Source: Promethearchaeota archaeon (lineage in GTDB: Archaea; Asgardarchaeota; Lokiarchaeia; Sigyniarchaeales; SOKP01). From it: DNA of 15,750 nt. Positions 1 through 15,750 of the stretch are shown here, one piece after another. Every line of letters begins with the position of its first letter. Positions within the stretch are counted from its first letter, which is position 1. The translations under genes and the position numbers were made by a program. Location of the stretch: assembly GCA_016839705.1 (NCBI GenBank), contig JAEOTR010000068.1, forward strand, positions 1 through 15,750, read 5' to 3'. The notes under the pieces are model-generated. The model was not told the DNA's origin. It ran no database searches and was given only the letters and a program-made list of their open reading frames with translations.

Positions 1-3000
1 ACAAAAGAATCTCCTTCAACCCATATTTTCCCTTTGTAATTATTTAAGATTCTCTCGACCAAAAGAAATCCTAAAATTATATCTTTAATTTTACTATCCT
101 TTTCTCTTTCTTTCTTGAATAGCATATTTTTCCCGATATTTAAGATCTCCTTTTGATAATCGATAAATTTTACTTTTATAAAATTAGTGTTATCTTGGTG
201 GCTTCTAAAAATAATAATTTTAAGTTTAATTATGGGATTTGGATTATATCTAATCGAACTGATAAGTATATTGACGAAAACATCTATTAGAAATTTATCA
301 GCTTTTACATATAGATCCTCAGAGGGTTGTTCAACAGTTATATTAATTCTTTTACTTGAATAACTGTTTGTAATAAAATCTTTAACATCGACGATAACAT
401 TGTTTAAATTTACTGGTTCAATTAAAACATTTGTTTGATTAATCATTGTTAATTTAAGTATTATGTCTATCAAGAGTTTACTATTTATACATTGATCTTT
501 AACATTTTCTAATATTTCTCTTTTGGATTTTAAAATAATTTGATTATCAGCCTTTTCATATTCGTTTAATGATAATTGAATGTTCTTTATTATAGAATTT
601 ATATCATTCACGAATAACTCTTTATAAAAATACTCTCTATCAAATTCTTGGTGGATTGTTTCTTCACTTATGCGTAAATGCTCTTCAGCTAATTTGCGTA
701 ATAATACATTTTTAAGAATATCTGAAATAATGCTTAGCAAGTCTAAATTTTCTTCTATCCAATAATCTCTGTCCTTAATATTATCAAAACTAATCATTGC
801 TTCCAAAATCCCGTTTATTTTTACTGAAAATGTTAAAAAATTTTTAGCTCTTTGATTATCAAGAAAAAACTTTAAATTTACTGCTTCAGTAGGAAGGCTG
901 TCTACACTTTTAATATACAAATAATCAGATTTTAGTAATTTCTCAGTTAACCATGGAAAATTATTCATTTGAATATTTTCAGGTAAACTTATTTGGGGAT
1001 AGATCACCTTTCTATACCAAACATAATTTCTTTTTATGAAGTTAAAATTTTCATTAAGAATGTAGAGGTACACTCGCGTTGCGTTAAAGAATTCGCCAAT
1101 ATCTCTAAGTGAATCTATTATTGCCTGATTAAAATCTAGTATACCTACAAACCTCGATACAATTCCTGTAATAATAGTTTTTAATCTGGAAATTTTCTTT
1201 AATTCCTCTTCTATTTTTTTCTCTTCTGTTATATTCTGACAAATTATTTGATAAAACGTTTCATCACCAATTTCAACTAAAGAAGATTGCATATTTACCC
1301 AAATGAGGTTGCCATTTTTTTGAAAAAGTTGAATTTCTAACGGAGGAAAATATTTGCCTCTTTCTTCTGTTTTCAATCTTTTAAGAACTTCTACCATATA
1401 ATCTTGATGGATTAGTGAAAGATCTACAAATTTTTTTCCCATTAATTCGTCTCTTGTATATCCTAATGTTTCTTCTAAAGCAGGATTAAAATCAACTAAA
1501 GAACCTTTAGGGTCGATTAGTAGAATAGAAAAAGGTGATTCTTTGAACAGATGACGATATTTTATTTCAGAATGCTTTAGTTTAATTTCTGCTTCTATTC
1601 TCTGACTAATATTTCGAATTATATATTGAACAAAGATTTGACCCCCCATCTGAACTTCATTAACACTGATTTCAATGGGAATAAGATTCCCAGAATTATC
1701 AATAACCTCTAATCTTAAAGGAAATGGGTAATCAAGCTGATCAAATACTTCTTCATTAAAATCTATATTAATAATACCACTTAATATTTGGCTTGAATGC
1801 AAACCAATAAAATTTTCAAATGGCCGTTGAAATAAATCCTCAGCTTCTTTGTTAACATCTATTATTATTCCTGATTTTTTATCAATTATTAAAATGGCAT
1901 CTCGAGCAGCTTTAAATAAAGCCTCATAACGCAATTCGGCCATTTTAAGCGCTTGAATCGAAGGTTTATATAAAGCAATTTGATTAATTATTGTACTGTG
2001 AATAGATTCAAGAATATCTACTACTTGTTTTTTATTTGAATAATTTTTTTTTATATCGTCAAATTGTTTAAGGATGAAAGAACTAAATTGGTTAATAATA
2101 TTCTTCGGAATTTTTTCATTGTAGTAAATTATTAAAGACAAGGGTAACAAACCACCTCTAATACTCTCATTGTGAACGTAGTCACTATAAATCGCGGCAT
2201 TAGAATTTAAGTGAGGAAATGGGAGAATTACTGAGGTTGGTCTAAATTCATCTCCTCCAAAAATTAACTGTGATATTGAAAAACTTTTTATGGATATCAA
2301 TTCTGGATTCTCAAAAGCATCTTTAGGATGAATCGCTTCGATTTTAATACCTAGATTTTCATCCCATCTACAAAATATTATCCCAATTTCTCTTCTTGGA
2401 GTATATTGATCAACTCTCTCTGCAATTTTAAGTGATAGCCAATTAAACGCCTCATCAATATTTATGTTTTTAATCCCACTTGTTAAAAATGATTTCATTG
2501 GCCTCTTTCCGAGTTTCTTCACTCCCATGGCTTCTTCTAGATCTTTTATATCTAGTTCTTTTAAATCAATCTTATTAAAAAGGATAAGAAGTGGCAATTC
2601 ACTTAATTCTGGTTTTCCAGCAATTTCATGTAGTAATTCGCGTGCATATGAGAATTTTATTTTATCAGAAACATCTAATACAAAAATCAACCCATCTTGA
2701 TTTTGTAGATAAGGTTTCCATACTTCCTTAACTTTATATTTTCCAGGTATATCGTGGGTTAATAAAGATAAATTATTAACTAAAATTTTAGAAATGTCTA
2801 CATTTATAGTTGGAAATATTGTCTTTGATACTGATTTTCTTCTCGTTCTAATTATTGTCGTTTTCCCCGCCAAAGAAAGCCCAAAAATTAGTATTTTTGC
2901 CTCCTTTTGTTCAAATATGACTTCTTCTTCTGGAAAAGAGATATGAAAAGTATTGAGTAATTTTCTAATTTCTTTTAGTTTAGTAGAATCTCCTTTATAA

Positions 3001-3350
3001 ATTTTAGAGTCCATATAAAAAGCCTTGAAAGCTTCTTCGATTTTTTTGAACTCTTCAACAAATCCCTCTAAAAACTCTTGAGCTAAAACAGAATTAATTT
3101 TGGATTTGCTATCAATAACTAATGAAATTAAAAGAAGCTCTTTTTCTGTTCCTGAGTAGGCACTCGGAATATCAAAGATTAAATTAGCTGTTTTAAAAGT
3201 TCCAAACGTATGTATAAAAAAACCGTTTTCATAGAGATCTATCAATAAGGGAACCTGTTTGATGTCTTCTCTTTGAATAGTTTCAGGGATTTTTAAAAAA
3301 ATTTTTGGATGAAAATATGGGTTCCGATGACTTAAAACTAACATTCTCAA
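1..3350 (-). CDS. Multidomain signalling protein, 3'-partial: longin/uDENN-like + Arf-like small GTPase + longin/uDENN-like + 2x PAS + GAF + degenerate (pseudo) histidine kinase
   Basis: Not in the ORF track because no stop codon falls inside the window. Manual translation gives an uninterrupted frame from TTG 3350 (ATG at 3344; GAGGT ~9 nt upstream of the TTG) to position 1. GTPase motifs: G1 GLSLAGKT (2882-2859), G2 PT (2813-2808), G3 DIPG (2753-2742), Arf-like WKPY..DGLIFVLDVSD, G4 NKID (2576-2565), G5 TSG (2483-2475), terminal AFNWL. PAS-like ELRYEALFKAARDAILIID..RNISQR (~1935-1600) and EIKYRHLFKESPFSILLID..NGNLIWV..QNITEEK (~1570-1220). GAF-like ~1140-700. HisKA/HATPase-like ~630-1, ending YKGKIWVEGDSF. 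Confidence 0.9.
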   Translation of the reverse strand, partial: MRMLVLSHRNPYFHPKIFLKIPETIQREDIKQVPLLIDLYENGFFIHTFGTFKTANLIFDIPSAYSGTEKELLLISLVIDSKSKINSVLAQEFLEGFVEEFKKIEEAFKAFYMDSKIYKGDSTKLKEIRKLLNTFHISFPEEEVIFEQKEAKILIFGLSLAGKTTIIRTRRKSVSKTIFPTINVDISKILVNNLSLLTHDIPGKYKVKEVWKPYLQNQDGLIFVLDVSDKIKFSYARELLHEIAGKPELSELPLLILFNKIDLKELDIKDLEEAMGVKKLGKRPMKSFLTSGIKNINIDEAFNWLSLKIAERVDQYTPRREIGIIFCRWDENLGIKIEAIHPKDAFENPELISIKSFSISQLIFGGDEFRPTSVILPFPHLNSNAAIYSDYVHNESIRGGLLPLSLIIYYNEKIPKNIINQFSSFILKQFDDIKKNYSNKKQVVDILESIHSTIINQIALYKPSIQALKMAELRYEALFKAARDAILIIDKKSGIIIDVNKEAEDLFQRPFENFIGLHSSQILSGIINIDFNEEVFDQLDYPFPLRLEVIDNSGNLIPIEISVNEVQMGGQIFVQYIIRNISQRIEAEIKLKHSEIKYRHLFKESPFSILLIDPKGSLVDFNPALEETLGYTRDELMGKKFVDLSLIHQDYMVEVLKRLKTEERGKYFPPLEIQLFQKNGNLIWVNMQSSLVEIGDETFYQIICQNITEEKKIEEELKKISRLKTIITGIVSRFVGILDFNQAIIDSLRDIGEFFNATRVYLYILNENFNFIKRNYVWYRKVIYPQISLPENIQMNNFPWLTEKLLKSDYLYIKSVDSLPTEAVNLKFFLDNQRAKNFLTFSVKINGILEAMISFDNIKDRDYWIEENLDLLSIISDILKNVLLRKLAEEHLRISEETIHQEFDREYFYKELFVNDINSIIKNIQLSLNEYEKADNQIILKSKREILENVKDQCINSKLLIDIILKLTMINQTNVLIEPVNLNNVIVDVKDFITNSYSSKRINITVEQPSEDLYVKADKFLIDVFVNILISSIRYNPNPIIKLKIIIFRSHQDNTNFIKVKFIDYQKEILNIGKNMLFKKEREKDSKIKDIILGFLLVERILNNYKGKIWVEGDSF

Positions 3351-3571
3351 ATATAAACAACCTCTATTTGCTAATATAAAATTAAGCTCTATTGCTTCAT
3401 AACTGAATTATTTTATTCAATTATATATGATTATAATACTCTGGTCTAAACATTAATGCTCTTAATTTTAGATTATAAAACTTAACTATAGTTTACAAAT
3501 AAAAATTCGAGTACAAAAATGTATCAATTTTTAATCCTAAGAAATTTAATTCTGAAATTTTTTAATGATAA

Positions 3572-3702
3572 TTAACTCTTTAGGATTTCTAATATATCAT
3601 TCTTTAATATTTCCCATTTTCCTGCGAGACTATGCCATATCCTTCATAGAGAATAAGTTTAGCATAAGGAATTCCTTCAGCAGTCTCGCGCACAAGGTCC
3701 AG
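3572..3702 (-). pseudogene. 3'-terminal relic of an alpha/beta hydrolase paralog, frameshifted
   Basis: Reads LDLVRETAEGIPYAKLILYEGYG, then after a 1-nt frameshift at ~3635 HSLAGKWEILKNDILEILKS*. This matches the C-terminus of the 5524-6378 hydrolase (EDVRITAEGIPNAELILYEGYGHGLVMKNPKQMGKDILEFLKAP). There is no similarity upstream of ~3702. Confidence 0.85.
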
Positions 3703-3864
3703 AATTATATTGCTAGAAAAATCGAAAGCAATAATTTTTGCACTTTTTTCCTTTTATGTCTAATTAACTGTTAGTTTGATACTTTTTTTGCACAAATTTG
3801 AGAATGAATAAAAAGAAAGGATGATTAGATTTTATTCATAAATTCGATTTTATAAGTAGAAATC

Positions 3865-5217
3865 ATGCTAATGAATAAATCGAAAAAAAAAGGTATTCTG
3901 GCTATAATTAGCGTTTTCATGCTTATGTTTTGCATTTTCACTTTAAGTACTAAACTAATTCAAAAAAATAATTTTGACTTAAATGAAAATAGTAAAAATT
4001 TTGAAACTTCTGGATCAATAGTTGAAAATCCTATTTTTATTAATGGAAGTGCTACAGGTTTATCAGCGCATAATTGGACTTGGGCGGAGGAACAATTTTG
4101 GTGTGGCGGTTCAGGTACTTCAATTGATCCTTATTTTATTGAAAATTTATTAGTTGATGGAAATAATCAGAGTAATTGTATTGAAATTCATAATTCTGCA
4201 AAATATCTTATAATAAGAGATTGCACTGTTTTCAATTCGCGTTTAAATGAATCAGATCCGGGTGCGGGATTTTTCCTCGTAAATGTTACTAATTTGACAT
4301 TAATCGATAATGAATGTGATTATAATGCATACGGTGTGTTTATGGAACAATCTAGTTATAATAACATAACTGGAAACTCAGCAAGTTTTAATACGTGGTC
4401 AGGGTTTTATTTTTCTCTATGCGTTAACAACACGATGTCTAAAAATGTAGCAAATAATAATATAGGGGTACAATTTGAAAGTATGGGTATTAATCTAAGA
4501 CTTTGCGATTTTAACCTCGTTTTTGAAAATATCGCAAAAAATAATAAATATGGAATATGGCTTTCGGGCTCAGTTTCTATATGGGGTAGTCATAATAATA
4601 CTATCATAAATAATACAGCATCTTACAATGAGATTGGTATAGCTCTCTTTGGGGACTTTGGCAGGTGTTACAATAACACTTTATCTGGAAATGTTGTCTC
4701 TAATAATATAGACTATGGTATCCGTGTATCTAGGTCTCCTCAGAACATTTTCCGTAAAAATACTGTAAAAAATAATGAAAATGATGGAATTTATACGTAT
4801 AAAGAATCAAATAATAATACCTTCTCAGAAAATGCTTTTATTAAAAATGGGATGACGGGTTTAAATATTGGATACCAGTCATATTGGAATCTTATTTATT
4901 ATAATTGTTTTAGTGGAAATGGATTAAATGCTCAAGATGATGGAACTAGTAATGAATGGGATAATGAATTTTATGGTAATTATTGGGACAATTATACCGG
5001 TTTAGATACCGATCACAATGGAATCGGGGATGTTTCGTATAATATATCAGGCATAGCGGAAAACCAAGACCGTTTTCCATTAATGAAATGCCCATTTTCA
5101 ATATACCAAGATACTGGAGGTTTTCCTTTTGAACTCATTATTCTAATATCGGTTATTAGTGGAGGTGCTGTGATAGGTGTAGCAACCCTACTGTTAATTA
5201 GACGTAAAAGGAAATAG
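3865..5217 (+). CDS. Secreted, C-terminally membrane-anchored parallel beta-helix protein (NosD/CASH-like)
   Basis: Signal/anchor KSKKK followed by a hydrophobic stretch. NWTWA..WCGGSGT..PYFIENL cap. Many Asn-rich PbH1-type repeats (NNITGN, NNTIINN, NNTLSGN, YGI). GNYWDNYTGLDTDHNGIGD..Y..DRFPL motif typical of NosD-like archaeal surface proteins. C-terminal TM helix plus RRKRK. Confidence 0.85.
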   Translation: MLMNKSKKKGILAIISVFMLMFCIFTLSTKLIQKNNFDLNENSKNFETSGSIVENPIFINGSATGLSAHNWTWAEEQFWCGGSGTSIDPYFIENLLVDGNNQSNCIEIHNSAKYLIIRDCTVFNSRLNESDPGAGFFLVNVTNLTLIDNECDYNAYGVFMEQSSYNNITGNSASFNTWSGFYFSLCVNNTMSKNVANNNIGVQFESMGINLRLCDFNLVFENIAKNNKYGIWLSGSVSIWGSHNNTIINNTASYNEIGIALFGDFGRCYNNTLSGNVVSNNIDYGIRVSRSPQNIFRKNTVKNNENDGIYTYKESNNNTFSENAFIKNGMTGLNIGYQSYWNLIYYNCFSGNGLNAQDDGTSNEWDNEFYGNYWDNYTGLDTDHNGIGDVSYNISGIAENQDRFPLMKCPFSIYQDTGGFPFELIILISVISGGAVIGVATLLLIRRKRK

Positions 5218-5267
5218 ATAAAATTCTAACTACTCAAGCTCATATCTCATCACCAGCAAAAGAATAA

Positions 5268-5462
5268 CATAGAAATAAAATTCGCAAATCAATTTTTCTA
5301 ATCATTACCGTCTTCATAGATCAGCCGAAAGAAATTGACGACCACATAAGAAAAATTGAAAATCTTCCATATATTAAGGAAGTTATAAGTTTTGTGCCCA
5401 CTAAAATGTTTTATTTCGAAAATTGGATTGATAGACTAATTAAAAGCAATATTCTCGATTAA
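5268..5462 (+). pseudogene. Start-less 3' gene fragment, possibly the C-terminal part of an archaeal Lrp/AsnC-type regulator
   Basis: Open frame between stops with no upstream start: ..IFLIITVFIDQPKEIDDHIRKIENLPYIKEVISFVPTKMFYFENWIDRLIKSNILD* (TAA 5460-5462). The strand-helix-strand pattern resembles an Lrp RAM-domain end, but the family call is tentative. Confidence 0.45.
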
Positions 5463-5523
5463 TTATAAAATAAATTCCTGTTATACTATTAAAAATCACT
5501 TGTACTAATTTCTATTGATATAT

Positions 5524-6378
5524 TTATGGAGCTTTTAAAAATTCTAGAATGTCTTTTCCCATCTGCTTCGGGTTTTTCATTACCAGCCCATGTCCATAGC
5601 CTTCATAAAGAATTAATTCAGCATTAGGGATTCCCTCAGCAGTAATGCGAACATCTTCGGCGGGATAACCGATATCTAAATCCCCACTCATTACCAAGGT
5701 TGGTGCCTTAATTTCTCCCAATCTATCTTTAAAATTCATCTCTCGATCTGCTCGAACTTCATTTAAGAAATCATTTGGATAAACTACTTTTCCTATAACC
5801 CTTTTCCCAAGTAATCGTGTACAAAATTTAGCAATACTTCTAGTAATTCTTGAAGAAAATATCAAATCTAATATTGTCGCAAAAGATTTTCCATATTTAC
5901 CTTGTTTAAAATATTCTGCTGATTTTTTCTCGATTTCTACCCCTCTCTCACTCAATCGATATGCAGCAGAAATAATTACTAACTTCCGAACTGTATCAGG
6001 ATGGTCAGCAGCTAAGTAATGAGCAATTTGCCCTCCCGTAGATACACCCATTACATCAACACCTCTTTGAAATTCCTTCCGTATCATCTGCGCATAGTCC
6101 TCTGCCATTTTATCAAACAAATAGTTCTCAGGTAAGTTTTGCTTACGCCCTATTAGGTATACGGTATACTCCTCTGTAAATGTTCTTGCGGATTTTACAA
6201 ACTGCTTTAACGCCATTCCTGAGGGTGGCTCATGCTTAAATGATAACGCTTCAATATTTACTAAAATGTTTGGTTTGTTCCCAATTCGAGCATAAGGAAG
6301 CCCATCTTCAAAAAACCCTGTTTCGACATTATACTTCGTTTTTAGTTTTTTATCTTTATCCTTCATTTTTATATCCAT
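5524..6378 (-). CDS. Alpha/beta fold hydrolase
   Basis: Nucleophile elbow GVSTGG, HPDTVRKLVIIS, IKAPTLVMSGDLD (acid residue), YEGYGHG (His). The Ser-Asp-His triad is intact. Alternative start ATG 6366. Confidence 0.92.
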   Translation of the reverse strand: MDIKMKDKDKKLKTKYNVETGFFEDGLPYARIGNKPNILVNIEALSFKHEPPSGMALKQFVKSARTFTEEYTVYLIGRKQNLPENYLFDKMAEDYAQMIRKEFQRGVDVMGVSTGGQIAHYLAADHPDTVRKLVIISAAYRLSERGVEIEKKSAEYFKQGKYGKSFATILDLIFSSRITRSIAKFCTRLLGKRVIGKVVYPNDFLNEVRADREMNFKDRLGEIKAPTLVMSGDLDIGYPAEDVRITAEGIPNAELILYEGYGHGLVMKNPKQMGKDILEFLKAP

Positions 6379-6511
6379 TCTCTATGATATTAGAATAATT
6401 CAGCAAATTTCTGTTAGTTTTTCAAGAATGAATATATAAAACTACATTATACTTTATTCTTTTCGTTTGGCAAATTAAAAGGAATTGTTTAGATTTTTTA
6501 ATTGTGGTTAA

Positions 6512-9310
6512 TTGAAAATATGTATGTCTAAAGCGATCATCCAAAAAGCCTTTCAAGAAAAGTATACCACTAAAAATAAATTAGAGAAAAGCTGGCAGGA
6601 CTTCTTAAATAGAGACACTTATTTAACAATTGATGAAAAACGCAAATTTTTTAGTGAAATAAACCAATTGGCAAAATTTCCTCGACTTATTAAATTTAAA
6701 TTTAAAGCAAGAAGGGTGTTTAGAAAATTTAGGAAGGTTTTACACACCTTGATTGAAGAAATTAATACCTATAATGATTATTTTATTGAAAATCGTTTAA
6801 AAAATTGCCAATCCTTCTTAAATGGAAAGGATGATGGATTAAAGTATCCCTTAGATGAAGAACAAAAATTGGCTGTAATTAAGGATGATAAACATAACCT
6901 TGTAATTGCCGGGGCCGGTTCAGGGAAAACAAGTGTAATTTCTTCTAGAATGGCTTATTTGATTAGACGAAAGGATAAAGTTGATCAAGATAAAATATTA
7001 GCATTAGCATTCACTAAGGTAGCTGCTGATGAGATGAAGGAAAGGTTAAAAAAAAACTATGGTATTGAAATTGATATCTCAACGTTTCATGCTTTAGGAA
7101 GGAGCATCATAGAAGAGGAACTAGATCATAAACCTAAACTTATATTTAATGGTAATGAAAAAGAGATATACGAACTCATTGAAAAATTATTTATGGATGC
7201 CCTTAAGGAAGTTAAATATCAAAACATTCTTATAGAATATTTAGCATATCATTCAGAGCAAGAAGTTAAACCTGAATCATTTGAAAATAAAGTGGAATAT
7301 TATGAATATATGAGAAATAAAAACTATTCAACTCTTAATGATATTTCTGTGAAATCAATTTCTGAAAGGGATATTGGAAACTTTCTATTCTTGCATAATA
7401 TCAAATTCGAGTATGAACCATTGGTAGAATGGGTGGATGAGAGTGAAGAGGATAAAGAATACCATCCTGATTTTTATCTTCCTGAATATGATGTCTATAT
7501 TGAGCATTGGGGATTGAATAAGAGTAATCAAGTTCCAGAGTGGTTTACGAAAACTTCTGAAGAATATCTACAGTTAAGAAATTGGAAATTAGAACAATTT
7601 GAAACTCATAATAAAACCATTGTAGAAACATGGGATTATGAGCGTTTATCTGAGGAACTAATTCCAAATTTAAAGGAAAAGCTAAAGAAAGTAATTCCTA
7701 AATTAGAATTTATTCCATTAACTTATAGTGAGCTAGTTGAAAAAACATTTGAGTTTAAAGAGAAACGAAATGAGGTTGTCAAGCTAGTTGGAAACTTTAT
7801 AAAAATATCAAAATGTAATTTTTATACGGTGTCAGATATAACTGAGAGAATAAAAGCAAAAAAATATTCTAAAAAACAGAAATTATTCGGAGAATTGGCT
7901 CTTGAAGTGTATAGGAGATATCAAGATTACTTGAATACGGAAAATCGGATAGATTTCAATGATATGATTAACCTTGCCGTTGAATTAACAAAAAAAGAAC
8001 CAGAAAAGTATATTAGTAGATATGATCATGTTCTTGTCGATGAATTCCAAGATATTTCTTATCAGAGATTAGAATTGATCAAGTGTTTTGTTAATGATAA
8101 ATCAAATACGAAATTATTCTGTGTGGGTGATGATTGGCAAAGTATCTATCAATTTACAGGTAGCGACGTACGATTTTTTGTCAACTTTAAAGATTATTTT
8201 CCGAATCCTGAAATCACTTATCTAAGCAATAATTATCGAAGTAGTAAAACTATTGTAGGCATATCAAATAAGTTAATAGCCAATAATAAGAAACAAATTA
8301 TCAAAGAAACCCGTTCCACTCACGATATTGGAATGCAACCTATGTTTATTGATTTTACTTCAGGATTTAATTATAATCCTAAAATTCAATATGAAAATAT
8401 CTACAATCTTATCCAAATCCTATTAGATGATGGAGTTGAACCTCATGAGATTATGGTTTTATCACGGTTTAATAAATACTTAAGAGATTTGGAAATCTTT
8501 TGTGGTGCCAGAGGAGTTCCAACAGAATCAGAACATGGTGGAGTACGATTTTATAGCGCTCATAAATCAAAGGGCTCTGAAAGTCAGCATGTAATTCTAA
8601 CGGATATGACCTCTGGACTATACGGATTTCCATGCGAAATTCAAGATTCATCAGTAATGGAATTAGCGAAAAGATTTGAATCTGATGGCTTTATAGATGA
8701 AGAACGACGGCTTTTTTATGTATCTTTGACTCGAAGTAAGAAATTTCTCTATATTTACAGCATGGAACAGAGCAACTCTATGTTTCTAAATGAGATTAAT
8801 CCATATTTATTGAGATTACGATTAGATACCACAAATAGATGGGATGAAGGATTATCTGATTATATGAAGTCTTTTATTAAGGGAATTTTACCCGATATAC
8901 CAATATCCTGCCCTAACTGCGATAGCTTTTTAGTTAAAAGAACTGGAAAGAAAGGGAATTTCCTCGGATGTAGTCGCTACCCTAAATGTAATTATACTCA
9001 AGATTTAGAAAATCTATCTGAGAGATATGAAGATAAAAAAATCTTTACTATTGACTCTCTTCCAAGATTCTGTGAACAATGCGGAAAACCTTTAGCAATC
9101 CGGAAAGGCCCTTATGGAGGGTTTTTAGGATGTACAAGATATCCAAATTGTAAATTTACTTTCAATCTTAGTGATGATAAGCCAATTATTTGCCCAAGCT
9201 GTGGAAGCCCTCTTGTCGTAAGAAAAGGACAGTATGGAGCTTTTTTAGGATGTACGAACTATCCGAGATGTAAATTTTTGTTAGATAGCAAGAAATTCAG
9301 AAGAGGTTAA
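6512..9310 (+). CDS. SF1A DNA helicase (helicase IV/UvrD-like) with inserted PD-(D/E)xK-type nuclease-like domain and three C-terminal topoisomerase-type C4 zinc ribbons
   Basis: Q motif LDEEQ, Walker A AGAGSGKT (~6908-6931), Ia LAFT, STFH, Walker B VDEFQD, III VGDDWQSIYQF, IV NYRS, V HKSKGSE, VI EERRLFYVSLTRSK. Insert KSISE..IGNFL..FEYE..YHPDFYL..YIEHWG (~7350-7513). CxxC..GC..YPxC repeats start at 8909, 9071 and 9191. The true start may be ATG 6524. Confidence 0.92.
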   Translation: MKICMSKAIIQKAFQEKYTTKNKLEKSWQDFLNRDTYLTIDEKRKFFSEINQLAKFPRLIKFKFKARRVFRKFRKVLHTLIEEINTYNDYFIENRLKNCQSFLNGKDDGLKYPLDEEQKLAVIKDDKHNLVIAGAGSGKTSVISSRMAYLIRRKDKVDQDKILALAFTKVAADEMKERLKKNYGIEIDISTFHALGRSIIEEELDHKPKLIFNGNEKEIYELIEKLFMDALKEVKYQNILIEYLAYHSEQEVKPESFENKVEYYEYMRNKNYSTLNDISVKSISERDIGNFLFLHNIKFEYEPLVEWVDESEEDKEYHPDFYLPEYDVYIEHWGLNKSNQVPEWFTKTSEEYLQLRNWKLEQFETHNKTIVETWDYERLSEELIPNLKEKLKKVIPKLEFIPLTYSELVEKTFEFKEKRNEVVKLVGNFIKISKCNFYTVSDITERIKAKKYSKKQKLFGELALEVYRRYQDYLNTENRIDFNDMINLAVELTKKEPEKYISRYDHVLVDEFQDISYQRLELIKCFVNDKSNTKLFCVGDDWQSIYQFTGSDVRFFVNFKDYFPNPEITYLSNNYRSSKTIVGISNKLIANNKKQIIKETRSTHDIGMQPMFIDFTSGFNYNPKIQYENIYNLIQILLDDGVEPHEIMVLSRFNKYLRDLEIFCGARGVPTESEHGGVRFYSAHKSKGSESQHVILTDMTSGLYGFPCEIQDSSVMELAKRFESDGFIDEERRLFYVSLTRSKKFLYIYSMEQSNSMFLNEINPYLLRLRLDTTNRWDEGLSDYMKSFIKGILPDIPISCPNCDSFLVKRTGKKGNFLGCSRYPKCNYTQDLENLSERYEDKKIFTIDSLPRFCEQCGKPLAIRKGPYGGFLGCTRYPNCKFTFNLSDDKPIICPSCGSPLVVRKGQYGAFLGCTNYPRCKFLLDSKKFRRG

Positions 9311-9318
9311 AATGAATT

Positions 9319-9975
9319 ATGGCTGAAATCCCAAAGTTTTGCCCGAGATGCGGTAAACCATTAGAGATGAGAAAAGGAACTTATGGGACTTATCTAGATT
9401 GTACAGATTACCCCAAATGTAAATATACATATGATTTTTCTAGTAAAAATGTAGCTAAGACAACACAAAATGGCACAAACACACCTTCCTCGTGCCCAAA
9501 ATGCGGAAAAAAATTAGCATTATATATTGGAAAATACGGGATATTTCTTGGGTGTAATGGTTATCCCAAATGTAATTACTCACTAAACTTCGAGGATCCC
9601 TATAATATTACCTGTCCAAAATGCGGGAAAATCATGATAGAACGGACTGGAACTTATGGGATGTTCTATGGGTGTAAAGGGTATCCCAAATGTAAATTTA
9701 CCTTCGATCTAAGGGTAAAAGGAAAAACTAAGGAAAAAAAACCTGTAAAAAAGTTAGTTTTACCAGAGGGATACGGTTTTAAAGTTACGGGGGATGATAT
9801 ACTAGGTGCTCTGACTTGTGAGGGGCAAAATTTGCGTGGACTTGTAACTAAATTAGAACTAACTAATGAAGTAGATATTAATTACCTTAAACTCAAATTA
9901 AAGGAATTCGAACATAAAGGCTTTATAATCAAAAATTTTAATGATAACGAAACAATTTGGGAGAAAGTTAAATAA
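9319..9975 (+). CDS. Topoisomerase-type C4 zinc-ribbon repeat protein (3 repeats) with putative C-terminal winged-helix domain
   Basis: Three CPxCGxx..GxYG..C..YPKCxY/F repeats and a Lys-rich linker. The C-terminus ILGAL..NLRGLVTKL..YLKLKLKEFEHKGFI..NETIW is wHTH-like. It starts 8 nt after the helicase stop, with GAGGT at 9303-9307. Confidence 0.85.
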   Translation: MAEIPKFCPRCGKPLEMRKGTYGTYLDCTDYPKCKYTYDFSSKNVAKTTQNGTNTPSSCPKCGKKLALYIGKYGIFLGCNGYPKCNYSLNFEDPYNITCPKCGKIMIERTGTYGMFYGCKGYPKCKFTFDLRVKGKTKEKKPVKKLVLPEGYGFKVTGDDILGALTCEGQNLRGLVTKLELTNEVDINYLKLKLKEFEHKGFIIKNFNDNETIWEKVK

Positions 9976-10014
9976 ATTTCAAGTTAAGTTATATTTATAT
10001 TATATTTTTTAAAG

Positions 10015-10719
10015 GTGGTATATAGGTTATATATTATGAAATCAAATGATAATGATTTAAACATTCCAAAAACATGCCCTAAATGTGGTAGTGAATTAGA
10101 AGAACGTGAAGGGAAATATGGAAAATTCTTGGGATGCACTAATTTTCCAGAATGTCGTTATACGTTTGATTTGAGTGGTGATAATATCAGTCTTAAATGC
10201 CCTGATTGCGGTAAAAGTTTACGATTCCGAGATAGTCAATATGGAAGGTTTTTAAGCTGCAGTGGTTTTCCCGATTGTAAATTTGCGTTTAATCCAGAAT
10301 TTAAAGATCATCCTGATATCTTTTGCCCAAAATGTAATAAGACTTTAGAATTAGAGACCATTGAAGATAAAAAATATCTAACTTGTAAAGGAAAGCCCCA
10401 ATGTGATTTCAAGCTTGAATGGGTTGATTCCAAGCAGAAAATTACCAAAAGAGGTTATTATCCTAAATGTCCTGATTGCAGTAGTGAATTAGCGAAGCGT
10501 AGTGGTAAATTTGGGTCATTCCTAGGATGTGTTAGCTATCCAAATTGCAGATTTACGTTCGATCCCGAAAGAGAGAATCAAAGAGTTTTAAAGTGTCCTG
10601 AATGTGGAAAAGAGTTAGATATAAGGCTAGGAAAATATGGTAAATTTGTAGGATGTTCAGGATATCCTGAATGCAGATATATCTTTGATCTTAGGAGTTC
10701 GGAACCAAAACTAGATTGA
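10015..10719 (+). CDS. Topoisomerase-type C4 zinc-ribbon repeat protein (5 repeats; YrdD-like architecture)
   Basis: Five CPxC..C..[FY/K]PxC repeats, the third divergent (CPKCNKTLELETIEDKKYLTCKGKPQC). No catalytic domain. The start may be ATG 10036. Confidence 0.88.
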   Translation: MVYRLYIMKSNDNDLNIPKTCPKCGSELEEREGKYGKFLGCTNFPECRYTFDLSGDNISLKCPDCGKSLRFRDSQYGRFLSCSGFPDCKFAFNPEFKDHPDIFCPKCNKTLELETIEDKKYLTCKGKPQCDFKLEWVDSKQKITKRGYYPKCPDCSSELAKRSGKFGSFLGCVSYPNCRFTFDPERENQRVLKCPECGKELDIRLGKYGKFVGCSGYPECRYIFDLRSSEPKLD

Positions 10720-10735
10720 TTTAAGTTTAAAAGAA

Positions 10736-10787
10736 TTTGGATTATATCCAAAAATCATTTTTTGGATACCCTTTTTCTATTTATAAA
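10736..10787. promoter_or_regulatory. Overlapping inverted repeats (candidate operator or terminator hairpin) followed by a TATA-like box
   Basis: TTTGGAT-tat-ATCCAAA (10736-10752) overlaps the perfect TATCCAAAAA-tcat-TTTTTGGATA (10745-10768). TTTATAAA lies at 10780-10787, ~20 nt before ATG 10808. Confidence 0.5.
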
Positions 10788-10807
10788 TAATGATAATGTT
10801 ATGATTC

Positions 10808-11104
10808 ATGAAAGAAATGATAACTACTCAAATAAGTATTAAAAGAAAACTGCTGTTAAAACAATATTTGAACGGTCAACTTGCGGTATATGTTAATGAT
10901 ATTAATAGTGAGCCAATAGCTGAACTTTCTATCATGCATAATTCTATAGATCTTGCTCCAAATGAATTTATTTTGAAAGATTATTCTGAGAATGAATATT
11001 TGGTGCAACAATGCTATGAATCAAACTTATTTACACCAACAGATAGATTTGTTTTAATCGGCTCACATCTCTGTCCTATATGTCAGATTAAGTCGGAAGT
11101 TTGA
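10808..11104 (+). CDS. Small hypothetical protein, DUF4313-like
   Basis: Pattern YxNGxxAV..EPIAxLS..L..NEFILKDYSENE..TDRFV.IG..CPIC resembles my recollection of DUF4313-type mobile-element proteins. The 3' end overlaps the convergent gene by 22 nt. Confidence 0.6.
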   Translation: MKEMITTQISIKRKLLLKQYLNGQLAVYVNDINSEPIAELSIMHNSIDLAPNEFILKDYSENEYLVQQCYESNLFTPTDRFVLIGSHLCPICQIKSEV

Positions 11105-12885
11105 AACTGCTGTAACGTTTTCACGAAATCTGTTGACTCGTTTGCACTTAAAATAAGCTTCTTCTTAGTACGAGTCATACCTACATAGAGTAACTGACGA
11201 TCTTGATCAGATTTATAGGTGTTGACTTCGGGGATTATGATGGTGTCCGCTTCTAATCCTTTTGTTCCGTGAAGGGTACCGATCAATAATCCTGGTGTTT
11301 TATAATCATAATCCATCAAATCTTTCCAATTTATATGTAATTGTCTTAAATAATCAAAAAAGGGATGTTCATATTTCCTTTTCGCCATGTTATATTTGAA
11401 TAGTACTAAGATTTCTTGAGGAGACTTCAAAAGGTTATTAATTTTATCAGCAAGCTTTCTGTACTCCTCATCTCGAGTTCTTGATAGAATAAACTCAAAT
11501 AATCCGTGTGTTCCTATGAATTCTTCTGTTGCTAGAAATTCATCAAATTTTCCAATTAATTCTTTTATAGCTTGAGGTAACGTTTCTTGAGCTATATATC
11601 CTATTTCAATGGGAGTACGATATGATTTCTGGAATCTTCTCACCCTACCCCTCGCTTGGATTCCAACATTCGACCAAAAAAATCTTTTTCGATCATATAT
11701 TCCTTGAAGACCGTCACAAGTAATCAATAAGGAATTAGATTTTGAATTTAAGACTTGCATGATGGATTTAAACCAACCTTCCTCAAAATCTTGGGCCTCA
11801 TCAATAAGGATGGCATCATAAGTTATCTTATCATCACCGAGAGCCGTTAACATTTCTAATAATAATCCGGGTACTTTTTTATTGAAAAATTCATCGAACC
11901 CATTTTCCCGTCTGGCTTTATTTTCTGCTTCCAGATACAATCTTGAATACTCATTATCGGGACTCAGAATATAACTTCTGGCCCATGCATGAAAATTATT
12001 AATTGTTACATCAGCATCGTAATCTTGCGGGTTCAATAAGTGGAAAAGTAACATTTTCAATCTTTTATTATAACATAATACGAGAATTCTCCAATTTGGA
12101 TGCCGGAGAGCTAATATTCTTGCACGGGCAATTAAAAGGACCGTTTTTCCACTTCCAGCAACCCCAAATATCAGTCTATGGCCCTCCCCCATTACCCTTG
12201 CTAAGCTTTCTTGCTCTTCGTCTAAGAGTTTAATCCTATCCTCGATTGAGAAATATTCAAGTAAGTCAGTCTGTTTTAAATCAGGTAATCGACAGGTCGG
12301 GATAATATTTGCTCTTAGCACCTTAAACTGTTCTTCAGAGAGATAAGCATTTACTGGTATAATGCCAATCATAAATTCCTCAAAATTGTCATTTCTCTTC
12401 AACGTTTCTTTAAAGCTTACGTGAATTTTACTCGGTAAAAGTGCTCGGATCCCTCCAGCGGCATAACTACTCTCTGAAATTTGGCTAAATGCTACTAATC
12501 GGGTTATAGGAATATACACATCCTCAGGAAAGTGACAATATCCTATTCGATCTTTAATAGCACGCCAATATTGATACAGTTGATCAAATGGATTATCTAA
12601 TAATATTGGCTTCTCATCTTTTAATCTTTCCCATTTACCCGTTTTTGGTGTAGTCTTTAAATACCTTTCGGAGTAATCCTTGACTTCTACGATTAGAATC
12701 CCGTGTTGTGGTGAGAGAATAACAAAATCTGGATGTAAATCTCCAATATACGGCTCGAAATAAGCAATTATATGATTTTGCTTATCAAAAAAGTTGACAA
12801 TTCGGTTATAGACCATCCGCTCCCCATCGGTCGTCGTTGAAGGTGGTTTGCTCAGGAAATTTACCATATATTCAAGTAAAAGCAA
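11083..12885 (-). CDS. NERD nuclease domain fused to SF1 (UvrD-like) helicase/ATPase
   Basis: N-terminal GE..EP..HPDFVILSPQHGILIVEVKD..NPFDQ (NERD, PD-(D/E)xK). Walker A GVAGSGKT, LCYN, Walker B IDEAQD, DGLQGIY, SYRT, TLHGTKGLEAD, LLYVGMTRTK. Likely start ATG 12867. Confidence 0.92.
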   Translation of the reverse strand: MLLLEYMVNFLSKPPSTTTDGERMVYNRIVNFFDKQNHIIAYFEPYIGDLHPDFVILSPQHGILIVEVKDYSERYLKTTPKTGKWERLKDEKPILLDNPFDQLYQYWRAIKDRIGYCHFPEDVYIPITRLVAFSQISESSYAAGGIRALLPSKIHVSFKETLKRNDNFEEFMIGIIPVNAYLSEEQFKVLRANIIPTCRLPDLKQTDLLEYFSIEDRIKLLDEEQESLARVMGEGHRLIFGVAGSGKTVLLIARARILALRHPNWRILVLCYNKRLKMLLFHLLNPQDYDADVTINNFHAWARSYILSPDNEYSRLYLEAENKARRENGFDEFFNKKVPGLLLEMLTALGDDKITYDAILIDEAQDFEEGWFKSIMQVLNSKSNSLLITCDGLQGIYDRKRFFWSNVGIQARGRVRRFQKSYRTPIEIGYIAQETLPQAIKELIGKFDEFLATEEFIGTHGLFEFILSRTRDEEYRKLADKINNLLKSPQEILVLFKYNMAKRKYEHPFFDYLRQLHINWKDLMDYDYKTPGLLIGTLHGTKGLEADTIIIPEVNTYKSDQDRQLLYVGMTRTKKKLILSANESTDFVKTLQQFQTSDLI

Positions 12886-12995
12886 AATTCTTTATATAAT
12901 TATATAATCAATTATTCTCTATATAAAACTTGAGTAGAAATAGTTTATACCCATTTTATTTTAAAAAATTTAATTTGAAATAATCTTAATTATTG

Positions 12996-13556
12996 TTAAA
13001 TCATTAGAAGATAAAGTATACAAGCTGTAAAAAACAAAAGAGCGAATATAATAAGCAAGAAGTTCTTAATCTGGTAGCCATAATAGGCAAAACAAGCCAT
13101 GGAAATTGCGGTCAAGGTCAATGAAAATGCAGATAGCAAGAGATTATATGGATCAAAGCTTAAAAGGATTGATAGGATTTGTATAATTGCTCCTAAAGCT
13201 AGAAAGAAAATTGAATTGGAAGATCTATTCGTCAAAAATACCGCGAGTGGCAGAATCCCAAGACTCAAGATTAGGGCAAGATCAGGAATCAAACCAGTAA
13301 ATACTATCCCGTATATCCGCGTGAATTCAATATCTGCTGGAGTTGGAACCAATGGTAAAAATATACCAGGGATAAAAAAATCAATAATATACCATAGAAT
13401 AGCAATTGCGCTTCCAATAATTAGGAGGTTTGCTCTTTTGATTTTATCATCTTTTTTCACCAATACACTACCGACGAAAAATAAGATAAAGGAGATAAGC
13501 GCGAGAATGTTTGGAATGAAGGGTTCCCGAAAATGAAAACTGACTGTCATAATCAT
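12996..13556 (-). CDS. Polytopic membrane protein of unknown function (~6 TM helices)
   Basis: About six strongly hydrophobic segments separated by short charged loops (KKDDKIKR, NRSSN, DPYN). Confidence 0.75.
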   Translation of the reverse strand: MIMTVSFHFREPFIPNILALISFILFFVGSVLVKKDDKIKRANLLIIGSAIAILWYIIDFFIPGIFLPLVPTPADIEFTRIYGIVFTGLIPDLALILSLGILPLAVFLTNRSSNSIFFLALGAIIQILSILLSFDPYNLLLSAFSLTLTAISMACFAYYGYQIKNFLLIIFALLFFTACILYLLMI

Positions 13557-13685
13557 AGTGAATTATGAATAATCCTAAGTTTATTAATATTACGTACCTC
13601 GTGTAAATAAATTTGGATTTAAGAAATTGAAGATAATAAAAGGAATTTCTAAGAATATGCTTTTAACCTGGAAATTATTATTATA

Positions 13686-13958
13686 TTAGGTATTATGTGG
13701 ACTGCAAATTACATGAAGAGATCTCCATACTTCCCTTAATAATCCTTTTTTATCGATAAACTTGTAATCAATCTTCTAAATAAGTTCTTTAAGGTTTAAT
13801 TTCATAAACTTAGTAGAAACAAGATAAAATAGGTAGAAACAGAACGTATTCTTTATTTGTCCTACGTCATCTTGAGTTAAATCGTAATTTTCATGAACCA
13901 TTTTATTTCTTATTTCCCAAATTTCATCGAAACAAATTAATTTAAATTTAAGGAACAT
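13686..13958 (-). pseudogene. Probable relic of a HEPN-motif (R-x4-H) gene
   Basis: FDEIWEIRNKMVHENYDLTQDDV with RNKMVH at 13910-13893. The frame continues past the TAG at 13778-13776 as KIDYKFIDKKGLLREVWRSLHVICSPHNT*. The N-terminal HEPN helices are missing. Confidence 0.4.
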
Positions 13959-13970
13959 TTGAATTGAATT

Positions 13971-14237
13971 ATGAATGATAAAGGAAATAAAAGGTTCAAT
14001 TCTGCTGAAAAAGTTATATTATTTACTGGAATATTATTAATAGCATTGTCTTTTATAAGCGAATTTAATTTTCATTATTTTCAAGGATTTATGCCAGATG
14101 TAGTGGACGAAAGTATTTTCTGGAGAGCGGAGGCTGCTGAAGTTTTTAATTCCATGAGTTTTCTGATCATAGGCATACTCTTAATAATCATTGCCTTTAT
14201 CATCTCAAAAAAAAGATTGAGAGGATATAAGGACTAA
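13971..14237 (+). CDS. Small two-TM membrane protein
   Basis: Two hydrophobic helices with basic N- and C-termini and an acidic/aromatic loop. Confidence 0.7.
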   Translation: MNDKGNKRFNSAEKVILFTGILLIALSFISEFNFHYFQGFMPDVVDESIFWRAEAAEVFNSMSFLIIGILLIIIAFIISKKRLRGYKD

Positions 14238-14387
14238 TAGTGTTATTTGGTGACTTTATCTTATTTTACATAGTCTGCAGATAAGAAGATTTTAGAATTA
14301 AATTGCTTAAATTATTAATGCAAGTTTTAAATAAGTTTGACTACATATTGATTACACTACACAAATTAAGATAAAGAGGTAATATCG

Positions 14388-15038
14388 TTGTTTAAAAAAT
14401 TTATGGATAATGTTTCTAATGCTTTAGGATTGACTAGTAATAAGATTAGTGAAATAGTAAAAGAGGGCAATCATTATATAAGTGCTGAGGAAAACGTGAC
14501 AAAAGATATTAACAAAACCGTAACAGCCTTAAAAGCTTATGCAGATACAGAAACGCCCTCATTAGGTGAAGCGATAGGATCTCTAGCTAATACGTTTGAA
14601 ATCATTGAAACTGAGCGTAATGAAAAAATAAATAAGTTGCGAGAGCAATACATTGCCCCATTGAATGATTTGATTATAAATCTAAAGACTTTACAAACTG
14701 AACAAACTGAGTCAGCTAAAGCAGCTAAAGAAGTTGAAAAAGCTGAAAAATCGCTTAAAAAATCCCAAAGCAAGCCAAAGGAAAAACTTAAACCCGGAGA
14801 AGTTGAAAATGCAGAAAAAGCATTAAAAGCAGCTCAACAAAAAGCGGAAAAAGAAGAAGCTGATGTGAGGACTGCTACAGAAAATTTTAATAAGGTGAAG
14901 TTGGAAACAATGCAGAAGGTCCTCCAAAACATGGTAGATATCGAAAAAACATATCATGAAAAGATATTAACGGCGATCTCAGGAGTTCAACAAAAAGCTG
15001 AAGCCATTAAAATCGAGGAAGAATCAAAAGTAACATAA
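14388..15038 (+). CDS. BAR-domain-like all-helical protein resembling FAM92/CIBAR, with N-terminal amphipathic helix
   Basis: TTG start with GAGGT at 14376-14380. 216 aa in three long helices. AYADTETPSL, R..KL..YIAPL kink, Lys-rich tip loop, ENF.K.KL..IE..YH.K.L. Confidence 0.75.
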   Translation: MFKKFMDNVSNALGLTSNKISEIVKEGNHYISAEENVTKDINKTVTALKAYADTETPSLGEAIGSLANTFEIIETERNEKINKLREQYIAPLNDLIINLKTLQTEQTESAKAAKEVEKAEKSLKKSQSKPKEKLKPGEVENAEKALKAAQQKAEKEEADVRTATENFNKVKLETMQKVLQNMVDIEKTYHEKILTAISGVQQKAEAIKIEEESKVT

Positions 15039-15072
15039 TTTTTAACTTCATATTTTTTTATAATTCTTTTAA
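15039..15072 (+). terminator. Oligo-T archaeal-type terminator candidate
   Basis: Several T-runs (TTTTT, TTTTTTT, TTCTTTT) immediately after the stop at 15038. Confidence 0.4.
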
Positions 15073-15211
15073 AAAATTGATTATCAAGATATAATCGGGG
15101 ATTTTTAACTTAACATAAACCTTCTAAATCTTTCCAAATTCTAAATTGTTAAATAGATTCTGGAATAAAAATTAATTAAACTATAAAAAAAAATTTAAAG
15201 AGAGGTAATGG

Positions 15212-15748
15212 ATGATGCCAGAAAATATTAAGGATGTATTTGAATTGCTAGCTAAATATAACACCATGACGAATAAAGACGCAGTGGATGTCTTAGAGGG
15301 TCTTGAACCTTCTAAGTTGACTGAGGATTTAGGATCTTATTTTGGATCAATATTAGGGCTTTTGGATCACCAATTAGCTTCGGATATAGGTTGGCTTAGA
15401 GCGCTGGGAGAGAATGTACCAGATTTAGATTTTGTACTCCCATTGATAGAAGAGTATAAAATTGAACGACTACCCCAAAAAGAACTTCACTGGAAAACTC
15501 TTTCTGAATATAATTCCGTACGAGTAGAGGTTGATAAAATATTGGAACGTGTGGTTTCTACGCTTTCCCCTGACCATTATTCAGCATCTATTATATTAAA
15601 GGGACGCCGTGGAGAGTTTACTTACATAACATGGCGTATTTTGCTTCATTTGTTCAATCATCATACTCATCATCGAGGGGGAGTATCAACACTTTTGGAT
15701 CAACTTAATGTAGAGAGTAATTTTTCCAATCTCCTCTGGAGAGGGTAA
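15212..15748 (+). CDS. DinB/YfiT-like four-helix-bundle metalloprotein
   Basis: YN..N..,SYFGSI.GLLDH..SD..W and HLFNHHTHHRG metal-binding His motif. GAGGT shortly upstream of the start. Confidence 0.9.
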   Translation: MMPENIKDVFELLAKYNTMTNKDAVDVLEGLEPSKLTEDLGSYFGSILGLLDHQLASDIGWLRALGENVPDLDFVLPLIEEYKIERLPQKELHWKTLSEYNSVRVEVDKILERVVSTLSPDHYSASIILKGRRGEFTYITWRILLHLFNHHTHHRGGVSTLLDQLNVESNFSNLLWRG

Positions 15749-15750
15749 TC

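Follow-up and report, generated by a model that had tools for sequence, protein, structure and literature searches.

A sensor-linked Arf-like GTPase framed by two longin-type domains on a histidine-kinase-type chain in a Promethearchaeota archaeon

The window, that is, the whole stretch of DNA analysed (15,750 nucleotides), spans bases 1-15750 of contig C60 from a Promethearchaeota archaeon. The names of the sources of its homologues point to an Asgard archaeon of Promethearchaeota/Lokiarchaeia type. A 3'-open ORF encoding 1116 aa was identified on the minus strand (3..3350), and the ORF listing gave it as truncated by the contig end, where the frame exits. A sequence-only reading of this DNA had proposed a single continuous minus-strand frame of >1,100 aa outside the ORF track, and exactly such a frame was recovered; it was missing from the closed-ORF track because it is open at the contig end. 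The start codon is TTG at 3350 or, alternatively, ATG at 3344. Orthologues (1121-1126 aa) end in GDSFVILLPEA and the window copy stops at GDSF, so that ~7 residues are absent. An open frame of 1116 codons in DNA of ~28% GC is far above chance expectation. No transmembrane segment was found in the 1116-aa protein. The following features were assigned, with the evidence in parentheses.

3..3350, minus strand: whole gene within the contig (1116 of ~1123 codons; stop past the contig end)
2913..3350, minus strand: N-terminal longin, residues 1-146, order b-b-a-b-b-b-a-a (AlphaFold, Foldseek, VIA)
2412..2912, minus strand: Arf-like G domain, residues 147-313 (Pfam Arf, structure matches)
2031..2405, minus strand: second longin-like domain, residues 316-440, order b-b-a-b-b-b-a (DSSP of the model of residues 1-470, hhalign)
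1944..2030, minus strand: long helical linker into the first PAS domain, residues 441-469 (AlphaFold helix 440-469)
1581..1943, minus strand: PAS domain 1, residues ~470-590 (Pfam and NCBIfam)
1206..1568, minus strand: PAS domain 2, residues ~595-715 (PAS_9 E 1.6e-24, TIGR00229 E 4e-35)
696..1193, minus strand: GAF domain, residues ~720-885 (Pfam in relatives, PDB profile search)
426..683, minus strand: DHp-like helical hairpin, residues 890-975 (alignment with relatives and HK853)
3..425, minus strand: degenerate CA domain, HATPase_c-like, residues 976-1116 (profile against HK853 3dge_A)

The domain order from the N terminus is longin, Arf-like G domain, second longin-like domain, helical linker, PAS, PAS, GAF, DHp, and CA. 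The claim that one polypeptide joins an Arf-like GTPase and two longin-type domains to a PAS-PAS-GAF-DHp-CA array was thus confirmed, the individual segments giving Arf, PAS, and kinase-model profile matches together with longin structural matches. The same order was also sought in other Asgard genomes: a query spanning the GTPase-longin-PAS junction gave end-to-end matches in ~60 of 400 genomes of the phylum, nearly all of them from one family. Homologues formed ~120 clusters, with full lengths of 1121-1126 aa and contigs of up to 1.8 Mb, and the junction was present without stops on >100 independent contigs. Every domain, DHp and CA included, showed a dN/dS of 0.06-0.38, indicating purifying selection. 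A label such as "PAS domain S-box protein" or "histidine kinase" leaves the GTPase head of this gene out of account and makes too much of its kinase.

The Arf-like G domain matched Pfam Arf (PF00025) over residues 147-307 with E 1.2e-35 and 122.9 bits against a cutoff of 22.3. Arf was the best of the Ras-superfamily models in this region (Ras, 36.8 bits; Roc, 24.3 bits), and Gtr1_RagA had no Pfam match on this protein. Structure matches of the G domain included Arl8b (E 8e-13, Foldseek), Arf6 (Z 23.2, VIA), and HodArfR1 (Z 20.4, VIA), and the Foldseek and VIA lists were topped by Arl8b, Arf1, Arl1, Sar1, and HodArfR1. LokiRagO (8yl2_A) was aligned over the G domain plus the following domain (model residues 150..440) with Z 17.3 over 243 residues at an rmsd of 11.5. 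The N-terminal amphipathic helix of the Arf type is absent, and a 146-residue longin precedes the G domain instead. The AlphaFold model of residues 1-470 had a pTM of 0.44, with switch I disordered.

The expectation of a complete G1-G5 small GTPase held for the motifs, all five of which are present: G1 GLSLAGKT (2859-2882), G2 Thr181 (2808-2810), G3 DIPG (2742-2753), G4 NKID (2565-2576), and G5 TSG. Residues G157, G162, K163, P180, T181, D200, G203, N259, and K260 were invariant in 90 sequences. It did not hold for the catalytic switch-II Gln expected after G3, which is replaced by Lys204 (2739-2741). Across the same 90 sequences, column 204 contained Q in 50, K in 33, Y in 4, and H in 3. Lys204 could itself contribute to catalysis.

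For the N-terminal longin, the AlphaFold pLDDT was 92.7 and the best 50 VIA structural matches were all longins. The best matches were NPRL2 (9v0j_A, E 2.6e-5, Foldseek), FNIP2/FLCN, Npr2 (8adl_S, Z 11.5), Lst4 (4zy8), and a Loki roadblock-longin, and the VIA matches included 8yqg_B (Z 12.9) and 6nzd_H (Z 12.7). Mon1-Ccz1, DENND1 (Z 9.6, via its longin part), TRAPP, and SRX ranked lower (Z 7-10). Both flanks had been described as longin/uDENN-like, of which the longin fold stood. The DENN part did not: there was no cDENN or dDENN domain and no DENN Pfam match, the G domain follows the longin directly, and the N-terminal flank was closest to NPRL2, FLCN/FNIP2, Lst4, and Npr2, with DENND1 far lower. 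The predicted fold thus places this domain in the structural class of eukaryotic GAP longins. HMMER profiles of either longin gave no match to NPRL2, FLCN, SMCR8, or C9orf72 among PDB sequences and Pfam at E up to 10, and Pfam NPR2 and Folliculin gave no match, one member alone reaching E 0.1; predicted structure and short motifs are what suggest the link of the family to GAP longins.

GAP longins are characterised by a GP motif and an Arg finger, C9orf72 carrying WD33-34 with GP38-39 (PMC12290439). In the complex of ARF1 on the SMCR8-C9orf72 longin pair, the finger is Arg147, and the W33/D34 mutant is without GAP activity (PMC8213707). The GP motif was found in the basal relatives and in 102 of 143 family representatives, and reads H14-P15 in the window copy (3306-3311), where the Gly is lost. 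R67-G68 was at least 90% conserved over 122 diverse longin-family members, 39 of which are fused to a GTPase of the Arf type; this near-invariant pair reads G67-T68 in the window copy (G67, 3150-3152). All 50 sequences with Gln204 retained Arg67, and Arg67 was lost only where Gln204 was lost, in two separate clades; this co-loss represents two evolutionary events only and is statistically weak.

The second longin-like domain matched the N-terminal longin profile in hhalign with E 1.5e-4 and 1.1e-4 (probability 52-57%), in an alignment that sets G334 against GP and R398 against R67. W329-D330 (2361-2366) and G334 have the same spacing as WDxxxGP of C9orf72; the Pro is absent here, and GP occurs in some relatives. 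R398-G399-G400 is retained (R398, 2157-2159). The strand-helix order within the 1-470 model and the hhalign E of 1e-4 suggest that this second flank is also longin-like.

The two PAS domains and the GAF domain of the sensor region were both upheld, the former by matches above threshold and the latter through relatives and PDB chains. PAS profiles spanned residues ~474-580 and 598-711 (PAS_9, 86.6 bits; TIGR00229, 120.6 bits). PAS1 lacks Cys and is therefore not LOV-like. In the window copy, GAF scored below threshold (E 0.074, 14 bits); 12 of 13 relatives gave clear matches, the best at 2.5e-10, and the GAF chains 6oap (2e-5) and 6bhn (1.4e-4) were matched when PDB sequences were searched with a profile. 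The GAF domain contains neither Cys nor His.

The DHp-CA family profile aligned with HK853 (3dge_A) at E 1e-13 over 195 positions, and NCBIfam histidine-kinase models covered residues 940-1113; neither Pfam HisKA nor HATPase_c reached E 1 on the window copy. The H-box reads LFVN915DINS (N915, 606-608) versus LFTHDMNN in basal relatives, and the acceptor column of the family contained N in 50, H in 22, and Q in 9. The G1 box (DYQKEI, 144-161) and the G2 box (ILGFLLV, 57-77) contrast with DNGIGI and GIGLSLV, respectively, in basal relatives and HK853. The N-box Asn1027 (270-272, in VNILISSIRYN) and the G1 Asp1064 are retained, and with them the CA domain may yet bind nucleotide. As judged from these residues, the kinase of the window copy is catalytically degenerate, and only the shorter basal relatives resemble working kinases. 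The protein had been regarded as a bridge between two-component sensing and GTPase switching on a histidine-kinase chassis; the physical fusion exists, but with Asn915 in place of the acceptor His and the G1/G2 glycines gone, GTPase switching would not be coupled to phosphotransfer in the ordinary way.

In a tree rooted by architecture, with kinase-less forms as the outgroup, the loss of kinase, GTPase, and N-longin residues proceeded stepwise. The basal relatives (830-970 aa) retained the H-box His, the G1/G2 boxes, Gln204, Arg67-Gly68, and GP. As read from its sequence, the window copy carries other residues in place of the acceptor His, in both glycine boxes of the ATP lid, in place of the switch-II Gln, and at the Arg/GP positions of the N-longin; the G1-G5 motifs, the WD...G and RGG of the second longin, and the sensor domains are kept under purifying selection.

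On balance, we favour a genuine signalling protein of the cytosol, maintained by selection in one Lokiarchaeia-type family, that acts as a sensor-coupled, GTP-binding switch or scaffold and derives from a GTPase-linked sensor kinase with a built-in longin-pair GAP. In the ancestor, whose state persists in the 830-970-aa relatives, an in-cis pair of the two longins would have cupped the G domain, as C9orf72-SMCR8 does on ARF1, with Arg67 as an arginine finger working with Gln204, and the helical linker would have coupled this longin-Arf-longin module to a working sensor histidine kinase. Both enzymatic steps may then have been abandoned in the lineage of the window. The present protein most likely binds GTP, given its motifs, and its GTP hydrolysis would be slow or would depend on the retained Arg398. 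The chain may dimerise via the dead DHp and signal by conformation, a PAS/GAF ligand altering what the GTP-bound longin-Arf-longin head binds, with no phosphotransfer.

It is unlikely that the longin pair is instead an exchange factor or a passive platform (as in DENN, Mon1-Ccz1, TRAPP, Ragulator, or SRX-SRbeta) and the conserved Arg structural. Longin/roadblock partners of small GTPases are mostly GEFs or platforms, Mon1-Ccz1, DENND1, TRAPP, and SRX occur among the structural matches, and SRbeta has a G3 motif similar to the DxPG seen here. However, GAP-class longins were the best structural matches, loss of Arg67 occurred only together with loss of the catalytic Gln, and the family carries the GP motif, which is reported to be absent from non-GAP longins (PMC12290439).

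For the C-terminal half, a role of the dead kinase as a decoy appears improbable. It would heterodimerise via DHp with an active paralogue (the 830-970-aa forms) or titrate the partner of that paralogue, the GTPase head only modulating. The atypical kinase RetS acts as such a decoy on GacS, and the DHp-CA profile had RetS as one of its PDB matches (5e-5). In addition, genomes G204, G200, G220, G214, G151, G170, and G275 each have a ~1120-aa form next to a form of 945-970 aa that is 45-52% identical to it. Nevertheless, the long form was alone in most genomes of the genus, no second full-length paralogue was found in the window's own genome (93% complete), and many 945-970-aa forms have also lost the acceptor His (Q or N).

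A kinase that is active in a non-canonical manner, with His900 as phospho-acceptor and ATP held via Asn1027/Asp1064, would truly couple the GTPase state to phosphotransfer, and we consider it very improbable. His900 (651-653) lies 15 residues upstream of the lost H-box His in the same predicted helix; the 950-1126-aa forms have His900, within FHxExDREYFY, almost without exception, and it is missing exactly in the 830-aa forms with a canonical H-box. The retained N-box Asn and G1 Asp and the purifying selection on DHp and CA would also fit an active kinase. On the other hand, both G1 glycines and the ATP-lid G2 glycines are replaced, the Pfam HisKA and HATPase_c matches were weaker than E 1, no response-regulator family was found among the Pfam-annotated genes adjoining the loci of two relatives, and no conserved neighbour gene was found across 14 loci of the family. 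Intermediate relatives hold His900 and the canonical His together, and His900 therefore has another role there. A chimeric assembly of a GTPase gene and a sensor-kinase gene, or a decaying pseudogene, has a negligible chance of being the explanation: the gene does lie at a contig end with its stop codon outside the available sequence, but the identical, stop-free junction in ~60 genomes, on contigs of up to 1.8 Mb, refutes a chimera, and all domains have a dN/dS well under 1.

Returning to the favoured sensor-coupled switch or scaffold, the natural fusions may, tentatively, serve as Rosetta-stone evidence for a GAP role of GP/Arg-type Asgard longins towards Arf-related GTPases, and for a single-chain, ligand-sensing longin-pair/GTPase module that existed in archaea before eukaryotic GATOR1, folliculin, and C9orf72-SMCR8 acted on Rag/Arf. 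The lineage of the window would then be "double-dead," with hydrolysis and phosphotransfer gone and GTP binding and sensing kept. Which GTPases pair with Asgard GP-motif longins has been asked previously (PMC12290439), and chains of fused longins and Arf-like GTPase offer an answer by gene fusion. The compact system of ~470 residues could be used to probe whether GAP chemistry based on longins is older than the eukaryotes. Members of the family also make up a natural series, with forms that have the full set (GP, Arg, Gln, His, G1, G2) at one end and the stripped window copy at the other, which points to Arg67 working with Gln204. Eukaryote-type GTPase regulation is here joined to prokaryotic PAS/GAF/kinase signalling, which fits the view of Asgard growth control through two-component-type parts.

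Whether the architecture is undescribed had been left as a question, and the literature already covers part of its class. Fusions of NPRL2-like longins with two-component domains, Rag/Arf-like GTPases between longin and roadblock, and longins as Asgard Arf N-termini appear in the texts of Liu et al. (10.1101/2020.10.19.343400), Tran et al. (PMC10933270), and Zhu et al. (PMC11914678). The full longin-Arf-longin-PAS-PAS-GAF-kinase chain, the kinase/GTPase residue loss, and the Arg/Gln co-loss are not described in the running text of those three papers.

Among related systems, C9orf72-SMCR8(-WDR41) with ARF1 (PMC8213707; PDB 7o2w and 6lt0 among the matches) also combines two longins with an Arf-type GTPase. 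The GP before strand 2 and the Arg in the N-longin of the family resemble G68-P69 and R147 of SMCR8, and W-D-x-x-x-G in the second longin has the spacing of W33-D34/G38-P39 in C9orf72. The present protein differs in being a single chain without DENN lobes or WDR41; the window copy has lost the GP Gly, Arg67, and the switch-II Gln, and what suggests homology is the predicted fold together with short motifs, sequence profiles giving no such link. The Rag GAPs NPRL2 (in GATOR1) and FLCN-FNIP2 were the best structural matches of the N-longin and likewise tie a GTPase to nutrient or ligand sensing. By Pfam, the G domain here is Arf-like and not Gtr1/RagA, neither the NPRL2 C-terminal domain nor a DENN domain is present, and sensing is presumably by PAS/GAF. 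The protein had also been likened to Roco proteins (Roc-COR plus kinase), which holds conceptually for a small GTPase inside a large multidomain protein with a kinase-type domain, and LRRK2 Roc was among the structural matches (Z 16.5). It does not hold by profile, as Pfam Roc stayed below its 27-bit cutoff and COR had no match; moreover, the kinase fold is GHKL/DHp and not a eukaryotic-type protein kinase, and a longin-like domain follows the G domain. Finally, the actinobacterial conservons, consisting of CvnA kinase, CvnB roadblock, CvnC, and CvnD GTPase (PMC12236503, PMC4316618), likewise combine a kinase-type protein, a member of the roadblock/longin superfamily, and a small Ras-like GTPase as one unit. 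In a conservon, the four proteins are separate products of an operon, the GTPase being of MglA type, the roadblock of MglB type, and the kinase an active membrane protein, whereas the present protein is one soluble chain with an Arf-type GTPase, longins, and an apparently dead kinase.

A single open frame of 1116 codons was found at positions 3 to 3350 of the window on the minus strand, with a TTG start at 3350; it appeared in the ORF listing solely when open-ended frames were permitted. Because chance stops are frequent at the G+C content of the region (approximately 25-29%), an open frame of this length is not accidental. The source genome comprises 3.36 Mb in 97 contigs (93% complete), and the window represents bases 1-15750 of contig C60. 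Since the window starts at base 1 of this contig, the gene runs off the contig end and its stop codon was inferred from orthologues. The orthologues (1121-1126 aa) ended in GDSFVILLPEA versus GDSF in the window frame, indicating that approximately seven codons are missing, and the N-terminal sequence MR(I/M)L(V/I)LSH of most orthologues agreed with the TTG start.

Residues 1-470 matched approximately 120 clusters (90% identity), most of them 1100-1126 aa in length, in Asgard MAGs from several repositories and on contigs up to 1.8 Mb. With the segment from the G domain through the second longin into PAS1 as query, about 60 of 400 genomes in the phylum gave end-to-end matches without stops, almost all of them within the window's own family (seven genera), with one distant match in a neighbouring family. 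The dN/dS values (Nei-Gojobori, against eleven orthologues) were 0.06-0.14 in the G domain and 0.07-0.38 in each of the remaining domains, DHp and CA among them, showing purifying selection. An artefact, whether chimeric assembly or pseudogene, was rejected because of these stop-free homologues and the dN/dS range of 0.06-0.38. The continuous GTPase-histidine kinase frame described in the sequence-only reading was confirmed, and its interpretation as a bridge between sensing and GTPase switching was partly supported.

No conserved gene neighbour was identified across the 14 orthologous loci compared, and no response-regulator family was found among Pfam-annotated neighbours, Pfam calls being available for two relatives' loci only. 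At one of the 14 loci, a 129-aa roadblock (Robl_LC7) gene was divergently encoded 446 bases upstream of the orthologue (L045:5166-5555, minus strand). The divergent upstream neighbour in the window (3865-5217, plus strand) encoded a 450-aa NosD/right-handed beta-helix protein; among the 14 loci, a relative of it was found at one further locus only. The window also contained the following genes:

6512-9310, plus strand: UvrD-type helicase with three topoisomerase-I-type C4 zinc ribbons
9319-9975, plus strand: small protein consisting almost solely of topoisomerase-I-type zinc ribbons (three copies), after the UvrD-type helicase
10015-10719, plus strand: small protein consisting almost solely of topoisomerase-I-type zinc ribbons (four copies)
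11083-12885, minus strand: fusion of a NERD nuclease domain and the C-terminal region of a UvrD-like helicase, running convergently to the helicase and zinc-ribbon genes

In addition, a 216-aa ORF resembling a eukaryote-type BAR domain was encoded at 14388-15038 (plus strand), 11 kb away from the Arf-like gene. Its Pfam matches were FAM92 (E 4.6e-8, above cutoff) and BAR_3 (3.9e-6), and phmmer against PDB sequences retrieved the CIBAR1/FAM92A BAR domain (E 1e-8), with arfaptin-2 at only E 0.1.

AlphaFold2 modelling of residues 1-470 with 89 homologues (pLDDT 78, pTM 0.44) yielded the following elements:

Residues 1-140: N-terminal flank, strand-strand-helix-strand-strand-strand-helix-helix
Residues 145-313: G domain
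Residues 322-435: second flank, with the strand-helix order of residues 1-140
Residues 440-469: long helix leading into PAS1

Fold searches with this model were little informative on the flanking domains, both match lists consisting entirely of GTPase chains. The proposed Arf-like identity of the GTPase was borne out by an Arf match over residues 147-307 (E 1.2e-35; Ras, Roc and MMR_HSR1 much lower in Pfam/NCBIfam) and by the nearest structures of the G domain, namely Arl8b, Arf1, Arf6, Arl1, Sar1 and the Asgard HodArfR1 and GerdArfR1. G1, Thr181, D200-x-P-G203, NKxD and TSG were invariant or almost so in the family. The residue after G3 was Gln in 50 sequences, Lys in 33 including the window copy, Tyr in four and His in three.

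Residues 1-146, folded alone by AlphaFold, reached a pLDDT of 92.7, and longin domains accounted for all of the best fifty structural matches, in agreement with the N-terminal longin/uDENN-like domain postulated earlier. The best Foldseek matches were NPRL2 of GATOR1 (E 2.6e-5), FNIP2/FLCN, yeast Npr2 and Lst4, and VIA-align scored highest with a roadblock-longin protein of Lokiarchaeal origin (Z 12.9), followed by the folliculin complex (Z 12.7). The second flank is probably longin-like, as suggested by its secondary-structure order, by profile-profile alignment, over 98-104 columns, with its N-terminal counterpart (E 1.5e-4 and 1.1e-4; probability 52-57%) and by a LokiRagO chain that aligned over the G domain and the domain after it. 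HMMER profiles of either longin returned nothing relevant from PDB sequences and Pfam; one longin member gave a lone Folliculin match at E 0.1, and the remaining matches were chance-like. Residues 314-440 retrieved Asgard hypothetical proteins from the ESM Atlas with scores of only 0.84, and a cluster with 19% NPR2 Pfam annotation from the same query is taken as a lead only.

The N-terminal longin profile recovered 498 clusters (50% identity). In the 122 family members scanned, Asn56 was invariant and Arg67-Gly68 was at least 90% conserved; the same chains carried an Arf-type GTPase in 39 cases, PAS in 40 and HATPase_c in 12. Basal N-terminal longins possessed YGP before strand 2 and Y(S/A/G)RG between strands 4 and 5, the corresponding loops of the window copy being FHP and YSGT. 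The second longin of the window copy kept both W329-D330-x-x-x-G334 (G-P in some relatives) and the nearly invariant R398-G-G.

A split cousin of the fusion protein was observed on contig C92 of the same genome, in a group of three adjoining genes:

L004:1492-3153, plus strand: 553-aa protein, fusion-type longin followed by PAS-GAF-PAS
L007:1207-2265, minus strand: 352-aa protein, N-terminal extension and Arf-like GTPase, adjoining the 553-aa gene
L007:2303-3208, minus strand: 301-aa Gtr1/RagA-like GTPase, adjoining the 553-aa gene

The longin of the 553-aa protein was 35% identical to residues 3-136, and the protein contained neither GTPase nor kinase. Orthologues of approximately 554 aa were present in most genomes of the genus.

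Two PAS domains were identified in the sensor half (Pfam, NCBIfam). Residues 720-885 corresponded to GAF, with Pfam matches in 12 of 13 relatives (best 2.5e-10; window copy 0.074) and profile matches to the PDB GAF chains 6oap (2e-5) and 6bhn (1.4e-4, positions 10-171). No recognised motif for a bilin-, LOV- or heme-type cofactor site was found, PAS1 and GAF being devoid of Cys, and no transmembrane segment was predicted (maximum 19-residue Kyte-Doolittle mean 1.49).

Histidine-kinase models matched weakly over residues 940-1113 (Pfam/NCBIfam), and the family profile of residues 885-1116 matched the Thermotoga HK853 DHp-CA core (3dge_A) at E 1e-13. Relatives of 830-835 aa contained a canonical H-box LFTHDMNN(I/S)L, G1 DNGIGI and G2 G(I/V)GLSL, and Pfam called HATPase_c in them. 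The spacing from the H-box His to the helix-2 motif (I)I.DQ equalled that from His260 of HK853. The matching columns of the window copy read LFVN915DINSI, DYQKEI and ILGFLLV, with the N-box Asn1027 and Asp1064 retained. Judged by these substitutions, the histidine-kinase chassis claimed at the outset is degenerate in the window copy. Across 90 sequences, the acceptor column contained Asn in 50, His in 22, Gln in nine and other residues in nine. Outside the canonical short forms, a second His (His900) was almost invariant, and its use as an alternative acceptor in a non-canonical kinase has a low probability.

A tree of residues 25-440 was rooted with the 630-641-aa forms lacking PAS and kinase. 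In relatives of this kind, 499-652 aa in length and used as outgroup (P0110 and P0113; loci L037 and L038), a C-terminal region of approximately 170 aa followed the longin-Arf-longin head in place of PAS/kinase. Forms with GP, Arg67, Gln204, Arg398, His and DNGIGI were located at the base of the tree. The first change was GP to RP or PP, and the second was His to Asn; in the terminal clade of the window, Gln204 was replaced by Lys, and Arg67 by Lys, Asn or Gly. Arg67 was kept in all 50 sequences with Gln204 and gone in 32 of the 40 without it, its loss falling in two separate clades (Tyr204 and Lys204) and thus representing two independent events only. Since the sequences are related, a Fisher test on this table was not taken as a probability. 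The co-loss is the pattern that would be expected if both residues acted in one hydrolytic step.

We propose an in-cis pairing of both longins that would cup the G domain, as the C9orf72-SMCR8 pair does with ARF1. In the ancestor, Arg67 may have stimulated GTP hydrolysis, and a functional sensor kinase may have been coupled to the longin-GTPase module through the helical linker. The window lineage would have abandoned both hydrolysis and phosphotransfer, and the present protein is most likely a GTP-binding, ligand-sensing switch or scaffold, probably dimeric. Two alternatives were also considered: the longins could constitute an exchange factor or platform, or the protein could act as a decoy for an active paralogue. 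The main value of the family is a testable single-chain model of archaeal longin-GTPase regulation; experiments would be better served by the fully equipped basal relatives than by the window copy.

The complete chain, its degeneration and the Arg/Gln co-loss were not described in the article texts covered, which comprised literature on Asgard, Arf, histidine kinase and PAS, the Vargova preprint with supplements and a Nat Microbiol 2026 structural-modelling paper. A GP motif before strand 2 and an arginine finger mark the GAP longins FLCN, NPRL2 and SMCR8, and C9orf72 is marked by W33-D34 with G38-P39 (PMC12290439), the W-to-G spacing being the same as in W329...G334 of the second longin. Both marks occur in Asgard longins, and which GTPases these serve was posed as a question (PMC12290439). 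ARF1 rests on the paired longins of SMCR8 and C9orf72, Arg147 serving as the finger, and GAP activity was almost abolished in a C9orf72 W33/D34 mutant (PMC8213707). Earlier accounts describe many proteins in which an NPRL2-like longin is fused to two-component domains (Liu et al., 10.1101/2020.10.19.343400), Rag/Arf-like GTPases of Asgard archaea that are fused to a longin on one side and a roadblock domain on the other (Tran et al., PMC10933270) and Asgard Arfs with longin N-termini (Zhu et al., PMC11914678). In bacterial conservons, kinase, roadblock protein and small GTPase are likewise joined, as separate proteins.

Follow-up and report, generated by a model that had tools for sequence, protein, structure and literature searches.

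A degenerate histidine kinase module, probably kept for a non-catalytic role, in an Arf/Rag-like GTPase fusion protein of Lokiarchaeia

Here, we describe a Lokiarchaeial protein in which a sensor-type histidine kinase module has lost its catalytic residues while being joined to an intact small GTPase. The window analyzed was a stretch of 15,750 nucleotides from a Promethearchaeota archaeon (contig JAEOTR010000068.1 of assembly GCA_016839705.1). The explanation that suits the data best, and that we regard as probable, is that the module is a pseudo-histidine-kinase which arose by stepwise loss within a clade of GTPase fusions, is maintained by selection and likely plays a non-enzymatic structural or allosteric role. 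As part of this explanation, its sequence predicts a module unable to bind Mg-ATP or to take phosphate at the canonical site, i.e., a true pseudo-histidine-kinase. A few such proteins have been described, all in bacteria, so that the novelty lies in the setting on an archaeal Arf/Rag-like GTPase. Our literature search found no description of such a fusion or of Asgard GTPase-kinase proteins, and a Lokiarchaeum kinase without its His is mentioned in passing in one paper (PMC10343646).

The gene occupies positions 3..3350 of the minus strand, on which all the features given below are also located. It has a TTG start at 3350, and its C-terminus is cut by the contig end. Translation yielded a single uninterrupted frame of 1,116 residues that runs off the contig start, in line with the earlier note, which had reported a frame free of stops and frameshifts. 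Complete orthologues are 1,123 aa long, so that about seven C-terminal residues are absent from the window protein. The probability of about 237 codons without a stop, calculated from the base composition (31% GC, roughly 8% stops per random codon), is about 1e-8, thus indicating that the open frame is not a matter of chance. The domains follow in the order longin-like, Arf/Rag-like GTPase, roadblock/longin-like, two PAS, a GAF-like region and DHp-CA.

The N-terminal longin-like domain (residues 1-138; 2937..3350) gave no match with Pfam and was assigned from its AF2 topology, in which two strands, a helix and three strands are followed by helices. The GTPase comes next (residues 147-310; 2421..2912), and after it a roadblock/longin-like domain, again recognized by AF2 topology (residues 322-435; 2046..2387). 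The GTPase scored 122.9 bits against Pfam Arf and reached E 9e-24 with Arf1 from the PDB, and its G1, G3, G4 and G5 elements are conserved across orthologues (P-loop, D-x-P-G, N-K-x-D and T-S-G/A at G5; 59 orthologues). It departs from Arf proteins in that the G domain is internal, lying after a 146-residue domain instead of an N-terminal amphipathic helix, and in that the catalytic Gln of switch II is replaced by Lys in the window protein, as in most orthologues, while a few have Gln. In a fold search with an N-terminal model of 475 residues, most matches were to Arf and Sar, and Foldseek aligned the GTPase together with the roadblock/longin-like domain to the Lokiarchaeal Rag-like GTPase (8zla/9m28) with low TM-scores, which reflect the multidomain model and a pLDDT below 50 at residues 140-210 of the GTPase. 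The GTPase is thereby Arf by sequence score and Arf-, Sar- and Rag-like by fold, and, owing to the same low pLDDT and TM-scores, the longin and roadblock assignments are ones of topology alone.

The sensory part comprises two PAS domains (residues about 474-590 and 598-711; 1218..1931) and a GAF-like region (residues about 725-880; 711..1178). Pfam did not detect GAF in the window protein itself, and the region was recognized through a relative, L045, that has a Pfam GAF match at the equivalent place. The kinase module consists of a degenerate DHp helical hairpin, the dimerization and phosphotransfer element (residues 886-975; 426..695; AF2 helices 2-56 and 66-93 of the model), and a pseudo-CA, HATPase_c-like domain (residues 976-1116; 3..425), whose last seven or so residues lie beyond the contig end.

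The AF2 model of DHp-CA showed a confident HK853/EnvZ-like fold (pLDDT 83, pTM 0.79), with the CA part forming an alpha/beta sandwich. The best PDB matches found by Foldseek were an EnvZ chimera, HK853, RetS and DivL (4q20), with E 2e-11 to HK853 and EnvZ, while a phmmer search of the module against PDB sequences gave nothing at E up to 10. The active PAS/GAF kinases of the same genome (contigs C9, C42 and C86) and of Lokiarchaeia are related to it at E 1e-16 to 6e-29 with 27-31% identity, and share with it the H-box flanks, the helix pattern, the F-box and the C-terminal strands. Taken together, the DHp hairpin, the alpha/beta CA fold and the kinase homology place the module among histidine kinases, its structure being retained just as had been proposed. 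In contrast to the window protein, the active kinases possess all catalytic residues, have no GTPase, reach 56-75 bits for HATPase_c and show an insert of 9 residues ahead of the last strand.

The module differs from its active relatives in the catalytic boxes. The position of the phospho-acceptor His is taken by Asn915 (AAT, 606..608; the very codon singled out in the earlier note), which in alignments with paralogues and orthologues falls on the His of the F-x-H-D H-box of four intact paralogues from the same genome, and opposite a His invariant in 120 intact relatives. The degenerate N-box (255..275) keeps its first Asn (Asn1027) but has Val1026 in place of Glu, Ser1031 in place of the Mg-binding Asn and Ser1032 in place of Ala; the Glu and the Mg-binding Asn are 100% conserved in intact relatives. 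Within the ATP lid, the G1 box (144..161; D-x-G-x-G in active kinases) retains Asp1064 and has Tyr1065, Gln1066 and Glu1068 for Asn, Gly and Gly, and the G2 box (66..86; G-x-G-x-G) has Asp1090 and Ile1092 for Gly and retains Gly1094. Both G1 glycines and two of the three in G2, i.e., four of the five lid glycines, are therefore replaced, as the earlier reading of these boxes had it. Consistently, the window protein scored only 13.6 bits (E 0.095) against Pfam HATPase_c, where the cut-off is 26.4 bits, and stands at the low end of a gradient descending from the 56-75 bits of the four intact paralogues through 63.7 (L056), 44.4 (L051), 25.9 (P0077) and 21.1 bits (P0007). By these sequence criteria, the designation of the module as a pseudokinase is upheld.

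The stronger statement that every catalytic box is degenerate holds for H, N, G1 and G2, but not for the adenine-contacting Asp1064, the F-box (Ile/Leu1077-Phe1078) and the G3-like Gly1113/Phe1116, which are retained. The Y-x-G-x-I-W-V-E strand (YKGKIWVE), expected to have survived, is indeed present, and the lid is of full length. Asp1064, the F-box and the full-length lid might still allow weak adenine-nucleotide binding. Along with the intact frame, they might also be taken as signs of kinase activity that persists through an unorthodox ATP site and acceptor; we consider this extremely improbable, given that the Mg-binding Asn, the catalytic Glu, the acceptor His and most lid glycines are replaced together and that the HATPase_c score is far under the cut-off.

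The same losses were found across the orthologues, as had been anticipated. Databases contain 76 orthologues, and full-length intact copies are present in about 50 of the 161 genomes of the class (species-level), with stop codons in none. The 42 close loci all come from MAGs, with no cultured strain among them. Among the roughly 73 C-terminally complete orthologues, all but one bear Asn or another non-His residue at position 915, and the replacement residues are themselves fixed: Asn915 in 93%, Ser1031 in 98%, Ser1032 in 100%, Tyr1065 in 93% and Ile1092 in 91%. Residue 1090, Asp in the window protein, is Glu in 95% of orthologues. The ratio dN/dS (omega), obtained from 15 independent pairs, was 0.14 for CA (CI 0.11-0.18) and 0.22 for DHp (CI 0.17-0.30), bearing out the proposal that the module is under purifying selection; the corresponding values for active kinases of the same genus were 0.15 and 0.11, and the GTPase, at 0.09, had the lowest omega among the domains. 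Thus, purifying selection acts on the fold and on many new clade-specific residues with the same strength that it has on active CA domains, and the family combines a retained fold and lost catalytic residues with conserved orthologues. The approximately twofold relaxation of DHp compared to active DHp fits a loss of phosphotransfer and docking constraints, and would equally fit this part of the module mattering less. The most conserved stretch of the whole module is made up of G2 and the charged segment directly before it, which formerly belonged to the ATP lid (residues 1079-1089; window 84-116). This suggests a surface for a specific partner rather than a mere scaffold.

These data also bear on whether the degeneracy could come from a dying gene that decays neutrally, or from faulty assembly. 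The contig does end within the gene, and the contamination of the source MAG is 6.8%. Nevertheless, decay and artefact are practically excluded: the same residues recur in 76 independent database proteins and in about 50 genomes free of stops, and omega values of 0.14-0.22 refute neutrality. The pattern of intact-box orthologues with neutral decay confined to this lineage was not seen, the crown group being uniformly degenerate and constrained. What true decay looks like is illustrated by a paralogue on contig C82 of the same genome, which, unlike the window gene, has kept its boxes and acquired two in-frame stops.

The path of the loss could be traced on a tree built, independently of the kinase module, from the longin and GTPase domains. 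On this tree, the loss states are nested and stepwise; it is midpoint-rooted, so that the order of events rests on the nestedness and on the near-intact L056, in which one G2 Gly is Asp. The ancestor of the module was probably an active histidine kinase that belonged, within Lokiarchaeia, to the F-x-H-D H-box family, and the module lost its functions step by step within the clade of longin/Arf-like-GTPase/roadblock/PAS/kinase fusions. The ATP-lid glycines and the Mg-binding Asn would have been lost at the beginning, and the His, by then useless, would have been replaced several times independently (by Gln, Asn, Phe, Thr, Lys or Ser), with the catalytic Glu disappearing last, in the crown group that includes the window protein. 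Living members represent near-intact kinases, kinases dead in ATP binding but with His, kinases without His and kinases without Glu, and because all these intermediates sit on one conserved multidomain scaffold, the order of kinase death can be read directly. To our knowledge, the evolutionary path has been mapped for very few pseudo-histidine-kinases.

An alternative conserved His, which the earlier note had listed as evidence against a pseudokinase, does exist, namely, His900 (CAC, 651..653), 15 residues upstream of the canonical site. Every degenerate member has it (100% of 55 orthologues, and each of the divergent degenerate relatives), while Arg or Lys takes its place in the majority of active relatives. 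Spo0B and ChpT combine a DHp with a pseudo-CA domain in an architecture able to act as a phosphotransferase, and by this precedent His900 might take up phosphate in trans from an active kinase, with the CA domain as a dummy. However, among about 135 fully intact kinases with the canonical His in place, 8 also have a His at this position, as do degenerate members in which the canonical one persists (P0077, L043, L045 and L052), so that the exclusiveness of His900 to degenerate members, which we considered, had to be rejected in the wider family sample. In addition, it lies about 22 A (a helix-geometry estimate) N-terminal of the canonical site and, by the helix lengths in the model, above the four-helix bundle, and the gene has neither a partner kinase nor a receiver gene linked to it. 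Phosphotransfer at a new site is, accordingly, very unlikely, and His900 is probably not a relocated acceptor but rather one form of a basic residue that is conserved at this position. As for the comparison itself, the window protein is like Spo0B and ChpT in its degenerate CA but has Asn at the canonical position, where they keep the acceptor His. The kinase-related domains of plant phytochromes and the subfamily-2 ethylene receptors likewise keep a DHp and a degenerate CA as a dimeric signaling module, but these are eukaryotic and without a GTPase.

Closer parallels are found among bacterial histidine pseudokinases. DivL of Caulobacter, RetS-type proteins and PsmA of Streptomyces (PMC12963549) resemble the window protein in the retained DHp-CA fold, the replaced acceptor His and the upstream PAS domains, and in being retained by selection, for what in the window protein is probably a non-catalytic signaling role. 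DivL differs in keeping most of its ATP-binding boxes, with Tyr for His, whereas the window protein is degenerate at H, N, G1 and G2, is archaeal and has a small GTPase with longin/roadblock domains as its partner in cis. The precedent of DivL, a His-replaced kinase that detects a response regulator and passes the signal backwards (PMC4211667; 10.1101/812529), raises the possibility of a receptor of the same type here: the dead kinase would dock a phosphorylated response regulator or heterodimerize with an active paralogue, and would pass a reverse signal via PAS/GAF to the GTPase, or titrate or dephosphorylate its partner. DivL and RetS are among the structural matches, the genome encodes 10 receiver domains and several active kinases with closely related DHp, the exposed charged residues around the H-box and the former lid are very conserved, and Asp916, adjoining the former His, is invariant. 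On the other hand, the DHp stretch after the H-box, the docking site for regulators in canonical kinases, is among the least conserved (0.69-0.74, with only the GAF-like region as low), and DHp has twice the omega of active kinases. The Asn four residues after the His, which is conserved in the active family and which we take to be the place of the HisKA phosphatase motif, is not kept either, being Ser, Asn, Lys or Thr. Nor is a receiver-domain neighbor conserved: no response regulator or other conserved neighbor was found within 1.5 kb in 29 orthologous loci, and none beside the gene in two long contigs, although an intact paralogue on contig C86 adjoins a receiver-domain gene. Overall, such a DivL-like receptor appears rather unlikely.

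The arrangement of the N-terminal part also has known counterparts. The first 470 residues share their architecture with Asgard longin/GTPase/roadblock proteins and the Lokiarchaeota Rag-like GTPase (PMC10933270; 8zla, 9m28). Those proteins, as described, end after the roadblock domain, and the PAS/GAF/kinase extension is absent from PMC10933270 and from the Arf-in-Asgard preprint. A histidine-kinase-like sensor also works with a roadblock protein and a small GTPase of the Ras superfamily in the conservons, or actinobacterial G protein systems, and in the Rup group 1 systems (PMC13343842, PMC4316618), where the CvnA8 kinase is active in ATPase and autophosphorylation assays. In these bacteria, however, the parts are encoded by separate operon genes (cvnA-D: kinase, roadblock, CvnC and GTPase), while in the window protein they are fused in one chain with a dead kinase, encoded by a single gene with no conserved neighbors.

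Within the preferred explanation of a selected pseudo-histidine-kinase, the role of the module would be structural and allosteric. The four-helix bundle of DHp may keep two chains paired and determine the PAS/GAF coiled-coil register, with the former ATP-lid surface serving as a conserved contact surface; a homodimer prediction for DHp-CA (two copies, alignment A1) gave scores of 0.29 and 0.15, the mark being 0.42, and these count neither way on dimerization. Enzymatic output would then be left to the intact GTPase alone, in the form of its nucleotide state, with the longin/roadblock platform built into the same chain. Signal output "backwards" through the GTPase, as the earlier note had envisaged, is plausible in view of the intact, most-conserved GTPase and the lack of a conserved response-regulator neighbor. 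In its fullest form, this idea has a sensor kinase fused to a Rag/Arf-like GTPase abandon phosphotransfer in favor of the GTPase, the dead kinase becoming a dimeric receiver and transmitter in DivL-type reverse signaling, a scenario which we put forward tentatively, as possible but unlikely.

If true, this scenario would offer a snapshot of two-component signaling being replaced by small-GTPase signaling in the closest archaeal relatives of eukaryotes. In any case, the family shows PAS/GAF sensing physically tied, in Asgard archaea, to a GTPase that is eukaryote-like and carries a longin/roadblock platform. Small GTPases are many in these organisms, and we know of no established inputs or regulators for them. 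Should the GTPase be the output of the fusion, these proteins would be tractable candidates for learning what an Asgard small GTPase responds to.

On the minus strand of the contig (JAEOTR010000068.1), of which the window is the first 15,750 bases, one open frame of 1,116 codons extends from 3350 to 3 and runs past the contig start; compared with orthologues of 1,123 residues, it lacks about 7 C-terminal residues, the end of the last strand. The genome assembly comprises 3.36 Mb (31% GC) and is 93% complete with 6.8% contamination. Pfam recognizes an Arf-family GTPase (residues 147–307, 122.9 bits) and two PAS domains in the encoded protein; HATPase_c matches only below threshold, with 13.6 bits (E 0.095) against a cut-off of 26.4 bits. 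The C-terminal 237 residues have six further matches in the same genome, and four of these are intact kinases with an F-x-H-D H-box, an N-box bearing Glu and two Asn, D-N-G-I-G, G-M-G-L-G-L and an I-W-V-E strand (HATPase_c 56–75 bits). The alignment to these paralogues showed that the minus-strand frame encodes Asn915 (AAT, 608–606) in place of the H-box His, Val1026 for the N-box Glu, Ser1031 for the Mg-binding Asn, Gln1066 and Glu1068 for the G1 glycines, and Asp1090 and Ile1092 for two of the three G2 glycines. The losses proposed in the earlier note are thus borne out, down to the Asn codon, as is the retained I-W-V-E strand. Its wording that every box is degenerate holds for H, N, G1 and G2 but slightly overstates the case, since Asp1064, the F-box, Gly1094 and the G3-like Gly/Phe remain.

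When only the kinase part was used as the query, 76 proteins sharing the architecture were recovered from metagenome genomes of Promethearchaeota (Lokiarchaeia); their identity to the window protein over the kinase region ranges from 94% to 41%. Among the orthologues complete in this region, the canonical His is absent in all but one, being replaced nearly always by Asn and in four cases by Ser, Lys or Thr, and the N-box, G1 and G2 replacements are common to all. The new residues at the lost catalytic positions are fixed in 91–100% of the orthologues. The frame, claimed to be intact despite the loss of the boxes, is stop-free in the window as far as the contig reaches, and the whole-genome search found full-length copies without stops in about 50 of the 161 genomes of the class, in several genera.

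The proposed purifying selection on the module was checked by Nei–Gojobori dN/dS: 30 orthologous genes formed 15 phylogenetically independent pairs, over which the ratio was pooled (95% bootstrap CI). Omega was 0.14 (0.11–0.18) for the pseudo-CA domain, 0.22 (0.17–0.30) for the pseudo-DHp, 0.09 (0.07–0.11) for the GTPase and 0.15 (0.14–0.17) for residues 1–885, the rest of the protein; active-kinase DHp-CA modules of the same genus, taken as a control, gave 0.11 (DHp) and 0.15 (CA). The dead CA is therefore as constrained as a live one (0.14 vs. 0.15), and the constraint on the pseudo-DHp is about twofold relaxed relative to the active DHp, yet far from neutral. The stop-free copies across genera, the fixed replacements and the low omega mean that the module is not a product of decay. 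In contrast, a paralogue on another contig of the same genome (C82:9502–10704, minus strand) still has the H, N and G1 boxes but is interrupted by two in-frame stops (TAG, TAA); it is a true decaying kinase. A 78-codon open frame (C87:14570–14803, minus strand), covering only G1 to the C-terminus of an intact-looking CA domain, is a gene fragment or else the product of mis-assembly. The DHp-CA modules of active PAS/GAF kinases of the genus (L109–L138) are 62–80% identical across many differently built proteins, with an outlier at 56%, which suggests that one kinase core has spread, through either a recent expansion of paralogues or shuffling of the domain.

The longin/GTPase/roadblock/PAS front end is also found in more distant relatives, whose kinase boxes form a mosaic of states. 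In locus L056 (HATPase_c 63.7 bits) one of the three G2 glycines is missing, while the His, the Glu, both Asn and G1 are in place; L051 (44.4 bits) has the N-box and lacks the His and lid glycines; P0077 (25.9 bits), P0162 and L043 have the His and Glu and lack the Asn and G1 glycines; in the crown group, to which the window protein belongs, all are lost and the scores run from 21 to 13.6 bits. A maximum-likelihood tree of the longin and GTPase part only, independent of the kinase part, nests these states in the same order with mostly strong support; because the root is a midpoint, the polarity of loss is read from the nestedness. The His was replaced at least four separate times (by Gln, Asn, Phe and then Asn/Thr/Lys/Ser), every time in a lineage whose ATP site was already damaged. 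Such a pattern would be expected had ATP binding been lost first, leaving the acceptor free to change. Orthologues with intact boxes beside neutral decay in this lineage, which the earlier note named as grounds for refutation, were not found: the crown group is uniformly degenerate and constrained (omega 0.14–0.22).

An alternative conserved His, another ground for refutation in the earlier note, does exist: every degenerate member has His900, which lies 15 residues upstream of position 915. The intact paralogues of the window genome have Arg, Lys or Glu there, and in a wider sample, made up of the 148 proteins that were new among the 150 top-scoring hits of an exhaustive profile search, the residue is mostly Arg or Lys. 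Within this sample, eight fully intact kinases carry His at this position beside the canonical His, and several partly degenerate members also have both. His900 is probably not a moved acceptor; the best reading is that this position, at the top of the DHp helix, conserves a basic residue and that the clade inherited His as one variant of it. Phosphorylation of His900 in trans appears very improbable.

The DHp-CA module was modelled by AlphaFold2 from 72 aligned sequences headed by orthologue P0002 (94% identical), chosen because its C-terminus is complete. In the model (pLDDT 83, pTM 0.79) an alpha/beta sandwich comes after the DHp hairpin, and Foldseek matched the fold to the EnvZ chimera 4kp4, HK853, YycG, RetS and DivL (E 2e-11 to 2e-8). 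The sole low-confidence stretch, the ex-ATP lid, belongs to the segment with the highest sequence conservation in the module (mean column conservation 0.93, many conserved charges). The main rival explanation is that a regulator or a partner kinase docks on the module, as in DivL; it overlaps with the output "backwards" through the GTPase suggested in the earlier note, and DivL provides a precedent for this in the literature (PMC4211667; 10.1101/812529). We consider docking rather unlikely. Neither 29 orthologous loci nor two long contigs contain a conserved neighbour or response regulator; the window genome has 10 receiver domains, one directly adjoining an intact paralogue. At a single locus, and not conserved at the others, a stand-alone Robl_LC7 gene (L059:6634–7023, minus strand) lies divergently upstream of orthologue P0007, and more Arf-like GTPase genes occur within 8 kb at two loci (L059, L060).

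The GTPase is the slowest-evolving domain of the protein, and its P-loop, D-x-P-G, N-K-x-D and G5 motifs are conserved in 59 full-length orthologues. Switch II (2730–2755, minus strand; residues 200–206) reads D-I-P-G-K, and D-T-P-G-Q in a few orthologues; the Lys stands at the position of the catalytic Gln of Arf and Ras. It suggests that intrinsic GTP hydrolysis is low or that the catalytic residue comes from elsewhere, in trans or in cis. In the AlphaFold model of residues 1–475 (pLDDT 71, less reliable within part of the G domain), the GTPase is flanked by two strand-strand-helix-three-strand-helix domains (2937–3350 and 2046–2387, minus strand), both predicted to be longin/roadblock-like in topology. 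In Foldseek, the GTPase together with the domain after it aligned at a low TM-score to a monomeric Rag-like GTPase of Lokiarchaeota (PDB 8zla, 9m28). The longin/GTPase/roadblock proteins described from Asgard archaea (PMC10933270), unlike the window protein, lack a sensor-kinase tail. In other genomes (L055, L057, L058, L062–L066) some proteins of about 320–330 aa consist of the longin/GTPase front end and nothing else, others of about 700–850 aa add only PAS domains to it, and L055 (stop-to-stop ORF of 1,394 aa) combines it with multiple PAS domains in a longer protein; these varied C-termini indicate a mobile module with several C-terminal outputs.

Taken together, the sequence and selection evidence strongly supports a catalytically dead, selectively maintained structural and allosteric element. 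The fuller reading, which we find likely, adds its mode of action: the DHp four-helix bundle would probably dimerise the protein, the conserved ex-lid would probably act as a contact surface, and the output would probably be the nucleotide state of the GTPase. The class of pseudo-histidine-kinases is well established, and examples of degenerate kinase domains retained as dimeric modules are well known; one Lokiarchaeum kinase without the His is mentioned in passing in a paper on Asgard sensor kinases (PMC10343646). Our literature search found no account of this GTPase-fused family or of the graded series in which its kinase is lost. Functionally, the closest counterparts are the bacterial conservon and Rup systems, which also unite a kinase, a roadblock protein and a small GTPase (PMC13343842, PMC4316618); there, however, the genes are separate and the kinase is active, whereas here the parts are fused and the kinase is predicted to be dead. 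A GTPase-fused pseudokinase is ordinary in principle, and its attraction lies in the evolutionary series and in the entry it offers to Asgard GTPase signalling.

Follow-up and report, generated by a model that had tools for sequence, protein, structure and literature searches.

A tail-to-tail pair of a DUF4313-related gene and a NERD-UvrD gene is the conserved unit in a probable mosaic of accessory modules in a Lokiarchaeial genome

Among the five genes described here, named A to E and listed in Table 1, the strictly conserved unit is the tail-to-tail pair of D and E alone. The genes lie in a stretch of 15,750 nucleotides (the window), positions 1 to 15,750 of contig JAEOTR010000068.1 of a Promethearchaeota archaeon (assembly GCA_016839705.1), which belongs to the Lokiarchaeia within the Asgard archaea. 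The original prediction had joined all five genes into one multi-subunit system. We compared the window with 154 genomes of the order, which are related to one another and are not independent samples: the set of five is not co-conserved, an outcome that the original prediction had named as refuting it, only D and E are strictly linked, and the arrangement A-B-C-D-E is unique to the window. A single five-gene system is therefore not supported. The region is probably a mosaic of independently inherited accessory modules, placed in a variable, defence-island-like part of the chromosome, in which D regulates E.

The two nuclease-helicase fusions, A and E, do point towards each other as predicted, at positions confirmed by open reading frames and domain matches. 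The tight spacing of the first three genes was also found, with gaps of 8 nt between A and B and 39 nt between B and C. The second gap is counted from the GTG at 10015; an alternative ATG start of C at 10033 would widen it to 57 nt. The database call for gene A is 928 amino acids long, which would fit the ATG at 6524, and judged against its orthologues E probably starts at the ATG at 12867. Per-run contigs from the source study span the 3′ end of A, all of B and C and the start of D (9235–10928), and likewise C, D and E (10372–11960), with zero mismatches in both cases. An assembly chimera was considered and rejected since these contigs cross the junctions; with the A-to-E junctions bridged in this way, the juxtaposition of the genes is not an obvious chimera. 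The flanking genes in the window encode a GTPase-kinase, a NosD-like protein, a hydrolase, membrane proteins, a BAR protein and a DinB protein. A domain search of the genes in the window found no recognised defence system beside A–E, and neither of the signs of an integrated element, a tRNA and flanking terminal repeats, was found at the stretch.

Table 1. Positions of the five genes and of predicted features within them
Feature	Positions	Strand	Description
Gene A	6512–9310	+	Helicase IV/UvrD-type SF1A helicase, 932 aa from TTG
Insert in A helicase	7322–7708	+	Vsr/DUF559-like PD-(D/E)xK fold, predicted (AF2), A residues ~271–399
C-terminus of A	8900–9292	+	Three Top1-type C4 zinc ribbons; PF01396, 1.4e-39, 3 stretches
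Gene B	9319–9975	+	Three zinc ribbons and a C-terminal domain of ~80 aa
Gene C	10015–10719	+	Five zinc ribbons, nothing more
Gene D	10808–11104	+	98 aa, divergent DUF4313-superfamily member
Overlap of D and E 3′ ends	11083–11104		22 nt
Gene E	11083–12885	−	NERD nuclease and UvrD-type helicase, 600 aa from TTG
NERD domain of E	12484–12828	−	E residues 20–134

By its profile scores, E is a fusion of a NERD domain (PF08378; 1.2e-9, 39 bits, cut-off 22.1) to a UvrD-type helicase (UvrD_C, 2.4e-11 and 44 bits; UvrD-helicase, 30.7 bits). The NERD domain is a predicted PD-(D/E)xK nuclease, whose D...ExK triad of D53, E67 and K69 is invariant among 21 orthologues; the helicase motifs GSGKT (Walker A) and DEAQD are invariant among E orthologues as well. 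The PADLOC search proposed with the original prediction gave a match to a defence-candidate profile, PDLC01087 or ‘NERD+UvrD’, which covers E from end to end (2.4e-75, residues 15–594 of E against 12–556 of the 559 profile positions). This match marks E as a candidate for defence and not as a validated system. Bacterial full-length homologues of E are widespread, with 27–30% identity.

D had been described as DUF4313-like. This holds through its relatives and not directly, as D itself has no match in Pfam. None of 20 Lokiarchaeial D sequences matches the DUF4313 profile PF14190 even at E ≤ 10, and 13 of the 58 relatives of D found by profile do match it (best 1.9e-7). The clusters nearest to D in the Atlas are mostly viral, and 29 of 30 carry DUF4313; a plasmid homologue of D is annotated as DUF4313. 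D appears to be a superfamily-level relative of DUF4313, by a link that is transitive. The wider family comprises 1144 cluster representatives and occurs mostly in phages and conjugative plasmids: a tblastn search with one bacterial relative of D (P0060) found 26 phage records and 31 plasmids, 23 of them conjugative. D is predicted to consist of strands and one helix (AF2 pLDDT 82), and its alignment contains a conserved KDYSEN motif and a C-terminal CPxC. Comparison of the model with solved structures gave no assignable fold (best E 0.1 with Foldseek, best Z 3.0 with VIA wide). The matches of D in BFVD are uncharacterised phage proteins only (E 2e-4), and the best match in PHROGs is an unnamed family (1.1e-3). 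We found no mention of the DUF4313 family in the literature searched.

The pairing of D and E is highly conserved. Every genome of family f1, the family of the window, that has a full-length E also has a convergent D (23 of 23 genomes, from about 10 genera). D adjoins E at 18 of 20 loci inspected, and the 3′ ends of the two genes overlap by 4–45 nt in 17 of 18 pairs inspected. The flanks of the pair vary, with no gene family common to more than 4 of 18 loci, and genomes without E yielded no close D-type gene. We note that adjacent genes can be deleted together by single events, so that the co-retention of D and E overstates their functional coupling.

The remaining genes follow a different pattern. 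A and E have the patchy distribution of accessory genes and not the uniform one of housekeeping genes: orthologues of A occur in about 20 of the 154 genomes, many as fragments, several of which contain stops or are remnants flanked by IS or TA genes, and E occurs in 41 of the 154 at E ≤ 1e-10, of which about 30 are full length, along with short N-terminal relics. A and E are neighbours solely in the window genome. In the closely related genome G076, where A is 84% and E 88% identical to the genes of the window, the NosD-like gene, C, D and E lie together with neither A nor B at this place, and A is found on another contig without B. Three genomes share the chromosomal surroundings of A, downstream of the GTPase-kinase gene, a pattern that resembles vertical inheritance with loss rather than mobility. 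A patchy AAA_16+SAP gene pair lies beside E–D, remnants of A or ribbon genes in at least eight genomes, and A is flanked by MNT-HepT pairs in two; genes for RNase H and a PLD nuclease also accompany the modules in relatives. The proposed defence or DNA-processing role is retained in part: it is consistent with the nuclease domains, with their conserved catalytic-type residues, with the patchy distribution, with the PADLOC match of E and with the conflict-type neighbours in relatives, and it does not stand as a role of one system.

Gene A is, as judged by its scores, a relative of DNA helicase IV and not an equivalog. It matches UvrD-helicase (PF00580) with 1.9e-52 and 179 bits, and the helicase IV equivalog NF008276 with 5.3e-88 and 296 bits, below the curated cut-off of 543. 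Its top NCBIfam relatives are helicase IV, PcrA, Rep and UvrD, and every equivalog score is far under the cut-off. The translation contains the motifs GSGKT (Walker A) and DEFQD, and the helicase-motif residues G, K, D, E, Q and D are conserved at 90% or more in alignments of the A family. The insert within this motor is predicted to have a Vsr/DUF559-like endonuclease fold with conserved acidic residues E285, D320 and E331; these residues, and S282, are invariant in 36 sequences. The AF2 model of the insert (pLDDT 89) was compared with solved structures using VIA, and resembles I-Bth0305I (3r3p; Z 10.9, rmsd 2.5, 97 aa), Vsr (1cw0; Z 9.1) and a DUF559 protein (3hrl; Z 8.3). Neither the insert nor the N-terminus of A has a match in Pfam, and a phmmer search of PDB sequences with the insert gave chance-level matches only. 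The insert is common to about 120 database proteins, many of which carry PF01396 ribbons; they are annotated as members of the ‘DNA helicase IV’ or ‘UvrD-helicase domain-containing protein’ family of Asgard archaea. Fusions to LRR or TPR domains occur within the A family. In A itself, the NCBIfam topoisomerase stretches are at residues 797–832, 854–886 and 893–924.

The repeat module that A, B and C were predicted to share was recovered with PF01396 (Zn_ribbon_Top1, cut-off 32), which identifies 3 + 3 + 5 = 11 ribbons: three units in A (134 bits), three in B (120 bits; 2.8e-35, 3 stretches) and five in C (195 bits; 1.6e-58, 5 stretches). At the DNA level, the repeat is seen as eight copies of a 78-nt unit with at least 60% identity. 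The description of B and C as consisting of zinc ribbons only is correct for C and not for B, whose extra C-terminal part has no match in Pfam and gave a best value of 0.80 in the Atlas search, a lead only. Genes with nothing but ribbons are common across the order in unrelated contexts, including genomes that lack both A and E; they are often solitary, and elsewhere adjoin HerA-NurA or a PLD nuclease. B and C are best explained as generic DNA-binding proteins of these archaea. There may be some functional tie of ribbon genes with A or D–E, which they adjoin in about seven loci, above chance adjacency.

We propose that the region holds two modules. The first is gene A, whose product joins a helicase IV-type motor, a Vsr-like endonuclease embedded in it and three zinc ribbons that would bind ssDNA; this module would be self-contained, and is sometimes followed by free-standing ribbon genes such as B and C. 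The second is the convergent pair of D and E, in which E has the NERD-UvrD architecture that PADLOC already lists as an anti-phage candidate. E would load on DNA ends or on ssDNA of invading or damaged DNA and unwind it using ATP, while its NERD domain would cut it. D probably regulates E; it would be a regulator confined to this lineage, most likely one that restrains or inhibits E until infection lifts the block, and the overlapping 3′ ends would also couple the expression of both genes. Prediction of a complex between E and D from alignments gave a score of 0.00, which argues neither for nor against binding. A more specific version of this proposal, which we regard as unlikely, is that D is a domesticated DUF4313-type inhibitor of phage or plasmid origin that gates E. 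The two genes would then form an Asgard-specific module for immunity, or one resembling a toxin-antitoxin pair, and E would be unleashed when D is lost or titrated during infection. If D does gate E, this would provide the first function for the large DUF4313 superfamily, whose members on phages and conjugative plasmids would be nuclease-helicase inhibitors that serve as anti-defence genes.

A role in housekeeping or stress-related DNA repair appears doubtful. On this explanation, A and E would be archaeal helicase-nucleases that repair DNA or restart replication, with roles like those of helicase IV or AddA, B and C would be YrdD-like ssDNA binders, and the patchy distribution would reflect redundancy with other repair pathways. 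The NCBIfam relatives of A fit such a role, as do its synteny in three genomes, the DinB-family gene nearby, the HerA-NurA end-resection genes that adjoin B-like ribbon genes in three genomes, and the conserved housekeeping-like synteny of C-like genes in one genus. However, the equivalog scores are all far under their cut-offs, a separate UvrD-like paralogue of about 715 aa is present in most genomes of the order including that of the window, and A and E are each missing from some 75–85% of related genomes and often decayed. The fusion of A relatives to LRR domains, the TA and STAND-like neighbours, and the match of E to a PADLOC candidate also argue against it.

It is less probable still that D and E are mere neighbours held in frozen synteny, with D having a role unrelated to E, for example as a domesticated phage gene. 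D and E are convergent and so do not form an operon, a clear D is missing beside the two most distant E orthologues, a few genomes carry extra solitary copies of D (all of these genomes also have E), and distant D homologues occur in two genera of family f3, alone between metabolic genes. Against this stand the complete co-occurrence across genera while the flanks change, the overlap of the stop regions, and the failure to find close D-type genes where E is missing. Finally, one integrated complex of all five gene products, with D in an accessory role, for sensing ssDNA or replication intermediates is very improbable: the narrow gaps between A, B and C, the location of D on their strand, the ribbon module common to A, B and C, and the recurrence of ribbon genes beside A (in G055, G132 and G108) and beside D–E (in G076, G052 and G112) would fit it, but A and E adjoin nowhere else among the 154 genomes, most A orthologues and most D–E pairs have no ribbon gene nearby, ribbon genes are common where A and E are both missing, and A already has ribbons of its own.

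No prokaryotes are more closely related to eukaryotes than the Asgard archaea, whose immune repertoire is so far known mainly from predictions. In place of a supposed five-gene system, our analysis leaves two concrete units that can be tested. One is the pair of D and E, specific to Lokiarchaeia, which sets the gene for a small protein, from a family found mainly in viruses and plasmids, tail to tail with that for a NERD-UvrD nuclease-helicase. The other is a helicase IV-type motor containing a predicted Vsr-like nuclease, some relatives of which carry fused LRR sensors. Control of E by D would account for a candidate defence protein and for the DUF4313 family alike; without such control, the region would be an ordinary mosaic of accessory DNA-processing genes.

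Each of these proteins can be compared with known systems. The Top1-type C4 ribbons (PF01396) of B and C also occur in the zinc-ribbon region at the C-terminus of topoisomerase I and in E. coli YrdD, a free-standing ribbon protein that binds ssDNA. B and C differ in having three and five tandem ribbons respectively, and B also has an extra domain. The best NCBIfam relative of A is DNA helicase IV (HelD) of E. coli, from which A is distinguished by the predicted Vsr-like nuclease inside its motor and the three C-terminal ribbons. A helicase and a Vsr-type endonuclease are likewise combined in the E. coli defence protein Hhe (Gao et al. 2020), in which an acidic residue of the endonuclease domain is needed for defence (10.1101/2022.06.16.496414). 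Hhe is more than 1700 aa long, with the mutated site at E1731 (10.1101/2022.06.16.496414), whereas A has 932 aa and its nuclease is embedded in the UvrD-type motor; the best 25 of 46 PADLOC matches include no Hhe profile.

Nhi, Nhi-like systems and GajB of Gabija also couple a nuclease domain to an SF1 helicase and are antiviral, and NERD is listed for ‘Nhi-like’ systems (PMC10952713). The PADLOC profiles of GajB match the UvrD cores of A and E. Gabija was rejected, as the window contains no gene for a GajA-type OLD/TOPRIM ATPase, and membership of Nhi was rejected because the profile match is marginal (residues 354–397, one motif, 6e-5). A counterpart of E is PDLC01087 of PADLOC-DB (‘C3a187’), a candidate single-gene anti-phage protein with the same architecture of NERD and UvrD-type domains. 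Whereas the 54 bacterial NERD-UvrD loci have no D-like open reading frame within 3 kb (0 of 54) and no other common neighbour, the Lokiarchaeial branch has an obligate convergent partner related to DUF4313.

The window is an entire contig of 15,750 bases from a metagenome-assembled Promethearchaeota (Lokiarchaeial) genome, and five open reading frames, genes A to E, occupy it from 6512 to 12885 at exactly the positions originally predicted. Contigs from the source runs span the end of A through B and C to D, and likewise C–D–E, with zero mismatches; the juxtaposition of the five genes is therefore genuine in this organism. As an observation, as opposed to an interpretation, the original prediction was correct. 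The source-run contigs also depart from the window within D and E, with many substitutions (positions 10993 and 11595–11741). After 10993 the variant sequence matches the type of D allele seen in another genome of the order (G052), and the same sediment samples appear to hold another, related strain that carries a D–E pair of its own.

Coordinates of genes A to E in the window and of features at related loci (L-numbers)
Feature	Position	Strand
A, helicase with insert	6512–9310	+
B, ribbon gene	9319–9975	+
C, ribbon gene	10015–10719	+
D, DUF4313-like	10808–11104	+
E, NERD–UvrD	11083–12885	-
AAA_16 and SAP pair	L064:4055–7101; L067; L068:10492–13575; L198:180–3239; L201:2274–5333
B-like genes adjoining HerA–NurA	L199:4259–8015; L200; L203
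PLD-like nuclease with double zinc ribbon	L192:4241–4936; L198:3460–4179
Ribbons fused to TFIIB cyclin repeat	L068:7133–8182
MNT–HepT pair and Smr-like ORF	L041:7777–8437; L040:6001–7021
Smr-like ORF and A remnant	L068:16432–17124

The five genes had been read as one defence or DNA-processing system, an idea to be given up if they were not co-conserved. A and E were searched for in all 154 genomes of the order. E adjoins A in no other genome whose neighbourhoods were read; in the closest relative with both (G076; A 84% and E 88% identical) the order is a NosD-like gene, C, D and E, while A lies on a different contig, without B. Genomes lacking both A and E often carry ribbon-only genes. Since E is beside A nowhere else and ribbon genes occur where both are absent, the set is not co-conserved across the order, and its reading as a single system is not supported. 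The modules that recur in relatives, in shifting combinations, also include RNase H genes, a PLD nuclease, MNT–HepT pairs beside A, and a patchy pair of an AAA_16 ATPase and a SAP protein, which lies beside E–D in G052, G098 and G112, beside relics of E in G047 and G001, beside a fragment of A in G011, and beside ribbon genes in G055 and G109; these genomes are mutually related, and the counts are not independent. Reuse of the same few modules in changing combinations marks the region as a variable one, accessory or defence-island-like in character, and in this sense the predicted island stands in part, as several independent modules rather than one system. The ATPase (approximately 824 residues) and SAP-domain protein (approximately 184) are found in about 20 of the 154 genomes; in at least eight they lie beside E–D, beside ribbon genes or beside what is left of E or A, and the two may form a STAND-like module, as yet uncharacterised, that belongs to this variable region.

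E combines a NERD domain (D53/E67/K69) with a UvrD-type core (GSGKT, DEAQD). Its nuclease and motor motifs are both intact, and 21 orthologues show no change at any of these residues. The PADLOC ‘NERD+UvrD’ profile aligns with E end to end (2.4e-75). At E ≤ 1e-10, 41 genomes of the order have E, in full length in about 30 cases, and there are short relics besides. A convergent D homologue lies beside it at 18 of 20 E loci. According to the coordinates, the 3′ ends overlap by 4–45 nt in 17 of these 18 pairs, that of the window by 22 nt, the remaining pair being approximately 400 nt apart with a second copy of D. D is present in all 23 genomes of family f1 that have full-length E, and in a phylum-wide profile scan it turned up in 34 of 400 genomes, all of them from this order. 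No other gene family in the flanks is common to more than four of the 18 loci. The most distant orthologue with a candidate partner is that of G006 (40% identity), whose D-like ORF is weak; an orthologue at 44% identity has no D-like partner. Full-length homologues of E at 27–30% identity are found in Acinetobacter, Bacillaceae, Planctomycetes, cyanobacteria and others, and 54 such bacterial loci have no D-like ORF within 3 kb (0/54) and no other neighbour in common. D is thus tied to E here but missing at all 54 distant loci: it was added, specifically in this lineage, to a nuclease–helicase that is old and otherwise a single gene. The pair is patchy and decaying and moves as a unit. It is a new lineage-specific two-gene form (DUF4313-like plus NERD–UvrD) of the already known NERD+UvrD candidate, and a clean experimental target. 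A Lokiarchaeial-type E (58% identity) and its convergent D also occur on a 75-kb contig labelled Patescibacteria group bacterium (JANBVM010000001.1); this contig is probably archaeal, either mis-binned or mislabelled.

D (98 residues) has no direct family match, and its predicted structure, which is small with strands and one helix (pLDDT 82), matched no solved structure. The Lokiarchaeial sequences are strongly alike, with a KDYSEN motif and a C-terminal CPxC. Searched with a profile, 1.84 billion cluster representatives yielded 1144 relatives. Pfam DUF4313 was matched by 13 of 58 sampled relatives (best 1.9e-7) and is found on 29 of the 30 closest ESM-Atlas clusters, which are mostly viral; the label ‘DUF4313-like’ given to D in the original prediction holds at superfamily level. 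Phages and plasmids were searched by tblastn with one bacterial relative (P0060), giving 26 phage records (actinophages and huge phages) and 31 plasmids, 23 of which are conjugative. On a Vibrio MOBH plasmid the gene is among small genes upstream of bet/exo, and the copy on a Cupriavidus plasmid bears a DUF4313 annotation. The family of D is typical of early or accessory regions of mobile elements; a literature search found no mention of DUF4313. Distant homologues of approximately 100 residues (E approximately 1e-10 to 1e-12) occur alone, without E, at loci L106–L111 (genera g19 and g20), in several cases with an FGGY-kinase-like gene on one side and, on the other, one judged RuBisCO-like by eye only.

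A (932 residues) is a UvrD/Rep-family helicase (PF00580, 1.9e-52). Among curated families DNA helicase IV is its nearest relative, matched at 296 bits, below the cut-off of 543. An insert of approximately 230 residues, which separates the first helicase motifs from the remainder, has no match in Pfam or in PDB sequences. Its structure was predicted from an alignment of 36 homologues (pLDDT 89), and the AF2 model places a Vsr-like PD-(D/E)xK fold at residues 271–399 or thereabouts, bearing out a nuclease that had been guessed unaided. The closest structural match is the catalytic domain of I-Bth0305I (Z 10.9; rmsd 2.5 over 97 residues), followed by Vsr (Z 9.1), the DUF559 protein NGO0050 (Z 8.3), and then TnsA, Bax1 and VRR-NUC; Foldseek returned the same structures with weak E-values. 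S282, E285, D320 and E331 are unchanged in 36/36 sequences, and the motif (PDF, about ten residues, IEhxG) resembles that of Vsr/DUF559. The C-terminus consists of three Top1-type C4 ribbons. A is a self-sufficient predicted enzyme, a single chain holding motor, Vsr-like nickase and ssDNA-binding ribbons. Its relatives, which come from Asgard archaea, DPANN archaea and some bacteria, bear the annotation ‘DNA helicase IV’: the family is already annotated, and the inserted nuclease matches no Pfam domain and is absent from database annotations. Some relatives are fused to LRR domains (proteins of approximately 1,060–1,240 residues: P0192, P0217, P0221, P0222, P0224, P0227, P0228, P0234 and P0237) or to TPR or RQC domains (P0263, P0268–P0270), fusions to the helicase–Vsr core that are sensor-like.

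About 20 of the 154 genomes have a true orthologue of A, several of these genes being fragmentary or stop-bearing; a separate UvrD-like paralogue of approximately 715 residues is present in most genomes of the order, including this one. Among the relatives, ribbon genes follow A in just two genomes, G055 and G132, with a remnant of the arrangement in G108; A is without them in G051, G125, G111, G033, G153, G065, G076 and G122. In three genomes A is syntenic, downstream of a GTPase-kinase gene. An MNT (Polbeta)–HepT toxin–antitoxin pair and a small Smr-like ORF flank A in G111 and G125, and in G112 the same Smr-like ORF abuts a remnant of A cut off after approximately 125 residues.

B has three ribbons and a C-terminal domain of approximately 80 residues of no assigned family, C has five ribbons, and at the DNA level eight copies of a 78-nt unit are detectable. 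B and C are generic ribbon proteins. Ribbon-only genes of one genus have conserved, housekeeping-like surroundings; elsewhere such genes lie beside HerA–NurA in three genomes and beside a PLD nuclease in two. At the HerA (DUF87)–NurA loci the directly adjoining genes are B-like, with three ribbons and the C-terminal domain; at the other two loci the PLD-like nuclease is itself fused to a double zinc ribbon. The E-adjacent ribbon gene of G112 encodes three Top1-type ribbons fused to a TFIIB cyclin repeat (PF00382, 5e-16).

E may behave as other nuclease–helicase immune proteins do, and by that analogy would degrade DNA after loading onto ends or ssDNA. D could modulate E, most plausibly as a brake, as is suggested by its relatives being small phage and plasmid proteins, and the overlapping 3′ ends may couple expression of the two genes. 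A less likely alternative is a role in repair instead of conflict, for which the helicase IV/PcrA-like core, the HerA–NurA pairs adjoining ribbon genes and the syntenic position of A in three genomes speak. The closest defence analogue of A is Hhe, a helicase plus Vsr protein (10.1101/2022.06.16.496414), although its architecture is unlike that of A; and the likeness of E to Nhi-like proteins, to GajB of Gabija and to Hachiman is one of analogy, not membership.

Follow-up and report, generated by a model that had tools for sequence, protein, structure and literature searches.

The BAR gene and its locus

The window, by which we mean the whole stretch of 15,750 nucleotides analysed, contains an intact open reading frame (14388-15038, forward strand, 216 codons) that begins with TTG and encodes a stand-alone classical BAR protein of a FAM92-like family of Lokiarchaeia (Table 1). 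The TTG start is supported by the GAGGT motif located 7 nt upstream and by 17 relatives that carry ATG, GTG or TTG at the equivalent codon. Motifs of the AGGTG or AAGTG type occupy the equivalent upstream place in relatives, and the database entry for the protein (P0001) begins five codons downstream of the TTG. The segment AYADTETPSL, which a sequence-only reading of this DNA had placed from position 14535, starts at that coordinate in the translation. In the window, the gene has a DinB gene on one side and a gene for a small membrane protein on the other. No conserved gene neighbourhood or operon was found among 41 loci of the family, and a sigma-70 promoter scan at the gene stayed at chance level, the sigma-70 consensus not being apt for archaea. 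Viral copies of the family were looked for and none was found; the same was true of a second BAR gene in the host's own genome (93% complete).

The remainder of the window holds several unusual genes. An Arf-family small GTPase fused to PAS domains (window:3-3350, reverse strand, 1116+ aa) runs off the contig; its tail comprises a probable GAF domain and a degenerate histidine-kinase-like region, and paralogues occur in the genome. At 6512-10719 (forward strand), a UvrD helicase gene whose product bears topoisomerase-type zinc ribbons at its C-terminus precedes two genes that consist almost wholly of these ribbons (three and five repeats). A NERD nuclease-UvrD-like helicase fusion (11083-12885, reverse strand) is convergent on this cluster, and together they form a possible defence or repair island.

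Table 1. Features of the BAR gene, in window coordinates.
Feature	Position	Strand	Basis
CDS, 216-aa stand-alone classical BAR protein, Lokiarchaeia FAM92-like family	14388..15038	+	Pfam, homologues, PDB search, AlphaFold2, Foldseek
GAGGT, ribosome-binding-site-like motif	14376..14380	+	7 nt upstream of TTG start
Basic amphipathic N-terminal segment, residues 1-14, candidate membrane-inserting (H0-like) helix	14388..14429	+	hydrophobic moment
Helix 1 (about residues 15-52), predicted dimer interface	14430..14543	+	dimer prediction, AlphaFold2, alignment
YADTETPSL helix 1-helix 2 turn motif, common with FAM92	14538..14564	+	alignment
Helix 2 with R77, P91 at the kink (14658-14660) and, leading to the tip, the lysine stripe K111/K114/K118/K121/K125	14556..14771	+	AlphaFold2, alignment
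Basic tip loop K125, K129, K131, K133, K135, equivalent of the FAM92A R132/R134/R136 patch	14760..14792	+	alignment; outside predicted dimer interface
Helix 3 with F167, K171, H190; predicted antiparallel helix 3-helix 3' interface centred on H190	14799..15002	+	dimer prediction, AlphaFold2, alignment

The host is a member of Lokiarchaeia (genome of 3.36 Mb, 93% complete), of the same order as the closed 6,035,313-bp genome bearing L. ossiferum UYP47554.1. Eukaryotic contamination was rejected: the GC content of the contig (30.8%) fits that of the genome (31.4%), the tetranucleotide correlation is 0.984, and the BAR gene and its flanks recur with zero differences on a contig that the same study obtained from a different sample. 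Moreover, the protein has 208 archaeal homologues, including some in closed genomes of cultured Lokiarchaeia. The sequence-only reading had named a contaminated contig, or a best match to generic coiled coils or PspA/ESCRT-III proteins, as outcomes that would count against it, and neither was observed; PspA and Snf7 were absent among Pfam matches up to an E-value of 10. The lysine- and glutamate-rich helical composition is the only feature in favour of contamination or of a generic coiled coil or PspA/ESCRT-III protein, and we consider these explanations extremely improbable. The intergenic stretch upstream of dinB (window:15057-15201) was the sole part shared with contigs of two other samples, which diverge on both sides of it, and positions 14050-14165 were matched by several deeper, divergent contigs; in both cases the contigs probably derive from related genomes with different neighbours.

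Predicted fold and dimer

BAR domains are banana-shaped dimers, with which eukaryotes sense and bend membranes. The AlphaFold2 monomer (pLDDT 91.6) comprises helices 2-52, 57-128 and 138-205, and AlphaFold2, Foldseek and VIA concur on three long antiparallel helices with a kinked helix 2, the hallmark of the classical BAR fold. The best Foldseek match of the monomer was FAM92A (9uhd; TM 0.88, rmsd 1.9), with rmsd values of 7-8 for I-BAR and 12-16 for F-BAR domains. The first 37 rows returned by VIA all belonged to the BAR superfamily, arfaptin (Z 17.3, rmsd 2.4) ranking above SNX5, FAM92A and BIN1 (15.6-15.7; FAM92A 15.7), and a non-exhaustive structure search of the Atlas named BAR families other than FAM92. 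The earlier remark that length, a helix-2 proline kink and a basic tip loop fit a BAR protein holds, given 216 residues, P91 and a tip patch with approximately 80% K/R. P91 is kept in 87% of the archaeal rows and corresponds to the proline at the kink of FAM92A (mouse P167, human P98; mouse numbering was converted to human by subtracting 69 and checked against PMC11266426). The conservation of the turn motif in archaeal and eukaryotic rows, respectively, was 86% and 100% for E55, 67% and 71% for P57, and 63% and 92% for L59.

Two copies of the protein were predicted to form an antiparallel homodimer with a score of 0.79, compared to 0.01 for the best of three controls; among proteins of known structure, 20 of 30 pairs and one of 23 single chains attained the mark set for this score. 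The runs agreed in at least 97% of contacts, with pLDDT values of at least 89. The predicted contacts (23-47, 33-37, 190-190 and 176-204) join helix 1 to helix 1' and helix 3 to helix 3', and 19 of the 20 dimer-interface positions of FAM92A fall within this interface. Because the FAM92A dimer has already been solved, the positive prediction may reflect likeness rather than binding. Of the expected dimer with a basic concave face, the antiparallel homodimer was predicted, and a FAM92-like basic concave surface was not confirmed. Taken together, the models support a classical BAR-fold protein that would dimerise in antiparallel fashion on the same interface positions as FAM92A.

Sequence kinship with FAM92/CIBAR

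Pfam FAM92 (PF06730) was matched over residues 14-209 with an E-value of 4.6e-8 and 33.2 bits (cut-off 23.6), and BAR_3 remained under its cut-off in the same scan; PF06730 was also matched by 37 of 60 family members. A PDB sequence search returned CIBAR1 with an E-value of 1e-8, the next match being at 0.07, and a profile of 60 archaeal sequences searched against the PDB scored CIBAR1 at 83 and 78 bits, amphiphysin at 27 and arfaptin at 21. An exhaustive phmmer search of 1.84 billion proteins gave 72 matches, among which the four recognisably eukaryotic ones were all FAM92. The profile-profile alignment to FAM92 extended over 204 columns and was broken once, by a gap of two residues at the tip (probability 99.3, E 1.6e-20); the identity to FAM92A is approximately 19%. 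The human FAM92A segments quoted in the sequence-only reading were identical to PDB chain 8ceg letter for letter, both quoted blocks aligned without gaps, and the proposed resemblance to FAM92/CIBAR was confirmed by the Pfam, profile and phmmer searches. An HMM built from archaeal sequences only gave eukaryotic FAM92 proteins 50-90 bits; since these scores fell to 2 or less on reversal and to 11 or less after heptad-block shuffling, the match is not a coiled-coil artefact. Generic Asgard coiled coils yielded merely scattered partial Pfam matches. The alternative subtype that had been suggested, SNX-BAR-like, was not sustained: Vps5 (PF09325) was not matched, and the 216-aa protein has no PX domain.

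These comparisons support FAM92/CIBAR as the closest non-archaeal relative of the protein by sequence. The claimed specificity for FAM92 therefore stood at the level of the nearest sequence match, but was weaker by fold, where arfaptin ranked first, and in the deep members of the family, with generic BAR or BAR_3 outscoring FAM92 in five out of ten. The latter result would also be expected if FAM92 were only the least-diverged eukaryotic BAR family and the archaeal proteins branched outside many, or even all, of the classical BAR families instead of being sister to FAM92; a BAR Pfam score of 55 bits for the MK-D1-like tandem protein and language-model scores that barely separate FAM92 (0.91) from BIN3 (0.89) point in the same direction, and our trees carry no other BAR families as an outgroup. 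Such an origin, however, accounts poorly for the 56-bit gap between CIBAR1 and the next BAR protein in the profile search, for the nearly gap-free co-linearity, for the residues common to the archaeal family and FAM92 (YAxxETPxL, R77, P91, F167, K171 and H190) and for the exclusive appearance of FAM92 among the eukaryotic phmmer matches. We regard it as rather unlikely, and a true sister relationship between FAM92 and the Lokiarchaeia family as fairly likely.

Distribution, tandem relatives and phylogeny

Among 400 Asgard genomes, family matches were found in 45 of 134 genomes of the host's own family, 13 of 19 in other families of its order and two of seven in three further families. The remaining 239 genomes, which presumably include the classes nearest to eukaryotes, gave two spurious matches only, in a search that scored few candidates per genome and also missed the published Thorarchaeia Vps5-BAR. 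All 40 genomes with a match over the FAM92 cut-off lie within the host's own order. Within the limited reach of these searches, the family was thus found only in Lokiarchaeia, where its distribution is patchy and broadly tracks host taxonomy. The gene looks dispensable, since many 97-100% complete genomes of the host's own genus lack a match, and we infer that it is accessory and present in a single copy in its host, encoding neither a ciliary nor a core division protein. Candidate outgroup BAR proteins from other Asgard classes were discarded, as their Vps5 or BAR_3 matches corresponded to generic coiled coils, TrmB-coiled-coil proteins and a tRNA ligase.

Several relatives depart from the stand-alone architecture. 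Tandem BAR-BAR genes encoding single chains of 451-547 aa were located at L061:4208-5563 (+), L062:3645-5288 (-), L064:4682-6058 (-) and L076:2898-4394 (+). Their hosts are L. ossiferum (two such genes and a single-domain copy, L063:4663-5325), a closed 4.36-Mb MK-D1-like genome and relatives. The N- and C-terminal halves mostly group separately in trees, and one of these proteins was predicted to fold as a single unit (pTM 0.78 over 451 aa). Foldseek returned no match below an E-value of 0.001 for this model, with FAM92A chains in rows 2-3 (TM 0.85-0.90 by target). The models are consistent with the tandem protein being a single-chain pseudo-dimer. A HEAT-repeat protein with a C-terminal BAR domain of the family (P0160) is encoded at L071:2405-3952 (+). 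Three divergent BAR-family genes stand in a row at L057:4941-7411 (+), in a genome from a different order of Lokiarchaeia; they score 43-54 bits on the family HMM, show acidic N-termini and a weak tip patch, and one scanned gene was without a Pfam match.

The phylogeny was built from 61 rows of the archaeal family and eukaryotic FAM92, the latter sampled from animals, Amoebozoa and one probable fungus (Amorphea only), and is unrooted. Host families were largely monophyletic (98/92 for f1 and 98/97 for f4), and eukaryotic FAM92, set apart from the archaeal rows by a branch with 100/100 support and a length of 1.4, attached in a polytomy. Neither eukaryotes as the outgroup (p-AU 0.41) nor eukaryotes grouped with the host's own family (0.37) was rejected, and in an incomplete run of a non-reversible root test, the roots differed by approximately two log units. 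A metagenome scan for protist FAM92 yielded one full-length sequence. An intronless, AT-rich eukaryotic FAM92 homologue (L113:994-1710, forward strand; Pfam 53.6 bits) adjoins a NAC-alpha-like gene and probably stems from an anaerobic fungus.

Recent transfer was excluded. An ancient transfer from an early eukaryote into the ancestor of Lokiarchaeia, under which the family would be silent on the archaeal origin of BAR domains, would agree with the broad occurrence of FAM92 in eukaryotes (animals, Amoebozoa, a probable fungus and oomycetes) and with the lack of convincing matches to the archaeal family, within the limited reach of the search, in the other 239 Asgard genomes. Yet the archaeal rows are not nested in the sampled (Amorphea) eukaryotic FAM92, from which the long, fully supported stem divides them. 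Moreover, the gene tree recovers host families and takes in a second order; a transfer, if there was one, must therefore be older than the radiation of the class. We consider this history improbable. Three histories remain: the gene was inherited vertically and lost in other lineages, it was passed to the stem of the eukaryotes, or it came from eukaryotes by an ancient transfer. The suggestion that the protein bears on the origin of eukaryotic curvature machinery is therefore retained in part: the gene is archaeal, but as the searches located the family in Lokiarchaeia only, its bearing depends on the root of the tree.

Putative membrane-binding surface and proposed action

FAM92A binds liposomes via five basic clusters, and mutation of the central helix-1 cluster removes approximately 90% of binding (PMC12269497). 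The human central patch (R39, K40, R43, R45 and K47) corresponds here to S, A, N, T and D at positions 32, 33, 36, 38 and 40, with none of the five basic residues kept; these positions are K/R in 4-18% of archaeal rows versus 89% in eukaryotic rows. The nearby K25, K39 and K43 may partly substitute for it. Overall, four of the 16 alignable lipid-binding basic residues of FAM92A are kept, and the net charge of the core is -2 versus a median of +3 in eukaryotic FAM92. The tip patch is better preserved (K125, Q127 and K129 for human R132, R134 and R136), being K/R in 79-80% of archaeal and 80% of eukaryotic rows, and the archaeal family conserves the lysine stripe leading to the tip as well as K25, K39 and K49 in helix 1. 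The N-terminal segment has a hydrophobic moment of 0.66, the highest of 203 windows (shuffle p 0.001), and the family median is 0.62-0.75 versus 0.33 in eukaryotic FAM92. Residues 1-10 have a pLDDT of 58, and the model draws the segment as continuous with helix 1. The segment aligns with the residues that open helix 1 of FAM92A, its residue 9 lies in the predicted interface, and it may simply pack on the bundle.

We propose that the protein is a homologue of eukaryotic BAR domains, of the classical type, which stands alone in the cytoplasm and whose dimer would form a crescent of classical-BAR curvature. It would bind anionic archaeal lipids mainly via its two lysine-rich tips and the stripes along its arms, the amphipathic N-terminal helix of each monomer possibly adding to membrane binding and the central basic patch playing no part. 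The dimer may sense or stabilise curved membrane, such as the necks, branch points and constrictions of protrusions and vesicles. On the predicted models, a FAM92-related dimer that binds curved membrane by its tips and N-terminus, and not by a central patch, is probable, and the sequence features suggest a classical, possibly N-BAR-like, curvature sensor. Two unnamed BAR proteins were present, below significance, in the Lokiactin co-immunoprecipitate of L. ossiferum (PMC13716822).

The top VIA rank of arfaptin raises the question of whether the dimer serves chiefly to scaffold other proteins or as an effector of small GTPases, with membrane binding that is weak or mediated by partners. The arfaptin sequence match is weak (21 bits versus 83), and although the host encodes at least 48 ORFs with small-GTPase motifs, GTPases neighbour the gene at nine of 41 loci, approximately as expected from their abundance, with no conserved operon. 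The lack of a central basic patch, the slightly negative net charge and the HEAT-BAR fusion among relatives would suit a scaffold, but tip lysines and an amphipathic N-terminus are kept across the family, and we judge this role unlikely compared to membrane binding by tips and N-terminus.

The ciliary connection of the sequence-only reading was not upheld by its expected partner: no Chibby homologue (CBY1, PF14645) exceeded the cut-off in the host genome (93% complete), in two closed relatives or in one near-complete relative, in which a remote homologue is possible. Given the loss of the central patch, the changed surface and the Chibby result, the protein falls outside FAM92 in the functional sense.

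Implications

BAR proteins count among the 'eukaryotic signature proteins' of Asgard archaea, and the FAM92/CIBAR subtype serves ciliogenesis and cristae shaping in eukaryotes. A more far-reaching and doubtful reading takes the Lokiarchaeia BAR protein as the archaeal sister or source of FAM92/CIBAR, predating eukaryotes, with N-BAR-like bending by tips and amphipathic helix and with tandem pseudo-dimers in cultured species. If this held, it would provide a testable pre-eukaryotic curvature machine for actin-filled protrusions. If the sister relation is true, the FAM92 lineage of BAR proteins would predate cilia, and the restriction to Lokiarchaeia would call for repeated loss in other Asgards or for transfer. 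With FAM92A as a solved template and its lipid-binding and dimer mutants mapped, membrane bending by an archaeal BAR protein becomes a concrete experiment, and homologues are carried by the cultured L. ossiferum and by MK-D1-like genomes.

Comparison with known systems

The protein is a further member of a known family, annotated as BAR since 2015. KKK45550.1 of Lokiarchaeum sp. GC14_75, annotated 'BAR domain protein' in the 2015 genome, is 65-66% identical over the full length (E 2e-77) and has the same stand-alone architecture, with no difference of kind; the protein is itself nested in a 99-supported clade holding P0077 of the family. A Lokiarchaeum 'putative BAR domain protein' is discussed in a review (PMC4917890), and the asCOG cog.007079 'BAR domain', which has members in both MK-D1 and L. 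ossiferum (PMC9834061 supplement), is a candidate equivalent of the family. The statement of the sequence-only reading that BAR-like proteins had been noted in Lokiarchaeota agrees with these records. We found no paper linking Asgard or Lokiarchaeia BAR proteins to FAM92/CIBAR, no FAM92 in the supplements of Eme 2023, Tobiasson 2026 and Kostlbacher 2024, and no published biochemistry or structure for the family in the literature; Pfam annotation shows FAM92 for most family members. New here are the quantified affinity to FAM92 and its limits, the central-patch loss, the restriction to Lokiarchaeia and the tandem forms in cultured species.

The Thorarchaeia Vps5-BAR-Vps28 fusions reported as BAR-type (Eme et al. 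2023, PMC10307638) belong to another class, differ in architecture and are unmatched by the Lokiarchaeia family profile. SNX-BAR/Vps5 proteins differ in their PX domain and Pfam family, as described above. With N-BAR proteins (amphiphysin, endophilin and BIN3), the protein shares the classical BAR fold and a candidate N-terminal amphipathic helix, but the sequence match is far weaker (at most 27 bits) and SH3 is lacking. FAM92A/CIBAR1 and FAM92B/CIBAR2 (PF06730; 9uhd, 8ceg) resemble it in fold, length, register, turn motif, kink proline, tip patch and interface positions. In contrast to them, the archaeal protein lacks the central basic patch and two further patches, as well as the acidic disordered C-terminal tail, and its host has neither cilia nor mitochondria. 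On the other hand, it adds an amphipathic N-terminus, whereas FAM92A1 is without an additional N-terminal helix (PMC11266426).
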